Shown: positions 1 through 64,000 of the stretch, piece by piece
Position numbering within the stretch: the first letter of the stretch is position 1
Layout of the letters: each line of letters begins with the position of its first letter
IMG/VR virus record: IMGVR_UViG_3300028833_000124
Location: 1 to 64,000 of that record
Reading direction: 5' to 3' (one strand)
DNA from: a virus
Lineage: Duplodnaviria; Caudoviricetes
Length of the DNA: 64,000 bases
Translations under genes and position numbers: made by a program
The notes under the pieces: generated by a model
Told to the model about the DNA's origin: nothing
What the model saw: only the letters and a program-made list of their open reading frames with translations
The model's database searches: none

Positions 1-1119
1 ACAATAAACTTTTAATGAACAGGAAATAGTAGTCCCATTGAAGTTATAAATTGGGAATAATGTCCATACATAATTTTCTGATTCACGAGTTAATTTGAAA
101 CTTCTTTCACCTGTAAAACTCCATTCGGTTGAAGAAACTGTTTTTTGTCCTTCTTGTTTACAAGTTACATCAGATACATTTTTTAAATAATCTGAACCTG
201 AGAAAATATTGTATGAAAATAAGTTATCAGTATCTTTTACAAACATGGTCAAATCATCACTGCATTTATTAATTTTCACATCCTTGAAATCCAAACTTGT
301 TAAATCACCAGTTAAACAGAAACAGAAAACAAAATTAGATGGAACAGTAACATCAAATTTCACTAATGCCCCAGTATCCCTACAAACAAGAATAATACTA
401 TCATCCAATACGCCAATATGGAATCGGACCCATTCCCCAACAGATTCACTTGTTAAACCCAATTGTCCAAGATTAAAACCATTCAAAGCACCAGTAACAC
501 TTCCACTACTATTTGTTTCAAATAATCCGCAGAAACTATCACTAATCAAACCATCATTCAAACGAACACTAAAATCAATATCAACAAACTGACCTAATAC
601 TGGACTGTAAAGGAAACTGACACTAGTATTGTCATCACGATAAATCTTTGTAAATTCAGGGTAAACTTCACGAACAAGATTGCCCATGTCACTCCAGGAG
701 TTAGTGTTATTCAATACACCGAAATCATTGAAAATATAATCTTGTGATAATCGTGCTTGAACATCAAAAATATCCGCATCTTCCAATCTGAAATTATGAG
801 TTACTTCACCATTCAAATCAGTTAAACCATAACCTAATATTTGTCTTGTTTTCTTATTAACAAATTCCACAGGAACCCCATAACAATTAACATTACTGGA
901 ATCTGTTACTTTTGCTTTTAATGTTCCTACATCAGCAGTAGTAATCGCATTATTCGGAGTTGTTAAACTAATGTTTGCAGGTTCGGGTAATCCTACATGC
1001 AGTATACCATTATTATTAACAGTTACGAAATTTTCTAATATTTCTTTTGTTTGATCTCTATCAAAAAAATGATTGTTAATCATTTTACGTAAATTATATT
1101 GTTGAATATTATTAGCCAT
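1..1119 (-). CDS. Adhesin-like tail/receptor-binding protein (Ig-like domain plus beta-sandwich), runs off window edge
   Basis: Not in ORF track. Hand translation from ATG at 1119 (after GGGAGG RBS) is open to position 1: MANNIQQYNLRKM...KVTDSSNVNCYGVPVEFVNKKTRQILGYGLTDLNGEVTHNF (Ig-like, Big_1 type). Follows the tail-fibre genes. Confidence 0.6.
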   Translation of the reverse strand, partial: MANNIQQYNLRKMINNHFFDRDQTKEILENFVTVNNNGILHVGLPEPANISLTTPNNAITTADVGTLKAKVTDSSNVNCYGVPVEFVNKKTRQILGYGLTDLNGEVTHNFRLEDADIFDVQARLSQDYIFNDFGVLNNTNSWSDMGNLVREVYPEFTKIYRDDNTSVSFLYSPVLGQFVDIDFSVRLNDGLISDSFCGLFETNSSGSVTGALNGFNLGQLGLTSESVGEWVRFHIGVLDDSIILVCRDTGALVKFDVTVPSNFVFCFCLTGDLTSLDFKDVKINKCSDDLTMFVKDTDNLFSYNIFSGSDYLKNVSDVTCKQEGQKTVSSTEWSFTGERSFKLTRESENYVWTLFPIYNFNGTTISCSLKVYC

Positions 1120-1138
1120 GAATAAAATCCTCCCATTT

Positions 1139-2008
1139 TTAATAATGATATAAGAAATTCTGACGGATGTTTAAACCATCACCTGTTTTACTACCTGCAC
1201 CATTACTATTATGAGCACATATAGCTCCACCAGTAGTAATGTAATAAGCTAAATTTCCGGTTAATGAAGTTTGAGATACAGCAGTTGTTGGTTGATATTC
1301 TTCTGGTATTGCACCATCTTTATGTAAATAGATTGTTCCTTTGGTAGCTACACCAACAAGCCAATATGGACTTGGATTTTTATCTTTATTTTTATTATCC
1401 TTAGTGGACCCTACACCTTTAAATACACCAGTACGATTATATGTAACTCTTGCTAATCTTAAAGAACGATTAACATATAAATTACAGTAATCTTCAACAT
1501 TATTATGTCCGGATAAAGTGACTTTCTCCCATTTGATAAGATTAGCAACAGCTTCATTGATTTTATCATTCAAGATTTTTCCTTGGTATGCTGCTAATGA
1601 TTCACCATCATTATATGCAGCAGCAGACAAGTTATTTATTACTTTATTATGTCCATAATTAGTAGGAGTTCCTTTTCCGTAGACATCTTGAGGACTACTG
1701 TGATTTATTTGAGCGTAATCACTATGACTGTGTAATGCTCTTGCAAAATCAGCTGGTCTATACCCATCTAATGTGGTTGCATTGATTTGTAATTCTGATT
1801 GAGTATTACTAATAATTTGAATTAACTCTGTTTGGTCTATATAGGTTTCATCCATTTCCAATATTTTATCTGCTAGTTCTTTGAATTTGGATTCTGAAGT
1901 GATGATGATGTTATCAATGTTTTCACCATCTTCAGAGTATAGTTTTACTTCAGCTCCAAGCATCCCTGTTTCTTTTTCATAGAAAACTCTTGTTTTATAA
2001 TCCACCAT
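1139..2008 (-). CDS. Tail fibre protein
   Basis: Fibre-type motifs (NATTLDG, GKGTPTNYGH, LAAYQGKILNDKI); position in fibre cluster. Confidence 0.55.
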   Translation of the reverse strand: MVDYKTRVFYEKETGMLGAEVKLYSEDGENIDNIIITSESKFKELADKILEMDETYIDQTELIQIISNTQSELQINATTLDGYRPADFARALHSHSDYAQINHSSPQDVYGKGTPTNYGHNKVINNLSAAAYNDGESLAAYQGKILNDKINEAVANLIKWEKVTLSGHNNVEDYCNLYVNRSLRLARVTYNRTGVFKGVGSTKDNKNKDKNPSPYWLVGVATKGTIYLHKDGAIPEEYQPTTAVSQTSLTGNLAYYITTGGAICAHNSNGAGSKTGDGLNIRQNFLYHY

Positions 2009-2012
2009 AATT

Positions 2013-4580
2013 TCACACCTTGTATTCTAAGTAATTTGGAAGAATGCTGCATTGTTTGTTTAATGCTGATTCTTTTCTTTTCGCATAATAACCAATAGCT
2101 AAACCAGTTTCCTCAATATTTGGAGTGTAAACAACTGTTATTATGTCATTTAACATTAAACTTGTTGAATCTGTTTCCACATTCACTAAATTGAAATGAA
2201 TGGTTTTTGTTAAGTAATCAACTGTGAAATCCACATCTTCAACTAATTCCTGTTCATTATCTCCGCCTTTGTTTAAGTATACATGGCGGATTGGGTCAAC
2301 TGCTGCTGCTCTTAAAACTATGTATTTGTTTTCCAATACTTCGTTAGTTACTTGTATTGTGTCTTCAAAATAGTCTAAGATTAAAGGCATTTCATCATTA
2401 GTTAATCCCTGAATGAATATTGGATTGTAGCTGACTGATAGTTTTCCTGGTTGCATATCATCTAATACAGTTTCATCAAATGTGATTATATCATTATCAT
2501 AATCTACTGTGTAGTCATACCATTCACCATAACTTTGATAGTATCCTTCACCGTTTGGTATGAGTTGACATTCAAGTATTGGGTATGCAGGAATGTTGCT
2601 GAATTGGAATCCGCTGATTATTTGGTTTTCATCTTCATCTAATCCTCCATCAAAGCTTAAATATTCTGTAGTGGATTCATCAGTATATAAGTATGGTTTG
2701 ATGTATACATTGGATTTCTTTAATGTTTCAAGGATTGTTGGATTGTCAACAAGGTATGTGCATCTTTCATCATCATCAGTTTTACTTGCAATATTGCTTT
2801 GATGTGTTTCACTTAACAAGTAGGTGAATTCATCTAATTCTGAAACTGTGATTACTTCAAAATGTTCTTTAACAATTTTATCCTGGATAAGTTCTGCACT
2901 ACATTCTACCTCACTTGATTCAACTGTAAATGGAGCGTTAGCTCTTCCCCAAACTGCAGCTCCAAGCATTGGTGTGATTTTTGGATTATACATTTGTGTG
3001 CGGACATACATGCTTGTTGGTAAAGTACAATGCACAGTAATGTTTACTTTTTGAATGCTTGGTGTTTCAGTATTATTTGTGCTGGTTTGCCACATTTTTG
3101 CACGTACAAATAATATGGTTGGTTTGCCAGTTATTGCTGCTCTTGAAGTTCCAATTGTATGCCAGTCTTCTGGTTTGTTTCTATTACCTGTGGTGGAATA
3201 TTCAAATTCTAGGAATCTTCCTCTGTCATGGTCTGTGTCATCCCATCCGCTGCATTGAGCACTAATATCAATTCCAGTTATTGGATTTGTGAATATTGGT
3301 TTAAAATATAAGTAATTATAGTTTTCTTCCTCACTATCGAATGAAACATATTCTTCTGAGTGTTCTACGATTTTACATTCAAAAGCAAAGTCTTGTGGAG
3401 TGTATTTTCCTTGTTTATATTCAATTTTATCCAAGTCATTTTTACCATATCTTGTGAATGATCTTCCATTGTTTTCAGATAAAAATGCATCACCATCATT
3501 ATATCTATGACTGCAGTTTCTTCCCCATCCACCTATTCTTGGTGCTTGCTCCCAATGTGCTAATGGACAGAAAACTACAATAGCATAATGTTCATCTTTA
3601 GTTACATTACAAGGAGTATCAAATACAAAACTGTGGAATCCAGGAGTTGCATATTTAGGGTCAAATACTGCTTCTGCTAAAGGATGGTTTATCATTGCAG
3701 CATTATTAGCGAGTCGTGTAACTGGATAATATATTGTTTCAGTTTGACGGATATGTGTTCCGTTTTTATTTTTAACCCATTTCCCTTTGTTTTTACCAGA
3801 AGTAATTTTCTTATATTTCTGTTTTGTAGTACCTGAAGGCGCAGTTATATATACATATTCAGATGCTTTCTTTTTCTTGTTCCATGTTGTAACAGGTACT
3901 TCTTTTGGAGTTGTTGGCCATATTTGAACATATAATGGACTTCCCCATCCAACCCATTTACTACCATTGGTTTCAAGTTGTAATGAAACAGATTCTAATA
4001 CACCAGTTTTACCACATTTGAATGTTTGAGCACGAACAATTGAAGGAATATTATGTACTTTATGATTTTTTAACCATTCAGGATATAATACATAAGGTTT
4101 TGCTTTATTATACCCTACATACCAGTAAGTATTAACTCCACCGTTTTCCTTCATGTTTTTTGTATTGAAATCTTCAGTTACAATCTCTTGTTTTGGTAAT
4201 ACTGCTCTTTTATGTATGGATGCAACACCATCTGATACTGTGGGATATGATTCGATTACACAATCACTTATATCCATATCTAGTAATGATTCGTCGCTGA
4301 AATCTATTGGTATGATTACTTCAGTATCACTGTTGAAGTTAACTGTATTGTTCAAACCATTGACTTGAAATCCGTAACTTTTTGTTGGATCAACAACAAT
4401 GGGGTTGAATCTTTTACGTACATATGGGTTGATGCGGTAGTCTAATCTTTCAATTTCTTGTTTTAGATATTCATCATTTTCACAGTTCTGGTCTGCCCAT
4501 TGTTTAACTGCATATTGTTGTTCTCCAGTTGATGCTATTTTATTTAAATTTTTATAGATTGGTTTGCAATTTTCGGCCAT
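2013..4580 (-). CDS. Large baseplate/tail structural protein
   Basis: 855 aa, beta-rich, between baseplate and fibre genes; function inferred from synteny. Confidence 0.45.
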   Translation of the reverse strand: MAENCKPIYKNLNKIASTGEQQYAVKQWADQNCENDEYLKQEIERLDYRINPYVRKRFNPIVVDPTKSYGFQVNGLNNTVNFNSDTEVIIPIDFSDESLLDMDISDCVIESYPTVSDGVASIHKRAVLPKQEIVTEDFNTKNMKENGGVNTYWYVGYNKAKPYVLYPEWLKNHKVHNIPSIVRAQTFKCGKTGVLESVSLQLETNGSKWVGWGSPLYVQIWPTTPKEVPVTTWNKKKKASEYVYITAPSGTTKQKYKKITSGKNKGKWVKNKNGTHIRQTETIYYPVTRLANNAAMINHPLAEAVFDPKYATPGFHSFVFDTPCNVTKDEHYAIVVFCPLAHWEQAPRIGGWGRNCSHRYNDGDAFLSENNGRSFTRYGKNDLDKIEYKQGKYTPQDFAFECKIVEHSEEYVSFDSEEENYNYLYFKPIFTNPITGIDISAQCSGWDDTDHDRGRFLEFEYSTTGNRNKPEDWHTIGTSRAAITGKPTILFVRAKMWQTSTNNTETPSIQKVNITVHCTLPTSMYVRTQMYNPKITPMLGAAVWGRANAPFTVESSEVECSAELIQDKIVKEHFEVITVSELDEFTYLLSETHQSNIASKTDDDERCTYLVDNPTILETLKKSNVYIKPYLYTDESTTEYLSFDGGLDEDENQIISGFQFSNIPAYPILECQLIPNGEGYYQSYGEWYDYTVDYDNDIITFDETVLDDMQPGKLSVSYNPIFIQGLTNDEMPLILDYFEDTIQVTNEVLENKYIVLRAAAVDPIRHVYLNKGGDNEQELVEDVDFTVDYLTKTIHFNLVNVETDSTSLMLNDIITVVYTPNIEETGLAIGYYAKRKESALNKQCSILPNYLEYKV

Positions 4581-4582
4581 GT

Positions 4583-5284
4583 TTAATTCACCTGCACAAC
4601 AATTTCTTCTTCATTAATATCTCTTAGTTTATCAGAATCTTTTGTAGGTCGGATGTAAAGGTTTTGGGATGTGGAATCATAGTAGTAACCTCCTTTGATT
4701 GTGTGTAAATCTTCTATTGTGGTTACTCTTCGATATCCGTTTCCGGTGTTGTTTTCAAATACTCCTATGACTTCGTTCTTTTCTGTGATGTAGAATATGT
4801 TGTTTCCTTGGGTGGCTTCTTGCCATCCTCTGCGGATTGAACCTGTTGCTAATTGGAATCTGTATTCTACTGTTACTTCCCCGATTGCACCTGATAAGAA
4901 TTGGTCATCTATTTTCACATATCGGTCGTGACTTATCATGATTTTGTCATTGAATACTCCGATTTCACTTGTTCCTAACATTTCACTTGCTTTGAATGAT
5001 GCGGTTAGTATTAATCTTTTGTTTTGTAAATCTGCTTCGCAAGTGCATCTTCTTCTGCTTGTTTCATTACCTAGATTCAAGTCAGATTTTTGAGGTTGGT
5101 TGGAACCGTTTCCTACTGCGATGTATTCTATTGGGTTGAATGCATCGTTTATCCATCTGTTTAAAAAGAAGGATTCACCAAATTGTGTGATTAGATTATG
5201 ATTTGTGAATTCTAATTTTGTATTTAGAAACATTGTTTGTAGGGGAATGCTAATTGTATAACTTCCTGTAACACCGAAATTCAT
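4583..5284 (-). CDS. Tail-fibre attachment / baseplate protein (P2 gpH N-terminal-like)
   Basis: YIAVGNGSNQP...LGNETSR...SEIGVF pattern typical of fibre-attachment domains. Confidence 0.5.
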   Translation of the reverse strand: MNFGVTGSYTISIPLQTMFLNTKLEFTNHNLITQFGESFFLNRWINDAFNPIEYIAVGNGSNQPQKSDLNLGNETSRRRCTCEADLQNKRLILTASFKASEMLGTSEIGVFNDKIMISHDRYVKIDDQFLSGAIGEVTVEYRFQLATGSIRRGWQEATQGNNIFYITEKNEVIGVFENNTGNGYRRVTTIEDLHTIKGGYYYDSTSQNLYIRPTKDSDKLRDINEEEIVVQVN

Positions 5285-5574
5285 AGGAACACCACTTTTT
5301 TATTATTAACTGTCATCTCTGTGAATACTCTTACATGGTTATCTCCAGGTATTGTTGCTGAGTCAACATTTAAATGTAATATTTTCGTTAAAGGCATTAG
5401 TTTCTGCAAACGCCTTTCTAAGTTATAACCATTTTCTTGAGGCACATTCGACGGAATATCTAAAGGATTAAAGTATAAATCAAAATTATTAGGAGTCATA
5501 TATGGTTCATGACGAAAACATTTTTTAACAATTTCTTCACTAAAATCATTATCAGGCATAATTTTATTCTCCAT
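5281..5574 (-). CDS. Small baseplate-associated protein
   Basis: Synteny; LERRLQKLMPL resembles the C-terminus of wedge proteins; real start may be MPDNDF. Confidence 0.35.
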   Translation of the reverse strand: MENKIMPDNDFSEEIVKKCFRHEPYMTPNNFDLYFNPLDIPSNVPQENGYNLERRLQKLMPLTKILHLNVDSATIPGDNHVRVFTEMTVNNKKVVFL

Positions 5575-6322
5575 AACTAATTGTTAAAATCAGATCACTA
5601 TCAATACTGATTGAAGAAATTTTATTATCTAATTTTTCTTCAGTTTCTGTTTTAGTGTAATAATTTTGTAATTGTAATTCTCCTTCTTCACCGATAAATG
5701 CATCTAATTTAGTGTCAACTTCTTCTTGAGTATAATAACGAGTATCGTGGTCGTGAGAGCTATCTGATTTATTATTCAATGCGTTATACACAACTTTATT
5801 CTGTACAGGGTTTGTTGAACTTGATGATAAACTGCTGTCAACTGTAGTTTTGTTTGCTCCAGTTGCTATACCGTCAAGTTTGGTTTTATCTGCACTGGAC
5901 ATGAATCCGTTAGCAGATGTGGTCGCATTACTATGAACATGGTTACTTGCAGCTTTACCATTTAAAGCAGTTTGCAATCCAGTAATATCTGCAATTACAT
6001 GAACATGCCCAATTTTAGCATAATCATTGATGTTAAATTCAAGACTGTCAAGTCTTTCCCATTTATTATTATATCGAATATAAATATCATACAAATTCTC
6101 TGTTATTTCCGGATTTTCATTATTCGGAACAATATATAACACATTAGTTTTAATATTACTGGTCGGTAAACTGGAAACCGGTACAATTAAAGTTAAATTA
6201 CTAATTGCAGTTGTTATTTGTGTTCTTACTTCTGCTTGAGTATATGTTTCAGCTTTTGCGTAACATTTGCTTAAAATGTATTCTTCCAATTCTAATGATT
6301 TAGTAGTTTCAGTCATAAACAA
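5564..6322 (-). CDS. Tail fibre protein with His-containing phage tail repeats
   Basis: HVHVIADITGLQTALNGKA, HVHSNATTSANGFMSSADKTKLDGI, HDHDTRYYT motifs. Confidence 0.65.
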   Translation of the reverse strand: MFMTETTKSLELEEYILSKCYAKAETYTQAEVRTQITTAISNLTLIVPVSSLPTSNIKTNVLYIVPNNENPEITENLYDIYIRYNNKWERLDSLEFNINDYAKIGHVHVIADITGLQTALNGKAASNHVHSNATTSANGFMSSADKTKLDGIATGANKTTVDSSLSSSSTNPVQNKVVYNALNNKSDSSHDHDTRYYTQEEVDTKLDAFIGEEGELQLQNYYTKTETEEKLDNKISSISIDSDLILTISYGE

Positions 6323-6359
6323 TCATCTCAAAATTTTTAATTTAATTTTTTCCATTTTT

Positions 6360-8915
6360 TTAAAGATTAAAGATTTTCTCACAACCTAAATAAACAATAC
6401 CCTCATGAATTGTTCTTTCAAGGGAAACTGTTATGTTAGATGTATTTTGACTTTTATTAACTTGATAATTTGAAGCGCCATTGTAAGTTAAAATTGTTTC
6501 AATACCGTCATTGGTTCTGCAAATAATTTTCTGACCGTTTAATGGATGTGTGATTGTGAATCCTAAAACAATCTTTGTATTTGTTGAACTGATTTTAGTA
6601 ACTGAAATGTATTGATATTCATATTCATCAATGTCATGATCTAATGGTTCGTAAACGATTTCAGAACCATACTCATTAACATATATAACATTATCACTTG
6701 CAAGAACAGTTTCATTATCAGTAATACTATAAACCGCACCTTCCAAACCTTTACGGTCATCTAAATATAGGTAAGGTAAGTTTAATAATCTGGTATCGGT
6801 TTCGTCTGTGGAATGTTCCACATAAGTTAATCCATCTTCTTCAGTTAGATTTAGATTTGTGACAATTCCATTAAAATCAGATAATCGTGTTAAATCAGAT
6901 TTTGGAATTTCTTTCCATGATAAAACACCGGTGGTTTGATTTAATTGTAAATCTTTAATAAACAAGTTTTGCTCAACATCATTAATATGAACACCATAAT
7001 CCACATTTTCAAGTATTGCGGTTTCATGTTCGTTTAATCTGTTTTCATTTGTGAATATCTCTGTGTCCACTAAAGCAGAGTAAGGTTCATCATCTTCGAC
7101 AAAGGTTATATCTTGTACTGTTAATTGTTTGTTTTGGGATACATTGAAAAAACGAGCACTTGAAAGATTAGTGATTTTTGCATTGTTACAGCCTATGATT
7201 GTGCAGTTTTCTTTAACAATACAAGTATTTGGGATTGTTATTTCACCAATAACTGCTATTAAATCCAAGTTACCATTAACACTATCTAATGCTTTTTGTA
7301 ATGTTTTGAATGGATTGTTTCTAGTTCCGTCATTATTGTCATTTCCTGATGTTCTGACATAGAAATCTGCATCGTTACATCCTCTAACTATTATTGTGAT
7401 TTCAACTGTTCCAATAATATTGTTTTCTTTGTCTTTTCCAATGAATGTGAAGTTGTTGTCATCGAATTCATCTAATAAACTTGCTTGACATATCCATTGT
7501 TTATTAGTGTAGTTTTCTTCTACTATTTCATTGTTTAATAGGATTGTTACTGTGTAATCATCACTAATGTCATCTGCAAGACTGTTTAAGAATTTAAATG
7601 TGAAATTAACTGATTGTTTTTTAACTGGTCTTACAGTATTTGCACTTGCATAGAAATATTCTCCAAGACGATTTTTATCATCAAACCATTTGTCTTTGTG
7701 TTCCCATGGTTCGGGTGTCCATTCGTCCACGATTAAAGTTTCGTATTCTTGACCTGTGCATGGGTCAGTTCTTGTTTCTTTATGATGTGGATGTCTTAAT
7801 ATGTCAAACCATTTCAGGAGGTATCTTTCACGGTTGAGCATTACAGCAGGGATTCCGTAGAGTTTCCATATCTCTAAAACTGGTGCTGGAGTATCATGTA
7901 ATCTTAAATTGTATTCTATCATCCGGTGCATGTAATGGTAATCGTCTTCAGTTAACTTGTTGTTGAATGGTGGTTCTGAAGTATAGTATTCCCCAAGGGT
8001 GTCTATTGGGATGTATTCTTTACGTGGGATGTGGTTTAGTTTTCCCATTCTGTCCAAACTTAAGTCATGGTCAAATACATTTCCTTGAGGTTCATCGTTT
8101 TCCGGCCATCCTTTTATGAGATGGTATTCGTCATATGTTTCAACTTCGATTATGAATTCTGAAGCTGTAATATATTCTGGTTGAATTGTTGGTAAATATT
8201 TGGTTATTGTACCTTGATAATTATAGGTTTCAATTTCAACATAGAAAATATCATTAACTATACTGTTTCCTTCATCTTCTTCTTCATCAACCTCATTTAC
8301 TATAAGGTTTCTGTAAGAATATTCAATAGGTGTTACTAATTGATTATCTTCATAAGAATTAGTGTATATGACAGTATCATTTTTATACAAAGTCACACTT
8401 TTCAGATGACTGAAACTCCCACTAACATTAACATCAAAATGCTCATCATCAACATCAATACGCCAAAACAACAACTGATCCAACAACAACTGTTCCTCAT
8501 GAGAAATTTCTAACTCCTCAATCTCAGACTCATCAACATTAACAAAAGATAACTCATTACGAGTATCATAAGAATAAACATAATCGAAACTAGAAGACTC
8601 ATCAACACTATTAAAATCCTCAATATAAACAACATTATCATCTTTAAAAATTTTAACAGATTTCAAATTAGGAAAATTAGCAACAAAATTAATCTCATAA
8701 CTATAAGGCACAGACTGCTCTTTCCAAATCAACAACTTCTTATTTAACTGAAAACTTTGAGAAATCTTAAACAAATCATTAGCTAACTCCTGAAACCTAC
8801 GATTAGTAACATCTTGAGATTTATAAAAATTAGATGTGCTGCTTTTATCAAAAAACCATGGAAACATATCCATCAAGCTTTTTAAACTATTCTTAACCAT
8901 ACTATACCATCTCAA
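6360..8915 (-). CDS. Baseplate wedge protein (gpI/DUF2313-like) fused to adhesin-type domains
   Basis: Directly after baseplate J; LSLDRMGKL..IPR motif; two internal LKSV.(I/L).K.D.V.Y repeats; YVRTSGNDNNDGTRNNPFKTLQKA beta-helix cap. Confidence 0.5.
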   Translation of the reverse strand: MRWYSMVKNSLKSLMDMFPWFFDKSSTSNFYKSQDVTNRRFQELANDLFKISQSFQLNKKLLIWKEQSVPYSYEINFVANFPNLKSVKIFKDDNVVYIEDFNSVDESSSFDYVYSYDTRNELSFVNVDESEIEELEISHEEQLLLDQLLFWRIDVDDEHFDVNVSGSFSHLKSVTLYKNDTVIYTNSYEDNQLVTPIEYSYRNLIVNEVDEEEDEGNSIVNDIFYVEIETYNYQGTITKYLPTIQPEYITASEFIIEVETYDEYHLIKGWPENDEPQGNVFDHDLSLDRMGKLNHIPRKEYIPIDTLGEYYTSEPPFNNKLTEDDYHYMHRMIEYNLRLHDTPAPVLEIWKLYGIPAVMLNRERYLLKWFDILRHPHHKETRTDPCTGQEYETLIVDEWTPEPWEHKDKWFDDKNRLGEYFYASANTVRPVKKQSVNFTFKFLNSLADDISDDYTVTILLNNEIVEENYTNKQWICQASLLDEFDDNNFTFIGKDKENNIIGTVEITIIVRGCNDADFYVRTSGNDNNDGTRNNPFKTLQKALDSVNGNLDLIAVIGEITIPNTCIVKENCTIIGCNNAKITNLSSARFFNVSQNKQLTVQDITFVEDDEPYSALVDTEIFTNENRLNEHETAILENVDYGVHINDVEQNLFIKDLQLNQTTGVLSWKEIPKSDLTRLSDFNGIVTNLNLTEEDGLTYVEHSTDETDTRLLNLPYLYLDDRKGLEGAVYSITDNETVLASDNVIYVNEYGSEIVYEPLDHDIDEYEYQYISVTKISSTNTKIVLGFTITHPLNGQKIICRTNDGIETILTYNGASNYQVNKSQNTSNITVSLERTIHEGIVYLGCEKIFNL

Positions 8916-10050
8916 TTAAAATATTATGACTAACCGCAATCTCTTCATCCTCAATACGAATATAATCATCAGGAGTAGAGAAATTAATATCTTTTAATTC
9001 AGGAATCTCCTCATCCAAAAACACCGCAAGCTTATGAGGTATGAAATCTTCACCAATACCTAAACCAGTATACCAAGTTCCATCATTCCTATAACCCTCA
9101 TCAATAAATACCTTAATAGCAGAAACAATCCTATCTTTAATATTATCCTTTTCCAATTCACTATAAGGATTAATCTGGTCAATATCAACATTAACAGATG
9201 CTTCAATATCAATATATTTTTCAACTGGAGCAAACATCACAATATCCTCAGTAGCCTGAGTAACTTCAGATTGCAAACGACTATAAGCCTCATTCAACAA
9301 GTATGGTGTTCCAGGGTCCAATATAACTTTCATAGTTCCGCTTAAATCCCAATTTGGAATTAACTTATATCCATCAATACCATCAAAATTAGCGAAAAAT
9401 TCCTCATAAGCTTCATCACTACCTTTAATCAAGATTAAACGCCAATTATATAATAACTCCCTGTACTCATCATCATTATACTCATCAGTTCCACCATGAC
9501 TAGCATTAGGATTAGTAACTTTGAAATTATATCCTAATTCATCAACAATATTCTCAATAGATTCAGCAGCTATCCTAACACCAGTTCCTGCGTCAACACT
9601 TAAACATTGAACACTAGCACTAGTATTATCAACAGAAATAAATAACGGTTCTACAGTTTCATATTCAATACCATCAGCTGTAGAAACAATGATTCCTTCA
9701 TCAAAACTAATATCATTTTCAAGTTCAACATTATTTAATGTGAAAGTTACCAAAACACTTGCTTTAGTATCTAATGGTCTTGGAACTCCAACTTTAGCAC
9801 CTATATTATCTAAATCAATTCCAGTAGCTAAATCAATATCATCTTTATTGTAGATGAGTGTTGCATCATCATAATAAATTTCAAACATTTTCGCAATAAC
9901 AGATTTATCCATAACATAATAATTTGAAATGTCCTGTCGGTTTGCAATAAATGATTCAAAATCTTCAGCTTTACTTGCCAATCCATTATTAACACTATCT
10001 TCAAGCATTAATCCGAAAATTTCTTCATAATCTTTTTCAACATAATTCAT
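8902..10050 (-). CDS. Baseplate J-like protein
   Basis: ATGIDLDNIGAKVGVPR, GGTDEYNDDEYRE..., IKGSDEAYE motifs of the Baseplate_J family. Confidence 0.85.
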   Translation of the reverse strand: MNYVEKDYEEIFGLMLEDSVNNGLASKAEDFESFIANRQDISNYYVMDKSVIAKMFEIYYDDATLIYNKDDIDLATGIDLDNIGAKVGVPRPLDTKASVLVTFTLNNVELENDISFDEGIIVSTADGIEYETVEPLFISVDNTSASVQCLSVDAGTGVRIAAESIENIVDELGYNFKVTNPNASHGGTDEYNDDEYRELLYNWRLILIKGSDEAYEEFFANFDGIDGYKLIPNWDLSGTMKVILDPGTPYLLNEAYSRLQSEVTQATEDIVMFAPVEKYIDIEASVNVDIDQINPYSELEKDNIKDRIVSAIKVFIDEGYRNDGTWYTGLGIGEDFIPHKLAVFLDEEIPELKDINFSTPDDYIRIEDEEIAVSHNILIEMV

Positions 10051-10487
10051 ATGTTTACACTCCCAGTTATAGTTTCATCATTCACACTTGTCACATTAAA
10101 TTCAACAAGATAAGATTGAACATCAGAGTCAGATACTTTTAAACTATTCACTTCTTGTATTCTCCTCATATTTTCAAGAACTTCAGAGACATACAATTCA
10201 ATTTCATATCTAACCATTTCCGATTTATTTGCTTTAATCAATTGATGAGCTCTGCAACCAAATTCAGCATATAATGGAATAGAATCAAGCTCTTGAAATC
10301 TTGTCATAATTGCAATGCATATAGCATTACGAAGCGAGTCTTTTCCAGTTAAGTTCACATAATCCCCATTTTTCATTTGAATATCCCAATGATTAGCAGT
10401 AGAACTAACAGGCAACACTTGAACATCTTCATTCAAAGTCTTCAAAAATTGATAATCATCACTTTCATAATCAACCGGCAATGTCAT
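10047..10487 (-). CDS. Baseplate wedge subunit (gp25/gpW/DUF2634-like)
   Basis: LRNAICIAIMTRFQE...YAEFGCRAHQLI; position before baseplate J. Confidence 0.7.
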   Translation of the reverse strand: MTLPVDYESDDYQFLKTLNEDVQVLPVSSTANHWDIQMKNGDYVNLTGKDSLRNAICIAIMTRFQELDSIPLYAEFGCRAHQLIKANKSEMVRYEIELYVSEVLENMRRIQEVNSLKVSDSDVQSYLVEFNVTSVNDETITGSVNI

Positions 10488-11196
10488 CGTTATCTTCTCC
10501 TTTCAACTCCGCAATAGCTTCAGCTACTTTCAACGCAATCAATTCATCAACTTCTTCTTTTGTATACACTTCTTCTTTAGAGTATAATTCATCTTTAGTG
10601 TAAACATTACTAGAATCTGCATAATCAAAATCTTCCATTTCTTCATCTAACTTCCCAACACTCATTGTTGGAGTAGATGGCAAACGATATTCAAAACCAT
10701 CACGACCAAACTTCAACCAATAAACATTAGTTTCATTCACAGAAATTAATTTAAGATTTCCTGGTGCAGCCGGATTAAAGCCTATAGTTTCCTCATCATC
10801 AACAAAATAACCTAAAATCAAATCAAAATCCTTATCAGGAACATCAATTATAAACACATGCTGATGAGCTTTCGGAATAATGCAAGGTTCTTTGAGATCA
10901 TCACAGAAACTACGTTCATCTGCTAAAGGAGTGTAAAAATCAATTAAATCACCCCCAAACCTATGCAAAGGTTTGCAGATAACTTTCTTATTAGAATTAT
11001 CTAATTGAACTTCCGCCTTATCCAAATAAGGATAAAACTTTGTAATAACACCAGTTTTTGTTTTCAGATTCTCTGAAACTTTCTCTATCTTTTGAGGAAC
11101 ACTACTGTTAATAATATGATTAACTGGTTCGCTTAACGCTTTCATTAACCTATCATCTGTGACTGTGATTTCTTTAGAATCTACCAAATTAATCAA
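10471..11196 (-). CDS. Baseplate spike protein (gpV/gp45-like)
   Basis: N-terminal OB-like GVITKFYPYLDKAEVQL; C-terminal YTKEEVD repeats; synteny hub-spike-gp25-J. Confidence 0.55.
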   Translation of the reverse strand: MINLVDSKEITVTDDRLMKALSEPVNHIINSSVPQKIEKVSENLKTKTGVITKFYPYLDKAEVQLDNSNKKVICKPLHRFGGDLIDFYTPLADERSFCDDLKEPCIIPKAHQHVFIIDVPDKDFDLILGYFVDDEETIGFNPAAPGNLKLISVNETNVYWLKFGRDGFEYRLPSTPTMSVGKLDEEMEDFDYADSSNVYTKDELYSKEEVYTKEEVDELIALKVAEAIAELKGEDNDDIAG

Positions 11197-12326
11197 CTCC
11201 CATCACTTTCAGAATCACTTGTACTTTCACTTGACTCAGAACTTGTAGAATCATCAGTTTCTTTAGCTTTCTCAGCAGGTTTTGTCCCCAAGTCTGGAGG
11301 CCAATCTTCAAGAGTAACATTCACTTTCCAATCCAAATTATCATCATGATTCACTTTAGTCAGATACATGTAACCGTTTAAATGAAAACTTGGGATGTAA
11401 ACTCTAACCCATTCACCTATACGCCATTCTGGACCTCCATCAATTTTACATTCTAACTGTCGCCCAGAATCTTTTAATAGTTTATTCCATTCATGATAAG
11501 CAAAAGCAACAGCATCTTTCTCTGTTTTATTAGATGAAGTGATTGTCTTGGAAACTTCACCAAATCTTTTAATACGAGCATCATCTTTAATGATAAACTT
11601 GTTATTATGCCATTTTACAACTAATTTATTTGGAGTGTTCGGATCAATATCGGTTATTGAAATTCCTTCCATGAAAACATTAACATCTTCAATTAACTGT
11701 AACTTCGCCGATGTAGGGTCACGTATTTTATTAATGTAAATTGTATCATCACGCAGATAACATTCCACATCCCCATTCCAGCCATATAACACTTCTTGAA
11801 TAGCTTTTTTAATTGATGAAGCAGAACTACTCCCAGATGATGAACCTGTTTCACCACCCATAGCCTTAACAATATTTTCACCTAATTGTTCGCAGGTTTC
11901 ACCGAAAACCGCAATACATTTTGATTTAGTAACTTCATTCATTTGAGGATATGTTTTACCATTCAAACTGTCACATGATTTACTGATACAATCCCCATGT
12001 TTGTCTTTATGAATGGGACTTTTGTTGAATTCATCCATTGTGGATAATCTTGGTTGTTTCAAATCACCACGTATACCAAAATAAGCATATTTAAAATTAG
12101 TGTTCCCATCATATAAATCTGCAATTGCAGTAATACCACTTGCGATTAGGAATACTCCTATTTTTCCTTTTGCCTTACTAGAATAGGAGTAACTTGCAAA
12201 TTGATTCGGACCGATACCTAATTTTTCCACAGTATTTCCTGCTTTTTCTAATGCTTTTGCAACAGCATTCTGACATGCTGAATCATTTCCGTTGTTGCGG
12301 TCACAACCTAATATTACAGTAGCCAT
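11193..12326 (-). CDS. Baseplate hub C-terminal half preceded by a putative cell-wall-acting domain
   Basis: C-terminus (RFG...LECKIDGGPEWRIGEWVRV...YLTKVNH) matches hub proteins; N-terminal alpha/beta domain (ILGCD...LGIGPN); Ser/Gly linker between them. Confidence 0.5.
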   Translation of the reverse strand: MATVILGCDRNNGNDSACQNAVAKALEKAGNTVEKLGIGPNQFASYSYSSKAKGKIGVFLIASGITAIADLYDGNTNFKYAYFGIRGDLKQPRLSTMDEFNKSPIHKDKHGDCISKSCDSLNGKTYPQMNEVTKSKCIAVFGETCEQLGENIVKAMGGETGSSSGSSSASSIKKAIQEVLYGWNGDVECYLRDDTIYINKIRDPTSAKLQLIEDVNVFMEGISITDIDPNTPNKLVVKWHNNKFIIKDDARIKRFGEVSKTITSSNKTEKDAVAFAYHEWNKLLKDSGRQLECKIDGGPEWRIGEWVRVYIPSFHLNGYMYLTKVNHDDNLDWKVNVTLEDWPPDLGTKPAEKAKETDDSTSSESSESTSDSESDGS

Positions 12327-12332
12327 AAAAAA

Positions 12333-13391
12333 TCACATCGGAATTTTTGTTCCTTTATTAGTACCTGAAGACGGACCCCAAACTTGACCAAATGCTCTTG
12401 TAGTATGCTGTCCACTATTCGCAGCATTATCTGTAGCATATGTTGTTCCACCAACAGTAACACGTACAATATAATGCCCTTGACCATCTTTACCAGGAGT
12501 ATGATGGATTACAGCTTTGAATCCTCCTTTAATAAACATAGCACAAAGTACATTAGCACCATCAGCACAATTCAAATGTGCTGCTTTCCATGCTTTATCC
12601 AAACTTGAGTATTTGCAATTGAAATAATAACTATAAATAACATGAGATTTAAAAGCAGAATCAATTGCTTTAGCTTTTTCTAAATCACTTGTTTTGCCTT
12701 CAATAGCTTTTTCAACGGCTTCATCAATAGTAGCACTACCAGTAGATTCACCACTTCCACTACTACTTCCACTTGATGAAACATTTGTATAATCAATTAC
12801 ATCATCTTTCAAACCAGTAACATCAATCTTACATTTCAAACCAGCAGCTTCAATCATTTCTTTTAAAATTTTTGACCTTTTGGTTTTAGTGAAAGTGAAA
12901 TGTTTTTCTTGATCTAAAAGTTTACTCATACCAACAAGTTTGATGTCAACACTATCTCTTGAGAAAGTCTGCTCACCAATAAACCCTAAAAGACAAACTT
13001 GTAAATCATCCCATTTTAAAGGGGTTCCAGTATCATTTGCTTTTTTCAAACAAATCTTTTTTCCTTTAAAGAATCGTGAAGTATCAACTTCAGGAAAAGA
13101 CACACTTCCATTATTACTCATTCCTTCGTAATCTTCATCAAATCCATTTTCATACATTTCATCATAGTATGCTATTTCTTTGATTTCACCATTCATTGCA
13201 ACGAATTTCTGTAAATCTTTTTCAGCATCAGAAACATTTTCATCTGTTGAATTTGAAGTGTTTTTCTTTTCTTCTTTTTCATCCGATTTTTTAGAATTCT
13301 TTTCTTTATCTTTGTCTTTATCTTTCTTTTTTTCAGTTTCGTAAACTTCAAAACCAGAAAGACCTAAAGGAGGTAGAATTGTAGTTGCCAT
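12333..13391 (-). CDS. Baseplate hub N-terminal half fused to a PeiW/PeiP-like (transglutaminase-fold) pseudomurein endopeptidase
   Basis: C-terminal Cys-His-Asp triad: LNCADGANVL, GHYIVRV, ATDNAA; Ser/Gly linker; N-terminus hub-like. Confidence 0.65.
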   Translation of the reverse strand: MATTILPPLGLSGFEVYETEKKKDKDKDKEKNSKKSDEKEEKKNTSNSTDENVSDAEKDLQKFVAMNGEIKEIAYYDEMYENGFDEDYEGMSNNGSVSFPEVDTSRFFKGKKICLKKANDTGTPLKWDDLQVCLLGFIGEQTFSRDSVDIKLVGMSKLLDQEKHFTFTKTKRSKILKEMIEAAGLKCKIDVTGLKDDVIDYTNVSSSGSSSGSGESTGSATIDEAVEKAIEGKTSDLEKAKAIDSAFKSHVIYSYYFNCKYSSLDKAWKAAHLNCADGANVLCAMFIKGGFKAVIHHTPGKDGQGHYIVRVTVGGTTYATDNAANSGQHTTRAFGQVWGPSSGTNKGTKIPM

Positions 13392-13407
13392 ATATTATCT
13401 CCTCCTT

Positions 13408-14136
13408 TTATTTTTTAACAAGGTATTTTCTAGTATATTTACCAAAGATTCCATCAACAGTTAATTTGCCTTTTGTGGAACGTTGGAAACTTTTAACCGC
13501 ATCAACAGTCCTTGTATCATAAACTCCGGTTTTGTATTTTTTATTCAAGAATCCTAAATTAATCAGTTTTTGTTGTAATAGTTTCACACAATTGTTCTTT
13601 TGCCCTTTACGGAATGGAACATTACATTTGTTTAAAGATTTGTTCAGATTGTTTTCTTCTTTAGTGGTTGTTTTAGTTGTTTTCTTAGTTGCACTAATTT
13701 TTTTGATATTAGGAACAACTAATGGAGTTTCACCAGGAATTTTAGATTTCTTATCAGGAATTTCTGTGATATCAACATCATATTCAGTATGATATCGTGA
13801 ACCTTCCTGAATATTTCTCCTGAAAGTAACAATAGCCATGAACATACCTCCCATCGCTTGGGAGATTACTTCAACTGGCTTGCTTTGTAATTCACTTAAT
13901 ATTTTATCATGAGCATCAGGCCGACCATTAGCTGAATATAAGGTAGTGGTGAAACTGAATTTCCTTTGAATGTATTTTCCTCTTCGAGCTTTCAAAGTAC
14001 CATTCAATAAAGGTTTGAATTCATAATCCCTCCGGTTGAATGGTTCATCAGCATCAATATTTTCAGCATAAAATGGATATCCTCCAATTTTAACATTTTC
14101 CGATACTCCAGTAACAATATCATCATACATTCCCAT
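13408..14136 (-). CDS. Tail-tube initiator/distal tail protein with C-terminal peptidoglycan-binding (PG_binding_1) domain
   Basis: VKLLQQKLINLGF...GVYDTRTVDAVKSFQRS...LTVDGIFGKYT; follows tape measure; start refined to MGMYDD after GGAG RBS. Confidence 0.7.
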   Translation of the reverse strand: MGMYDDIVTGVSENVKIGGYPFYAENIDADEPFNRRDYEFKPLLNGTLKARRGKYIQRKFSFTTTLYSANGRPDAHDKILSELQSKPVEVISQAMGGMFMAIVTFRRNIQEGSRYHTEYDVDITEIPDKKSKIPGETPLVVPNIKKISATKKTTKTTTKEENNLNKSLNKCNVPFRKGQKNNCVKLLQQKLINLGFLNKKYKTGVYDTRTVDAVKSFQRSTKGKLTVDGIFGKYTRKYLVKK

Positions 14137-14149
14137 AAAAATAAACTCC

Positions 14150-17100
14150 TTAAATATCAACATCAACATTTGTAATGTGATTCATTCCTTCAAATGCAGT
14201 AATCATTAATCTTTGAGCATCTTTAACAGTATGGTTACGTGCATCAATTCCAACTGCTCCTTCTTGAACAATAATAGTTACAGGACGATTGTCTTGTTTA
14301 TCTGGAGCATTACTAACTGTAGTTTTCAAAGCACCAATATGTTCCGCAGTTAAAGTTCCTCCATTAGTGAACATATCCATATCCAATTGAGGATTACCGA
14401 ATCCCCCAACAATTCCTTTTGCAACTTCATAACTTGCACGAGATAAAGGTTCATAAGCTGCCTGAATAAATTGTTTTGTATATAACATTTCTTGTTTCAT
14501 GGTACGGGCAATATCCCCTGGAGAACCAACATTAACTCCAGATTTAAATGCTTCTACAACTTCTTTAGCACCAGCTTCAGCAGCTGCTTTAGCAGCACTA
14601 ATACCACTATCCACAGCTGATTTAACATGCCCCATTTCTGTGCTCATAACACTTGCTAACTGCAAAGTAGATCTCATACCAGTTGTTGTCGCTCTACCCA
14701 ACATTGCCCCTCCAGACAATGCAGCACTTCCCGCACTATTAACAGCACTAGAAACACTTGTCTGAACAGCACCTGCTAAAGGTGCAAGACCAGATTGCAC
14801 ACCACTAACAATTTGAGTACCAATACCCATTGCAGGTTCAGTAAAACCAGATGCTGCTGCTAATGTAGTTTTCAAATTCTCTAATGTTGTTTGAATAGCA
14901 CCAAGCATTGTATCTGCGGTTGCACCATCAAAAGTAACAGTGTTAAGTTTAGCTAATTCTGTAGCAGCATTTTGAACATTAGTTACCGCAGTAGTGATTA
15001 TACTTGAATCGAATTCTCCAATACCACTATTTCCAATTGTCATTAATGTAGTTGAAACTTCACTAACTTTTTGTAAAGCAGTTCCTATTTGTGTTATTTT
15101 TTCTGTGATTCCTTCATCGATTGCAGATAAAGCAGATAATTCTGCGAGTTTCTGTGATGCAGTGATTAAATCGTTTTTAATTTTTTCTAATCCTCCTGCA
15201 ACATCGTAACCGCCGAATAATCCTTCAACCCAACTATCAAAACCAGAACCAACCATTCCTTTAATAGTGGTAACTGTATCATTGACTGTTGTTAATGTGC
15301 TTCCGACTTTTTGGATTTTTGTAGAAACATCATCAGGGATTTCACTTATTCCTGTAAAACCGGCTAATGCTACACTTGCATCAATAATGTCTTGTTTCAC
15401 ATTTTCTAATGCAGTTTGAATGTCCACACCTTCACCGAAGATTCCGCTAATGAAACCTCCAATCATATCGTCCCAGTTTTGACCGTCACGAATACTGCGT
15501 AATGCGGACATAGCATCTCCAACACTAGCGAGACTGTTACATACATTTTGAATATTCTGTGCAACACCACTATCTAATGGGGTGATGCCTGAGAATTCAT
15601 TTAGTTTTTCAGAAGCGCTAATAATATCATTTTTAGCTTGTTCTAATCCTGCAGTAACACTATCAAAACCTAAAAGGTTAGCAACAAAATTACTGAAACC
15701 AGTTACAATATTATTCCAAGTTAAAGAACCCATTGCTTCAGCAACACTACCTAATGTTTCACTAATAGTTTTGATTTTAGTTGCAACACTTGGATCAATA
15801 GCAACAGTATTGAATTGTGATAACTTTTGACCGGCTTCTTTCAATGCATTTACAGCAGTATCTAATGGTCCGAGAATTCCTGTGAATCCTCCAGTCATTA
15901 CGGCCAGTCCAGTCATAATGGATGCGAATGACATTGCAGCCATAGCAACTCCAACCCAAGCTAATGCGGTTGCTACTTGACTTATGCCTTTAACTGCACC
16001 ATCTAAGTTAACATCATCGAAGTTTAATGATTGCATGAAATCCGCTAATAATTTCAGGAATACCATTGCTTCAGCAGCAATCAAAGCCACGATAGGAATC
16101 ATGATAATGATTACTGCGGATAATGCGAGCAATGGTACAATCATGGATGTGAATGCTGCACTTAGACTTGTTGCACCGGCAGCTGCTGCTGTTCCACCTG
16201 CTGCACCTGCTTCCATTGCAGGGCCTGCTGCAGTTGCTGCTTCACCTGCTGCTGCGGCTGCACCCATTCCTTCTGCAATGTCACCAGCACCTTCTAATGT
16301 TTTACTAATATCAGATGCTTCATCAACAATGTCAGCAACTTCTTCTCCACCTTTGAAGAAGTTTTTTATTCCACCAAATAAATCAGATATGTTTCCTTTA
16401 ACTCCTTTGTCTTTTCTCAATTTGAGTTTGTCAAAGAAACCGCTTTGAGCATAATCTAAACCCCATTGTAATTCATCTTTAGCTTCATCAATTTTAGCTA
16501 ACTCTTTCACTACTTCTCCGGCTTTATCTCTTTCAGATTGATTTAATTTAATTAATTCATCAAAAGCAGAGAAATTATCTTTTCTTGCAGCTTGTATTTC
16601 TGCTAAAGATTTTTTACCATTTTTTAAACTATCATCATTCAATAAATCAGAGAAATAATCCATTTCTTTCTTTTTAGGTTTAAATTGACTTCCTTTGTTA
16701 TAATACATGTTTGAACCAAAGTCTTGAAGATAATCCATATCTTCTTGTATTTGGCCTTGTTTCTTTTTTAATGAATCTAATTCTTTCATTAACTTATCCG
16801 CATCTTGATTTGATTTTTTATTGTTTTGAACCAAGTCAGATAACATTAATGCATCAAATCCACCTTCTACGATTTTTTCTCCTTTACCGGCTTTTTTACC
16901 TGCTTGTGCTCCAGCACCTACAGCACCACCAACACCAGCAATTCCAGCACCCATATCACTAATGTTACTGACAGTATTAATAGCATCTCCTGCTGCTTCC
17001 GCAGCTTCACCAGTGCCTTTAATAACATTTTTCAAAGCAACGAAACCATCTTTTAAATCCCTTATACCATTAACTGTAGTGGAAATATTCCAAAACCCTT

Positions 17101-17938
17101 GGTTCATAGCATCAATACCACCACTAACAACAAGCATTGAAGCTGCAAGACTTCCACCCAATTCACTATCTAAATCAATGAATCCACGTTTAATATCCTT
17201 AATAACCGGTAAGAATTCATTACCAATTTTTTTAGCTGCACGACTGAATGATTTACCAATCAATGCATCTAAACCAGTGTTGGTTTCCATTAACTTTTCT
17301 GTTGAACCAGTTACCTTATCAACAGCTTTCATGAAACCTTCAACATCTTTTTCATCACCATTCCAATAACCAGTACGTTCCAATGCATCTTGAGTAATAC
17401 CATACTGGTCAAGTGATGCGAAAGCACCTTTAACACCTTTGGATAAATCCATCATGGATTGTTGTGCAAGGTCTGTTGAACCTGTCTGTGCTAATACTGC
17501 TGCACCAAAGTTAGCCATTTCATCAGTGATGTTGGTCATTTCTTTATCTGTAGCACCAGTAGCAGATTTAAATGCTTTTAAAGCAGGAATCAATTCTTGC
17601 ATTGAAGTTAAACTTGAATCTGTAGTTTTATCTACTTTCTCATAAAACTTATCATAGTTTTTACCCGCATCATCAAGCATGTTCTCTAATAATACTGCAT
17701 TGGTTTCTGCTTTGGAAGTTGTTCCAAAAATGTTATCTAAAGCAGATTTACCAGTTAAAGATTGCATGACATTATCAGAGACTTGTCCGAGATTCATCAT
17801 TCCCATGTTAATACTAGATAATGAAGATGAAATGCTTGAAGCCATACTTTTAGCATTAGCATCTATTTGACCAAACATTTGGGAAGCATTATCCCTCCCA
17901 CCGACGGTAAGCATTATTTCTTCTGTAGTATTAACCAT
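14150..17938 (-). CDS. Tape measure protein
   Basis: 1262 aa, Ala/Gly-rich helical with ~70-80 aa repeats, after tail chaperones. Confidence 0.9.
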   Translation of the reverse strand: MVNTTEEIMLTVGGRDNASQMFGQIDANAKSMASSISSSLSSINMGMMNLGQVSDNVMQSLTGKSALDNIFGTTSKAETNAVLLENMLDDAGKNYDKFYEKVDKTTDSSLTSMQELIPALKAFKSATGATDKEMTNITDEMANFGAAVLAQTGSTDLAQQSMMDLSKGVKGAFASLDQYGITQDALERTGYWNGDEKDVEGFMKAVDKVTGSTEKLMETNTGLDALIGKSFSRAAKKIGNEFLPVIKDIKRGFIDLDSELGGSLAASMLVVSGGIDAMNQGFWNISTTVNGIRDLKDGFVALKNVIKGTGEAAEAAGDAINTVSNISDMGAGIAGVGGAVGAGAQAGKKAGKGEKIVEGGFDALMLSDLVQNNKKSNQDADKLMKELDSLKKKQGQIQEDMDYLQDFGSNMYYNKGSQFKPKKKEMDYFSDLLNDDSLKNGKKSLAEIQAARKDNFSAFDELIKLNQSERDKAGEVVKELAKIDEAKDELQWGLDYAQSGFFDKLKLRKDKGVKGNISDLFGGIKNFFKGGEEVADIVDEASDISKTLEGAGDIAEGMGAAAAAGEAATAAGPAMEAGAAGGTAAAAGATSLSAAFTSMIVPLLALSAVIIIMIPIVALIAAEAMVFLKLLADFMQSLNFDDVNLDGAVKGISQVATALAWVGVAMAAMSFASIMTGLAVMTGGFTGILGPLDTAVNALKEAGQKLSQFNTVAIDPSVATKIKTISETLGSVAEAMGSLTWNNIVTGFSNFVANLLGFDSVTAGLEQAKNDIISASEKLNEFSGITPLDSGVAQNIQNVCNSLASVGDAMSALRSIRDGQNWDDMIGGFISGIFGEGVDIQTALENVKQDIIDASVALAGFTGISEIPDDVSTKIQKVGSTLTTVNDTVTTIKGMVGSGFDSWVEGLFGGYDVAGGLEKIKNDLITASQKLAELSALSAIDEGITEKITQIGTALQKVSEVSTTLMTIGNSGIGEFDSSIITTAVTNVQNAATELAKLNTVTFDGATADTMLGAIQTTLENLKTTLAAASGFTEPAMGIGTQIVSGVQSGLAPLAGAVQTSVSSAVNSAGSAALSGGAMLGRATTTGMRSTLQLASVMSTEMGHVKSAVDSGISAAKAAAEAGAKEVVEAFKSGVNVGSPGDIARTMKQEMLYTKQFIQAAYEPLSRASYEVAKGIVGGFGNPQLDMDMFTNGGTLTAEHIGALKTTVSNAPDKQDNRPVTIIVQEGAVGIDARNHTVKDAQRLMITAFEGMNHITNVDVDI

Positions 17939-17940
17939 TC

Positions 17941-18177
17941 TTATCTTCTCCTCATACGTTTTGATTTAGATTTAGCTTTTTGGGCTTCTTTTTTCATTTG
18001 TTTAATTCTTTTTTGTTCGGCTTTGATTTCTTCACCATATTTCCGCATAAGTAGTATAATATCCCAATCACGATTATAAAAACCACGAATAACTTCACTA
18101 ATTGGGATGCATAAGTGTTTACTGACACGGAAATAAACTTCTCCAACGAAACTATCTAACATCTGGAAATAAGTCAA
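17941..18177 (-). CDS. Tail assembly chaperone, second (GT-like) segment
   Basis: Overlaps the end of the chaperone gene in the +1 frame, directly upstream of the tape measure gene. Confidence 0.6.
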   Translation of the reverse strand: MTYFQMLDSFVGEVYFRVSKHLCIPISEVIRGFYNRDWDIILLMRKYGEEIKAEQKRIKQMKKEAQKAKSKSKRMRRR

Positions 18178-18883
18178 CTTCTAATCCTTCATCAATACGG
18201 ACAATTTCTTTGCATCGATTATAGATTAAAACACGAGTTCCAATATCAATAGTTTTCCAGAATTTTTTGCGAGCAGATTTATTTAAATCTTCATCGCCAA
18301 CCAATTCCACATGGTTGATTAAAAAAGTAGTAATAACATCATTGTTTTTATCAACGTCACCTAATTTTTCAACAATTTTGTCTTGAATGGATTGTTGCAT
18401 TTTTTCTTCTTCTGGAGATAATGGTACACCATTAGTTGCTTTACTGTACACCATCTTTTCAGATTTACTTAAATCACGGAATACTCTTGTTTGAGCATCT
18501 AATAAATCCATATATTCATTATCTGATAATGGTTTTAAACGGAATTCTAAACGGTATACTTGTCCATGTATTTTCACATGCATGTCAAACCTGTAACGGT
18601 TTGGATCATCTAATAAATTTAATAATTCAGTTGAAGATTGTATAACTTTAATATTCGCATCAATATTTTCTTCTAATTCAACACTATCGTATTTATTGAA
18701 ATATTCACGATATTTGTCTAATAATACTTGTAATTCCTCTAATTCTGTTTGTGTGAATTCTTCTCCATTGATGCATTTTTCTGCTAATATTTTTTCATGT
18801 TCTTCAAGGTATCCTAAAGGCAGTCTTTTGCATTCTTCAGGAAATACGTTTTGAAGTGCATATTGGTCTTTTGCGTCTATCAT
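18152..18883 (-). CDS. Tail assembly chaperone (G-like)
   Basis: Between tube and tape measure genes; ATG at 18883 (MIDAK) follows a GGAGAGG RBS. Confidence 0.6.
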   Translation of the reverse strand: MIDAKDQYALQNVFPEECKRLPLGYLEEHEKILAEKCINGEEFTQTELEELQVLLDKYREYFNKYDSVELEENIDANIKVIQSSTELLNLLDDPNRYRFDMHVKIHGQVYRLEFRLKPLSDNEYMDLLDAQTRVFRDLSKSEKMVYSKATNGVPLSPEEEKMQQSIQDKIVEKLGDVDKNNDVITTFLINHVELVGDEDLNKSARKKFWKTIDIGTRVLIYNRCKEIVRIDEGLEVDLFPDVR

Positions 18884-18982
18884 CTTTTTCAGCCTCTCCA
18901 TATAAAATATTATAATAAAATAATCATGAAAAAAAAATAAAAAAAATAAAAGAAGACTTAACAAAAGTTTTAAATCTTCTTT

Positions 18983-19393
18983 TTATTGTCTAGGTCTTTC
19001 AACACCTAAAGCATTACCACTACAATCAATAGTTGGTCCGTCATCACCATGGCTCATTGTTAATTCAGTGATTTTACAATAAGTCAAAGTTAACCTATGA
19101 TTGTATTTTCCACCTTTACCGAAATTGTAATATTGAATAGGGAATAATTTACCGGATAATTTATATTCAAGTAAAAGGTCATAGAATTCTGGTTCTACAC
19201 CAGATAAACCCCATTCCACAGTATCTTTTTTACTGGTTCTACGTGTACCTTGTTCAGAATTAGTGACATATTTAATATCCCCACCTTCTTCACTAAGGTC
19301 AACGTTATTTTCATTAGATAAGATAGTAGTTCCATCTAATCTCATTTCAGCTAAATCAAAAGTATTATTGGTTGGGTCAACAGTTATTGCCAT
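18983..19393 (-). CDS. Tail tube protein
   Basis: 136 aa beta-rich, immediately after sheath. Confidence 0.7.
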   Translation of the reverse strand: MAITVDPTNNTFDLAEMRLDGTTILSNENNVDLSEEGGDIKYVTNSEQGTRRTSKKDTVEWGLSGVEPEFYDLLLEYKLSGKLFPIQYYNFGKGGKYNHRLTLTYCKITELTMSHGDDGPTIDCSGNALGVERPRQ

Positions 19394-19398
19394 GTTAT

Positions 19399-20568
19399 CT
19401 AACTCCTAACAGTTGTTACAGGTGCTTCAATATACATAGTGAAGCGGATTAATTCAGTTGAGTTTACAGGAACAGCTACACCTTCAACATCCAAATCGAA
19501 AGGATTAGATTCAGATTCTTTAACATCAATATAGGTTCCTTCCATCATGTAGCCAGCTTCTTTCTTCTCAGAAACCAATGTATCAATATCTGCTTGGAGA
19601 TAAGAGAGATTGACTTCAGTTTCGTTTCTTTTGAGTTGTGGATATAATACTTCAAAAGCATCTCTGATAAGTTGGTCTACATTTCTTCTTGAATGTAACA
19701 AACAATCGTTTGGTCTGTTATCAGGATTTTTTGCAAAAGCAGTTGAAACTGCAAGACAGATTTTTGGATGAACACTTTTTCCAGGTTTTTCATCCCTGTT
19801 GAAAATGATACCATTATTTTGGATTTCATCTTCTTCATCATCAGTTCTTTCAGTGAAAGTTCCTGCAGGAATAGAACGGTATTCTTCATATCCTGGTTCT
19901 TCGCTGAAGTGAGTTGTGAATATTCTTGCACAAGTAATACCGAATTCATCAAATGGTCCAACTAATCCTACTCTTGGGTCTTGAACATAATTGGTTTGTT
20001 CGGCATCGTTTAATGCTGCTAATTCAGTCATGGTCATTCCATCAACAGAATAATAAAGAATTCTTGGGTTTCCTTTTTTAGCATCTTCTTTAATTTTAGC
20101 AAGACCAGATTCAATGATTGGAATGATTTTTGCAGCAGTATCAGTTTTTGTGAAACCAACTAATACTTCAGCTTGTGCATCTCTTTTGATTTTTGCAGTT
20201 GCGAATGCAGCAGTCCATGCAGCATTATTTAATTCCGGTGTTTGGCCGGAAGTTTTTCCAGTACCTAAGTCAATAACATACACATAAGGTACGGTAAGAT
20301 CATCAGATTCTTTTTTAATATTTTCTTCAAAGAATCCTTTTAAAAATTTAAGAACTGGATTTGTAGCAGGGTCAGTACCAATACCACCATTAGCAACACT
20401 TTTTGCAGCTGCAGTATAATTTTTAAATTTTAAAATACCAGTTGCTGGAGTGGTGTTTCCAGTAATACCTATGATAACTGGGATTTCCGCACCATCTCCA
20501 TTTGGTGTTGGATTGGACTCAGTTTCAAAGTATTTGATTTTTGGAGTTTCACTTAAATCAATTGACAT
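19399..20568 (-). CDS. Tail sheath protein
   Basis: PVIIG...C-terminal RRNVDQLIRD...ESNPFDLDVEGVAVPVNSTELIRF typical of sheath C-terminal domain. Confidence 0.8.
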   Translation of the reverse strand: MSIDLSETPKIKYFETESNPTPNGDGAEIPVIIGITGNTTPATGILKFKNYTAAAKSVANGGIGTDPATNPVLKFLKGFFEENIKKESDDLTVPYVYVIDLGTGKTSGQTPELNNAAWTAAFATAKIKRDAQAEVLVGFTKTDTAAKIIPIIESGLAKIKEDAKKGNPRILYYSVDGMTMTELAALNDAEQTNYVQDPRVGLVGPFDEFGITCARIFTTHFSEEPGYEEYRSIPAGTFTERTDDEEDEIQNNGIIFNRDEKPGKSVHPKICLAVSTAFAKNPDNRPNDCLLHSRRNVDQLIRDAFEVLYPQLKRNETEVNLSYLQADIDTLVSEKKEAGYMMEGTYIDVKESESNPFDLDVEGVAVPVNSTELIRFTMYIEAPVTTVRS

Positions 20569-20573
20569 ATTTT

Positions 20574-20825
20574 CTATTCTCCTAAAAAGTTTTTAACATG
20601 TTTGTTAAGTTCATCCATGGTTATGGATGGAGTAATATCTTCAATACCATATTCAGACTCTTCTTGTCTGTATTGGGCCAATAAACCTGCTGCACTTAAA
20701 GCACCAATGATAATGTAATTTTTTTCAGGGTGTTTTTGAACTGCTTCGTAAAGAATTAACTTTTCCGCAGTTTTTTTAGCAGGAGTATTGTTTTCAGATT
20801 TTTTATCAGATTTTTTAGTTGTCAT
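20574..20825 (-). CDS. Hypothetical virion-module protein
   Basis: ORF coupled to flanking genes. Confidence 0.5.
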   Translation of the reverse strand: MTTKKSDKKSENNTPAKKTAEKLILYEAVQKHPEKNYIIIGALSAAGLLAQYRQEESEYGIEDITPSITMDELNKHVKNFLGE

Positions 20826-21436
20826 AATAAATCCTCATTAAAATTAATTTCATTGAATAATCTTCCACCAATCCGGTTAAATTGGTAATATTCAAGTTCT
20901 ATTTTGAAAATTGTCCGGAGTATGGATTCAGATTCATCTAATTCATCTAAATCAGTCATACTATTGACATGGAATGTTCTTTGTGGAATGTTATTAGTTT
21001 CAAAAAAAGAAGTGTAATTTGAAATGTTTGGACATTGGCCTTTGTTTGCCCGTCCGTTTTGTGAGTCTAACGCTTCACATGCATCATCGAGTTTACTACA
21101 ATGATTATCCTCAAAACTGAAATTAGAACAAGTAGTATAATGGTTTGCTTCTAATTGATTAAAACGAGTAATTATAGCATTTATAAGACTTGTTCTTTCT
21201 TCTTCTGTATTGCACCAAATGTTAATCCAAACTTCAGCAGAATATAATCTGCGCATATATTGAACATTATCAATTTCAACAGATTGTCTTCTGATGAAAG
21301 ATTCATCGGCTAATTGCACATTAACACATGGTGTTTGGTCAGATGGAATGTACCTACTGCCGGTAAAAATAAATCGGTTATGTATTGGTAAATGATTGTA
21401 TAATAAATCGATAAATGCTTTTTCAAGCACATGCAT
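20822..21436 (-). CDS. Tail terminator/completion protein
   Basis: Synteny after gp10-like gene; PCVNVQL...EVWINIW pattern; Cys-rich insert. Confidence 0.55.
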   Translation of the reverse strand: MHVLEKAFIDLLYNHLPIHNRFIFTGSRYIPSDQTPCVNVQLADESFIRRQSVEIDNVQYMRRLYSAEVWINIWCNTEEERTSLINAIITRFNQLEANHYTTCSNFSFEDNHCSKLDDACEALDSQNGRANKGQCPNISNYTSFFETNNIPQRTFHVNSMTDLDELDESESILRTIFKIELEYYQFNRIGGRLFNEINFNEDLL

Positions 21437-21438
21437 AA

Positions 21439-21861
21439 TTATTCAAAAACTCCCAAAGAGCTTAATTCTTCATGAACATACTCTTTTAGTTTTGGAGCAA
21501 TTTTTCTTGCAGTACGAGTAACAAAAGGATTAGCAGGCATCTTTGAAGTTCCATATTGTACAAATTGCCAGTATAATGTCCCATTACTTCTTGCATTACT
21601 CCTTAATTCACCAGAACATTTATTCTTCTTATATTTATGAATACTTCTTTGCAAATTTCCAGTTGGCTTGTAAGGTGGAACCGACCTTGACATACTATGC
21701 CCTGGTCTTGGAACTTCACGTTTGATAATGTTCTCCGCTTCAGATAATGTATGATCTATTCCACGGTCAATTGCATCTTCAAACTTCGCACCACTTTTCA
21801 AACCTAACTTTTTATAATAAGAATCAGAGAAATCTACGTTCACAGTAAAAAGATTACCCAT
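21439..21861 (-). CDS. HK97 gp10-like tail completion protein
   Basis: TGNLQRSI...YWQFVQYGTSKMPANPFV. Confidence 0.8.
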   Translation of the reverse strand: MGNLFTVNVDFSDSYYKKLGLKSGAKFEDAIDRGIDHTLSEAENIIKREVPRPGHSMSRSVPPYKPTGNLQRSIHKYKKNKCSGELRSNARSNGTLYWQFVQYGTSKMPANPFVTRTARKIAPKLKEYVHEELSSLGVFE

Positions 21862-21863
21862 AC

Positions 21864-22208
21864 TTAGATTCCCCCTCTTGAATTATTTCTTAATTTTTGC
21901 AACAGTATTGTTTTATGAGGTAACAAACCATGATTCCAATTTTCCGGAGTTCCTATTACTTCATAAGATTCCCCATTAACTTTAACTAAATCAGTATCAT
22001 GGATTTCTGTGTTTTCATCAACAATTAACTTATAAGTGTCAGTTAAAATTTTCCCAAATTCTTTTAAACTTGATGAATCGGATTGACGTTGAAAATTCCC
22101 TTTCACAGTTTCACGAAGTTCATAACCGGTTTTAGTACCATGGTAATCGTAATCATCTTCAGTATAAGAATATAATTCGATTTCTTCATTTGGAAAAAAC
22201 ACAGGCAT
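21864..22208 (-). CDS. Head closure (stopper) protein
   Basis: Size, synteny, DLVKVNGESYEVIG..PENW motif. Confidence 0.6.
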   Translation of the reverse strand: MPVFFPNEEIELYSYTEDDYDYHGTKTGYELRETVKGNFQRQSDSSSLKEFGKILTDTYKLIVDENTEIHDTDLVKVNGESYEVIGTPENWNHGLLPHKTILLQKLRNNSRGGI

Positions 22209-22211
22209 AAT

Positions 22212-22787
22212 TTACACCAACCATCGAACACGTGGGGAATTATAAGATGCTTTTAAACCTTCAATTCGAGTGTAGATACGATTTCCAAGACTGTTGCTTG
22301 TATCGTAACTAACTGATTGGTCTGCTTCATGAATACTTGATATCTCACCAGCATTTTGATTTAAACTAGTGAAACCATACAAGACCATATCAGAAATTAA
22401 TGGATTGAGTTTAGTTTTAATATCCTCATCAGATAATGCGTGAATATATTCAATAACCAACATACCATTATGGAAGTTATTAAGATAAAAGATACCAGCA
22501 GTTTCATCAAGGACATAATCCACATCTTCTGTTAATTCAACACCATCAATTTTAAAAGAAGTAACTTCTTGTATAGGGTACCAATCTGATTCAAATAAAT
22601 CACCATGGAAATCTTTTTTGATTTGCTTACGATTTACAGGGTTAACTGGTAATCCAGTCAGGGCAGTAATTTCAGCAACTTTCAAATCAATCAAAGATTT
22701 TAAAACACTTTCATCTTCTAAATCAGAATCAGATACCCCTTGTAATTTTAAAGTGTTTTTTAGTTCTTCAGGAGTAATTAAACTCAA
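22212..22787 (-). CDS. Head-tail adaptor protein
   Basis: SLITPEELK..L...ISSIHEADQSVSY; start uncertain (TTG at 22787 chosen; the ORF-track start at 22868 lies in an AT-run spacer). Confidence 0.6.
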   Translation of the reverse strand: MSLITPEELKNTLKLQGVSDSDLEDESVLKSLIDLKVAEITALTGLPVNPVNRKQIKKDFHGDLFESDWYPIQEVTSFKIDGVELTEDVDYVLDETAGIFYLNNFHNGMLVIEYIHALSDEDIKTKLNPLISDMVLYGFTSLNQNAGEISSIHEADQSVSYDTSNSLGNRIYTRIEGLKASYNSPRVRWLV

Positions 22788-22873
22788 TTCATTGATGATA
22801 ATCCCTCCCTTTAAAAAAAATATAAAATTTATAAAAAAAAATAATAAAAAGGATTTAAAATATTTCATAAACC

Positions 22874-23011
22874 CTAGTCTTTTCCATCATTAGATGAAGC
22901 AGGAGTAGTAGATGTACTGTCTCCTTTGATTTGGTCCATGAGATAATTAAATCTATCTTTTTTACTATGTTTGCATTTTTCAGGCAAGTCTGCCCAGTAA
23001 TCTTTTGCCAT
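22874..23011 (-). CDS. 45-aa protein downstream of the capsid gene
   Basis: Hand translation MAKDYWADLPEKCKHSKKDRFNYLMDQIKGDSTSTTPASSNDGKD with GAGGAAG RBS. Confidence 0.55.
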   Translation of the reverse strand: MAKDYWADLPEKCKHSKKDRFNYLMDQIKGDSTSTTPASSNDGKD

Positions 23012-23035
23012 AAATATCAACTTCCTCAGTTATAT

Positions 23036-24118
23036 TTAAGCATTGGATTTTGCATTTTTAGTGTATGGTACAACAATAGTATCCATATCTCTGTGGATTT
23101 TAGCATCAGCGTTAGCAACAACCGCAATTTTGTAACCAAGGATGTTAATATCAAATTGGGATAAAATTTCTGCATCGTGTAACATACCGAAGCATAAGTT
23201 GGATGGATCACCAATAAATGCATATCTTAAATCAGTTACGTTGGAACCATTACCTGCTGGTAAACCAGTAGTAGTGTTAATTTTCATGGTATCCCAACCG
23301 TGTCTGGTTTCTCTGAGAATATTGTCTTGTTTAACTTCCATTCCCATAATCATTGGGATTTTACCATCCTTAAGGATAGCGTCACCGAAGTCAGATTCAC
23401 GGGTTGCAATGTCTCTTACAACTTTGGTGTACATTTGAGGAGGTACAACAATGTTAGCGTTTTTCATGTTACCATCTTGGTCAACATATAATTCAGCTGC
23501 ATCGAGTAATCCTTCTAATGCATTATTACTGTATACTAATGGTGCCATACCATTTGCATCAGTAGTGTTGTCAGCTTGAATAGCTTTAGCTTGAGCAAGA
23601 ATACCATTGTTAGTTGCAAAACCAGTTGCTTCACCGGTTTGAGTATTTACACTAGAATCAGAGTAAATACCAAATCTTTCAAGAGCAGGACCAGATTGTT
23701 CACCAACGTAACTGGTGAAGATAGTTAAGAACTCTTCTTTAGCAATGTTTTCTAATAAGAAGTTTCTTGAAATACTGGTCATTGCTTGTAAAGGTTTAGC
23801 AATTAATTGTTTCCTACCGAATTTAGGTGCAGTTTCATTTTGAGTTAATGGAGTTGAAGCACCGGTGGAAGGGTCTCTTTGTGCATCGAAGTCTAAGTCT
23901 ACATCTAAATCATCAATGTCTCTGATTAAAGCAGACATGGTTAATACACGAGATTGTTTTAATAATTCTGGTTCGTGTTGTACTGGGGTGAAGAAGTCTT
24001 CTTCAAATTCTGGTTCAGCCCATGCAGGGTTTAATTTACCTTCTGCATCGAATGCTCCATCAGCAAATTTCACATTAAAGTTTTGTTGTCCTAAGATTTT
24101 TTCTTCTATAGATATCAT
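23036..24118 (-). CDS. Major capsid protein (HK97 fold)
   Basis: 360 aa after protease/scaffold; ISRNFLLENI, GMEVKQD, AFIGDPSNLCFG motifs. Confidence 0.85.
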   Translation of the reverse strand: MISIEEKILGQQNFNVKFADGAFDAEGKLNPAWAEPEFEEDFFTPVQHEPELLKQSRVLTMSALIRDIDDLDVDLDFDAQRDPSTGASTPLTQNETAPKFGRKQLIAKPLQAMTSISRNFLLENIAKEEFLTIFTSYVGEQSGPALERFGIYSDSSVNTQTGEATGFATNNGILAQAKAIQADNTTDANGMAPLVYSNNALEGLLDAAELYVDQDGNMKNANIVVPPQMYTKVVRDIATRESDFGDAILKDGKIPMIMGMEVKQDNILRETRHGWDTMKINTTTGLPAGNGSNVTDLRYAFIGDPSNLCFGMLHDAEILSQFDINILGYKIAVVANADAKIHRDMDTIVVPYTKNAKSNA

Positions 24119-24162
24119 AAAAATTATCTCCTAAGAGTTTTAGTTTAAAAGTCGAAAAGTGT

Positions 24163-24178
24163 GTTACAAATTTGTAAC
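24163..24178. promoter_or_regulatory. Perfect 16-bp palindrome GTTACAAATTTGTAAC upstream of the capsid gene
   Basis: Read directly; contains the GTTACAA core also seen at 26445, 41036 and 43801. Confidence 0.5.
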
Positions 24179-24209
24179 GGGTTAAAAAAAAAATATTTAA
24201 ATTATAATT

Positions 24210-25424
24210 TTATACGTAATCAAGGTTTCTACCGAATTCATCACGTCTAATTTTATTTTTAGACATGGATTTTTCTTCTAATTTACGTGAAGTTTTCCTA
24301 GATTCTTTTTTGAATTTGTCAAATTTGGATTTGATTGATTTTTCATTCATTTGTTTGACAATCTCATCGTGAACCATTTGTGGGATTGATTTTTCTTCAA
24401 TACAATCTTCATCGGATTTTTCATCTTCTGGTGATTCAGTTTCATCTTCTTTTTCTAAATCTCCAGTTTCTGGTTCACTTATTCCTGCTTCAGATTTAAC
24501 TTCTTCTGTTTCTTCTTCAGGTTCAATAACTTCAGGTTCTTCAGTAGAAGCATCTTCTTCTTTTGGTTCGTCTTCAGGAATTTCTTTTTCATCAACAGTA
24601 TCTTGAATAGTATTACTTGCTTTTAATTCTGCAATTACACGGTCTGCAACTTCTTGTGCAGCTTTACTTGCAGAAGCATCAGAAATACTTTCAAGCTCTG
24701 GACGAAGATTGTCAATGATACGAGGTTCTAATTCAGCAACAACCTCATTCATTAAATCTTTCACTGCATTTGTTTGAGCCTCAGATAAACCAGCACCAAC
24801 ATCATCATTATTATTAGCTTTTTCTTCTACTGGTTCTTCTGGAATTTCTTCTTCAATTTTTTCATTGTCTTTCTTTTCCATAGTTTCACCATCATCGTTT
24901 GTTATCGCGTGATAACATGCACCAGTCAAACAGTTGCTGGCTATCAAATTTTGGCTTTTATATTCAACAGTACCGTAGGTATCCCAGTTCATTGGGATGT
25001 AGGTTAAGGTAATGTCTTTCAAGTCATAATCAACAATTAACAAGCCTTCTGGTGTTCTTTGTTTTTTAGGGAATCCGGAAATACTGAAACCGAAGTTCAT
25101 TCCGATGTCAAGTCTTTCTTTGATTCCTTTTGCATATTCGGATAAGATAGTTCCTTTAATCCAAAGTTGATTATCTTTTATCCATGCATCAATGACTGCA
25201 CCAATTCCACCTTCGTAATGTCTATTGTGGTCACGGTATATGTTGATCCCAATAGCTTGTTTTGCTAATGAGTTTAATACTTCAGGTGATACGATTTCAT
25301 TAGCATAGTCTTTGTTGGTGGTGGAAGCGACTCCGATAATTGTTAATGTTCCATCATCGTTTAAGTCATAGGATTTACTTTCAATGGGTAAACCGTAGAC
25401 ACGATATTCCATAGCTTCAGTCAT
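24210..25424 (-). CDS. Prohead protease with acidic scaffold-like C-terminus
   Basis: IIGVASTTNKDYANEIV...DHN...GFSISG...ITLTYIPMN (HK97-type protease); Glu/Pro-rich tail. Confidence 0.85.
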   Translation of the reverse strand: MTEAMEYRVYGLPIESKSYDLNDDGTLTIIGVASTTNKDYANEIVSPEVLNSLAKQAIGINIYRDHNRHYEGGIGAVIDAWIKDNQLWIKGTILSEYAKGIKERLDIGMNFGFSISGFPKKQRTPEGLLIVDYDLKDITLTYIPMNWDTYGTVEYKSQNLIASNCLTGACYHAITNDDGETMEKKDNEKIEEEIPEEPVEEKANNNDDVGAGLSEAQTNAVKDLMNEVVAELEPRIIDNLRPELESISDASASKAAQEVADRVIAELKASNTIQDTVDEKEIPEDEPKEEDASTEEPEVIEPEEETEEVKSEAGISEPETGDLEKEDETESPEDEKSDEDCIEEKSIPQMVHDEIVKQMNEKSIKSKFDKFKKESRKTSRKLEEKSMSKNKIRRDEFGRNLDYV

Positions 25425-25439
25425 TTTGTATCACAATTC

Positions 25440-26440
25440 TAAAATTTTTATAGGTTTTTGTTCTTTTCACTGATTGAAAGTGATTTTTATCTTTTAACCT
25501 TTATTCTTAATTTTTTTTAGATAGCAAGAGCTAACACGAACCTATTTTGCTAAAAAAATAATATAAAGAATGAAAAGGTTTAAGATTTGTTAAAGAACAT
25601 ATGATAAATTTTAAATAGTTTTTTTTATAGGTGGAAATAATCCTATTTGATTTTAGGATGTGTTTTTGTTTCGATTATTAAAATAGTGAAAAAAGTGAAA
25701 AGAGAGTGAAAAAATGAAAAAAACTTTTTTTAATATTTTAATAAGCATTTTAGAGGATTATTTCAAATTTAGAGTTACCTATAAAAAAAACTACGCAGAT
25801 GTATATAGAGGAGGTAAAAAAATTACTTTTTCTACCCGAGGCACATATTTTGTTTGACGCAAAAAGTAAAAGGCTTTGTGCAGAAGCAGAGTTTTTTGTG
25901 TTTAGTGAGGGTAGGATAGTTTAGTGACATAACTACCCAGGATTGGTCAAAGTCGAATAAACCAAAAAAAATATTGGTGATTTTTTTTATGAAGATTCGT
26001 AGATATCAGATAAAGCAAACGAAGTTCATTTTTTTTTACTAAACAGCCTTTTTTTTAGGTGAATAGTTTAGCCACGTGTTCAGGTGGAGTCCTATTAAAG
26101 TAGCGAAATGACTTTGATAAAATTTGAAAAAGACCAAATAATATATGGACTTGGTCTTTTTCAAGTTGAGGTTTTAAAATAGAAAGTTGTTATATTCGAT
26201 GAATTTTAAAGGTTTGGAGGATTAAAAGATACATGGATAAAAATCTTTTTATCCTCCAATGTTTGTTTTTTTAATATACCTTTATTTTGGAGACTTGTAT
26301 ATTAAAATAGTTGTTTTTGACTATTATTTTCAGTTTTTTAAATGACAGAATTTAATTTTTTTTTTACACCATTTTTTTTGGGTGATGTGAAGGTTTAAAC
26401 TTCAGTATTTATCACCATATGATTTTATGTTGGGGGTTTG
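25440..26440 (-). ncRNA. Candidate long structured RNA or leader (no long ORF, hairpin-dense)
   Basis: No ORF of 60 aa or more over 25425-26568; many stems including a perfect 14-bp and a 17-bp (1 mismatch) stem; strand inferred from context. Confidence 0.35.
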
Positions 26441-26444
26441 GTTG

Positions 26445-26455
26445 TATTGTAACAC
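26445..26455 (-). promoter_or_regulatory. GTGTTACAATA motif (putative viral promoter/operator)
   Basis: Identical 11-mer at 41036-41046; 10-mer at 43801-43810. Confidence 0.45.
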
Positions 26456-26568
26456 TTAAATGTAATAAATATTTTACAATGTATTTGGTCTATTAAAAAA
26501 GGCCACAACCTTCACTCAAAAAGCCATGACCTATAATACACTAATGCAATAAACATAAAAAAACAGAA

Positions 26569-26874
26569 TTAAGTAACACTAACCAGAACACCATCCTTAT
26601 CATAACCCCCACCTTTACCAGGTAAACCTGGAGCAGGAGAAACAGTATACCACACAGCCTCATCAGCAGTTTCAGATATCAACAATTCATGAAGATCATC
26701 TTCAAAACGATAAAAAGTATCATCCTCAAACCGTTCAGTAGAATAAGATTTAAAATCCCCATCAACCTCAATATTCAAAACCGCATCAGATAACTTGAGG
26801 AACAAATCAAATTTATTAAGTAAATCTTTGATAAGCATGATATTCACCAGTTTAGTTAATAATAGATTATGCAT
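26569..26874 (-). CDS. Small acidic protein, candidate immunity protein for the MuF toxin
   Basis: Immediately downstream of the MuF-toxin gene; function is inference. Confidence 0.45.
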   Translation of the reverse strand: MHNLLLTKLVNIMLIKDLLNKFDLFLKLSDAVLNIEVDGDFKSYSTERFEDDTFYRFEDDLHELLISETADEAVWYTVSPAPGLPGKGGGYDKDGVLVSVT

Positions 26875-26892
26875 ATCTTCCTATAAATATTT

Positions 26893-29700
26893 TTAGATAT
26901 AAGTGAAATCAGTTGGTTTAAGACTTCTCCATTTCGCAACGGCCCAATCATAAGTGATTTTATGAAGCTTAATCCACTCATCCCAAGGAACCATCTCATA
27001 AACATAAAGACCAACATTTCTTTGCATAGTAGCTTGAGATTTATCAGCTAAATCATCCATAGCAGCCATGGAACCAGTCTCAGCCCAATTCTCAGAGATA
27101 TCAATTTTTCTCCAACCATCACCATACCAAGAACAATGCTCAACACGATAACCATTATCACTTAACCATTTCTCTTCTTCTTTAACAATATCCTTCCATT
27201 CTTTAGTGGAACAAATACCATATTCACGTTTATTTATGGCTTCACGAGCATCCCAATATTCACTGCGAGAATACTTTGAAGGGTTCTTAAGAACATCAAC
27301 ATATTTCTTTTTAGTTAAACTAAAATCAAGACAATGACTCATTTCATGATACATAGTCTGCCGAACATTACCCCTTTCGGTTTGATTCCTGTTAAATGAA
27401 TTAGGTAACACTCTAACAACTTTATCATTCCAAGTAGTATAACCTAAAGTTCTTCTTTTATTTTCATTAACAAAATCAATACCATTAGTTGCGAATTTAA
27501 AAATATCCGGAGACTCTTTATACATCTTTATAATCTCTTTCAAATCATAAGTACATTTGCCAGAGTTAGTATTATCAATGTATTTTTTAGCCCCAGTATT
27601 TTTAGTGAAGTAAACATCAAGATTAATCACTACATCATGGTTAATTGTTTTACCAGTTTTTGAATCAGTGAAAGTTAAGTGATCTGTGAACTTCTGAGTA
27701 GGTCGACCTTTACTATCAGTACCACGCTCATAATCCAAATTATAAAATGCTGCAACATCTTCAGGAGTTTTCAAATTATCATAAGTCAACTCAGATGTTG
27801 GTCTTGACTGTTCGGATTTAGGTTGATTATTTGAAGTTTTTCTTTTACGTGGTTCTTTATAATCTTCACGAATTCCTCTGCGAATTGTAAATCCACGGTC
27901 TAACCATTCTTGAGTATTAAATCCTTTAAGAAGAGAATCACCAAAAGTTTTATTATATAAATCTTTTAATTGTTTCTCATCCATTATACCTTTAGCTTTG
28001 GCATCTTGAACTTTCTGTAATGCATCGACTTGTGCGCTTTTGTACACTACTTCCATTTCATATTGACCATGCCTTACTGTGTGCAAATCAAGTTTTTCGG
28101 TACTGTGAATGTACCATAATTCCTTGTTAGATACAATGATATGTTCTGAACCGGACAAGCTTCTGACATGCTTTAAATCAGTTAAGCTAGGGAATGTTTG
28201 GTCTTCACTATTTGAGATTGTTCTGATTGTGTTGCATTGTTTATCAACATAATAATCTCTGAAGTTAATAACTCCACGTTGGCCTCTGATTTCTTTACCA
28301 ATTAATTCACCAGTTTCTGGGTTGAACTCATAACCGTATCTGTTTTGGTTTTTAACCTTTTTAGTTGACCATTTAAGAATCTCTTCAAGTGTAGTTTCAT
28401 TTAATGGTAAGTCTTTTTTCAAGTCAGATACTTTTTCATCATATTTTGGTTCCGGTAAAGGTTCAGGTTTTGGCTCCGGTTTAGGTTCTGGTTTTGGAGT
28501 TGGTTCTTCTTTCTTAGGTTTAGGTTTTTCCTTTTTAGGTTTAACCGGTTTAGTTTCACCACCTAAAGCTTTTTTCTTCAACTCTAAAAACTTCTTCTCC
28601 AAGAAAGCTAAACGTTTCTGATGCTTTGCAATCTCTTCAGCAGGAGCATCAGGATTATCTTTCAACCATTGTCTTTGCCTTGGAATGTTGCGTTTGCAAC
28701 TATCATATTTCTCCCGTTCAGCAGGACGCAAGTTTTTCATTAACTGTTCCTTTGTAGGTTCAGGTAAATCTTCTTCCTGTTTGCGAACAGTTACAGATAA
28801 AGGAGTTAAATTAATAACTGGAGGATTACTTGGAGGGTCAGTTTTAGTTTCCCAAACAGTTAAGTAAGTGCATCTGCAATGAGGATGAAACGGAGGGAAA
28901 CGCCCACCTTTAATTAAACTAACAATACTATGAACCTTTTCCCTTTCAAGTAATTCCGGAGAAAATACTCTTGGTTCATCTTTATTGAATTTATAAGCAT
29001 ATTCAAGACAGGTAGTGCAAACATGACTATCCTCAGCAGTTAACAGTTTAACATCAACAAATCCTTCATTTAAATATGATTGCACCATACCAGTATTCTG
29101 CATACGGGAGGTTTCTGTTTTCGCAATCATTGTTGCTCTTTGACGAGCAGTTAATGGTGAACCATCTAATGGAGTAACACCGGCTTTCTGCAATGTCCTT
29201 GCAAGATTATAAGGGTTTTCACCAGATATGATTCCTTGCAATATTTTATTTTTAACTGTAGCTTGCAGGTCTCCAGTTAAACTTTGTATTAAATGATAAT
29301 TGTAATCTTTAGCTAAGCGGATAGCTTGAATGTCCGCATCTGTGTAACGGATAGTTTCACGGATATTCTCATAACCTTTTTGTTTACCATGGTCATATAT
29401 AGCGTCAAGTAAATCATCAACATCTTCATAACTGTTATCGAATATATCATCCCATGCATCTTCTAAAGCATCAAAGATTTCTTTTTCTATTTCTGCATGT
29501 TCAAAGAAATAATCTATTGCTTCATCAGATTCTAACCATGCGATTGATTCTCCAATTTGACTGTCAAGCAGATCATCAATTAACTGATAGTATTTACTGG
29601 TATCTTCATCATTGATACTTTTACTATCAAACAATCCCCATAAATCTAATTCATCAATTAATAATTGATTTGTGAGAACCCTTTCGTTTACAGTTATCAT
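26893..29700 (-). CDS. MuF (Phage_Mu_F/SPP1 gp7-like) minor head protein with C-terminal JAB-like and zinc-metallopeptidase extensions
   Basis: RATMIAKTETSR, VCTTC, PPFHPHCRC (MuF); PKPE linker; HEMSH...ENWAE zincin motif. Confidence 0.8.
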   Translation of the reverse strand: MITVNERVLTNQLLIDELDLWGLFDSKSINDEDTSKYYQLIDDLLDSQIGESIAWLESDEAIDYFFEHAEIEKEIFDALEDAWDDIFDNSYEDVDDLLDAIYDHGKQKGYENIRETIRYTDADIQAIRLAKDYNYHLIQSLTGDLQATVKNKILQGIISGENPYNLARTLQKAGVTPLDGSPLTARQRATMIAKTETSRMQNTGMVQSYLNEGFVDVKLLTAEDSHVCTTCLEYAYKFNKDEPRVFSPELLEREKVHSIVSLIKGGRFPPFHPHCRCTYLTVWETKTDPPSNPPVINLTPLSVTVRKQEEDLPEPTKEQLMKNLRPAEREKYDSCKRNIPRQRQWLKDNPDAPAEEIAKHQKRLAFLEKKFLELKKKALGGETKPVKPKKEKPKPKKEEPTPKPEPKPEPKPEPLPEPKYDEKVSDLKKDLPLNETTLEEILKWSTKKVKNQNRYGYEFNPETGELIGKEIRGQRGVINFRDYYVDKQCNTIRTISNSEDQTFPSLTDLKHVRSLSGSEHIIVSNKELWYIHSTEKLDLHTVRHGQYEMEVVYKSAQVDALQKVQDAKAKGIMDEKQLKDLYNKTFGDSLLKGFNTQEWLDRGFTIRRGIREDYKEPRKRKTSNNQPKSEQSRPTSELTYDNLKTPEDVAAFYNLDYERGTDSKGRPTQKFTDHLTFTDSKTGKTINHDVVINLDVYFTKNTGAKKYIDNTNSGKCTYDLKEIIKMYKESPDIFKFATNGIDFVNENKRRTLGYTTWNDKVVRVLPNSFNRNQTERGNVRQTMYHEMSHCLDFSLTKKKYVDVLKNPSKYSRSEYWDAREAINKREYGICSTKEWKDIVKEEEKWLSDNGYRVEHCSWYGDGWRKIDISENWAETGSMAAMDDLADKSQATMQRNVGLYVYEMVPWDEWIKLHKITYDWAVAKWRSLKPTDFTYI
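28441..28560 (-). repeat. Degenerate 12-nt tandem repeats encoding the (PKPE)n linker
   Basis: Protein KPVKPKKEKPKPKKEEPTPKPEPKPEPKPEPLPEPK. Confidence 0.7.
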
Positions 29701-31031
29701 TAGTATTCTTTCCTTAATCTTTCCATGAGTAATGCTTTTTGCAAGTTTTTATTTTCTAAAGCAAGACTTTTAGAATCAGAAGTTAATAATTGATTTACAC
29801 CAGCTTGACCATATCCTAATGGTTCGTCACCCCAATCCACAGGGTCCCAACCATAATTTTTACGGACCTCATTAACAGTACGTATTCCATCACGTATCTG
29901 TGTTGATTCAATGTTGGCTCTTTTCAGTTCATCTTCAATATCCATTTCATTGAATTGGAATACTTCATCAAAGCCATTACGGCCTAATGCTTTGTTGAAT
30001 GCTGCTTCATAAAATTTTGCTTTAGCATTCATCACATTTTTGAACTGTTCTTTTTGAGCTTCACCATTACCGCTTCCAAGGTTTGCGGTTTCGATAACTC
30101 CAATCATTGCTGGGGGTACACGGAATAAACTTATAATCATATCTCTGCACATGTTCATCATGTTAACATAATCCATGTCTTTATTGGTGACTTTTGCAGA
30201 TTGATATGATGCTCCTTTAACTGCTAACATTCCACCTTTCTCCCTGACTTGTGATTGTATCATAGCTTGCAATCGGAGCAATTCTTTATTGAATAGGTTA
30301 TCTTCCATATCCTTATCAAAACTTAATATTGCAGTTGGATCAATACCTGCATTTTCCATTAGTTTTTGATTGTAGTCTAATCCAAGCCACATCATCAGTA
30401 ATGGTTTTTGGATTGTTTCCAATTTGGATACGCCGAATTTTGATTCTTTAAATTCAATGGATGGTTCGTAGATATGGATTAATTCATCCGGTTCATATCT
30501 TATATTTGGTTTATTCCTGAAACCATATTGGTCGGTATCATCAAACCATCTTAACAAGCTTGCAGGCACATATTGTAACCCATTAATGATATGGTAATTG
30601 TTATGGTCATAGTCAAATTCTTCATAGTTTACTTCGATAAATGTATCTCCTATGAGTTCTTGACTGTTAACTAATTGTCTGATAAATACGGGGAATGTTA
30701 ATGCTGATTCATTCCCTTCAGGTTGATTGAATAAATTAGTAAGGTAACGTGTGTTGTTCACGTTGACTGTGAATTCATCTGGATTGTTTATCTTAAACCC
30801 ATTAATCAGGAAAGTGTCTGATATTGCATTTACACAACTAAAGACATATGGGTTCTGTTGTGCTTTTTTAAAGAATGAGAATTCACCAGCTGTTTTATTA
30901 GCTATACTAAATAAGAAACCATATTGGCGCACATACTCTTGGAAGAGACTATCTTCATATGGTTTTCGGATTACTGGCATTACAGCATTCCTAAATTTTG
31001 ATTTTATATTCATACGAAAGTTATCTAACAT
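29700..31031 (-). CDS. Portal protein (HK97-type)
   Basis: NPYVFSCVNAISD, LIGDTFIEV, FGVSKL, IISLFRVPPAMIG, GIRTVNEVR. Confidence 0.92.
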   Translation of the reverse strand: MLDNFRMNIKSKFRNAVMPVIRKPYEDSLFQEYVRQYGFLFSIANKTAGEFSFFKKAQQNPYVFSCVNAISDTFLINGFKINNPDEFTVNVNNTRYLTNLFNQPEGNESALTFPVFIRQLVNSQELIGDTFIEVNYEEFDYDHNNYHIINGLQYVPASLLRWFDDTDQYGFRNKPNIRYEPDELIHIYEPSIEFKESKFGVSKLETIQKPLLMMWLGLDYNQKLMENAGIDPTAILSFDKDMEDNLFNKELLRLQAMIQSQVREKGGMLAVKGASYQSAKVTNKDMDYVNMMNMCRDMIISLFRVPPAMIGVIETANLGSGNGEAQKEQFKNVMNAKAKFYEAAFNKALGRNGFDEVFQFNEMDIEDELKRANIESTQIRDGIRTVNEVRKNYGWDPVDWGDEPLGYGQAGVNQLLTSDSKSLALENKNLQKALLMERLRKEY

Positions 31032-31045
31032 TATAATTATCTCCC

Positions 31046-32359
31046 TTAAAAGTAGATTACACCTAATGGTGTGGCATCTGTTGTTATTTCAGCTGGACCG
31101 AATAATCCACCTCTCCACATGTCGGGGCAGTGGTCATTTATTTTTAATGGTTTATCTTCTCCTCTTTGTTGAGCTTTCTTATCCCAACTGTAGGTTTGTG
31201 CTTGACTTACACTATTAACACAGTCCTGGTGGATTAAGAATTTTTGATTATTGAATAAGTTTTGTATTTTCTTGATGTCTTCATATGTATCTGGTGCATA
31301 TGTCTGGACATTCATTTTTAATCTGCTGTCTTTTTGACAAGCAGTTTTCAATGATGCTGCATCATGGGGTAAGTATACTGTGTTGTTTTCATTTAAGTTA
31401 TATTTGTCTTGTAAGTGTACTATATCATCAACACGTTCACTATCTGATTGTGCCACTCCGATTTCTTCTTTATCGTAGTAGGTTTCTTCCAATAGGTAGT
31501 AGGTGTTACCTTGATGGGTGTCATAGTGTATTCCCATAACACCAAAAGTTGTAACAGTTGATACTCCGTAATCGCAGCATATGTTAATATTATGAATTTT
31601 TTGATCTTCCGGAAATTCATTATTTAAGTAATTCCATGTGAACACATTTTTATTAGTGTCAAACATGTCATAGATTGCTCCTTCAGCAATAACCCATTCA
31701 CCAAGAATATTCCTTTTATAGAACACTTCAGATTTCTGATTAACACGTTTTAATTCTTCAACATATTCTGTTGGTAAATTAGGATTGTCATCTAATAAGA
31801 ACTTCCATGTCTTAACAGTTCCAGCTTCCAGTAAATCATGATTGTTAATATAATTAACAAAAATATAATGATAAGGACTGTCAGGGTTAGTGTTCCAGAA
31901 CATTTTAGCTCCAACATCCGAACACCGTGATATTGCCATTTCTACCGCAGACTGCGGACACCTTGCAATCTCATCAGCATACCAACCACCGACAGACATA
32001 CCTGCGATGACATCAACAGCTTTCTCATCATTGAAACCCATCACATAACAGGTTTTACCATCAATGATTAATTCACCATCATAAGCATGAAACTCATAAG
32101 GGATATCCTCAGTATTCATCATCGCAATTAAAGGATTAATAACATTCCTTTTCAAAGATGATGAAGTCTTACCACTTATTAAAAATTCATTTGAATCTGA
32201 TTCAGCAAGAAATGTCAACCATCTTGCATTACAAGTAATAGTCTTACCAGACCTTACTGATCCATAAGCAATATTAATCCAAGCATCACTATTCTCAAAA
32301 AAGTTAACAGCAGTACGGCCAAACTCACCATATTCAAAATAATTCTTACTTGGCCTCAT
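31046..32359 (-). CDS. terL: Terminase large subunit
   Basis: Walker A GSVRSGKT, Walker B WYADE, TNPDSP, RNase H-like CCDYG and DHCPD. Confidence 0.95.
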   Translation of the reverse strand: MRPSKNYFEYGEFGRTAVNFFENSDAWINIAYGSVRSGKTITCNARWLTFLAESDSNEFLISGKTSSSLKRNVINPLIAMMNTEDIPYEFHAYDGELIIDGKTCYVMGFNDEKAVDVIAGMSVGGWYADEIARCPQSAVEMAISRCSDVGAKMFWNTNPDSPYHYIFVNYINNHDLLEAGTVKTWKFLLDDNPNLPTEYVEELKRVNQKSEVFYKRNILGEWVIAEGAIYDMFDTNKNVFTWNYLNNEFPEDQKIHNINICCDYGVSTVTTFGVMGIHYDTHQGNTYYLLEETYYDKEEIGVAQSDSERVDDIVHLQDKYNLNENNTVYLPHDAASLKTACQKDSRLKMNVQTYAPDTYEDIKKIQNLFNNQKFLIHQDCVNSVSQAQTYSWDKKAQQRGEDKPLKINDHCPDMWRGGLFGPAEITTDATPLGVIYF

Positions 32360-32753
32360 CTTCCCGCCTATGCTTATCTTTACTATTTCTTATAGCATCA
32401 GCAAGACCATTCAAACCTTTATGATTAACATCAGCTTCAATCTTCTCCCGCTTACCATACAAGTTCGGATGCCTACGTTCCAACATCCAAGCTGCAGCTT
32501 GCCAATGTTCCATACTAGCATTTGTAATAACCTGTTCAAAATTATGCAAAGCTTTCGATTTAGCTTTATCAACACATTCTTTGAACTTAACAAACTTAGT
32601 CCTACCTTTCGCATTCTCCGCTCTATCCATCCAATTATAATATGTTCTTTCAGTAATGCCAACATATCCACAGGCACCTAAAATACTATCTCCATTCTCA
32701 ATAGCTTGACAGAACTTTTCTTGCAATTCTGGAGTTAATTTAGTCTTAGCCAT
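32346..32753 (-). CDS. terS: Terminase small subunit
   Basis: N-terminal HTH (ACGYVGITERTYYNW), WQAAAWMLERR; directly upstream of terL. Confidence 0.75.
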   Translation of the reverse strand: MAKTKLTPELQEKFCQAIENGDSILGACGYVGITERTYYNWMDRAENAKGRTKFVKFKECVDKAKSKALHNFEQVITNASMEHWQAAAWMLERRHPNLYGKREKIEADVNHKGLNGLADAIRNSKDKHRREDEAK

Positions 32754-32812
32754 AGGATTAATCCCCTCCTTTTTTTTAATACTGAAATAACTGAAAATAA
32801 ATAAAAAAAAAT

Positions 32813-33802
32813 TTATGATATTTTCTCCAATACATTCACACGAATATGCTCAGCAACTGCTCTCATTAAGTTTGGTGGTACACTATTACCAATTCTTTCT
32901 TTAACTTGATTATCTGACCCTATCCATTTGAAATCATTATCCTCATAAGTAAATGATTGTAATATACTTAGTTCACTTACATCCAACTCCCTATCTTCCT
33001 GATAATGAACGAGTTGTGGTTTTCTTGTAATTGTTGGACATGGTTTATTAGGTAGTAATCTGTAAATATCCCTGGTCTTTGTTGGGAAGTTAGGCACATC
33101 ACCTGACTTCTGTCCAGGTTTTAAATATTTACTGTATCGTGTGATACTGGAGTTATTAGGTTTAATTTTACCTTCTAAATGTCCAATACTCTTTTTACAT
33201 GGTATTGGTTGGGTTTTTGGTTTTGGGTGACTTGCAGGTATTCCAAGGTCTTTTCTTACACCTATGAATATCATCCTTTGCCGACTTGTTGGACAGTTGT
33301 AGTATTGTGCGTTCATTAGTTTTGCACGAACATCATATCCACTTGCTTTTAGTTCACGTAGGATGTCTTTGAAGATGATCTTCATGTTACCTTTCACCAT
33401 ACCTGATACATTTTCCATTACGAATGTCTTGGGATATAATCCTCTTAGTAATCGGATGTATTCATGGTATAATTGATTTTTGAAGTCACAAAAGTCTCTT
33501 GCACCTGCGGTACTGAATCCTTGACATGGTGGTGACCCGTCGAAGAGGTCTAGTTCTCCTGGTATGAGTCCGGTTATGTCGAAGATTTTTTCAACACTTA
33601 ATTTGTGGATGTCACCGTAATATATTGGTGTATCTGGGAAGTTTTTTTGATATGTTGCTACTGCATGTGTGTCCATTTCGACTGCGAGTAGGACTTCATA
33701 TCCTGCTAGTTTGTAACCGTAGCTGCTTCCACCGCATCCGCTAAAGGTTGAAATTACTTTGGGTTTATGGTGAATATTCCTCTTTTGGGAGTTCATATCC
33801 AC
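32813..33802 (-). CDS. C5-cytosine DNA methyltransferase
   Basis: FSGCGG (I), GSPPCQGFS (IV), ENV (VI), QxRxR (VIII), IGNSVPP (X). Confidence 0.95.
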   Translation of the reverse strand: MDMNSQKRNIHHKPKVISTFSGCGGSSYGYKLAGYEVLLAVEMDTHAVATYQKNFPDTPIYYGDIHKLSVEKIFDITGLIPGELDLFDGSPPCQGFSTAGARDFCDFKNQLYHEYIRLLRGLYPKTFVMENVSGMVKGNMKIIFKDILRELKASGYDVRAKLMNAQYYNCPTSRQRMIFIGVRKDLGIPASHPKPKTQPIPCKKSIGHLEGKIKPNNSSITRYSKYLKPGQKSGDVPNFPTKTRDIYRLLPNKPCPTITRKPQLVHYQEDRELDVSELSILQSFTYEDNDFKWIGSDNQVKERIGNSVPPNLMRAVAEHIRVNVLEKIS

Positions 33803-34397
33803 ACCTTGGGCAAGTGATTGTTGGAATATTATCTGCTATGGATTCATCGTATTCTGGTTCATCTTCAGGGATTATCAGTGATGTGTCTAGATTTATGTCT
33901 TCTTCAACAATAGTTGAAGATTCATCATTTAGTTGATTTTCTTGTAATCCTGTGAAGCCTGATATTTCATTTTCATCGAATCCAGTTAAACCTATGTTGT
34001 TGAATCCTGAGTCTTTTAATTCTGTGAAGATGGTTTGTAATTTGTTTTCATCCCATTCTCCACTTACACGATTCAGTACTAGGTTTAATGCTTTTTTCAT
34101 ATCTTCAGAATCTAAACTTTTATCATTGTCTGGGAATACCCATCCGAAGCTTTCATTTAATCGGAGTAGGTTTAGTTCTGTGAAGATATTATTATCTAAT
34201 AAGTATTGGTCGAATAAGACGTCGAATCTTTGATGTCCTCCAATTATTTCATTATCAGATAAGCTGATTAATATTGGTTCCACTATTCCAAAGTTATCAA
34301 TACTGTTTTTTAGTTTCTGTTTTTCTTCTGTACTGATTTTTCTAGGATTATATTCGGCTGGTACAAGGTCGGTTATTTTTATTTTTTCGATTTCCAT
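33765..34397 (-). CDS. ParB/Srx-like N-terminal domain protein with C-terminal CPxCG knuckle
   Basis: LVPAEYNPRKI...SIDNFGIVEPI...IIGGHQRF. Confidence 0.85.
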   Translation of the reverse strand: MEIEKIKITDLVPAEYNPRKISTEEKQKLKNSIDNFGIVEPILISLSDNEIIGGHQRFDVLFDQYLLDNNIFTELNLLRLNESFGWVFPDNDKSLDSEDMKKALNLVLNRVSGEWDENKLQTIFTELKDSGFNNIGLTGFDENEISGFTGLQENQLNDESSTIVEEDINLDTSLIIPEDEPEYDESIADNIPTITCPRCGYELPKEEYSP

Positions 34398-34444
34398 TTT
34401 TGATGTCCTCCAAAAAAATTTTATACCAAACCCTTATTTTTTTG

Positions 34445-34463
34445 TCATTAAATCATTTAATGA
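34445..34463. promoter_or_regulatory. 9-bp inverted repeat TCATTAAAT-C-ATTTAATGA
   Basis: Intergenic, upstream of the ParB-MTase-terminase genes. Confidence 0.35.
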
Positions 34464-34500
34464 GCGTGAAATTTATTTTAAAAATAAAATATTTAGAATT

Positions 34501-34878
34501 TTATATGAAATGAGTAATTGCATTTAGTAATATTCCGATACCGGATATGAGTAATGCTATTATTGCGATTTGTTGTGTGTTACGAGTATTATTATCATTT
34601 TTTGTTTCTTTCATGAATTTATCATATAAATCTAATCTTGTCTCAATTGACTCTAATCGATTTTCTAATTGTGCATCATTCGTTTCTGAATGTAATATTA
34701 ACTTATTAACATTTTTATCTATATTATCAATTTTTTTATCCATATCTTTCAGGTCATCTTTGATTTCCTTTATTTGTTCTTTTTTATATTCGGCTTGCGC
34801 TTCTAATTCAGCGAGTTTTTGAGATTGACCCATGATTTGGTCTTCATGTAGGCATTCTGGACTAGGCATCATCATCAC
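34501..34878 (-). CDS. Coiled-coil protein with C-terminal transmembrane helix (lysis accessory, XhlA-like)
   Basis: Heptad pattern plus hydrophobic C-terminus; next to holin-like gene. Confidence 0.5.
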   Translation of the reverse strand: MMMMPSPECLHEDQIMGQSQKLAELEAQAEYKKEQIKEIKDDLKDMDKKIDNIDKNVNKLILHSETNDAQLENRLESIETRLDLYDKFMKETKNDNNTRNTQQIAIIALLISGIGILLNAITHFI

Positions 34879-34943
34879 CTACATATATTTCTTCATATTC
34901 ATTTGCAGGGTCAATATCTATGATTTCATCTTCATATTGATAT

Positions 34944-35270
34944 TTAGCAACCATCTTCGTCACCAACTACCACATCATCACTGATTTCATCTTCTTCTGA
35001 GATAGTTGGATCAACAATAATATCATCAGTTTCTTCTGGAACTGTTTCAGAATATTGTTCATGAACCATTTGTTCAGCTCTATTTACTCTTATATTTTCA
35101 GTCCCTTGTGTGACAATATATGCAGCTATACCTACAATTGGTGGTATTAACCATGCATAATCTGGAGGTATAATTTGAGCTAATCCGTCTTTACCAAGAT
35201 ATGCTATAAACATTGCAATGAATGATATAGCAGTTGCAAATTTTGATTTGTATTTGTAAGTTTCAACCAT
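34944..35270 (-). CDS. Holin-like membrane protein
   Basis: Two TM segments and acidic tail; start refined to MVETYK (35270, AGGGGT RBS) because the longer ORF-track start lies inside the RNA element. Confidence 0.55.
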   Translation of the reverse strand: MVETYKYKSKFATAISFIAMFIAYLGKDGLAQIIPPDYAWLIPPIVGIAAYIVTQGTENIRVNRAEQMVHEQYSETVPEETDDIIVDPTISEEDEISDDVVVGDEDGC

Positions 35271-35315
35271 AATATTACCCCTAAATAAATAGATTATAAA
35301 AAATAAAATTTTAAA

Positions 35316-35444
35316 GCTGTGAGGAGGATTTGCACCTCCATTTAAGGCTCCATGGACATTATTGTCAAAATACAATAGAATGTGACATTTAATTGAAATT
35401 ATAAGAGACTTTTAATTTTTTTATTTTGCCATGTTCTCCACAGC
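35316..35444 (-). ncRNA. tRNA-like RNA 1 (acceptor stem plus T-arm, enlarged interior)
   Basis: 5' GCUGUGG pairs with 3' UCACAGC; T-arm GGAGG-UGCAAAU-CCUCC; followed by a U-rich tract; no encoded CCA. Confidence 0.6.
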
Positions 35445-35450
35445 ATACAC

Positions 35451-35654
35451 TTATATGATGAGAAGACCGTAAGGTAAATCTATTTTGAATCCTGCAACAT
35501 AGTCAGAACTAGCACGGGTGATTAAACCACATATGGTACAGTATTCATAACTGCGGTTTTCACTACGAACAATTGTTAATGTCTTACAGTCAGGACATTT
35601 ATCAGTATTCTCTACTTCCTCAATTTCATCGTCTTCTAGTTCTTCATTGCACAT
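35451..35654 (-). CDS. TFIIB/TFB-type zinc-ribbon protein
   Basis: CPDC-x15-CTICGLI resembles the TFB N-terminal ribbon. Confidence 0.6.
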   Translation of the reverse strand: MCNEELEDDEIEEVENTDKCPDCKTLTIVRSENRSYEYCTICGLITRASSDYVAGFKIDLPYGLLII

Positions 35655-35876
35655 AGATTCCCAATTATTTGATTTTTGAATAAAAAAAAGTTTTTTATAA
35701 TATCTTCTCTATTAGTAAGTTAATACCTAGCGGAAACATTAATATTTGAGGGAATATCTTTTTCTAGTTGGAACTAGTTTAAAATAATAAACTATTATAT
35801 ACTAGTAACTATATATAACATATCAGTATAAAATTTTTTTGTTTCTTTTTTTAAAAAAGAAAAGGCAACCATCTAA

Positions 35877-36233
35877 TCATTTATCCAACACTGCAACATA
35901 AGTAAAACCATCCTTAACCTCAATAACCAACCTAAAATGAATATAAAACCATCCAGTAATATTAATAAACACTTCACTAGTCCTCGGAGGATTATCTGTA
36001 TAAAACTCAATACTTGGCCTTGCACCACCAACCTCAATAACACCATCATCCCTTAACAAAACACCATCCTCACCAAGACCAGGTAAATTAATAGTAACCG
36101 GACCTAAATTAGTTTCACACTTCAACAAACCATCAACATCACAATCATCAACATCACAAACATTAATCTTAACCATAATAATCACCTTCCCATTCAAAAA
36201 AATACATAAAATCCTTACCCACAGGAACAACAA
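35877..36233 (-). CDS. Hypothetical protein
   Basis: ORF; real start likely MVKINV. Confidence 0.5.
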   Translation of the reverse strand: MLFLWVRILCIFLNGKVIIMVKINVCDVDDCDVDGLLKCETNLGPVTINLPGLGEDGVLLRDDGVIEVGGARPSIEFYTDNPPRTSEVFINITGWFYIHFRLVIEVKDGFTYVAVLDK

Positions 36234-36591
36234 CTCTCACATTATTAAATAACTTAAAACAAATCTTATCAGAACAAAAAACAACACAATCTAAATGCCG
36301 TAAATTAAAACAATAATCCTTACGCTTACGATAACTACCAGAATCCGTATAAACAGTCTCATACTCACAATTAGTTAAAACCAATTCAGCATCATAAATA
36401 ACATTCACTTGAGAATAATACTCAGTAATGCTTTTCAATAAATTAACAACTTCCGGATTGTCCAATAAGTCTTTTGAATCAAATTGAACTGTAGGTTTGT
36501 TTAAACGAAGATTCGCACCACTAAACATATTATCTTTTACCTTCCCTAACAAGAATGTCATGCTCATCAATAGTATGGTTACGTGGAACAA
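36169..36591 (-). CDS. Hypothetical protein
   Basis: ORF; real start likely MFSGAN. Confidence 0.5.
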   Translation of the reverse strand: MFHVTILLMSMTFLLGKVKDNMFSGANLRLNKPTVQFDSKDLLDNPEVVNLLKSITEYYSQVNVIYDAELVLTNCEYETVYTDSGSYRKRKDYCFNLRHLDCVVFCSDKICFKLFNNVRVVVPVGKDFMYFFEWEGDYYG

Positions 36592-37045
36592 TCGGAATGC
36601 GCTGCATAAAATTTTCCAATAATCTGCAAACTATAATTTCAAAAACTTGATCTGTTAAACCATACTTTTTTGATACCCTGTAACTTTGTAATTTTATTTT
36701 GCTGTTTTCAATCTTTTTAACATAAAACATGAATGCTAAGATTATGCATTTTTCTGAAGCTGTATGATGTAGTTTTTTAAAGTTGCTGCTGAATTCATCT
36801 ATTAGGTATCTGACAAGTTTTTTCTGATTTGGGGATAGGACTAATGTTTTTGCTTCAAGGCATAATTCATCAAAGTCATTGAATAATTCTAAGCATAATT
36901 CATCAAATATTAAATGTCTGTTTTTTCTTTTTTGTTCATATCTTACTTTTCTGTTTGTTTCTTTGCTTCTTATTTCTCCTCTGACATAGGGCTTTTCATA
37001 TAATCCTAATAAATATTCTAAGCTTCTTTCTTTCATAAAAATCAC
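36530..37045 (-). CDS. Helical protein resembling a TFB cyclin-fold repeat
   Basis: LSPNQKKLVRYLI...SEKCIILAFMFYV...VSKKYGLTDQVF helix pattern; weak similarity by eye. Confidence 0.4.
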   Translation of the reverse strand: MIFMKERSLEYLLGLYEKPYVRGEIRSKETNRKVRYEQKRKNRHLIFDELCLELFNDFDELCLEAKTLVLSPNQKKLVRYLIDEFSSNFKKLHHTASEKCIILAFMFYVKKIENSKIKLQSYRVSKKYGLTDQVFEIIVCRLLENFMQRIPIVPRNHTIDEHDILVREGKR

Positions 37046-37236
37046 ATGATTGAATTTTTTTTTGGTTTTAATTTTATAATTCTCCTATGCATCTTCTTTT
37101 AGCTATTACTCCTAATCGAACCCAATCTGTTTCATCAGGATTAGCTTCAATTACTTCGTTGATTATTCTTTTTACTTCATCTTTATCAGCACATCTGTAT
37201 GCATCCCAGCAGGTGCGAACATACATGTGAACTTTA

Positions 37237-37563
37237 TCATGCATTTTTATCAACTACTTTGAATTGAATATAATAAATTCTTGTAAGATTATCTAAAGTC
37301 GGATAAATGTTTAATAATTCATTTTTTAATTCTTGCGCAGTTTTATATCCTTCTAAATTTGCATCTTCCTTGTTTAAATATTTGAATTGTTTATATCCAG
37401 TATCTGTAATTTGTATGAAACATTCTTTTTCAGTTCCAGGAAATATTGCTTTAACTATTTCATCTTTTTTGAATTTTTTATTGTGTTTTCTGATTGTTTG
37501 TCTTTTAATTCCGGAAATAATATCCTGATAATATTTTTTATTGAATTTTAATAATTCATACAT
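37237..37563 (-). CDS. ASCH domain protein
   Basis: IISGIKRQTIR...EDANLEG signature. Confidence 0.82.
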   Translation of the reverse strand: MYELLKFNKKYYQDIISGIKRQTIRKHNKKFKKDEIVKAIFPGTEKECFIQITDTGYKQFKYLNKEDANLEGYKTAQELKNELLNIYPTLDNLTRIYYIQFKVVDKNA

Positions 37564-37569
37564 AATTTT

Positions 37570-37773
37570 TTATCTCCTGTTTTTTTCATAATGTTGGCAT
37601 GCTGTGTCATTGAATTTTATTTTTAAAGTTGGTGTTTCAGATGGTTCTGCTCCATCCGGTTGTGGTTCTGGTGGGAATAGTTCATCTACCTTGCTGCAGT
37701 AATGGTAGAAGTATCCATCGGTTGTTGTTTCGGTTCGTGTGTAATGTTTGCATTTTCCACAAATGTTAACCAT
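37570..37773 (-). CDS. Small Cys-rich protein
   Basis: CGKCKHY...YCSK...CQHY. Confidence 0.55.
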   Translation of the reverse strand: MVNICGKCKHYTRTETTTDGYFYHYCSKVDELFPPEPQPDGAEPSETPTLKIKFNDTACQHYEKNRR

Positions 37774-37776
37774 ATT

Positions 37777-38430
37777 TTAATCCCCTTTAACATCAACATC
37801 TTGGATTTTATCTAATCCTTCAATTGCTTCCTTCATTATTCTTTTAGATTCTTGAACAACTGGATTGTCATTGTTGGCCATCATTTCATCTTCATATAAT
37901 CTTTTCAAATGAGTTAAGTAATCAATAGCTTTCACAATATCTTCTGAAGCATTGTGTTTATGTCCTGCACGGACAGTATATTTAATCACATTTCCTTTAA
38001 TGAAACCTATAAGTTCTTCACGTGATAATAAACCTTTTTTAAATGCTTCCAATGGACTTAATCCATTGCCTGCATAATAGTCCGGTTCAGCTAATCTTTC
38101 AGTTGGTTCATTTTTATGTTTTTCTTCAAGTTCTCTAATACTTATTGGAACATCAGTCATATTATCATCTTCTTCTTTATCAAGCACATCCCCTAAAACA
38201 ACCATATCTTCGTTTAGAGGTGAATGCATATTTTTTATTAGATTTTGTTTAAAAATTTCTAATTCTTCACCACTCATCGAATCATCATTCTTATTTTCTT
38301 TTACCCATTTTTCAAACAGTTTTTCAGTATCCACACCGGTATTTGCACCATTCTGATTTAATATTTCCGCAAATAATATTCGACCTAATTCTTCATCACG
38401 TAATGCATCATTTAACATAAAACTAAACAA
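37777..38430 (-). CDS. DUF3310-family protein
   Basis: PDYY...GFIKGNVIKYTVRAGHK...EDIVKAIDYL. Confidence 0.78.
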   Translation of the reverse strand: MFSFMLNDALRDEELGRILFAEILNQNGANTGVDTEKLFEKWVKENKNDDSMSGEELEIFKQNLIKNMHSPLNEDMVVLGDVLDKEEDDNMTDVPISIRELEEKHKNEPTERLAEPDYYAGNGLSPLEAFKKGLLSREELIGFIKGNVIKYTVRAGHKHNASEDIVKAIDYLTHLKRLYEDEMMANNDNPVVQESKRIMKEAIEGLDKIQDVDVKGD

Positions 38431-38716
38431 CTCCTAAATCAATTACCTCATCTGCATTAATAATACAATACTCTAAAATTGAATCATAATTAAAAAAAGC
38501 AACAGTACCATTGCTTTGACTTATTTTAATCCAATATTCATCAAAATAAATCTCCTCCACTTTACGTAAATAAAAAACAGTACTGGCTTCATGATAATTT
38601 AATTGGAAAGATAAAGCAAAATCATTAATCTTTTCCTTAACCTTATCCAATACTTCTTTAACATTATTTATAATCAAAGGAGCTCTTTCATTTATCCCAA
38701 TTTCCATTATAATCAT
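38423..38716 (-). CDS. Hypothetical protein
   Basis: Coupled ORF. Confidence 0.55.
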   Translation of the reverse strand: MIIMEIGINERAPLIINNVKEVLDKVKEKINDFALSFQLNYHEASTVFYLRKVEEIYFDEYWIKISQSNGTVAFFNYDSILEYCIINADEVIDLGVV

Positions 38717-39393
38717 ATCCTTTTTCGATTTATTGCACGCATAACAATACCTGCAGTTTTACTACCAATTCCTTTAATTTCTTGTAAAGTATTATTATCT
38801 AACTTTAACAAGTCATCTAAATCATATAATCCTAGATTATCAACTATTAATTCAGCAGTATCATCACCAATATGTTTAGTTAATGCCAGATAATTGAATG
38901 CAGGATTATCAGTTTTCTGTTTTAATCTTTTCACAACATGTTTATTATCAAGACATTTTCGGGATTGTTGTCTCATGAATTTTATAGCTCTTTCTTCTGT
39001 ACTGCATTCTTTAACAGTGGTGAAAGTGTTTAATCTTGCTATTGCTCCATCATAATTATCCCATCCAAAGACATATGCTTCTCCATCAAAACCATCAAAC
39101 ATTTCATGTTTCTCCAGGTCACTTGCAACTACTATTACAAAATGGTATGGGAAATTTGTTGTTTGGTCGATTGCTTGGTTAAATATGCGTTTGCTTTCAA
39201 CACTATCAATGAAATCAGTTAATGTTTTGTATTCAAAGCATACTTGATTATTGAATATATAATCGCCTACTAGTAATTCTTTTACAGTTACATTGTCTTG
39301 TTTGGATTTGTAGTAACATGCTGCTTTTCTGATTCTGTCATCGTGTTCACGATGATCTATCTGTATATTGAAATTTTTTATTTTTCGTGACAT
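38713..39393 (-). CDS. ERCC4/XPF-family nuclease with C-terminal helix-hairpin-helix
   Basis: IDHRE, VGDY, EYKTLTDF..S, IKGIGSKTA. Confidence 0.9.
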   Translation of the reverse strand: MSRKIKNFNIQIDHREHDDRIRKAACYYKSKQDNVTVKELLVGDYIFNNQVCFEYKTLTDFIDSVESKRIFNQAIDQTTNFPYHFVIVVASDLEKHEMFDGFDGEAYVFGWDNYDGAIARLNTFTTVKECSTEERAIKFMRQQSRKCLDNKHVVKRLKQKTDNPAFNYLALTKHIGDDTAELIVDNLGLYDLDDLLKLDNNTLQEIKGIGSKTAGIVMRAINRKRI

Positions 39394-39395
39394 GG

Positions 39396-40142
39396 TTAAT
39401 CAGTTTCTTCAAGTCTTGGTGCTAATAGGAATTTTAATGCTCCATCTCCAGTTATTAATTCAAATGTTAATTCTAATGGGATATCATCACCCAGGCTTAA
39501 TATGCAGGTTTCGCTTAATCCGCTTGCTTTCATCATGTCTTTTAGTTTTTCAAAACTGAATAATGATGTGTAAATGTCGGTTACGTGTTCGCCGTGGAGG
39601 TATTTTATTTCTCCGTCTCCGAATGTTCCGTCTGCTTTTATGATGAGATAATCTTGATTTACTATGAATTTTATTTTGTCGCTGAATATGCTCATGTCAG
39701 TTAAGGCATCTTTCAAAACATTGGAAGGTATCTTTAAATTAACTGGATGGTCAATCTTTGGAGGAGTTGCCGGTTCATAATTCATATCTATTAATCGAAG
39801 ATTAAATTTCCTTGTTGCATCACCTTCAAAGATTAATATTACATTACCCTCATCTACAGTAAGTCGTAAAATATCTGATGTTTTGCATTTTTTCAAAACT
39901 TTAATAAACTCAGAAGTATCAATATTCAACTTCTCAGGAACACTACAAACATACTCATCAAACAAATCTTTAGTTAATTCCATATTAACAAAAGTAATAT
40001 GACTACGGTCCAATGCTTTTAAACGAATACCCTCTGAATCACATTCTAAAACCACTTCATCAATAATATTACTAATACTTTCAAAAATATCTTTAAAAAT
40101 TTTATTATTACTTAATTCTAATTTAAAAGTCAATAAACTCAA
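39396..40142 (-). CDS. pcn: Archaeal-type PCNA sliding clamp
   Basis: ALDRSHITFVNMEL, C-terminal LKFLLAPRLE; 248 aa. Confidence 0.95.
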   Translation of the reverse strand: MSLLTFKLELSNNKIFKDIFESISNIIDEVVLECDSEGIRLKALDRSHITFVNMELTKDLFDEYVCSVPEKLNIDTSEFIKVLKKCKTSDILRLTVDEGNVILIFEGDATRKFNLRLIDMNYEPATPPKIDHPVNLKIPSNVLKDALTDMSIFSDKIKFIVNQDYLIIKADGTFGDGEIKYLHGEHVTDIYTSLFSFEKLKDMMKASGLSETCILSLGDDIPLELTFELITGDGALKFLLAPRLEETD

Positions 40143-40441
40143 CTCCTTGCTCTTCTTCCTTTTGGATTGGATTTATATGGATTTTTACTCCACTTAATTG
40201 GATTATTAGGTCGTTCATGCTTATTCGGAATAATAACTGCTCCCACAATAAAATTCAAATCAATTAAACATCTATCACCTTTCAAAACATTACCCTGCTT
40301 AAATGAAACATCATGTTCAGGTTCAATAATAAACTTCCAATAACTCTTTTCAGAGGACCTTTCTTTATCTGTGAGTAATCTAACTGCTTTATTTTCAGAT
40401 TTAGCTTCTTGAATTAATTCATATAATGCAGTTGAATTCAT
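40139..40441 (-). CDS. Hypothetical protein
   Basis: Coupled ORF. Confidence 0.55.
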   Translation of the reverse strand: MNSTALYELIQEAKSENKAVRLLTDKERSSEKSYWKFIIEPEHDVSFKQGNVLKGDRCLIDLNFIVGAVIIPNKHERPNNPIKWSKNPYKSNPKGRRARS

Positions 40442-40447
40442 AATCCC

Positions 40448-40807
40448 TTAATCCTCATTTGATTCTTCTTCTAATTTACCTACACTAAACAGGTATTTAG
40501 TTCTGATTTCAGTTGTGTCCTGCAAATGATTTTCAACTATTACACGATTATTAATAATCAATGATAAATTAAACACATCACAGAAATCACCTATTTGTTC
40601 CAGGTTAAATAAGTCACCATTACATGTTAATGTTACTGTGCCTTGATCTTCAAATTCAATATGGAAATTTGATGTTTCACCTACAGTTTGCAAATAATTT
40701 TTCATTGCATCTGTGATTTTAAGGTTTATTTCAATCATTTGAATTCGCACTTTCCTGTGTTGTTCGATTATTCTATGCCAGAATTTAGCATCATTATTTT
40801 CAGTCAT
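40448..40807 (-). CDS. Hypothetical protein
   Basis: Coupled ORF. Confidence 0.55.
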   Translation of the reverse strand: MTENNDAKFWHRIIEQHRKVRIQMIEINLKITDAMKNYLQTVGETSNFHIEFEDQGTVTLTCNGDLFNLEQIGDFCDVFNLSLIINNRVIVENHLQDTTEIRTKYLFSVGKLEEESNED

Positions 40808-41007
40808 TCATCATCATCTCCCTTCTGATAGATATCTTTAATGGGAACATCATCAAATTGCTCTAACCATTGACGTTCCTCTTCATCCAAAACAGCCATA
40901 TCTCGCTTATAACATTCATTAATATAAGCAATGGCCTCATCTTTTTTTTTAGTTAATAATGCTTTCTTATTTTTGATAGCATTTAACATTTGATTAGCAG
41001 AATTCAT
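40804..41007 (-). CDS. Hypothetical coiled-coil protein (first gene of its operon, apparently leaderless)
   Basis: No RBS; TGTTACAATA motif 28 nt upstream. Confidence 0.55.
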   Translation of the reverse strand: MNSANQMLNAIKNKKALLTKKKDEAIAYINECYKRDMAVLDEEERQWLEQFDDVPIKDIYQKGDDDE

Positions 41008-41035
41008 AATAATATATATTGAAAAAACTTTGAAC

Positions 41036-41046
41036 TATTGTAACAC
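41036..41046 (-). promoter_or_regulatory. GTGTTACAATA motif in the 54-bp divergent spacer
   Basis: 28 nt upstream of ATG 41007, same spacing as at 43801. Confidence 0.5.
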
Positions 41047-41061
41047 CAATAAAATAATATT

Positions 41062-42099
41062 ATGTTAAACAATAAGCTATTCAAAAGATTTTGTAGAGAA
41101 AGAAACATAAAAGAAAGCACCGCAAGTGGTTATGAGTCAGCATTGAAACATTACATTAAATTTCATAAGAAAAGTTTGGATTTTTTAATGCAGGAAGCAG
41201 TAACTGATGAAAATGAAATGGTTCCTTTAAAGGATAGGAAAGTTAAAAAAAGATTGTTGAATTACAGAAGTTATCTGTTAAAAGGTAATAATTCTCCGAA
41301 TACTGTGAGAACATATTTCACTAAGGTTAAAACTTTTTATATTCATTTTGATATTGAGATTCCTCATTTGCCTGATGCTAAGTATGAAAGATTATATGAA
41401 ACTAATTATTTGGATTTGCCTACTCATGAGCATATTCGTCAGGCATGTGATATTTGTGGTTTGGATTTGAAAAGTGTTATTCTTTTTATGAGTTCTTCGG
41501 GTACTGCTAAGGCCGAAACTTTAAGCATTACTGTGGAACAATTTGTTAATGGAACAAGACAATTTCATAATGGTGGATCATTAGAACTAATACTGGAAAC
41601 ATTAGCTCATAAAAAAAATGTTATTCCAACTTTTTATTTGAAACGAATTAAAACTGATAAATATTATTATACTTTTTGCAGTCCTGAAGCTACACGATAT
41701 ATTGTGAAATATTTGCAGACTAGGAAAGATTTAAAGTTGTCAGATAAGTTGTTTGATTTTACAGCTGCTAAATTGTTGAATAAGTTTCAAGAAATTAATG
41801 ATCGTATGGGTTGGGGGTTTAAAGGCAAATACCGTTTCTTTCGTGCTCATACTTTGCGGAAGTTTCATGCTTCCAATATTGGTTTAGCTGCCGAATATAT
41901 TGATGAATTACAGGGCAGGTCTAAAAATTATGTTCATAGCACATATATTAAAACTAATCCTGAGAAGTTGAAAAGGATTTATAAGTCTGCTATGCATAAT
42001 GTTTTGATTTATAATAAGGATGATGTTGATGTGGTTAATCAGGAGTTTACTATTGTGATTAATGTTTTTTTATCTGGTAAGGAATATAATATTTTATAG
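41062..42099 (+). CDS. int: Tyrosine recombinase/integrase
   Basis: N-terminal SAM-like domain; SSGTAKAE, HTLRKF, LQGR, HSTY; only clear plus-strand gene. Confidence 0.85.
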   Translation: MLNNKLFKRFCRERNIKESTASGYESALKHYIKFHKKSLDFLMQEAVTDENEMVPLKDRKVKKRLLNYRSYLLKGNNSPNTVRTYFTKVKTFYIHFDIEIPHLPDAKYERLYETNYLDLPTHEHIRQACDICGLDLKSVILFMSSSGTAKAETLSITVEQFVNGTRQFHNGGSLELILETLAHKKNVIPTFYLKRIKTDKYYYTFCSPEATRYIVKYLQTRKDLKLSDKLFDFTAAKLLNKFQEINDRMGWGFKGKYRFFRAHTLRKFHASNIGLAAEYIDELQGRSKNYVHSTYIKTNPEKLKRIYKSAMHNVLIYNKDDVDVVNQEFTIVINVFLSGKEYNIL

Positions 42100-42108
42100 A
42101 AAAAATAG

Positions 42109-42270
42109 GGAGGAGGGAAGAATTGCACTTCCACTTAATCCCCGTACAATATCCAGCCACAGTTCCAACGTCTTTCCTTGATTATTATTTATTACTTATT
42201 AACCCACAGTAACCATAATCAAAGTGGGATATTCCCATAGGAAGTCGTGCCTAATTACACCAACTCCTCC
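42109..42270 (-). ncRNA. tRNA-like RNA 2 (acceptor, D-arm, T-arm, ~90-nt insertion in the anticodon arm)
   Basis: GGAGGAG/CUCCUCC acceptor; GUGU-AAUUAG-GCAC D-arm; GGAAG-UGCAAUU-CUUCC T-arm; oligo-U after the 3' end. Confidence 0.65.
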
Positions 42271-42287
42271 TTTAAAAGTAAAAAAAA

Positions 42288-42695
42288 TTAATCTTCTTTT
42301 ATGGTGTTAATTTCAATAATATTATCCAAATTAATAGCTTTATCGATTGGCGGGATTATTGTTGGGTCTTCACTACTTTCTGGCCAGAATAATAAATTTT
42401 CATGAATGCCAACAGGTTCATCTTTATTGATGATATATTTGTTACCATTTAATGCTATGAGTTCAGTATTATGTTTACCATAATTTTGCTGTAATACTTC
42501 CATGAATCCTTCATCAGTTGTGAATTCATAAATATGACCTAATTTATTTTGGATATAGTCTAATATTTGGATTTGATTTAGAAACTTGTTTGTAGCTGTT
42601 TCATCTTCTTTTTCTTTAGCTTCATTTAGTTTGTCCATCAATTCCATTCTTTCAGTATTAATAATGTTGATTATTGTTTTTGCTTCTGATTTCAT
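42288..42695 (-). CDS. Hypothetical protein
   Basis: ORF. Confidence 0.55.
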   Translation of the reverse strand: MKSEAKTIINIINTERMELMDKLNEAKEKEDETATNKFLNQIQILDYIQNKLGHIYEFTTDEGFMEVLQQNYGKHNTELIALNGNKYIINKDEPVGIHENLLFWPESSEDPTIIPPIDKAINLDNIIEINTIKED

Positions 42696-43259
42696 TTAAA
42701 ACCACCATCCACCGATTGCAGTATTAGTTCCACTATATTTATTAAAATTGTTATTAGTTGCATTAGATTCATCAATCACTTCTTCCACACTTAAAATATT
42801 TGGGAATGTGCTGTAGAATGGTTCTCTCCAACCATAATATTTGATTTTATAAGTTCCACCAGTTTTTAATTGATTGAATAAATCTCTTGTATTCCATTTA
42901 CCAAACCAAAAATTTTCCTCATTTAGGAATGATTCACCATCCGTTGTTACCATAAGCAGATCATCTGCACTATCAACAACTATCATTCCATGGTCATTTT
43001 TTTGGATATTAGGTTTGATTTGATAATCAGATACAGTTATTATTTTTTCCTGGACTGATGGTACTTCGTAGTTATTATGCCAGGTCATGCTTGCTAATCC
43101 AAAACCTGCAACGACAATAATACTTCCCAATATTATTAGGATTATTTTATCTTTAGTGAATCCATATAATGCGATTATTATACCTATTATTAAGGGAATT
43201 AAAAGGTATCCTATTTTAGTTAATCCTATCATCCACCATGATGGAGGTACAAAAGTCAT
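42696..43259 (-). CDS. Membrane protein, DUF1523-like
   Basis: Two N-terminal TM helices; NEENFWFGKWN...YYGWREPFYSTFPNI. Confidence 0.65.
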   Translation of the reverse strand: MTFVPPSWWMIGLTKIGYLLIPLIIGIIIALYGFTKDKIILIILGSIIVVAGFGLASMTWHNNYEVPSVQEKIITVSDYQIKPNIQKNDHGMIVVDSADDLLMVTTDGESFLNEENFWFGKWNTRDLFNQLKTGGTYKIKYYGWREPFYSTFPNILSVEEVIDESNATNNNFNKYSGTNTAIGGWWF

Positions 43260-43265
43260 AAGGTT

Positions 43266-43772
43266 TCATTCCTCCTTGTTTAAGTCTTCTGCATTGCTTA
43301 CTTCAACAATATCATCTAACATTTTCACAGTATTATAATAAGCTCTGATTAAAATAGATGGGTCGCTTAAATTCAGATATTCTGGTGTTACTCTTCCAAA
43401 TCTTCCTTTACCTGCCATTACACAATCAGATATCATTTCAAAAACATCAATTAATGTCACATCTAATGGACAGTCTGCATTTAAGTGATGTCTTTCTGCA
43501 TAAATGTGTCTTTGATACCATGGTCTTTTTTTGAATTCATCATCAGTATGTTCTGATAATACATCTTCGGCATATTCATCGAAGTAAGATATTTTTGTGA
43601 AGTCATGTTTTAATCCGGCTTCGTGGAGTTTTCCTGCGAAGAAATCCATTCCTTTTTGAACATCTTTGATGTGTTCTTCGGTGGCATCGTATAGTTTTTC
43701 TTTTGTTATATCTTCAGGTGCTGTCCGACTGTCGGCATATTCAGTATTTTTGATAATTATCTTTGATGTCAT
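43266..43772 (-). CDS. HD-like phosphohydrolase (DUF5662-like)
   Basis: HIKDV...KHDFTK...HIYAERHH...EMISDC; start refined to MTSKII. Confidence 0.6.
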   Translation of the reverse strand: MTSKIIIKNTEYADSRTAPEDITKEKLYDATEEHIKDVQKGMDFFAGKLHEAGLKHDFTKISYFDEYAEDVLSEHTDDEFKKRPWYQRHIYAERHHLNADCPLDVTLIDVFEMISDCVMAGKGRFGRVTPEYLNLSDPSILIRAYYNTVKMLDDIVEVSNAEDLNKEE

Positions 43773-43800
43773 AGATATTATTTTAGTGATGGTTTGGAAG

Positions 43801-43810
43801 TATTGTAACA
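43801..43810 (-). promoter_or_regulatory. TGTTACAATA motif
   Basis: 28 nt upstream of the RBS-less ATG at 43772. Confidence 0.5.
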
Positions 43811-43831
43811 AAAAAAGGTGGAGAAGAATGT

Positions 43832-44170
43832 TCAAAAAAGGTCATAATATTTTTTTAATTTACATTCATTCTTATTACAAATTACAAGCCACATTCCAAA
43901 TTCAGTAGATAATGGATTAAGTGGATGTAAACAATAACTTTGAACCCCTAATCCTTCTTCATATCTCCTCATTCGATGTTCACAATTAATCCATTCTGGC
44001 ATATCATAATCTTCAGGTAATTCAAATTTAGGTTTGATTACTTCAGATGATTCATTAAAACAATTTAGAACAGATTTCATCACTTGCAAATCTAATAATT
44101 GAATGTCAATTTCACATTCTTTTTCTAATATTTTTTTATGTTTGAAAACGGGACTTTCAAGAATACTCAT
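43832..44170 (-). CDS. Hypothetical protein with Cys-rich C-terminus
   Basis: CEHR...YCLHP...CNKNEC. Confidence 0.55.
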   Translation of the reverse strand: MSILESPVFKHKKILEKECEIDIQLLDLQVMKSVLNCFNESSEVIKPKFELPEDYDMPEWINCEHRMRRYEEGLGVQSYCLHPLNPLSTEFGMWLVICNKNECKLKKYYDLF

Positions 44171-44178
44171 AAATATTT

Positions 44179-44838
44179 TTACTCCCTATTTAAGATGCTA
44201 TTTCTATATTCTTTCATTGATTCATATTTTTCTTTTAATTTAACCTCAATGATTTTATCTGAATAATGATGATTAAATGGTTCTAATAATCGATTATCAC
44301 TATCATAGTTCATAAAACTCATAATTTCATATCCGCAGATTATATGGTCATTAACTACTAAATCAGTTAACATATCTACAACATGATAATTTTTAACATT
44401 ATCAAATACATTCTTAAGTGATAAGTCATTATAACCATAATAGTCTTCTCCCCATCCTTTACTCATTGCAAGGTCCCAATATTTTTCATATAATTCTGAA
44501 ATTGACCATGTTTCCCATTTATGGAATGGTTCTGCATTCACAGGAACATTAAGATAAACGGGTGAATGTAACTGAATTAATTGTTCTTGACATTGCGCTG
44601 CTATTACTTCAGCATGCATATCTGCTTTTTCACCTATTAGATTTGCTAATTCATTAAATGTTTTAATTATGAAATGACTTTTTGAATGATCTAAAATTTG
44701 TTGTTTTCTTAACTCCATTAATTTTTCCGGTGCATTTTTAACTAATTTTTCAAAGATGTTGTCTAATTCTTCAGCGTTATTTATTTCAGGTTCGTTATAG
44801 GTTACTCTTGGAAAATCTTTCATTGCATCTATCCCCAT
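44179..44838 (-). CDS. Hypothetical protein
   Basis: ORF. Confidence 0.55.
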   Translation of the reverse strand: MGIDAMKDFPRVTYNEPEINNAEELDNIFEKLVKNAPEKLMELRKQQILDHSKSHFIIKTFNELANLIGEKADMHAEVIAAQCQEQLIQLHSPVYLNVPVNAEPFHKWETWSISELYEKYWDLAMSKGWGEDYYGYNDLSLKNVFDNVKNYHVVDMLTDLVVNDHIICGYEIMSFMNYDSDNRLLEPFNHHYSDKIIEVKLKEKYESMKEYRNSILNRE

Positions 44839-45209
44839 AATTTAAATTCTGTTGCAATTTCTTTTAATAATCTTTTTCGTGCTGCTGTTTCACTATCATA
44901 AATATCTGTTCCAGATAAAGGTTTGCATTTTTTATATTCTTTATTTATGAATCGTCGCAAATTTTTTCTGAAAGGATTATTATTAGATATTCGCATTTTA
45001 TTTGTGTTTAATAAATTTAGAACATAATCTAAATCTTCTTCGTTTAAAAAGGATAATTCAGGGTATTGTCCTTGATTGTCATGTATTTCTAATTGTGCTG
45101 CATTGTGGAATTTTTTGAGTTTTTTGAATCTTTCAGTCATATCCATTACTGTCATATTCAGCTCCCCCCATATTCTTTTTAATTCCATCATGAATATTAA
45201 TAAGTTCAT
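44829..45209 (-). CDS. Hypothetical protein
   Basis: ORF; start likely MTVMDM. Confidence 0.5.
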   Translation of the reverse strand: MNLLIFMMELKRIWGELNMTVMDMTERFKKLKKFHNAAQLEIHDNQGQYPELSFLNEEDLDYVLNLLNTNKMRISNNNPFRKNLRRFINKEYKKCKPLSGTDIYDSETAARKRLLKEIATEFKLWG

Positions 45210-45543
45210 TTGTTAATAATTCTAATGTGTTGATTCTTACTCTTTGCCTATCTATTGTGGCATGTGAATAATTTCGTTTTTCATAATATTCTAATAAGCT
45301 TTCTTCATCTCTTATTTTAGCTTTATAACGATTTATTATTGTTTGATATATTAGGCATTGTAATTCTTTTTGATCTGTTATGATTTCAGAGTTTTTTAAG
45401 AATTGATTTTCATCGTTCAACTCATTCAATCTATCAACAACATCTTCACAAGTCAAATAGCAATCTGCTAAATCACAATGATTATCCCAAAACTGTGGGT
45501 GCCCCCTCTCCCAATTAAAAGAATATCGTTTATTTTCAGTCAT
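45133..45543 (-). CDS. Coiled-coil accessory protein (VxDxLNEL family)
   Basis: MTENKRY...DVVDRLNELNDEN. Confidence 0.55.
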   Translation of the reverse strand: MTENKRYSFNWERGHPQFWDNHCDLADCYLTCEDVVDRLNELNDENQFLKNSEIITDQKELQCLIYQTIINRYKAKIRDEESLLEYYEKRNYSHATIDRQRVRINTLELLTNELINIHDGIKKNMGGAEYDSNGYD

Positions 45544-45893
45544 TGATACACTTCCTCTTTGAATTCTTCTAATGCTGTTTTTTTAATCCAGTTATGTTTG
45601 CTTCCGCAACCACAAGCACTTAATTCATATTCTTCTGATTTGGTTTCATATTCACATATTTTACCATTTAGTTTTGCTTTGATGTCTATGTAATTGTCGA
45701 TTTGTTCTTGTTGTTTTTCCAACAGTTCGGCTTGTCTGTTGATGCGTTCTTCTAGTTCTTTGATTTTATCTTCTTTATTGTTTAGTGTTTCAATGATTAT
45801 TTCTGCTTGTCTTGCTGAATGGGCGTATGCTAAGTGTTTTCCATTGTCTAGTATTTCCCAGTCATCTTCTTTTTGAGTATATCTTTTAGTCAT
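45540..45893 (-). CDS. Coiled-coil accessory protein
   Basis: MTKRY...IIETLNNKEDKIKEL. Confidence 0.55.
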   Translation of the reverse strand: MTKRYTQKEDDWEILDNGKHLAYAHSARQAEIIIETLNNKEDKIKELEERINRQAELLEKQQEQIDNYIDIKAKLNGKICEYETKSEEYELSACGCGSKHNWIKKTALEEFKEEVYQ

Positions 45894-46162
45894 TTTATCA
45901 AATCCTTTACTGGACTTTTATCTGAAATATGGTCATTAAATGATTCAACAAGTCTTGTTAATGCTTGTTTTAATATTGCATTATCTTCTTTTAAATCTTC
46001 ATTTTCTTCATCTAAACTCTTAATATCTTGACTCATTTGTTTTATATGACTATTCAAATAGTTTATTTTTTTAATAGCGTCATCTCTTCTTTTTTTAAGT
46101 TGATGTGTTTGTCTTCGATAATATTCCAATTTTTCTTCAAGAGTCATTTCATCCATATTCAT
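45890..46162 (-). CDS. Coiled-coil accessory protein
   Basis: Heptad repeats. Confidence 0.55.
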   Translation of the reverse strand: MNMDEMTLEEKLEYYRRQTHQLKKRRDDAIKKINYLNSHIKQMSQDIKSLDEENEDLKEDNAILKQALTRLVESFNDHISDKSPVKDLIK

Positions 46163-46575
46163 TTAAATAACCCCTCTGGATGATTTTTAATTACATGATC
46201 CATTCCTTTATCAAAAGCTGATTTGTAATCTACTTCTTTATTTTTTAAATCAATTTCTAATTCATCTGCAATGTCTCTAATTGTAGCTCTTAACATGTCA
46301 TATGCTTGATGAACCATTACATTATCTAAATTTTTTTGTCTTTGACTATTCGCATAATTATAATGTTTTTGTAAAGTTTCTTCGACTTGTGATTCAAATT
46401 TATTTAATTCATTTGCGAAAGATATTTTATCTCTGGTTAATTCATTGAGTTTATCAACAACTTCATATGCTGGTAAACTTTTACCATTAAGGGTTACGCA
46501 TCGTGATAATCCTTTTTCATTAATTCCATATTTGTCCATGTTAATTACTCCATTTCCTTTGTAATTCATTATCAT
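46159..46575 (-). CDS. Coiled-coil accessory protein (VxDxLNEL family)
   Basis: EVVDKLNEL; start likely MDKYG. Confidence 0.55.
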   Translation of the reverse strand: MIMNYKGNGVINMDKYGINEKGLSRCVTLNGKSLPAYEVVDKLNELTRDKISFANELNKFESQVEETLQKHYNYANSQRQKNLDNVMVHQAYDMLRATIRDIADELEIDLKNKEVDYKSAFDKGMDHVIKNHPEGLFK

Positions 46576-46792
46576 CGTAGATTACTTTTTCTGCACAAGT
46601 ATCATACTGACTAACTTCACTGACTCCTAATTCAAAGTACAATAAACACATGTCATTTTTGGGAACATAGTTCTGACAATTTAAATGCACATTTGATTTG
46701 CAGTTGTCACATGGTCCTTTGTCTGCTTTATTCTTACAGTATAATTTGTTTTTTTCTTCAAAACGATATCCACAATCCTTAAACACAATCAT
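46541..46792 (-). CDS. Cys-rich small protein
   Basis: Seven Cys residues. Confidence 0.5.
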   Translation of the reverse strand: MIVFKDCGYRFEEKNKLYCKNKADKGPCDNCKSNVHLNCQNYVPKNDMCLLYFELGVSEVSQYDTCAEKVIYDDNELQRKWSN

Positions 46793-46961
46793 TTACTCAC
46801 CTCAAAATGGTTTAAGATTTCTTGGCCTCTCATAACTATAAATAAGGTTTTTCCACTTGTTTTAGTGATGATAACATCTGCATTGTCCAATTCATCAAAT
46901 CGTTCAAGCATTTCGTAGATGTAATCAAACTTCTCTTTAAACTCAGTTACTTTCATTCTTA

Positions 46962-47198
46962 TCACATCAATTTAGTTTGTTTAGTGGGTTCGCAAGGAGC
47001 TTCTGTACCCAATAAATATAAAAATTTCTTTTGAAGTAAATCACAGTAACCCCATTGTCCATCAGCACTTCCTACATAATTTCCATCATCATCAAATATG
47101 CCATGGCTATGGAAACAACTTCTTTTCCAATGAGGACAGTTTGTTTCTCCTTGTACCCATTGGTTTTGGCTGCATTCTTTTATGGGTTTGATGCTCAT
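46962..47198 (-). CDS. Cys-rich small protein ending in QTKLM
   Basis: CPHW..SC...YCDL...APC. Confidence 0.5.
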   Translation of the reverse strand: MSIKPIKECSQNQWVQGETNCPHWKRSCFHSHGIFDDDGNYVGSADGQWGYCDLLQKKFLYLLGTEAPCEPTKQTKLM

Positions 47199-47213
47199 TC
47201 TAAATTACCTTCC

Positions 47214-47408
47214 TTAATAATCTAATTGCCTTAATACAGCTTTAATCCTTACTAATGCACTTGTTTTTTCATCTACTTCAAATTTTAAATCTCTTAACAT
47301 TTCATTAAGGTCATAGCATAATTTCTTCATATCATCTTCATTTTTAGGATTGTAAACTGTATGAGTTGTTTCATTTACTATTTTCTTTTGTTCAAATCTA
47401 AAAGTCAT
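47214..47408 (-). CDS. Hypothetical protein
   Basis: MTFRF...LCYDLNEM. Confidence 0.5.
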   Translation of the reverse strand: MTFRFEQKKIVNETTHTVYNPKNEDDMKKLCYDLNEMLRDLKFEVDEKTSALVRIKAVLRQLDY

Positions 47409-47539
47409 TCTTTTAACTCCTTAAAACATTCTTTATTCAAATTTTCCAGTGATTCCGCATAATGGTCATCATACATGCAAAGGTAAGGTTGGGAGTTATC
47501 CAAATCCACAGACAAACCCTCACAATCAACACAATTCAT
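47405..47539 (-). CDS. 44-aa Cys-rich microprotein
   Basis: Hand translation MNCVDC...YLCMYD...KECFKELKE; coupled to neighbours. Confidence 0.45.
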   Translation of the reverse strand: MNCVDCEGLSVDLDNSQPYLCMYDDHYAESLENLNKECFKELKE

Positions 47540-47543
47540 TAAA

Positions 47544-47711
47544 TCACCATTTAAAATAACTGACAACATTGTAATCGCCTTTTAATGCTACGATAATGTT
47601 TTCACCAGTGGATTTAGTGTAACCTATTTTCACATCTTCAAAGTCAATGTTTTTGTCTTCCAGTTCTGTTTTCATCTGTTCAACCTTAGTGTAGAATTGT
47701 TTGAAGTTCAT
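47544..47711 (-). CDS. 55-aa microprotein
   Basis: Hand translation MNFKQFYTKVEQMK...TKSTGENIIVALKG. Confidence 0.45.
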   Translation of the reverse strand: MNFKQFYTKVEQMKTELEDKNIDFEDVKIGYTKSTGENIIVALKGDYNVVSYFKW

Positions 47712-47714
47712 TGT

Positions 47715-47876
47715 TTAGCCTCCAAATTCAAACTTATCACATGGACATTTACTGCATTTAACAAGTTTTCCTGCTGTACGGTCTTCATTCAGATATAACG
47801 CACAGTACCCAACAAAACCTGATGACTCGCTGGTGTTATGTTTGCAATCCTTGTAAGTTACTGGTCTATGGTTCAT
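47715..47876 (-). CDS. 53-aa Cys-rich microprotein
   Basis: Hand translation MNHRPVTYKDCKHN...GYCALY...KCSKCPCDKF. Confidence 0.45.
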   Translation of the reverse strand: MNHRPVTYKDCKHNTSESSGFVGYCALYLNEDRTAGKLVKCSKCPCDKFEFGG

Positions 47877-48078
47877 TCATTCCACCTCATCTGTTATTCT
47901 TGTTTCTGTTTCGTATCTCATGGTTATTGATTCCTTAATTTTTCAAGATATTCTTCATTATCATATGCAATATATTCTTCCAGGACTTCAGGCAGATCAT
48001 TAAAAGGTATCCTGTATTTTATGCATATGGTTCTTAATTTCAAAATTGTCAAGATAAAATTTCTAATCTTCATTGGGT

Positions 48079-48312
48079 TCACTTTTTCTCATTAAATTCC
48101 TTTTTAAGTATCATAGCATCAGATGCCATTTGAGCTTTGAATCCTGATGTGTCTGTTAAGTATTTTAATGCTACTTCTAATTCCATTAATTTTTTATACA
48201 ATTCAAATCTGACTTTTTCTAAGTCATAAGTTGTGAAGTGATGTGCTTCATCCAGAATATAATTTAAATGCAGTATTTCTTCGCATAAGTCTGTTATTTC
48301 TTCAAAATTCAT
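48079..48312 (-). CDS. Hypothetical protein
   Basis: ORF. Confidence 0.5.
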   Translation of the reverse strand: MNFEEITDLCEEILHLNYILDEAHHFTTYDLEKVRFELYKKLMELEVALKYLTDTSGFKAQMASDAMILKKEFNEKK

Positions 48313-48324
48313 TTTTATAATCCC

Positions 48325-48576
48325 TCATTGTAATTCTTCACTTATTTTATCTAAATCCAAACCAGTTTCAGCTTTTAATAATTGTTTATCTTTTGCTGTT
48401 GGTTTTCTTTTGATTTTTAATCGGATTTCAACATCAAAAAACTTATTATACATATCTACTGAAATCCAATTGCCAATAGTTGCACCTTGATTTATTCTTG
48501 CCATTAATAGTATCCAAAAAAAATGAAACATAGATACATTCCGTGTTAATAATCCGAAATAATTCTTTTCAGTCAT
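48325..48576 (-). CDS. Hypothetical protein
   Basis: ORF. Confidence 0.5.
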   Translation of the reverse strand: MTEKNYFGLLTRNVSMFHFFWILLMARINQGATIGNWISVDMYNKFFDVEIRLKIKRKPTAKDKQLLKAETGLDLDKISEELQ

Positions 48577-48914
48577 TCACAGTTCCCCTTTTTATATTCT
48601 TGATAACAATAATCTAAAATCTCCTCATATTTATCCAAAGTCAGATTGCCCTCATCGTGTAACCAACCACTTATAATAGCAGTTCTTTTTTGTGAATGTT
48701 TGATTTGTTGTTTTAACTCATTATTCTCTCTTTCCAATTCTCTGCGACTATATAATTTCCTTTCTTTACATTCTTTTAATTCAAAATCTAACTCTTCAAT
48801 TTTATGCTCTAACTTCTTAATTATATGCCAAAACTGTTCAGGGAAAATACGAACATTATTTTCATAGTAATATTTCCCAGTATCAGTAACTTCATAAGTA
48901 TACTTATTATTCAT
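48573..48914 (-). CDS. Coiled-coil accessory protein
   Basis: LYSRRELERENNELK. Confidence 0.55.
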   Translation of the reverse strand: MNNKYTYEVTDTGKYYYENNVRIFPEQFWHIIKKLEHKIEELDFELKECKERKLYSRRELERENNELKQQIKHSQKRTAIISGWLHDEGNLTLDKYEEILDYCYQEYKKGNCE

Positions 48915-49063
48915 TCTTGCAACTCCTTTTGCAGTTTTCCTTTTGTGTCATCTAATTCATCGCATTTACTTTTTAAACAAAAATTATTATATTTTCTACA
49001 GTAAACTACACCGGTGGAGGAGTTCCTATGTTTACATCTCCACCAGTATCTTCGTTTAGTCAT
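48911..49063 (-). CDS. 50-aa Cys-rich microprotein
   Basis: Hand translation MTKRRYWWRCKHRNSSTGVVYCRKYNNFCLKSKCDEL... Confidence 0.5.
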   Translation of the reverse strand: MTKRRYWWRCKHRNSSTGVVYCRKYNNFCLKSKCDELDDTKGKLQKELQE

Positions 49064-49072
49064 TCTAATCCC

Positions 49073-49294
49073 TTATTCTCCATCTTTTAAGTTTTTAAAT
49101 TCACTTTGCAAGTCAAGATATTCTCTCCAAATTTTATTATTTTCTTTGATAAGTTTGGAAACATATTTATTCTGCCACAAAGTCCTTACATCATTTGCAT
49201 AAACCCAAGCAGACCTACACAAAAAAATAATTACGGGAGGAACAATTATTAAGACTAATAAACTCATTAAATCAAACTGGACAATAAAAGTCAT
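49073..49294 (-). CDS. Small membrane protein
   Basis: One N-terminal TM helix. Confidence 0.5.
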   Translation of the reverse strand: MTFIVQFDLMSLLVLIIVPPVIIFLCRSAWVYANDVRTLWQNKYVSKLIKENNKIWREYLDLQSEFKNLKDGE

Positions 49295-49300
49295 TAGACA

Positions 49301-49435
49301 TCACCCACTATAATAAATACTAAATTCAAAACTGTTACAATCTGCAACAACTTCATCTGCATCTCTATCAGACATATCTTTTTGACAACACATTCCATCA
49401 AAATATCCGCATTTACCACATTCAAATTCATTCAT
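49301..49435 (-). CDS. 44-aa Cys-rich microprotein
   Basis: Hand translation MNEFECGKCGYFDGMCCQK...DCNSF. Confidence 0.45.
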   Translation of the reverse strand: MNEFECGKCGYFDGMCCQKDMSDRDADEVVADCNSFEFSIYYSG

Positions 49436-49761
49436 TCCAATCCCTCTTTAAGCTCATCTAAATAAACAACTTCTTTATGATATGCTTTTGCGATTTCATG
49501 TTCCAATTTACAACCTCTCGCATCTTCCCAACCATAACCCATAGCAAGAACATCAGCCATACTCATGAAAAATATTGATTCACTTAAACATTCTAACGGA
49601 GATTTCTGTTCATGATCTTCAACTATAGAAGAGATTATTTCACAATTATCATCACCATAATAATCAAATAGCAGGTTTGCCATTTCATTTCTTTCAGCAT
49701 CAATTTCTTGTTTTGTTTTACCATTCATTGGACTGCTTAACATGATTTTAATTTTACTCAT
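49432..49761 (-). CDS. DUF4406 / nucleoside 2-deoxyribosyltransferase-like protein
   Basis: IMLSSPMNGK...ADV....GWEDARGCKLEHEIA. Confidence 0.75.
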   Translation of the reverse strand: MSKIKIMLSSPMNGKTKQEIDAERNEMANLLFDYYGDDNCEIISSIVEDHEQKSPLECLSESIFFMSMADVLAMGYGWEDARGCKLEHEIAKAYHKEVVYLDELKEGLE

Positions 49762-50128
49762 TTTTCTTCCTCCATTTTATATTTTCACTATATCCACCTA
49801 ATTCATCGATTTTATCACATAAAGCATATAAGAAATAAATTAAACTATATGCATCTTCTTTATTTACTAATGGAACATCTTCAAATTCATGAAGAAAATC
49901 TTTTAAGACATATGAATAAGAGAATTCATTATTCTCTTTGTCATAATGTCTTTTTTTAAATAATACAAATCTTTGATAATAATGGTTACCATCTTGTTTG
50001 AAATAATAATCATCTGCTTTTTTACATCTCATACGATTATCACAACAATATCGATGATCTGCTTCACAGTATTCGCTACCGTATTCCATCATATCATCAC
50101 ATTCCAAACTCATTGTTAAATCCTCCAA
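49754..50128 (-). CDS. Hypothetical protein
   Basis: ORF. Confidence 0.5.
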   Translation of the reverse strand: MEDLTMSLECDDMMEYGSEYCEADHRYCCDNRMRCKKADDYYFKQDGNHYYQRFVLFKKRHYDKENNEFSYSYVLKDFLHEFEDVPLVNKEDAYSLIYFLYALCDKIDELGGYSENIKWRKKNE

Positions 50129-50298
50129 TTTACTAAATGACCTAATTTCTTATTGATATACTCATCGGAATATCCTAATTGTCTTAATTCTTCTATTTTC
50201 TTATTAATCCACCAACCATCTATGCCCACATCTGTTTGAGATGTTATAGTTGACTTTTTAAGATGTCCAGTATGTTCAATCATCTCCTAAACTCCCAT

Positions 50299-50625
50299 TT
50301 ATATTATTTCAATAACTTTACAGAACATTGTTCTACTATCAGGTATTTCTAATGTAACTGTTTGACCAACTTGAATGTTCACATAATCTTCCATGCTAAC
50401 AGGATATTCTTGGATGATATAATGAGCGTAGGTTCCTTTTTCTCTTTCACTTATCACATACATTGGATTAGCATAATTATTATCATCAAGAGGGGCGTTT
50501 CCAGTTCCCATGCCTACAATGTGTTTACTGTCCACTCTCATTGTTACTTCTGTTGCACATACTGTTCCGATACAGAATAATGCAACAATTATTAAACAGA
50601 ATAGTAATACTATTTTTTTATTCAT
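50299..50625 (-). CDS. Secreted or membrane-anchored small protein
   Basis: Signal-peptide-like N-terminus MNKKIVLLFCLIIVALFCIGTVCA. Confidence 0.55.
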   Translation of the reverse strand: MNKKIVLLFCLIIVALFCIGTVCATEVTMRVDSKHIVGMGTGNAPLDDNNYANPMYVISEREKGTYAHYIIQEYPVSMEDYVNIQVGQTVTLEIPDSRTMFCKVIEII

Positions 50626-50644
50626 TTTACTTGCAACTCCCTTT

Positions 50645-50911
50645 TCAAATCTTGTTCTGTTTCTTCTGTTGACAATCTTTTAATTGTTCTTTTAATTCTT
50701 TGTTCTCTTCCATTAATTCCACATTGAATTCTGCTAATTCATCTCTTTGACGTGTTCGCCTGTTTAACCGGCATTGTAAACGTGATTTTTCATTAGATAA
50801 CTCATTCAATTTATCACAAACTTGTAATTGTGATAATTCAACATCATTATCAAGTATTACGATGAGATTCTCATTATCAGTTGTTATACCAAATCGTTCA
50901 GTTTCAGCCAT
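50645..50911 (-). CDS. Coiled-coil accessory protein (VxDxLNEL family)
   Basis: MAETERF...QVCDKLNELSNEK. Confidence 0.55.
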   Translation of the reverse strand: MAETERFGITTDNENLIVILDNDVELSQLQVCDKLNELSNEKSRLQCRLNRRTRQRDELAEFNVELMEENKELKEQLKDCQQKKQNKI

Positions 50912-51218
50912 TATTTTCCCTCTTTGAATTATAACATTTCATCGCTTCTTCAGATAAACAGAATGTTCTTACATTCTCCCGTTTTCTAAGACAATACTTA
51001 CATTCATTCAATAATACATGTTTACCTACACATACACCGCTACTACTCCCTTTGAAATGTGTTCTACCCCAAAAATCATCATTAGCATCACAATTCTTGT
51101 TATGTTCATACATATCACACTCACTATCCAAGATTACTGCTTTTTTCTTAAAACAAAACACATAATCCTTATCCTTATCTAAAACAACAGTATTATTTCG
51201 TTTTCTACTGAAAAACAT
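50904..51218 (-). CDS. Cys-rich hypothetical protein
   Basis: ORF. Confidence 0.5.
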   Translation of the reverse strand: MFFSRKRNNTVVLDKDKDYVFCFKKKAVILDSECDMYEHNKNCDANDDFWGRTHFKGSSSGVCVGKHVLLNECKYCLRKRENVRTFCLSEEAMKCYNSKRENNG

Positions 51219-51223
51219 AATCT

Positions 51224-51670
51224 TTACCCCTCTTTAATCATTTTATTAAAATCATTCACAATCCTCCAGAAACTTGCTTTAGGACTGTCATCAAAATAAC
51301 CATCATGACAATTAAGCAATTTCCGACGTTCATTTTCAATAGCTTTCCTAAGAATCATATCTACAGTTTTACCGCAACGTCCTGGAGTATAATACGTATA
51401 ACCTTTATCCCTTATTTTTTCAAATATTTCTTTACGAAGATCATCTAATTGAATTATTTCAAATTCATCTTTGTTTGGGATTATTCCTAAACTGCTGGGA
51501 TAATTCCACCACCTACAATGGATAGTACCCACATCATCAACGGAGGTTACTGTTCCAATGGTTCCTGGTGGAACTGGTGTGGAGTCATTCATTTTAATTA
51601 ATTTGATGATTGTGCCTTGAGGATATTTTTCACGAAGTTCGGCAATTTCTTTTTTACTTGGCCAATTCAT
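51224..51670 (-). CDS. DUF4314-domain protein
   Basis: LREKYPQGTIIKL..M.D...PPGTIGTVTSVDDVGTIHCRW. Confidence 0.78.
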   Translation of the reverse strand: MNWPSKKEIAELREKYPQGTIIKLIKMNDSTPVPPGTIGTVTSVDDVGTIHCRWWNYPSSLGIIPNKDEFEIIQLDDLRKEIFEKIRDKGYTYYTPGRCGKTVDMILRKAIENERRKLLNCHDGYFDDSPKASFWRIVNDFNKMIKEG

Positions 51671-52044
51671 AATAAATCACCAGTATACTCTCCTTGTTTT
51701 CGTAATTTCTGTTTTAGTTCAAAATTTTCTTTTTCAAACTTGTGAATATAATCACTTGCTTCATCAGGATTTAAGCATAATTCACCAATTTCTTTTTCAA
51801 TTTCATGTACATCTAACATTCCTCTAAATGCTAATTGTTGTAATTTAATTGTTAAGAAACGATTTTCCATTCTTAAATGTCTATTAACCGCTTTTAATTC
51901 AAGACAACGTTGTAAATCATTACTTGTTTGGTATGCTTCCCTTTGCAGTACAGATAATTTAAAACAGATTTCTTCTAAAGAGTATTCTTTATCTGTGAAT
52001 CTGTTTTTGATTTTACCATCCTGAACATAATATTCATCTCTCAT
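51667..52044 (-). CDS. Coiled-coil accessory protein
   Basis: EEICFKLSVLQ. Confidence 0.55.
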   Translation of the reverse strand: MRDEYYVQDGKIKNRFTDKEYSLEEICFKLSVLQREAYQTSNDLQRCLELKAVNRHLRMENRFLTIKLQQLAFRGMLDVHEIEKEIGELCLNPDEASDYIHKFEKENFELKQKLRKQGEYTGDLL

Positions 52045-52517
52045 TTAGATGCCTCCTCTGCCATTCTTTCATAAAAATCTACAATTAAATCATCTTCACC
52101 GGTTTCATGTAATAACTCTTCCAAGACATTGATTCTTTCATTGAACATGTCTCCTAAGATTAATGTGTCTTGCTGATGTTTTAACTTGAAATATTTTTCT
52201 AATAATTCTATGATTGCATTTTTGAATAGGTCTTCAACATCTTGAGATTGTTGCCATAATCCATTCATGAAATCAGCTAATTCTTCTGCATCTTCCAATC
52301 TTTCAATATACCAATCCGGAAACTGTTCCAATTCATCAACAAATAATACTTTAACATCATTACCATCTTCCCATTTAGCTTTGAATCTTTTATTTTCATA
52401 TTTTTTAGCCAAATGGTTAAACTCATAATCTTCACATATATCGGGGTCTTCAGTACAAGATATTACTGTGTTATAATAACAATATCTGCATTTTTCATCA
52501 GTTTTCATAAAACCCAC
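52041..52517 (-). CDS. Hypothetical protein with N-terminal Cys cluster
   Basis: CRYCYY...CTEDPDICEDY. Confidence 0.55.
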   Translation of the reverse strand: MGFMKTDEKCRYCYYNTVISCTEDPDICEDYEFNHLAKKYENKRFKAKWEDGNDVKVLFVDELEQFPDWYIERLEDAEELADFMNGLWQQSQDVEDLFKNAIIELLEKYFKLKHQQDTLILGDMFNERINVLEELLHETGEDDLIVDFYERMAEEASK

Positions 52518-52771
52518 CTTTCTAACTTTGTTTGAACTTCCCTACGATGTAAAACTCTTTTAGAAATGATAATAGCATCACAATAAGGTAATGCTAATAA
52601 TTGAGTATCATTTACACTTATGCAATCTTTTTTAAACTCTTTTAGTTCATCATCTTTTGTGAAACTTGCATCTGTACTGATTGTCCCATCCTCGTCAATA
52701 GTTACCAGAGAAACTCTTTCATCATCTTGGATTTGTAATTGTAATTTTTTTAATTCTTCAACTGTCCTCAT
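52505..52771 (-). CDS. Hypothetical protein
   Basis: ORF. Confidence 0.5.
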   Translation of the reverse strand: MRTVEELKKLQLQIQDDERVSLVTIDEDGTISTDASFTKDDELKEFKKDCISVNDTQLLALPYCDAIIISKRVLHRREVQTKLERWVL

Positions 52772-52928
52772 ATTTGTCCCTCTATTATCCGCATTGCTGC
52801 TTTTGCAATTAACCTGTTAATCTGCTTATTATTAGTATGAATTTCAATTACAACTTTGTGGAGTAGATTATCATAGATATCTACTCCGGAATTGTATTTT
52901 GAATCAAGTATTGTGAATCGTTTAAATG

Positions 52929-53168
52929 TCATACTTCCTCATCGGTTTCTGGGATTTCATCACTGTATTCTATTCTGTTTAATATTCTGACTTTTTTATC
53001 CGGTTCAACTAATTCAAAACCAAAAGGAACAGCAATAAAATCTGAAAATTCTTTATTGATTGCTTCTCCTAATCTCTTGGATATTTCATCAATATTTTTA
53101 TAAAGTGCTACACCATCCCCTCCCTCTATTCTTAATACTAGACCATATAATATATCATAATCACTCAT
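52929..53168 (-). CDS. Hypothetical protein
   Basis: ORF. Confidence 0.5.
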   Translation of the reverse strand: MSDYDILYGLVLRIEGGDGVALYKNIDEISKRLGEAINKEFSDFIAVPFGFELVEPDKKVRILNRIEYSDEIPETDEEV

Positions 53169-53872
53169 AATCCCACAACCTTTTTAGCAGCATCTAAATC
53201 ATTATCATAAATGTGCAAACTGCTGCAATTATAATACAAACCATTATACTGGAGCAAGGGATATTTTTCTTTCAATGATTCAACTAATTTGAATCCAATA
53301 TAATGAATGAACATCATATTACTTGTCCATGCTCCGTAACAGTCATTACTTCTGAAGATAATTGTTAATGTTAACTTATTATTTCTTATTAATGCTTGAA
53401 TCCAATTAAGGCATGGGATGTGTTCTTCAACTCCATCTAATCCACAATTATATAAAGTTGCAACTGCACGATTACTTCCAGGGTTTTCAGTTAATCTGTA
53501 TTGCATGATTTCAAGTTGATCCACTTGTACAACTTCACCAAATCTGTCAACAGTAGTATGATTTAATAATCTCTCAGGATAGGTGTAGACGAAATCTCCT
53601 CCATCAATAATGAATGAGTCATCTAAGCTTGCTACATAATCATGTAATGCTTCACCGTGCATTACTGCACCTTGGATATCAAAGTATCCTTTTTTGATTA
53701 AATTCAAATATTGTTCTGTTGATAAATCATTAGACAAACCATAAGCTACAGGAGCTGGTAGGAATTCATGCACTCCAATTATTTCATGAATTAAAGTATC
53801 ATCTTTAGTATGTGAATGACCTTCTTCAATGATTTGCAATAATAGTTTTTTCCATGTTTTTTCCATATTCAT
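53165..53872 (-). CDS. thyA: Thymidylate synthase (archaeal ThyA-type)
   Basis: YTYPERL, SNRAVA, HIPCLNWIQ, FRSNDCYGAWTSN, SLHIY. Confidence 0.85.
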   Translation of the reverse strand: MNMEKTWKKLLLQIIEEGHSHTKDDTLIHEIIGVHEFLPAPVAYGLSNDLSTEQYLNLIKKGYFDIQGAVMHGEALHDYVASLDDSFIIDGGDFVYTYPERLLNHTTVDRFGEVVQVDQLEIMQYRLTENPGSNRAVATLYNCGLDGVEEHIPCLNWIQALIRNNKLTLTIIFRSNDCYGAWTSNMMFIHYIGFKLVESLKEKYPLLQYNGLYYNCSSLHIYDNDLDAAKKVVGL

Positions 53873-54105
53873 TCTTCCATCTCTTTAATTGTTAATACTC
53901 TTCCAACATGCATTCCAACAATAGCGTAACATAAAAATAAAGATAAGATTGTGAAGATATTATATGTGGTTGTCCAATTGATTAAATAGGATAACACGAA
54001 ACATAATATCATCACAACCGCTAATGCTAATGCAATTTTATAAAAGTTCATAAAATTAATCCTCATAATATCGTTGTTCGTTTTTACTAGGAACACGTTT
54101 AACAT
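53869..54105 (-). CDS. Small membrane protein
   Basis: Two TM segments. Confidence 0.5.
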   Translation of the reverse strand: MLNVFLVKTNNDIMRINFMNFYKIALALAVVMILCFVLSYLINWTTTYNIFTILSLFLCYAIVGMHVGRVLTIKEMEE

Positions 54106-54418
54106 TCACTTCTTCACAAATACGATTAACTTGCTTTTGTTTCCAACCAGTTAATATTAATTTATCTCTTACTTTTTTAGCATCCTCCAAAGAAGAATAT
54201 ATCCCAAAAAAATAAGTTTGGGATTTGATTTTCTTTTTAATATGATAATTTTGACCTCTTTTTTCAATGTAACTAAAATCAGGGTCTCTGCTTTTAATAT
54301 CATCTGCATTGAATAAGATTTTGAGATTAGTGTTATGTTTTTTCAAACATTCATCTAATCCCATTCCATTTTGCAAATCACGAGTTATTGCTTCAGGAAT
54401 CATAAGTCTTGCTCCCAT
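54056..54418 (-). CDS. AP2-like DNA-binding domain protein
   Basis: YIEKRGQNYHIKKKI....FFGIYSSLEDAKKVRD. Confidence 0.5.
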   Translation of the reverse strand: MGARLMIPEAITRDLQNGMGLDECLKKHNTNLKILFNADDIKSRDPDFSYIEKRGQNYHIKKKIKSQTYFFGIYSSLEDAKKVRDKLILTGWKQKQVNRICEEVNVKRVPSKNEQRYYED

Positions 54419-54852
54419 TCTTCACAGTATTCTGTTTCATCCACAAAATTCTCATGTTCTTTGCAGTACATTCCTTTGGCTCCGTTGAGTTGGAATCTTG
54501 TTTCTGTTTTTTCACAGCTTCCACAACAAGGAACACGGTTCCTTAAACCTTCTAATTCATTTGCATATCTTGTAATGGGAATTGGATGATAGTAACAATC
54601 GGAATGTTTGTCGCAGAATTCTAGTGCTAAATTTTCATCGGTTACGAATGCAACGTGTTCATCAAATCGATCTGGGAAAGTTCTTTTGATTTCATAGGTT
54701 ATTTTGTTACCCGCTTGGATTAGTCTGTTTAACATTCCGCAGATTGAGTTTGCATCATCTTGTGCTGGAGTGTAATATGATCTTCCAGTTTGTTGATTGA
54801 TTAGTATGTAATGATGATTGTTTTCAAGTTCTACATAGAATGGTCCCATCAT
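54400..54852 (-). CDS. Hypothetical protein with C-terminal Cys cluster
   Basis: CCGSCEK...YCKEH...YCEEW. Confidence 0.55.
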   Translation of the reverse strand: MMGPFYVELENNHHYILINQQTGRSYYTPAQDDANSICGMLNRLIQAGNKITYEIKRTFPDRFDEHVAFVTDENLALEFCDKHSDCYYHPIPITRYANELEGLRNRVPCCGSCEKTETRFQLNGAKGMYCKEHENFVDETEYCEEWEQDL

Positions 54853-55182
54853 TTATTCCACCTCTTCTTTATCTGCTGTTTTGCCGGATGTGTTTTCAAA
54901 TAAGAGTAATTTATCTGGTGTTTTCATTCCTGCAAAACCATGTTCGTCTAAGTGTTCTTTGGCCATTTCATCTGCTTTACTCCAATCCATTTTTCCTTTT
55001 TTAACAAGATCATAGTTATGTACATAGCATAAGTGTGCTATGAATTGTAATGGTCTGAGTATTAAATCGTTGCAATGATTTTCCATACATTTAACTGTTT
55101 TCCGATGTTTTAAACAGGTCATGTCACAAAATTTTTTATCATTGACTTCGCTGAAAACGCAATCAACACACCTATAAGTCAT
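54853..55182 (-). CDS. Cys-rich hypothetical protein
   Basis: CVDCVF...CLKH...C...C. Confidence 0.55.
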   Translation of the reverse strand: MTYRCVDCVFSEVNDKKFCDMTCLKHRKTVKCMENHCNDLILRPLQFIAHLCYVHNYDLVKKGKMDWSKADEMAKEHLDEHGFAGMKTPDKLLLFENTSGKTADKEEVE

Positions 55183-55480
55183 TTAACTCACCTACAGTTT
55201 TTCCTTTCAAACTTGGTAGGATAGTATAAACTTTTTCACCAAGTTCAGTTAACTTGTATAATCTGCCTTTATGAGCCTCCTCATTAATGCAAACCACTAT
55301 ATTATGGTCTTTTAATTCACGTAAAGTTTTACTGATATGATTGCTTCTTACATTGCAATTTTCTGCAATGTATTTAGGAGTCATAAAGTTATATTCATGA
55401 AGAACAGTTACTGCTCTTTCACGATAACTTGACATTAGCACATATGCTGCTAAAGATAATATTTCGTTTTCACTCTTCAT
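55172..55480 (-). CDS. Winged-helix transcriptional regulator (ArsR/MarR-like)
   Basis: MTPKYIAENCNVRSNHISKTLRELKDHNIV..INEEAHKGRLYKLTELG; start refined to MKSENE. Confidence 0.78.
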   Translation of the reverse strand: MKSENEILSLAAYVLMSSYRERAVTVLHEYNFMTPKYIAENCNVRSNHISKTLRELKDHNIVVCINEEAHKGRLYKLTELGEKVYTILPSLKGKTVGELNDL

Positions 55481-55496
55481 TTTCTTCCCACCATAC

Positions 55497-55916
55497 TTAA
55501 CATTCGATTTCAATTGGTTGTCCTAACCATGTGTAATCTGAATCATCAAATTCAACTATTCTGTTAAAATCCCAATCACAGGCTATGCAGATATCTCTTT
55601 CATGTTTGGCATCTTCATAGTTATCGAAAGAACCGAAATAGTTCTTTTTACCGTTTAGTATTTTGATAACATGGTAATGTCCATTTTCAAAGATGATGTA
55701 TCTGTTTGCTTTGAAGCAAGGGTTAACCATCCATTTTTTTCCAATATAGTATGCTCTGTATAATTTTGCTTCTTCAAGGGTGGGGAAACTTCCCCAGTAT
55801 AATAATACTCCTCCAATTCTTTTTCTGATTTCAAACCATCCGTTACGGCGTTGGTAAATATATTTTGGGATTTTTTCAAATGTTTTACTGGTATCTTGAT
55901 AGATATATTTCACCAT
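55497..55916 (-). CDS. Tandem AP2-like DNA-binding domain protein
   Basis: Two repeats YI...NG.(F/Y).(I/V).K...G...Y(W/F)GSF...E(E/D)AK..R. Confidence 0.55.
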   Translation of the reverse strand: MVKYIYQDTSKTFEKIPKYIYQRRNGWFEIRKRIGGVLLYWGSFPTLEEAKLYRAYYIGKKWMVNPCFKANRYIIFENGHYHVIKILNGKKNYFGSFDNYEDAKHERDICIACDWDFNRIVEFDDSDYTWLGQPIEIEC

Positions 55917-56054
55917 TCTGCTCCCTCACAAGTTATTGAAATTATTGGTATTATTTCACCGTCAGAATCTCTGATTCTTTTTTGACTTGGTTTTGGTAAT
56001 AATTCAGGCATTGCATCTGCGACATTACGATAAAATCTTTTATCCATAAACTAT

Positions 56055-56399
56055 TCACCTTTCTTTGAAATGGAATTTCCAAACTTCCTTACATCCCTCA
56101 TCATCAGGGATGATTATTTCTGTGTGATGAATGCGGACATTTTTTAAACTGAATTCATCTTCAAATTCATTAATGTATTGTTTGAATTTTCCATCTGTAG
56201 TTATGGTAATATGATCCATTGTTAAACTTTCCTCAACATCAATTGGCATTAACATTAAATCGTGTTCTTCAAACCAATCACGTACTTTGCTCTTAAAAGC
56301 TAAATCTTTACTGAGTAGTTCAGATTTTGCTTCTAAATATTCTGAATATAAACTCATAATTTCACCTTTTCCATTTTTTAAATCTAATTCTATCTCCAA
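56055..56399 (-). CDS. Hypothetical protein
   Basis: ORF; start likely MSLYSE. Confidence 0.5.
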   Translation of the reverse strand: MEIELDLKNGKGEIMSLYSEYLEAKSELLSKDLAFKSKVRDWFEEHDLMLMPIDVEESLTMDHITITTDGKFKQYINEFEDEFSLKNVRIHHTEIIIPDDEGCKEVWKFHFKER

Positions 56400-56991
56400 T
56401 ACTTACGAATTGGATGAAACCAGTTTCACGGTCATTGCGAACTGCTTCTGTTAATTTTTTATAAACTTCTTCTGTGACTGTTAAACTAGTATTATTAGGA
56501 CTGTTTTCTTTTAAAGCATCGTAAAAACTTGAACTAACACATATGCTGTCTGTGAAATCATTGTTTATTGTTAAATTTAAACGAACAGTTTCCAAACTGC
56601 ATTCTCTTTTAAATTCAACTACTGCCATATCATCATAATCTAAATCAAAGAAATCAGACCATGTTGATGGTTTATAAGTGTAAATCCATTTTTCCTGGAA
56701 TCCATCACCATAATTATTCATAGTTTTAAGAGATTCTTTTTTAATGGAACATAATTTACATTCAAAGGTTTTACAGAATAAATCATGCCATTTTTTAGTC
56801 CAAGTGTTTTCACCCATAACTTCAACGTCTAAATAGAAATTGTAGCCATGGTATGCAGCTAATGCTGTTACGAAAATGTTAATCATTTCAGGTTCACCGT
56901 TTTCTTCTCTCCAAAATTTCATTTCAAAGTTTTGGAGATCATCATGCAATAATCTGATTGCATCATTTAATTGTATAAAATTATTATTCAT
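56362..56991 (-). CDS. Hypothetical protein
   Basis: ORF. Confidence 0.55.
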   Translation of the reverse strand: MNNNFIQLNDAIRLLHDDLQNFEMKFWREENGEPEMINIFVTALAAYHGYNFYLDVEVMGENTWTKKWHDLFCKTFECKLCSIKKESLKTMNNYGDGFQEKWIYTYKPSTWSDFFDLDYDDMAVVEFKRECSLETVRLNLTINNDFTDSICVSSSFYDALKENSPNNTSLTVTEEVYKKLTEAVRNDRETGFIQFVSIGDRIRFKKWKR

Positions 56992-57122
56992 GATAATTCA
57001 CCTTTTATTATGCATGAAACAGCATCCATTAGTGGTAATTAATTCGTCAAATAATGTGCAGAGATTTTTATAACGATGAAGACAATTCACACAAGATTTA
57101 TGCTCTTTATTTTTTTTAGAGC

Positions 57123-57503
57123 TCATTCTTTCACCTTGAATTGTAAAACATATTTTTCAAGACTAATACGATTATCCAATAATTCTAAATCTTTACGAAT
57201 AAGACTAGTGTTCTGTTTAGCTAATTCATAAGTATCAGTTAACTCAGGATATTCTTCATCAATATAAGCTTGAATCTGTTTCTCTGTTGGACTTTTACTT
57301 AATTCATATTTCTCTTTTACCATGTCCGGATTTAATCTAACTTTATTAGCTTTGTGAGCTAATTCTAATTTTAAACTAACTTCACTATTCACAGCATCTT
57401 TTAATTCTTTAATCTTTTCTTCTTTATCTTGCAGTAATTTATCAAAATCCCACACTGCATTTATATCCGTATGTCTTAATGGAATATGTTCCAAATCAGT
57501 CAT
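57123..57503 (-). CDS. Helical protein, possibly UvsY-like recombination mediator
   Basis: KSPTEKQIQAYID plus flanking long helices; weak. Confidence 0.35.
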   Translation of the reverse strand: MTDLEHIPLRHTDINAVWDFDKLLQDKEEKIKELKDAVNSEVSLKLELAHKANKVRLNPDMVKEKYELSKSPTEKQIQAYIDEEYPELTDTYELAKQNTSLIRKDLELLDNRISLEKYVLQFKVKE

Positions 57504-58033
57504 TATATCACTCCTAAACCTTTTAAACTATTAACTGCAACAAGAATGAATAATAAAACATTTATACAAATTAAACCAGTAAGGACATAATCGCCATATT
57601 TATAATGGAATGAATCCTCAATTTTCATCTGCAGGATTTCCTGACAGATTTCAACTTTTTCATATAATGTTTTTTCCTGGTCTTTTGTAATGACTTCACG
57701 ATATTCCTCTGGTGCATCTTCACCCAACTGAACAACTAACTCTCTTGGAGCGCCTTCCAAATATTTTTGCGCATCTCTGGCAAAAACAAGGAAACTTTTA
57801 CAACCTAACCCTCCAAAAATATTAACTTCATAACTATCATCATCTTTTTCAGGAGACAGTAATGTCACAACTTCCTCCATAGTAGATGGATTAAAGGTTA
57901 TGACTCCGTAAAATCCAGTATTGAATTTCACAAGTTTGAAACCTAATTCTTTATCCATTTCTTGTGTTTCTAAAATTTTATAATCAGCTGCATCATATTC
58001 AATCATAGTCATAAGGATCAACTCCTTTAACAT
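57503..58033 (-). CDS. Hypothetical membrane-anchored protein
   Basis: C-terminal TM helix. Confidence 0.5.
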   Translation of the reverse strand: MLKELILMTMIEYDAADYKILETQEMDKELGFKLVKFNTGFYGVITFNPSTMEEVVTLLSPEKDDDSYEVNIFGGLGCKSFLVFARDAQKYLEGAPRELVVQLGEDAPEEYREVITKDQEKTLYEKVEICQEILQMKIEDSFHYKYGDYVLTGLICINVLLFILVAVNSLKGLGVI

Positions 58034-58313
58034 GATAAACTGGGAAATCAGTTAATTTCCGGAAACCATGTTTTTTGATTAAAACATTAAGTAAATCTTC
58101 TAACATGTCCTCATCTATGGCATATTCCCAGATACTTTTAACACCCTCTTTTGTGTCCATGATTTCATGGTTTTTACTGGTGTTCTCAATTAATTCCTCA
58201 CGTATACTGTCACATAATGTTGTAAATTCTTCATCTGTGCATAATGTTTGATGAGCCAATAAGATTCTCTTGTTTTCGTATCTATCACCAGACCACAAAC
58301 AATAAACAAACAT
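57999..58313 (-). CDS. Hypothetical protein
   Basis: ORF. Confidence 0.5.
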   Translation of the reverse strand: MFVYCLWSGDRYENKRILLAHQTLCTDEEFTTLCDSIREELIENTSKNHEIMDTKEGVKSIWEYAIDEDMLEDLLNVLIKKHGFRKLTDFPVYHVKGVDPYDYD

Positions 58314-60059
58314 TTAAACCACTCCATTTGCTAATCCATAATCCACACCTTCCAAGAAGTATTCTTCAAATAAATGCAAATTATATTTTAAAAGATTCTC
58401 AAAAGCTTCATCAACAACATAAGTAACACAAACATCAGAACTACTTCTAATACCACGACCATAACTCTGCATTAATGGGATGGTGGTGTGGAAAGTATAC
58501 CAATCTTTATCCAAATCACATCTGGTCTTAACCTCATTTTTATAAACCGGACGAGGAACTTTAAAAATAATCTGAGCAGTACATAAAGGACCTTTAAAAT
58601 CAACACCCTCTTTAATGGATGGACTAATCAGAATATTATAGACATCAGAAGATTTAAACAATGAAATATACTCATCCCTTTCATCTCCATAAGCAGATAA
58701 CACATCATAACCCTTATGTTCTAATTCTTCATATAACCAATTGGTTTGATCTATAGAACTAGTATGAATCAAAATATTTTCACCTTTATGATAATTCAAA
58801 AGTCCATAAATACCAGTTAAAACTGTTTCATTTTTCCACGCAGGAACAACTTTCCCATTGATATAAGAATTATATTTTGCATTGAAATTACCAAGATAAT
58901 TTTTAATTACCGGTCGATTCTCAACAGGAAACGGAGATTTCTCATAAATAAAACAAGTATCATTACTATTAATCCCAATCCAATTACAATATGTTTCAGG
59001 ATTTGGTAAAGTTCCTGTGAAGAATAATCTAACTTCACCTAAACCCAATAATCTTTGAGTATACTCTTTACCAAACAATGGTTTAAATAAGATATTATTC
59101 CTTTTATTATCAAACCAATCTTCATGCTTTGGTATTTTCACAAACCATTCACCAGAACTTAAATTATTAATCTTGTGTTGGATTTGCAATATTTTCTGGT
59201 CATACTCCAATTCAATGGCCTTGATAATGTTATCATCTGCACGTCCTTGCAAATCACCAACCTCTATGGATTTCTTTTCCTCAAGCTTAGCAATTATATC
59301 CTCATGAATTTTAATCCAATACTTATTAGATTGTAATTCTTCACTTTCAGCATCAAAAACATAGATATTATACTGTTCATAAATCTTATCAGGATTAACA
59401 GAAAATCCTATAATATCCATCATAATATTTTCAAAGTTATGGCATTCATCAAATATGATTAAATCTCTTTTTTCAAAACGTTTGATAACATGACTATTGA
59501 AATAAATACTATGATAATTTGCATTAACATAATTGTTTTTTTGCGCTGCCAATATAGCTAAACGATAAGGACAGTCTGTGCATTTCCAAATCATCATGTT
59601 ATTAATGATTTCATCATATTCTTCTTCAGAGATATAATCATGAAATGTGAATGATCTTCCATGTTCACCATTGAGTAATTCTTTTTTATCTGCAATGCTC
59701 CCATTTTCATTAACTTGTTCAACATAACAATTATCACAGGAAGAGTTGAAGAAACATGGGTAATGTTTTTTTCCTTTTAATTCCACGAGCATTTCTTCAA
59801 AATCTTGCATGTATTGTTTTTGAAGATTAATTGTTTTAGTGCAAATATATGCTGAACTGAAACAATTTGCTAATGTTGTTGCTATTGCAGATTTCCCAAT
59901 TCCAGTACCGGCATTAACAATTATATTCCTGTAACCATTTTTTAATGCAGCATCTATTTTTCGGAAGATTCGTATTTGTGCTCCAGATGGAGTATGCTTT
60001 GGTAATGTCCAATATTGTTGATATTCAGAATTTTGAAACCATAATTCTAAATCATCCAT
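58314..60059 (-). CDS. DinG/Rad3(XPD)-family SF2 helicase with Fe-S cysteines
   Basis: Q motif, AGTGIGKS, C-x5-C-x2-C...CTDCPY, DECH, QSYGRGIRS. Confidence 0.9.
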   Translation of the reverse strand: MDDLELWFQNSEYQQYWTLPKHTPSGAQIRIFRKIDAALKNGYRNIIVNAGTGIGKSAIATTLANCFSSAYICTKTINLQKQYMQDFEEMLVELKGKKHYPCFFNSSCDNCYVEQVNENGSIADKKELLNGEHGRSFTFHDYISEEEYDEIINNMMIWKCTDCPYRLAILAAQKNNYVNANYHSIYFNSHVIKRFEKRDLIIFDECHNFENIMMDIIGFSVNPDKIYEQYNIYVFDAESEELQSNKYWIKIHEDIIAKLEEKKSIEVGDLQGRADDNIIKAIELEYDQKILQIQHKINNLSSGEWFVKIPKHEDWFDNKRNNILFKPLFGKEYTQRLLGLGEVRLFFTGTLPNPETYCNWIGINSNDTCFIYEKSPFPVENRPVIKNYLGNFNAKYNSYINGKVVPAWKNETVLTGIYGLLNYHKGENILIHTSSIDQTNWLYEELEHKGYDVLSAYGDERDEYISLFKSSDVYNILISPSIKEGVDFKGPLCTAQIIFKVPRPVYKNEVKTRCDLDKDWYTFHTTIPLMQSYGRGIRSSSDVCVTYVVDEAFENLLKYNLHLFEEYFLEGVDYGLANGVV

Positions 60060-60062
60060 TAT

Positions 60063-60464
60063 TTATAACCCTCCTCTTTTTGTTTGTAACTCCCGTAACT
60101 CATTATAACAATCACGGATACATCTTTTTAAAACTCTTCTACGAATACGATTCTGTTTCGGATTAAAACCCACAAAAAAACTTTCATAATCCTTTTCAGG
60201 AAACTCTCTTTTCAAATTCAAAGCTTCTTCATAAATCTCTTCCAAAACTTTTAACTCATTTTTATAATCAGATAACTTCGCATGTATCTGAATAAACTCA
60301 TTACTGAGTATGCAATGATTCTGATGAGAACATAAACTATGATGATTATATGGATCATACTTACAGGAGAATTCATTAACACGTTTATTGTGAATCCTAT
60401 CCCATTTCTGTTGGGAAATTTCCTGGTTAATTTTCTTATAATCAATCATGTTTTTTGACCTCAA
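60063..60464 (-). CDS. Hypothetical protein
   Basis: ORF; start likely MIDYKK. Confidence 0.5.
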   Translation of the reverse strand: MRSKNMIDYKKINQEISQQKWDRIHNKRVNEFSCKYDPYNHHSLCSHQNHCILSNEFIQIHAKLSDYKNELKVLEEIYEEALNLKREFPEKDYESFFVGFNPKQNRIRRRVLKRCIRDCYNELRELQTKRGGL

Positions 60465-60472
60465 TATTTTTT

Positions 60473-60880
60473 AGCGACAAGTTAGCGACAAAAAAATATT
60501 GTCGCTTTAATTCTTTCTTAAAATTGTTAATTTAACAAAATAAAGCAGTACAAGTCTTATTAACAGATAGTCAAATTATAGCGACAAAACAAAAGTTTTA
60601 GCGACAACTATCTAAACAAGACCATATAACACTTTACAAGTCCATCCAACAATTTTAAACCAATATCCAAAATTTGAGCGACAAAAAATTATAACCATAT
60701 GCGAGACATAAACAACAATGTAAAATTTTGTCGTTGCCAAAATTTTTGTCGCTATAAAAAAATTCAAAAATTGAATATTCCTTTAAACTTCTTCTTTTAC
60801 CAAACAAAGCAATAATATTCATTTTTCACATGATGATTTTAGCGACAAACCCATTTGTCGCTTTATGTCGCTTTGTCGCT
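60473..60880. repeat. Iteron cluster (AGCGACAA), putative replication origin
   Basis: Direct copies at 60473, 60484, 60580, 60600, 60677, 60841; inverted at 60499, 60746, 60855, 60865 (7/8), 60873; AT-rich spacers; just downstream of the helicase gene. Confidence 0.75.
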
Positions 60881-60949
60881 AAACATAAACTACAGCAAAA
60901 TACTGCTTTAATTTAACAACAAAAACATCTAATCTGCGAAAAACTATAT

Positions 60950-62692
60950 TTAACTATCAAAATCAACCCAAAATGGTTTAATAATATCATCACTTTGATT
61001 TAAAATACTAACCTCCTCATTTTCTAAACTATCAATAGAAATAATGCTCTCTGCAACTTCTTCAGGATATTCATAACGTAAATGTTTAATAGCAAAATCA
61101 GATAAAGAAAATAAGTTACTCCAATCAGCATTAGTATCAGAATTACTCATCAAAGCATACATATTACTACGGGAAGATTTTCCAACAACTTTAAGATAAC
61201 CCTCACTATTCAACTCACTGAAATATCTTTGTAATGATCTCTTATTCAAATGAACATTACCATTCTCATAATAATCATTCACAGTAAAACCAAAATCAAG
61301 AGCCTCTTCAAATCGAGTATCTGGTTGATAATCCCACTCCCCATCATGTTCAACAATATCTTTATAAATTTCAGTAGCTTTTTTAGATAAATTATGAGTA
61401 ATACTTGCTTTATAAGTATTAAATAATGTAACAAAATACATTAAATCAACCGGTGTAGTGAAAATAACCTTTTGATTATTTATTTCAAATATTGGTCGAT
61501 TAATACTATTGAATGCAGTAATCACTTTCAAAATACCATTGTATTTATCATAATCTCTTTTATAAAATTCTGATTCTCCAATAAACTTAAGAATAGATTC
61601 ACTATAAGGATTTACAATAGTAATATCCGCAAATTTATATCGTAAACCTAAAACCATTTTCTGAACATTACTTTTTAAATCACACATAGACTGATAAATC
61701 TGCTCTGTTTTACTCCCTTTCAATTCCAAACAAGATTTTTGAGCATTAAAAATTTTCCTATTATCTGTTCTAGGAGTGAAAATAAAACTACGAGATAACT
61801 CCTGACTATCAAAATCATAATTAGGAACAGTAGTGTAAGTTAAGCACGGAAACCCTTTTAAAATAAGGTCAACAACTTCAAATTCCCCATCAACTTTAAT
61901 AGTAATAGGTCTAACAAGATGACCATCGGTCTGCAACTCTTTTAGTAAATTTTTAGTTTCTTCAACCTCATCTTGGTCACTACTTCCACCTAAATCCCCA
62001 TAAACTACAATTTTACCATCATAATAATAAGGATTTGTTTCAGCACGACGAAACATAGCAGGAAGCGTAGGTTTCTTCTCATATATAACAAATTCTTCCG
62101 GAATCATAGATAATGCAGTATTTTCTACAAATGTTTTCCCAGATGATCCTTCTCCTAAACCAATAACTGATATAGGATTTTTAAGAATCACTTGACTACA
62201 ATAACACAAGAATGTAATCATAGTGTTAATCCTTTCACCAGCAGTATACCAATCAGTTAATGAAGCAATATATAATAAAGGGTCCATTTGTTCTTCAAAA
62301 ATGTTTAATCCATCTTCATAAGATTGTTTATTCTGAGCTAACTCATCTTCTTCATTTTGTTTTTGAACTGCAGTTTCTACTTCCACATATTCATCAACAA
62401 AACTTTCTAATGCAATTTTTAAATTACTGAAAATTTCAGTAATTTTAGATTTGTTATATGCATTTGTTGGATCAATGTGTTTTTTGATTTCTTTACCTAT
62501 GGCTGAATTTTCGGTAAGTTCTAATGGAGTTTTCCCTTCTAATTTACTGACTAATTTCTTTGTGTCATCATAAAAGAAATATTTACAGCCTTTTTTATAT
62601 GGAATTGCTTTAATAGTATAGTTATCTTCTAATTTGATTCCATAATCAAGGTTCCATAATTCTTCTTGTTCAGGTGCTGCTTCTAATCCCAT
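60950..62692 (-). CDS. Replicative AAA+/MCM-like helicase (initiator) with C-terminal winged helix
   Basis: GEGSSGKT Walker A, IVVYGD Walker B, ELSRSF arginine-finger-like, SLQRYFSELNSEGYL wHTH. Confidence 0.7.
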   Translation of the reverse strand: MGLEAAPEQEELWNLDYGIKLEDNYTIKAIPYKKGCKYFFYDDTKKLVSKLEGKTPLELTENSAIGKEIKKHIDPTNAYNKSKITEIFSNLKIALESFVDEYVEVETAVQKQNEEDELAQNKQSYEDGLNIFEEQMDPLLYIASLTDWYTAGERINTMITFLCYCSQVILKNPISVIGLGEGSSGKTFVENTALSMIPEEFVIYEKKPTLPAMFRRAETNPYYYDGKIVVYGDLGGSSDQDEVEETKNLLKELQTDGHLVRPITIKVDGEFEVVDLILKGFPCLTYTTVPNYDFDSQELSRSFIFTPRTDNRKIFNAQKSCLELKGSKTEQIYQSMCDLKSNVQKMVLGLRYKFADITIVNPYSESILKFIGESEFYKRDYDKYNGILKVITAFNSINRPIFEINNQKVIFTTPVDLMYFVTLFNTYKASITHNLSKKATEIYKDIVEHDGEWDYQPDTRFEEALDFGFTVNDYYENGNVHLNKRSLQRYFSELNSEGYLKVVGKSSRSNMYALMSNSDTNADWSNLFSLSDFAIKHLRYEYPEEVAESIISIDSLENEEVSILNQSDDIIKPFWVDFDS

Positions 62693-62750
62693 AGTACTTT
62701 TTCACCTCCCGGTCCAGTTGATTTAAAAAAAATTTTAACCACCAGCCCAT

Positions 62751-63296
62751 TTATTGGATGCTGGTGATTTTGAAAGTTGGATAATTACTGTCAGGAACTT
62801 CAACCTGTTCGACAGTAACTCTTTTACCTTCAACAAATTTTGCAACATTTTTCAAATTAATTTTTTTGAAAATGTTAATCTCATCTCCAGTTTTAGGGTC
62901 TATGAGACTTTTTGGGTCAACAATACTCATAATTCCAGTTAAGAAGTTCCAAAGGTTACGATGGAAATCAAATCTTTCTGTTGGTTTTTGAATACGTGTT
63001 GCAATACCATTGTCCTTAAATTTAGGACAGTTAAGGTAGATGTCTAAGTATTCACCAACTTCAACGTCATCATCAACCATTTTAGGTTCTGGGTGTTCAT
63101 CAACTAATCTGACTCTCATTTGACTGTATTTTTTAATTTCATCATCTCTTTCAACAATTGGGAACAATTCAATAACAGCTTCACCGCTGAATGATTGACC
63201 TTTAACCATATCTGAGAGGTAGTATCTTGCGTAGTCTTCTAAATCGTTTTCTTCAGTTCCGGTTTCCATTCCAAATAATTTATTTAAATCGGCCAT
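62751..63296 (-). CDS. Putative single-stranded DNA-binding protein
   Basis: Beta-rich, acidic N-terminus, between SSAP and helicase; synteny-based. Confidence 0.4.
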   Translation of the reverse strand: MADLNKLFGMETGTEENDLEDYARYYLSDMVKGQSFSGEAVIELFPIVERDDEIKKYSQMRVRLVDEHPEPKMVDDDVEVGEYLDIYLNCPKFKDNGIATRIQKPTERFDFHRNLWNFLTGIMSIVDPKSLIDPKTGDEINIFKKINLKNVAKFVEGKRVTVEQVEVPDSNYPTFKITSIQ

Positions 63297-63329
63297 AATA
63301 AATCACCATTAAATTCATATTTCATTTTT

Positions 63330-63995
63330 TTAGTTTGTCATTGATTCAGGCATTTCTTCATAAGGTGTTGAAGAATACCCTGCTAATTCCATAATCCATG
63401 CAAGAGACAATCTGAAAGCTTTTCCGGTAGCTCTGGTAATTGCCATACTGTATACTGCATGTTCCTCTTTTTGTCTGCCTGATGAAGTTGCAATAGCATC
63501 TCCTTCACCAACTTTAACTCCACGTCCATCAATCAAATTGACTTTTGCCCTATAACCAAAACGAGCTTTGGTTGGGAAAGGTTCCACAGATTCAATTTCA
63601 ACACGTATACCAATCATTGTACCAAGAGTACTCCAACCGGATACAGTTACATAATTGTTTCCACTTATGGTTTGAATCAAATTCTGTGATTCAAGAACAC
63701 TTTTCAATGCATCTGCTACACGAGTAGCAATTACTACACGATTAGCAACACTAATCATAGGATTTAATACATCTGCATCAATCAATTGACGATTATCCGG
63801 ATTAACAGAAATTAATTCACCATCATCATTGACAGAATCTTTAATATGTGATTCAATGCTCTCATCGAGAACTGCATCAAAGATTTCCTCATCAGATGGA
63901 TCATGTTCAGTGATGACTTCAACTTTTGCACCACCAGTTTTCTCAAAGTCAATTGTGTCTTTGTATTTTTTATTTTCTTTTTTGATTTCACCCAT
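63330..63995 (-). CDS. Rad52/ERF-like single-strand annealing protein
   Basis: YVTVSGW...SMAITRATGKAFR...AG...TPYEEMP family motif. Confidence 0.6.
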   Translation of the reverse strand: MGEIKKENKKYKDTIDFEKTGGAKVEVITEHDPSDEEIFDAVLDESIESHIKDSVNDDGELISVNPDNRQLIDADVLNPMISVANRVVIATRVADALKSVLESQNLIQTISGNNYVTVSGWSTLGTMIGIRVEIESVEPFPTKARFGYRAKVNLIDGRGVKVGEGDAIATSSGRQKEEHAVYSMAITRATGKAFRLSLAWIMELAGYSSTPYEEMPESMTN

Positions 63996-64000
63996 TTCTT

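Follow-up and report, generated by a model that had tools for sequence, protein, structure and literature searches.

Two tRNA-like elements in the genome of a Methanobrevibacter virus

An 83.6-kb virus of the rumen methane-producer Methanobrevibacter carries two tRNA-like elements on the minus strand, el1 and el2, which both lie in the window, i.e., the whole stretch of 64,000 nucleotides that was analyzed. El1 is located at the boundary of the replication genes and the late genes, with PCNA and ERCC4 nuclease genes upstream and terminase and head genes downstream. The features of this region are the following:

34944..35270, minus strand: holin-like gene that opens the late module, 45 nt downstream of el1; its product has two hydrophobic segments and an acidic tail (translation)
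35298..35315, minus strand: U-rich tract after el1, possible archaeal oligo-U terminator (sequence)
35316..35444, minus strand: el1, predicted 129-nt tRNA-derived RNA with acceptor stem, one long variable arm and T-arm (sequence)
35316..35322, minus strand: 3′ strand of the el1 acceptor stem, UCACAGC, with the discriminator U at 35315 (sequence, alignment)
35323..35339, minus strand: el1 T-arm, GGAGG-UGCAAAU-CCUCC (sequence, alignment)
35340..35437, minus strand: central A/U-rich domain of el1 in place of the D- and anticodon arms
35438..35444, minus strand: 5′ strand of the el1 acceptor stem, GCUGUGG, pairing with 35316-35322
35451..35654, minus strand: Zn-ribbon ORF, with its stop codon 6 nt before el1

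A scan of the whole 83.6-kb genome for acceptor/T-arm scaffolds with a TGCAAWT loop retrieved exactly two, el1 and el2. Thus, the two minus-strand elements were confirmed as originally predicted, each with an acceptor stem of 7 bp, a T-stem of 5 bp and the loop UGCAAWU. When the genome was simulated with a first-order Markov model, such scaffolds occurred 0.2 times per genome on average and at least twice in 7 of 300 cases, so the motif alone is only moderately unlikely. The decisive support came from homologues with compensatory changes, rather than from the rarity of the motif. ARAGORN in its default mode called neither element, no Rfam family matched either of them even at E<=10, and a literature search retrieved no paper describing them, in line with the suggestion that they were possibly undescribed. 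An encoded CCA is absent from both. Both families occur in tailed viruses and proviruses that have Methanobrevibacter of the rumen and gut as host.

The el1 family and the covariation of its stems

The el1 acceptor stem consists of six Watson-Crick pairs and G7-U66, and a UAAAU segment precedes the T-stem. The central domain lacks both a D-arm and an anticodon loop. It contains a 22-nt motif at 35386-35407, which is kept in most members, and a CUUU-AAUUUC-AUUAAA block is conserved in the el1 alignments A1, A2, and A5. The sequence UUUAAAAUUUUAUUUUUU follows directly 3′ of the element.

Eleven distinct members of the family were found in related Methanobrevibacter viruses and proviruses, with element lengths of 109–177 nt; the score of el1 against the covariance model R1 was 107.8 bits. 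To quantify covariation, ten distinct sequences were aligned by the model and the 12 pairs of acceptor and T-stem were evaluated. Pairing was retained in 98.3%, and both-side changes occurred at 9 of the 12 pairs (21 cells). The seven acceptor pairs were 100% paired in the ten homologues, with both-side changes at five of them, and the T-stem had both-side changes at four of five pairs. None of 500 shuffled controls reached the observed covariation, and slid controls yielded 0–3 such pairs. In the eleventh, more divergent member (G004), acceptor stem and T-arm are perfectly paired. The stems contain G-U pairs in the window copy (G7-U66), L161 (T-stem) and L160 (pair 4). Because these would be A-C mismatches on the opposite strand, the structure is that of an RNA on the gene strand.

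U54, C56, R57, and A58 of the T-loop were kept in all members, while position 55 is U or G; the loops of relatives are UUCGAUU, UUCGACU, or UUCAAAU. The UGCAAWU loop, which had been proposed as the mark of the class, therefore alternates with the canonical UUCRANU within one family, and a true viral tRNA-Ser that RF00005 accepts (L022) has it as well. Two further proposed traits held for el1 and el2 but not throughout the relatives: the UAARU segment is present before both T-stems, but the linkers of el1 relatives differ, and a U-rich tract follows both elements, but is absent immediately 3′ of the element in L131 and G004.

The gene neighborhood of el1

The conserved neighbor of el1 is the downstream holin-like gene, which is 33–56 nt away in 9 of the 11 members. 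It is the first gene of a lysis/terminase/head module. Further on are a gene for a coiled-coil protein that has a membrane anchor at its C-terminus and weakly matches a PHROG annotated “hemolysin”, and then ParB-like, C5-methylase, TerS, and TerL genes. An ORF at 34944-35375 (TTG start) that overlaps el1 was rejected as an over-extension of the holin-like gene, as the homologues begin at the ATG at 35270.

The gaps of 6 nt (el1) and 17 nt (el2) to the preceding stop codon were verified for the window. However, a position just after a stop codon is not a shared trait, as the upstream stop codon of el1 relatives is 39–195 nt away, and the Zn-ribbon ORF ends about 100–195 nt ahead of the element. 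The proposed placement at the 3′ end of a viral mRNA is thus specific for the window. A/T-rich promoter-like boxes were found upstream of most el1 copies and terminator-like hairpins upstream of some, and therefore el1 may be the start of a primary transcript, which would not need a 5′ cut. The element is dispensable, since in a close relative (G001) the holin-like gene is present and el1 is missing.

El2 resides in a variable tRNA-gene island

The second element and its surroundings comprise the following features:

41062..42099, plus strand: tyrosine recombinase gene converging on el2, other edge of the island (integrase matches in Pfam and PHROG; relatives found)
42108..42115, minus strand: 3′ strand of the el2 acceptor stem, CUCCUCC, and discriminator C (42108)
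42109..42270, minus strand: el2, predicted 162-nt tRNA-derived RNA with a structured insertion of roughly 100 nt (sequence)
42116..42132, minus strand: el2 T-arm, GGAAG-UGCAAUU-CUUCC
42133..42246, minus strand: inserted domain of el2 with a hairpin (42225-42237) and a long hairpin (42176-42224)
42247..42260, minus strand: D-arm-like hairpin, GUGU-AAUUAG-GCAC, with GG in the loop (conserved in the homologue)
42264..42270, minus strand: 5′ strand of the el2 acceptor stem, GGAGGAG, forming seven Watson-Crick pairs with 42109-42115
42288..42695, minus strand: upstream ORF marking the start of the island; in G001, G002, and G236 its 3′ end is retained immediately ahead of the tRNA genes

No ORF of at least 50 aa covers el2. 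UAAGU precedes its T-stem, and a U6 run follows it at 42100-42105. A single homologue was found, in a Methanobacteriaceae provirus (L200), which is also 162 nt long and 80% identical across the first ~122 nt (BLAST). An invariant 16-mer, AAGACGUUGGAACUGU, is located at 42159-42174. Acceptor pair 7 is G-C in the window and U-A in the homologue, the T-arm of which is GUGGG-UGCAACU-CCCAC, with both-side changes at three of five pairs. Each of the two inner hairpins shows one both-side change, and because just two el2 sequences exist the inner structure is weakly constrained. The D-arm-like hairpin is GUGU-AGAAUAG-GCAC in the homologue, and ARAGORN used it as the D-arm in every forced model. The anticodon arm was proposed to be replaced by a larger domain in both elements, and this is the case, but as el2 retains this hairpin only el1 lacks both lower arms.

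El2 is not an orphan mimic. It occupies a variable island of tRNA genes, in which relatives hold true tRNAs and tRNAs with large insertions. At this site the tRNAs of relatives that pass Rfam include Thr-UGU, Ser-GCU, and Trp-CCA as well as genes with insertions of 24–38 nt. El2 resembles the far end of a series of viral tRNA genes that carry insertions.

Comparison with known RNAs and alternative explanations

Taken together, the both-side changes in the stems of el1 and el2 bear out the predicted genuine structure, and the comparative analysis identifies the elements as real, structured, tRNA-derived RNAs of two separate families. The coaxial acceptor-stem/T-arm half has evidently been kept by selection in both, while the remainder was replaced, in el1 by a single A/U-rich arm, which is long and variable, and in el2 by a conserved insertion with several hairpins beside the retained D-arm-like hairpin. 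With archaeal tRNA genes, canonical or intron-bearing (RF00005), they share the 7-bp acceptor stem, the 5-bp T-stem, the 7-nt T-loop with U54, C56, R57, and A58, the discriminator and the absence of an encoded CCA, and el2 in addition the D-arm-like hairpin and the island site. In contrast to these genes, they do not score with RF00005, have G at position 55, and lack both a properly stemmed 7-nt anticodon loop and a conserved bulge-helix-bulge at the insertion borders. The tRNA-like domain of bacterial tmRNA likewise retains acceptor and T-arm without an anticodon arm, with a long helix or domain as lower half. However, the alanine identity pair G3-U70 is absent (U3-A70 in el1, A3-U70 in el2), Rfam tmRNA models did not match, and no tag reading frame is conserved across homologues; Archaea are not known to have an SmpB system. 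MascRNA/MALAT1 and YrlA-type RNAs share tRNA mimicry read by tRNA end-processing enzymes and the logic of scaffold plus cargo, but they are eukaryotic or bacterial and have no sequence or Rfam relationship to the elements, and the virus has no Ro60 gene.

It is unlikely that el2, and less plausibly el1, is a decoding tRNA gene with one or more large introns, spliced by host endonuclease and ligase to Ser-GGA or His-AUG. The intron mode of ARAGORN does call el2 a tRNA-Ser(GGA) with a 67-nt intron and weak stems, so that the absence of a call holds only for the default mode. Deletion scanning gave Ser(GGA) models in both homologues; in the G236 homologue it also gave His(AUG) models, in which the insert occupies the canonical 37/38 site. 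The D-arm-like hairpin, CUAUGG, and a UUGGAAC loop are conserved, other insertion-bearing genes of the island pass Rfam, and the window copy contains one bulge-helix-bulge geometry, with a central helix C-G that is G-C in the homologue. However, the outer helix of this candidate is lost in the homologue and no canonical motif is conserved. The splicing endonuclease of Methanobacteriales is the strict, homotetrameric type. RF00005 did not match el2 even at E<=10, the anticodon stem of every forced cloverleaf requires mismatches or G-U runs, and the Ser(GGA) and His(AUG) models are incompatible. Sequence conservation is higher in the insert than in the stems, which is unusual for an intron, and el1 has no D-arm, anticodon loop, or any bulge-helix-bulge. 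A very improbable explanation is that the elements are decaying tRNA pseudogenes or DNA-level sites, such as recombinase attachment sites or protein-binding repeats, without an RNA function. El2 abuts the tyrosine recombinase gene, and tRNA genes often serve as attachment sites; the presence of el1 varies among close relatives, and its repeated strands resemble DNA-level inverted repeats. Against this stand the 98% pairing maintained by compensatory changes and the strand specificity of the G-U pairs. In addition, no host tRNA matched the 3′ part of el2 in 314 Methanobacteriaceae genomes, the sole match being the provirus copy. Homologues of the recombinase in host genomes adjoin many different genes, often hsdS-like, so the enzyme need not be a tRNA-site integrase.

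For el1, it is conceivable, albeit rather doubtful, that it is mainly a regulatory leader of the late and lysis genes, which switches between the long-range tRNA-like fold and two local hairpins, is coupled to the oligo-U terminator, and has a tRNA shape for binding a factor and not for cutting. In six of seven members examined, a near copy of the 3′ acceptor strand comes right after the 5′ strand, giving a local hairpin with a GNGAA-type loop, and in four to five members the 5′ strand recurs ahead of the T-arm. In several members the alternative fold (5′ hairpin and 3′ minihelix) is within ~1 kcal/mol of the tRNA-like fold, and the two are near-equal in energy in L160, L163, and L232. The fixed position before the first late gene and the oligo-U tracts 3′ of the element in the window, L160, L161, and L163 would also fit. 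However, L131 and G004 have no U-tract, and the long-range fold is the only universal one, as the second 5′-strand copy is missing in G004 and in the window; covariation cannot separate the two folds, because the repeated strands are alike. A function of both elements as trans-acting decoys or scaffolds is quite improbable. The tRNA handle would provide a cargo with processing, a CCA tag and stability, directed against a host factor, e.g., a tRNA-directed defense nuclease, a modification enzyme or a Ro60-like protein. The conserved el2 insertion (80% identity, invariant 16-mer, covarying hairpins) and the high variability of the island, as expected for an arms-race locus, are in favor. However, the virus has no TROVE/Ro60 or RtcB gene, Rfam gave no match to Y-RNA or any other family, both elements are devoid of an anticodon loop that could decoy an anticodon nuclease, and the interior of el1 is poorly conserved in length and sequence.

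A possible role in RNA processing

The acceptor/T-arm half is the part of a tRNA that is read by RNase P, tRNase Z, and the CCA-adding enzyme, and therefore the elements would act through these host enzymes. Among the readings considered, the most likely, albeit tentative, one is that both are recognized by host RNase P and tRNase Z in the manner of t-elements, el1 as a leader of the late operon and el2 as a stand-alone RNA with a cargo. Like el1 and el2, the t-elements of plant mitochondrial mRNAs and that upstream of the Haloferax volcanii 5S rRNA have an acceptor/T-arm without decoding capacity beside the transcript of another gene (PMC4326828, PMC1920247). In the archaeon they are cut by RNase P and tRNase Z and have been used to release a flanked RNA (PMC4326828), and in plant mitochondria they set mRNA ends (PMC1920247). 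The cuts in t-elements define the ends of neighboring RNAs, whereas the cutting of el1 and el2 is a prediction. The short fixed distance of el1 upstream of a gene is t-element-like. In contrast to t-elements, el1 and el2 are viral, far larger (129–177 nt) and have an inserted domain, and el2 has no adjoining downstream gene on the same strand.

As a t-element-like RNA, el1 would be a leader or punctuation signal ahead of the holin-like first late gene. Cleavage at G1 and behind the discriminator would detach the late message from the transcripts upstream and define its 5′ end, and in the window the oligo-U tract may also end transcription there. From el2, the sole occupant of the tRNA island in this virus, processing would give a stable tRNA-like small RNA that stands alone and contains the conserved inserted domain. 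The 22-nt motif of most el1 members and the 80%-conserved insertion of el2 suggest that the elements may have roles beyond that of a cutting signal.

Two tRNA-like elements in a Methanobrevibacter virus

The virus record has a size of 83.6 kb and a G+C content of about 31%, and it is rated complete by CheckV; the window comprises its first 64 kb. Homologues of the viral recombinase were found in Methanobrevibacter genomes from rumen and gut, and therefore Methanobrevibacter was assigned as the host. DNA nearly identical to the window was present in sheep-gut metagenomes. The two tRNA-derived elements, el1 and el2, are embedded in the following gene order, given in the direction of the minus strand:

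upstream of el2, minus strand: small ORFs
42109-42270, minus strand: el2 (162 nt)
41062-42099, converging on el2: tyrosine recombinase, between el2 and PCNA
39396-40142, minus strand: PCNA sliding clamp
38713-39393, minus strand: ERCC4-type nuclease with a helix-hairpin-helix domain
following, minus strand: DUF3310 protein, then Zn-ribbon ORF
35316-35444, minus strand: el1 (129 nt)
first gene after el1: holin-like protein with two transmembrane segments
second gene after el1: coiled-coil protein with a C-terminal membrane anchor, weak match to PHROG 'hemolysin'
next downstream: ParB-like and C5-methylase genes, then the small and large terminase subunits and head genes

The virus thus encodes a PCNA of its own, which is adjoined by the nuclease (together 38713-40142). 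In several Methanobrevibacter genomes (L176, L177, L183, L186, L188) the recombinase homologue abuts the 3' end of an ORF, the C-terminus of which looks like that of a type I restriction specificity subunit. Such a neighbourhood would fit a phase-variation or shufflon recombinase better than a classical integrase.

It was verified that all features described in the original prediction are present. In both elements a 7-bp acceptor stem is stacked directly on a 5-bp T-stem with the loop UGCAA(A/U)U, the segment UAA(A/G)U precedes the T-stem, CCA is not encoded, and U-rich DNA lies beyond the 3' end. A whole-genome scan revealed that el1 and el2 are the sole such scaffolds in the genome. At least two scaffolds were present by motif alone in 7 of 300 simulated genomes, and, judged on the motif alone, the pair is only moderately improbable by chance.

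Neither element was called by ARAGORN at default settings, neither matched Rfam at the gathering cut-offs or at E<=10, and both were unmatched in a BLAST search against 50,697 phage records. No family in Rfam covers el1 or el2, and full-text literature searches revealed no account of such elements in viruses of Methanobrevibacter. Among known kinds of RNA, both were grouped with viral tRNA mimics and with tRNA-like elements for processing.

No RNA sequencing run containing the stretch was found, and two sets of metatranscriptome contigs from a related sample cover next to nothing of it. The DNA contigs of three gut metagenomes represent near-identical strains with no informative variants within el1 and el2. 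In two sheep-gut and gut metagenomes, window-like contigs lose similarity near 35310-35315, the 3' border of el1, and a second breakpoint at 35427 is located within the element, 17 nt from its 5' end. As suggested by these breakpoints, el1 marks a boundary of recombination or of a module among strains that occur together.

The el1 family

The proteins encoded next to el1, a DNA motif, and R1, a covariance model built from five copies, served as queries for relatives of el1. The scan of metagenome contigs with the 5' motif yielded mostly coincidences in coding sequences, and one new member (L232) was retained. The family comprises eleven distinct members of 109-177 nt from viral contigs, metagenome contigs, and five Methanobrevibacter genomes. 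In the ten members aligned by R1 the 12 pairs of the acceptor and T-stems are 98.3% paired, and both-sided changes occurred in nine of these pairs (21 cells). This level of covariation was reached by none of 500 shuffles, and slid controls showed 0-3 such pairs. The alignment was fitted to R1; nonetheless, the stems can be read straight from the raw sequences. The eleventh, divergent member, in the related genome G004, is 177 nt long, and its acceptor stem (GGUGAUG/CAUCACC) and T-stem (UCAGG/CCUGA) are entirely different and perfectly paired. Because of G-U pairs, the structure was assigned to the gene strand. The predicted stems are thus borne out by both-sided changes, in the el1 family as well as in the homologue of el2.

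The interior of the el1 members is A/U-rich and in most of them contains a common 22-nt motif; neither a D-arm nor an anticodon loop is present. The T-loop is UGCAAAU, UGCAAUU or UGCAAAC in four of the eleven members and UUCGAUU, UUCGACU or UUCAAAU in the other seven. Because of this split the loop with G55 is a recurrent variant and not the signature of a class for which it had been taken.

Both elements had been described as starting shortly after a stop codon. The distances of 6 and 17 nt are correct for the window, but the first did not hold among the el1 relatives: the 6-nt gap is specific to the window, the gap is 10 nt in G004, and in the other members the Zn-ribbon ORF stops about 100-195 nt ahead of the element, the gap being occupied in some cases by a terminator-like hairpin and TATA-like boxes. 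The conserved linkage of el1 is that with the downstream holin-like gene, which follows the element at a distance of 33-56 nt in nine of eleven members and opens the lysis/packaging/structural module. In G001, a close relative, the holin-like gene is present and el1 is absent.

In most members a near copy of the 3' acceptor strand follows the 5' acceptor strand, and several members also repeat the 5' strand ahead of the T-arm. As a result of these repeats, a fold with a 5' hairpin and a 3' minihelix is nearly as stable as the tRNA-like fold, and el1 may be a switch or an attenuator. Only the long-range fold is universal across the members. A small peptide, starting at a conserved AUG that overlaps G1, was rejected as an explanation, because the frames of L131 and L232 stop at codon 3.

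The Methanobrevibacter genome G184 contains two copies of the el1 family that are 1.25 kb apart (L267, 1501-1614 and 2870-2986, plus strand). The cassette between them contains an ORF with an NPPY motif, which probably encodes an N6-adenine methyltransferase.

el2 and the tRNA island

In the window, el2 is located in a tRNA island, a segment that varies among relatives and is flanked by a conserved ORF on its upstream side and by the 3' end of the recombinase gene on the other. The island of G002 contains canonical genes for tRNA-Thr(UGU) and tRNA-Ser(GCU). In G001 it contains two tRNA genes that score 44.5 and 35.6 bits with the tRNA model RF00005 (gathering cut-off 29 bits), have D-loop insertions of 36 and 24 nt that are unaligned to the model, and have 'anticodon' loops of only 3-5 nt. 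Five consecutive genes were found in the provirus G236, i.e., a homologue of el2, two tRNAs with insertions, a canonical tRNA-Trp(CCA), and a gene homologous to one of those in G001. Between the latter (t5) and its G001 counterpart (G001_B) the acceptor and T stems covary. Other relatives have a plain G+C-rich hairpin at the site.

tRNA genes that pass RF00005 with unaligned D-loop insertions of 24-38 nt are located at 4042-4243 of L123 and at 1048-1444 of L200, the G236 provirus locus (both minus strand). The insertion of G001_B and t5 folds as an extra hairpin with a 7-nt loop, and three of the four insertion-bearing genes (G001_A, G001_B, t5) have 'anticodon' loops of 3-5 nt.

The el2 homologue is also 162 nt long, and BLAST revealed 80% identity across the first ~122 nt of el2. 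Acceptor pair 7 is G-C in el2 and U-A in the homologue, and the T-stem is GGAAG/CUUCC in el2 versus GUGGG/CCCAC in the homologue, which has the loop UGCAACU. The D-arm-like hairpin is retained. The inserted domain contains an invariant 16-mer and one both-sided change in each of two hairpins. The same provirus has a member of the el1 family about 7.6 kb from the el2 homologue, a spacing as in the window. In viral contigs, a search with the neighbouring ORFs found no el2 relatives, and an 18-nt pattern built on the 16-mer (AAGACGTTGGAACTGTRG) yielded only chance matches in unrelated phages. An attachment site was rejected as a function of el2, since no matching host tRNA was found in the 314 Methanobacteriaceae genomes searched, and so was a C/D-box guide within the insert, because the box-like strings, as read from the sequences, are not kept in the homologue.

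For el2 it was also considered that it might be an intron-bearing tRNA. ARAGORN in intron mode modelled it as a tRNA-Ser(GGA) interrupted at a non-canonical site by an intron of 67 nt, and deletion scanning produced Ser(GGA) models for both el2 and its homologue as well as, at the default threshold, His(AUG) models with the canonical 37/38 site for G236 only. However, every model requires a mismatched or G-U-rich anticodon stem, the Ser(GGA) and His(AUG) models are mutually exclusive, and the outer helix of the one bulge-helix-bulge geometry in the window el2 is missing in the G236 homologue. The forced cloverleafs were rejected as inconsistent and mismatched, and an intron-bearing tRNA seems quite improbable for el2. 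For el1 this explanation is not tenable; no candidate for a canonical bulge-helix-bulge (3-nt bulge, 4-bp helix, 3-nt bulge) recurs among the family members.

Comparison with known RNA classes

With tRNAs, el1 and el2 share the stack of acceptor and T-stem, kept by covariation, and a 7-nt T-loop with U54, C56, R57, and A58. Yet neither element scores with RF00005, even at E<=10, while the same model finds tRNAs in G001, G002, G004, and G236. In tRNAs position 55 is U (pseudouridine), whereas it is G in both window elements and U or G in the el1 family. Unlike tRNAs, el1 has neither a D-arm nor an anticodon arm with a 7-nt loop, and in el2, which does have a D-arm-like hairpin, anticodon stems can be modelled only when forced and with mismatches. 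t-elements are tRNA-like folds beside the end of another transcript; el1 matches this by its position 33-56 nt before the holin-like gene (9/11 members), while el2, 17 nt past an ORF, fits the positional criterion only loosely.

The G3-U70 pair of tmRNAs is replaced by U-A in el1 and A-U in el2, ARAGORN calls no tmRNA, Rfam has no match, and the short AUG-started frames, examined as candidates for a tag peptide, are not conserved, the one in L131 stopping at codon 3. Both elements are likewise unmatched by Y RNA and YrlA families in Rfam. A Y-RNA or RNA-repair link was rejected, as the virus has no TROVE/Ro60 or RtcB gene.

Several other tRNA-like structures were observed. G004 contains a minimal 65-nt element (37688-37752, minus strand, in L156/L138) with the acceptor GUGGGUU/AACCCAC, a 4-bp T-arm, the loop UUCAAAC, and a 34-nt A/U linker, which scores 23 bits with RF00005, below the cut-off. 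A hairpin GGGAGG-UGCAAWU-CCUCCC with conserved flanks occurs in more than 60 marine viral contigs of 40-48% G+C (L003-L122; e.g., L012 48-64 and 2839-2855, L056 6313-6329), with no Rfam family at gathering in the loci tested. In other viral contigs of 32-56% G+C (L071, L040, L105, L089, L022) a T-arm GGAGG/GGAAG-UGCAAWU is combined with a 7-bp acceptor strand in tRNA-like genes: an expanded gene of 125 nt in L071, an armless one of ~60 nt in L040, an 83-nt gene with a GUA anticodon-like arm in L105 (3727-3743), which is missed by ARAGORN and has no RF00005 match at gathering, and, in L022 (5064-5152), a genuine tRNA-Ser(GCU) whose T-loop reads UGCAAAU.

Discussion

As far as can be judged from sequence comparison, the part of el1 and el2 that is under selection is the acceptor/T-arm stack. 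It is this stack that RNase P, tRNase Z, and the CCA-adding enzyme recognise. RNase P and tRNase Z also cleave the tRNA-like t-elements of Haloferax, which have served to release a flanked RNA (PMC4326828), and the mRNA ends of plant mitochondria are set by t-elements (PMC1920247). According to the best-supported reading, el1 would be a t-element-like leader heading the late operon, and el2 would be a small tRNA-like RNA that stands alone and stems from the tRNA island. Alternatively, el2 may be a trans-acting cargo RNA. It is tempting, though rather unlikely to be correct, to assume that Methanobrevibacter viruses possess an undescribed repertoire of tRNA-scaffolded RNAs, the handle of which would recruit RNase P, tRNase Z, and the CCA enzyme. 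The el1 insert would then be a switch timing lysis or late message release, and the inserts of el2 and of the insertion-bearing 'tRNAs' of the island would be trans-acting cargo, e.g., against tRNA-directed defence.

To our knowledge, almost nothing is known about transcript organisation and timing in methanogen viruses. The tRNA-shaped el1 is located at the early/late boundary before a holin-like gene, and a variable island of tRNA-like genes that are non-canonical lies 7 kb away. These positions point to an expression of archaeal virus genes in which the tRNA-processing enzymes of the host take part, in analogy to the tRNA punctuation of organelles. If the elements are indeed cleaved, el1 and el2 would be ready-made processing cassettes for methanogen genetics, as the t-elements are in Haloferax.

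Follow-up and report, generated by a model that had tools for sequence, protein, structure and literature searches.

Archaeal tRNA genes can carry introns of up to 129 nt, some of them at non-canonical positions; the bulge-helix-bulge is the key determinant, and it is mainly at this motif that ordinary introns are constrained (PMC4090602). The intron of archaeal tRNA-Trp carries, in addition, a functional box C/D RNA (PMC4090602). An intron that is cut at a bulge-helix-bulge-like motif can also give rise to a stable circular RNA, as described for the tRNA intronic circular RNAs of animals and for some archaeal introns (PMC4536317). Here, we report a gene of a virus of methanogens that resembles the archaeal pre-tRNA-Trp(CCA) (PMC4090602) in several respects. 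Both are tRNA genes of euryarchaeal type in which a long insert interrupts the anticodon loop; this insert is conserved in each, being functional in tRNA-Trp (box C/D) and putatively so in the virus, and the anticodon is paired with the insert in a helix of the bulge-helix-bulge type. By analogy with the tRNA intronic circular RNAs, a circle is the form that the viral insert would take if it were spliced out. Unlike pre-tRNA-Trp, the viral gene has no C/D boxes, its insert is located at 38/39 and not at 37/38, a strict motif is available in only 5/9 copies, and the surrounding tRNA-like shell is of the His type, with A34 and G55.

Plant RNA viruses possess tRNA-like structures that can be aminoacylated, including the His-accepting structures of the tobamovirus type. 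Like these, the element described here is a viral mimic of an acceptor and T arm that bears identity elements for one synthetase. However, the plant structures are the pseudoknot-built 3' ends of RNA genomes, whereas the element is a separate gene of a double-stranded DNA virus of archaea and has a 7-bp acceptor stem and a D arm. In murine gammaherpesvirus 68, the TMERs combine a viral tRNA-like RNA with other functional RNAs (PMC4337559). The TMERs and the mascRNA of MALAT1 (PMC8457004) are comparable to the element in that a tRNA-shaped module may recruit processing enzymes and deliver a second functional RNA, but their payload lies 3' of the tRNA-like part and not in the anticodon loop, they are eukaryotic, and there is no sequence relation. 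A further parallel, by analogy only, is the non-proteinogenic tRNA-Gly of Staphylococcus, which is without G18-G19 and U55-C56, binds EF-Tu weakly and has an extra-ribosomal role (PMC4574755). In the viral element G55 and the missing G18-G19 are likewise invariant, whereas the Staphylococcus tRNAs have normal anticodon arms and no insert, and an extra-ribosomal role is known for theirs only. The viruses of rumen and gut methanogens have barely been studied, and we found no studies of non-coding RNAs from them in the literature searched.

The stretch of DNA analyzed, referred to here as the window, consists of bases 1-64000 of the IMG/VR virus record IMGVR_UViG_3300028833_000124, which has a full length of 83,649 nt. 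This virus and its copy of the element are labeled G000, and related loci and genomes are given L- and G-labels. The first 146 nt of the record are found again at its end with one mismatch. Because the recombinase and other genes of the virus have relatives in Methanobrevibacter metagenome-assembled genomes and genomes from ruminants, and because the stretch is present in DNA runs from sheep and other gut metagenomes, the host is a rumen Methanobrevibacter. The element is located between two genes. Upstream is ORF135 (42288-42695, minus strand), which falls in no Pfam family and by which orthologous loci were traced. On the other side, convergent with the element and outside the RNA, is Rec1 (41062-42099, plus strand), a tyrosine-recombinase-like gene that matches the Pfam family Phage_int_SAM_1 at 22.5 bits and has homologues in Methanobrevibacter viruses and genomes. 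The Rec1 stop (42099) is 8 nt from the discriminator base of the element and 9 nt from its acceptor stem, the latter being the distance that an earlier inspection of the letters, the sequence-only reading, had given.

The element spans window positions 42108-42270 on the minus strand and is composed of a tRNA-like shell of 72 nt and an insert of 91 nt; the minus-strand sequence and every feature listed by the sequence-only reading are present there. Seven of seven pairs are Watson-Crick in the acceptor stem, formed by GGAGGAG (42264-42270) and CUCCUCC (42109-42115). A linker, UUG (42261-42263), precedes the D-like hairpin GUGU-AAUUAG-GCAC (42247-42260), which has an invariant stem and a loop of 6-9 nt in eight aligned copies; the first base of the loop is A, the equivalent of A14, and there is no canonical G18-G19. 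The 5' strand of an anticodon-type stem (42241-42245) leads into CUAUGGG (42234-42240), the equivalent of an anticodon loop (C32, U33, AUG, G37 and G38), of which U33-G36 are paired with the insert in helix H. The conserved, structured insert (42143-42233) then interrupts the shell after position 38 (38/39), a non-canonical position for an intron. It is closed at its base by the AAUAUCC/GGAUAUU helix and contains helix P4 (42227-42232 with 42149-42154), helix P5 (42215-42224 with 42176-42185), a distal hairpin, and an invariant single-stranded core, AAGACGUUGGAACUGUGGC (42156-42174). The shell resumes with the 3' strand of the anticodon-type stem, GGGAU (42138-42142); a run of four G permits the pairing register of this stem, P3, to slip. 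The variable loop, UAAGU, is 5 nt long (42133-42137) and is followed by the T arm GGAAG-UGCAAUU-CUUCC (42116-42132), in which the 5-bp stem is fully paired and position 55 is G. Across nine copies the T loop reads UGCAAUU, UGUAAUU or UGCAACU. The discriminator is C73 (42108) and CCA is not encoded, while the remaining tRNA features of the shell include U8, A14, U54, A58 and the G53-C61 pair. Downstream of the gene, we read from the sequence the tract UAUUUUUU (42100-42107), a putative archaeal oligo-T terminator.

When run without introns, ARAGORN makes no call on the element. Permitting introns of 0-200 nt yields one call in all 83,649 nt of the genome, namely this element; the same setting applied to 40 block-shuffled genomes returned 0 calls. 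Because the sole intron-mode call is located here and the shuffled genomes gave none, the likeness to tRNA goes beyond chance. The particular model that ARAGORN draws for the G000 copy, Ser-GGA with a 67-nt intron and an unpaired variable arm, is a poor fit and was rejected. Rfam finds no tRNA match on the genomic sequence even at E<=10, and no relevant family at either the gathering threshold or E<=10 in the window, the element and seven related loci. Likewise, the minimum free energy (MFE) of the element is no better than that of shuffled sequences (z = -0.74). Thermodynamics alone is insufficient to reveal the element; it is the comparative data that reveal it. Exact and degenerate T-arm patterns scanned across IMG/VR gave zero matches. 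DNA from three other samples does contain the element: one contig (X4) spans 42071-42256 with zero differences, another (X3) includes the whole element with one difference and one gap, and in the third (X5) the element is covered in two pieces. In the one RNA run that shares any sequence with the stretch (X20), no coverage falls on the element.

Eight orthologues are present in other Methanobrevibacter viruses and proviruses. Seven of them (L112, L114, L115, L116, L119, L120 and L121) were reached by protein search through ORF135 homologues that were traced to their contigs. The eighth, the provirus copy L122, was reached with the covariance model R2, for which this provirus array was the only match in a search of 61 Methanobrevibacter genomes. 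A scan of IMG/VR with an ORF135 peptide pattern returned no relatives. The orthologues stand in tandem arrays: a gap of 10-15 nt separates them from neighboring genes of the same orientation, which are canonical tRNA genes (Trp, Leu, Thr and Arg) and other tRNA-like genes. At loci reached through the recombinase, the gap between the ORF135 homologue and Rec1 is occupied in related viruses by tRNA-type genes. One such locus (L002) has two genes above the Rfam tRNA threshold, at 44.5 and 35.6 bits, both of which bear an additional D-loop hairpin and "anticodon" loops of 3-5 nt; a second (L096) has a homologue of the first of these genes that carries compensatory changes, and a third (L098) has an ordinary tRNA-Thr(UGU) together with a tRNA-Leu(AAG). 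In relatives, three or more further kinds of unusual tRNA-like genes lie beside the element; together with it, they show that the viruses maintain arrays of tRNA-shaped RNAs which escape standard tRNA finders and Rfam. In L114, the element type and tRNA-like genes of types A and B occur in tandem. Because this one locus has all three in a row, the element is a distinct type and no decayed copy of the others, and an origin from the neighboring type A or type B genes was rejected. Its resemblance to type B is limited to the last ~28 nt.

A structural model made up of the D arm, P3, the 4-bp helix H, P4, P5 and the T arm was tested on an alignment of eight copies (A9). Under the model, 89.8% of cells are paired, 11 pairs are changed on both sides and the covariation score is 0.25; sliding the partners gives 40-54%, 1-3 and <=0.087, respectively. 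None of 500 shuffles attained the observed score and paired percentage. Compensatory changes affect 3/5 pairs of the T arm, 5/6 of P4, 2/6 of P3 and 1/10 of P5, and the acceptor stem covaries among orthologues at 6:67 (AU to GC) and 7:66 (GC to UA). Covariation across orthologues supports the acceptor, the T arm and three helices of the insert arm, so that the conserved structure in relatives on which the sequence-only reading had made its proposal depend has been found. Compared with the G000 copy, identity is 78-98% in the insert, 70-93% in the shell and 72-84% in the DNA of ORF135. The core AAGACGUUGGAACUGUGGC is invariant in 7/8 aligned copies, with a one-base insertion in L119, and it differs at one base in L122; invariant single-stranded stretches of the insert measure 17-19 nt. 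In host genomes, the 19-nt invariant core matches solely within unrelated protein-coding genes, at a control-like frequency. Because the changes are compensatory and the insert is more similar between copies than the shell and ORF135 are, the insert is under a constraint of its own.

The identity of the shell points to histidine. C32-U33-AUG-R37 and C73 are invariant in 9/9 copies, and the bases after C73 vary. We removed the insert in silico at the same place in each copy, joining the 5' part up to position 38 to the 3' part beginning ten bases before the T stem. With this splice point, which was picked to give canonical geometry, 72-76 nt are left, and ARAGORN calls tRNA-His(AUG) in 7/9 copies at its default threshold and in 8/9 at the 95% threshold. 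The anticodon is AUG in all nine copies and not GUG; U35 and G36 are as in His. We know of no His tRNA with A34 in cells, and a tRNA-Leu(AAG) with A34 is carried by a relative of the virus. G-1 is not encoded, position -1 being A, U or C in the four copies for which the flanks were read (G000, L112, L114 and L115). The sequence-only reading had correctly noted its absence and counted this against a tRNA-His, but the absence is not fatal: a Thg1-like protein (PF04446) that could add G-1 is present in 3/3 host genomes searched. At the elbow, position 55 is G in 9/9 copies, C56 is replaced by U in two of them, and the D loops end in AG with the canonical GG absent; in the anticodon-type stem, a 28:42 mismatch recurs. 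G55, the lack of G18-G19, the mismatched stem and A34 would all be unusual for a decoding tRNA, and that a spliced form of the RNA decodes CAU as His is rather unlikely. The earlier proposal of a degenerate, intron-containing tRNA-His(AUG) holds as far as the His type is concerned, given the invariant CUAUGR and C73 and the calls obtained after removal; the word degenerate does not suit a gene with compensatory changes and an insert that is its best conserved part.

Whether the insert could be spliced out depends on the junction between shell and insert. A geometry scan found one motif there in every copy, consisting of an outer helix, helix H (UAUG with UGUA or UAUA), a 5' bulge, and P4 as the inner helix. 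In G000, the 3-nt 5' bulge GGA and the 4-bp helix UAUG/UGUA are present, and the 3' bulge is CG (2 nt) in the register favored by covariation and CGG (3 nt) only when the outer helix is slipped by one, consistent with the original remark that a bulge-helix-bulge is recognizable on its 5' side and not canonical on its 3' side. A strict 3-4-3 bulge-helix-bulge can be formed in 5/9 copies (G000, L112, L114, L115 and L120), in each case only with the slipped outer helix, and the predicted cuts then fall exactly at 38/39. The 5' bulge is 4 nt in L116 and L119. In L121 it is also 4 nt, the 3' bulge is limited to 2 nt, and a double change in which A-U replaces U-G favors the unslipped register with that 2-nt bulge; in L122, helix H has a mismatch. 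Folds constrained to contain the motif cost ~8 kcal/mol relative to the MFE. The scan also produced Pro(UGG) and Pro(GGG) registers, which were rejected because the orthologues do not preserve the anticodon that these registers imply. The splicing endonucleases of euryarchaea are considered to tolerate little departure from the bulge-helix-bulge. Splicing is therefore best described as possible in the lineage, yet not clearly selected across the family, and we rate excision of the insert in vivo at slightly below an even chance.

It is very probable that the locus is a functional RNA gene. The reading that we favor, with a probability of about 0.45, is a functional gene of the tRNA array that gives a His-type tRNA-like RNA together with a conserved insert RNA. 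According to this reading, the gene would be transcribed with, or like, the neighboring tRNA genes, and its ends would be formed by RNase P, tRNase Z and the CCA-adding enzyme, for which the acceptor/T-arm module should suffice. The junction would fold as a bulge-helix-bulge composed of a 3-bp outer helix, CGG, UAUG/UGUA, GGA and a 6-bp inner helix, the host splicing endonuclease would cut out the insert, leaving it linear or circular, and the two parts of the shell would be joined by a ligase into a 72-nt tRNA-His(AUG)-like RNA, which might then be charged. Because no part is better conserved than the insert, we regard the insert as a separate product, for which the box C/D RNA within the archaeal tRNA-Trp intron is the precedent. 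Excision of the insert, should it occur, would make it a viral example of a functional tRNA intron, and would make the gene a naturally occurring archaeal cassette for expressing an RNA within a tRNA. A shell that is charged and takes part in decoding would count as a rare His tRNA, one having both A34 and G55. A bolder version, which we consider unlikely, would make the shell a delivery vehicle. The insert would be cut out and circularized by the host endonuclease and ligase, the circular RNA would be stable and would perform the actual function, for example binding of a host or viral factor, and the leftover shell would be a His-accepting G55/A34 tRNA that reads CAU or donates histidine outside the ribosome. 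Were this true, a virus would for the first time be seen to exploit archaeal tRNA splicing to produce a functional non-coding RNA.

Alternatively, the gene may give a tRNA-like non-coding RNA of 163 nt that is never spliced, a tRNA mimic comparable to a viral tRNA-like structure, whose top half (acceptor, T arm and D arm) serves processing, stability and perhaps CCA addition or charging, and whose long conserved arm replaces the anticodon arm and binds a viral or host factor. The register supported by covariation fits this account well, as it forms a continuous arm with bulges of 2 nt and 3-4 nt and without a strict motif in all nine copies. Conservation being highest in the insert, the resemblance of the conserved G55 and missing G18-G19 to the non-proteinogenic tRNA-Gly (PMC4574755), and the occurrence of other tRNA-like elements unable to decode in the same genome and its relatives all agree with it. 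However, pairing explains only partly why CU-AUG-R and C73 are invariant in 9/9 copies, the shell without its insert is a default-threshold ARAGORN tRNA-His, and five of the nine copies do have a strict bulge-helix-bulge available to them. We regard an unspliced mimic as possible, with the odds clearly against it. The converse proposal, that the RNA is simply a tRNA-His(AUG) supplied for the abundant viral CAU codons and that the insert is a functionless intron, draws on the same ARAGORN call after removal, on the bias in the long frames of the virus (CAU 276 vs CAC 65), on the A34 tRNA-Leu(AAG) of a relative, on the Thg1-like gene of the hosts, and on the location inside tRNA arrays. Such a plain decoder is improbable given its G55 and weak anticodon-type stem, and given an insert that is conserved above the exons and includes invariant single-stranded stretches of 17-19 nt, when ordinary introns are constrained mainly at the bulge-helix-bulge (PMC4090602).

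Two further explanations were considered. As tRNA genes are common integration targets, and as the element lies 8-9 nt from a recombinase stop, the locus could be a site that acts at the DNA level, either the attP for chromosomal integration, as the sequence-only reading had suggested, or a target of the adjacent Rec1. A 24-nt query composed of the T arm and the acceptor 3' strand, with <=3 mismatches permitted, had 0 matches in a sample of 301 Methanobacteriaceae genomes and only A/T-rich chance matches in five genomes that hold relatives. Contig C23 of G001 contains an integrated relative that is collinear with G000 233-71,087. Its virus-host junction is at ~71.3 kb, beside a homologue of a second recombinase, Rec2 (G000 69,718-70,959), and the host genes past the junction encode a PALP enzyme, EPSP synthase and aminoacyl-tRNA synthetases. 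There is no tRNA gene at this junction, and the Rec1/tRNA locus is internal to the provirus, at ~39-40.6 kb and ~30 kb away. This corrects the genome map, in that the chromosomal attachment site of the virus group adjoins Rec2. Elsewhere, an extra gene separates the tRNA-like genes from Rec1 (L009 and L096) or there is no adjacent recombinase (L115, L119 and L120), and DNA contigs from three other samples showed neither strand-switch nor deletion joints at the element. Consequently, the attP proposal falls, the element does not appear to be the attP of this virus, and a DNA-level role of either kind is very improbable. A reading of E1 and E2 as attL and attR of an inserted element was also rejected, the acceptor strands being different. 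The remaining explanation, a decayed tRNA pseudogene disrupted by an insertion, could account for the lack of an Rfam match, the non-canonical T loop and the non-significant MFE. It is scarcely tenable for a sequence with nine copies, in which compensatory changes keep both stems and the insert is still 78-98% identical, while amino-acid identity in the flanking gene is down to 59-79% for the seven orthologues reached through ORF135; compensatory change and an insert identity above that of the shell and ORF135 effectively rule it out.

Other classes of RNA were also considered. The sequence-only reading had offered, as its other choice, a mimic resembling tmRNA or a viral tRNA-like structure. 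A tRNA-like mimic is compatible with the data, but a tmRNA is not indicated: the D hairpin is present, ARAGORN makes no tmRNA call, Rfam gives no tmRNA match, and no tag frame is evident. Neither box C (RUGAUGA) nor box D (CUGA) is conserved in the eight-copy alignment; UGAUUA and CUGU of the insert lie inside helices and are not conserved, and the Rfam snoRNA matches in the wider region are weak and located elsewhere than the element. On inspection of the alignment, K-turn and box C/D readings of the internal loop were rejected, the motifs being absent.

The window contains one other tRNA-like element, element 1 (35316-35444). At least seven other viruses have positional homologues of element 1, located upstream of a holin-like gene, and among these homologues the acceptor and T stems covary and the T loops range from the canonical UUCGACU to UGCAAAU. 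Element 1 is without a D arm and without an anticodon-like loop. It has UUAARU-GGARG-UGCAAWU-CYUCC in common with the His-type element (local alignment z = 4.3), and the stems of the shared segment differ by one compensatory pair. When scored with R1, a model built on the 3' domain of these holin-upstream elements, the His-type element reaches a marginal 14.8 bits (E = 0.2). The similarity is significant for the T arm only, and the two are treated here as different families that have a T-arm style in common.

A second tRNA-like family occupies the interval between an ORF of the TFB zinc-ribbon type and a holin-like gene, and is represented in the window by an element at 35316-35444 on the minus strand. 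Related elements are found in loci from other viruses, at L083 664-773, L085 1019-1149, L086 1022-1143, L087 1051-1168, L089 988-1165, L090 911-1165 and L093 1075-1160. Covariation is seen in the two helical parts that every member possesses, an acceptor stem of 7 bp and a T arm; a D arm is absent. Their interior is A/U-rich and includes the conserved stretch UUCUUUrAUAUUCrAUUAAA. Two competing folds are available to these elements, as a neighbouring copy of the 3' strand offers the 5' acceptor strand an alternative partner. A search of Rfam with the elements returned no match.

A stem of approximately 15 bp is present upstream of the holin-like gene of genome G302, where its strands are GAGUUGGAGAGUAAA and UUUACUCUCCCACUC, and also in loci L059 and L085. 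This stem encloses approximately 100 nt containing the conserved sequence CUUUGCUUUUUCGAAUUUCA, and it occurs both with and without a tRNA-like element after it. In the window, a compact acceptor/T-arm minihelix, GGUGAU..UGAAG-UUUAAAC-CUUCA-CAUCACC, is located at 26376-26418 on the minus strand, within the long non-coding tract 25425-26568. It ranks second (15.6 bits, E = 0.11) among the matches to a model built on the 3' domain of the holin-upstream elements.

Relatives hold two more conserved kinds of tRNA-like gene, designated type A and type B, that are located at L002 4041-4131 and 4145-4243, L096 2331-2429, L114 2479-2687, L115 2168-2372, and 40537-40627 of contig C23 of genome G001, which carries an integrated relative. 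Type A is characterized by an inserted palindromic hairpin in the D loop and an 'anticodon' loop of 3-4 nt, with compensatory changes in both. Type B genes are 90-91 nt long; ARAGORN interprets them as class II tRNAs that have C33 and whose anticodon is CCU, or CAU in the case of L122. A fourth kind is found in L121 and L122. In addition, the viral tRNA-Leu at L098 3137-3222 has the anticodon AAG in place of the UAG found in relatives; its first anticodon base, A34, is an uncommon one for archaeal systems.

On contig C23, the virus-host junction lies at ~71.2-71.35 kb, with the first host genes at 71,346, and adjoins a homologue of the second recombinase gene, Rec2 (69,718-70,959 of the full 83,649-nt record), not the tyrosine-recombinase-like gene Rec1 (window 41062-42099, plus strand). 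It corresponds to ~71.0-71.1 kb of the full record, outside the window, which places the attP of this virus group near 71 kb. Close Rec1 homologues directly adjoin HsdS-like genes in five loci of Methanobrevibacter genomes (L021, L022, L028, L031 and L033), the likeness to this type I restriction specificity subunit having been identified by eye only, from the gene ends. These putative HsdS neighbours suggest that members of the Rec1 family also serve in phase variation, as opposed to integration. The full record itself begins and ends with a 146-nt direct repeat (1-146 and 83504-83649) whose copies differ only at position 127. As the copies are not identical, they may represent a true repeat, either terminal redundancy or a cassette that is repeated, and not an overlap left by circular assembly.
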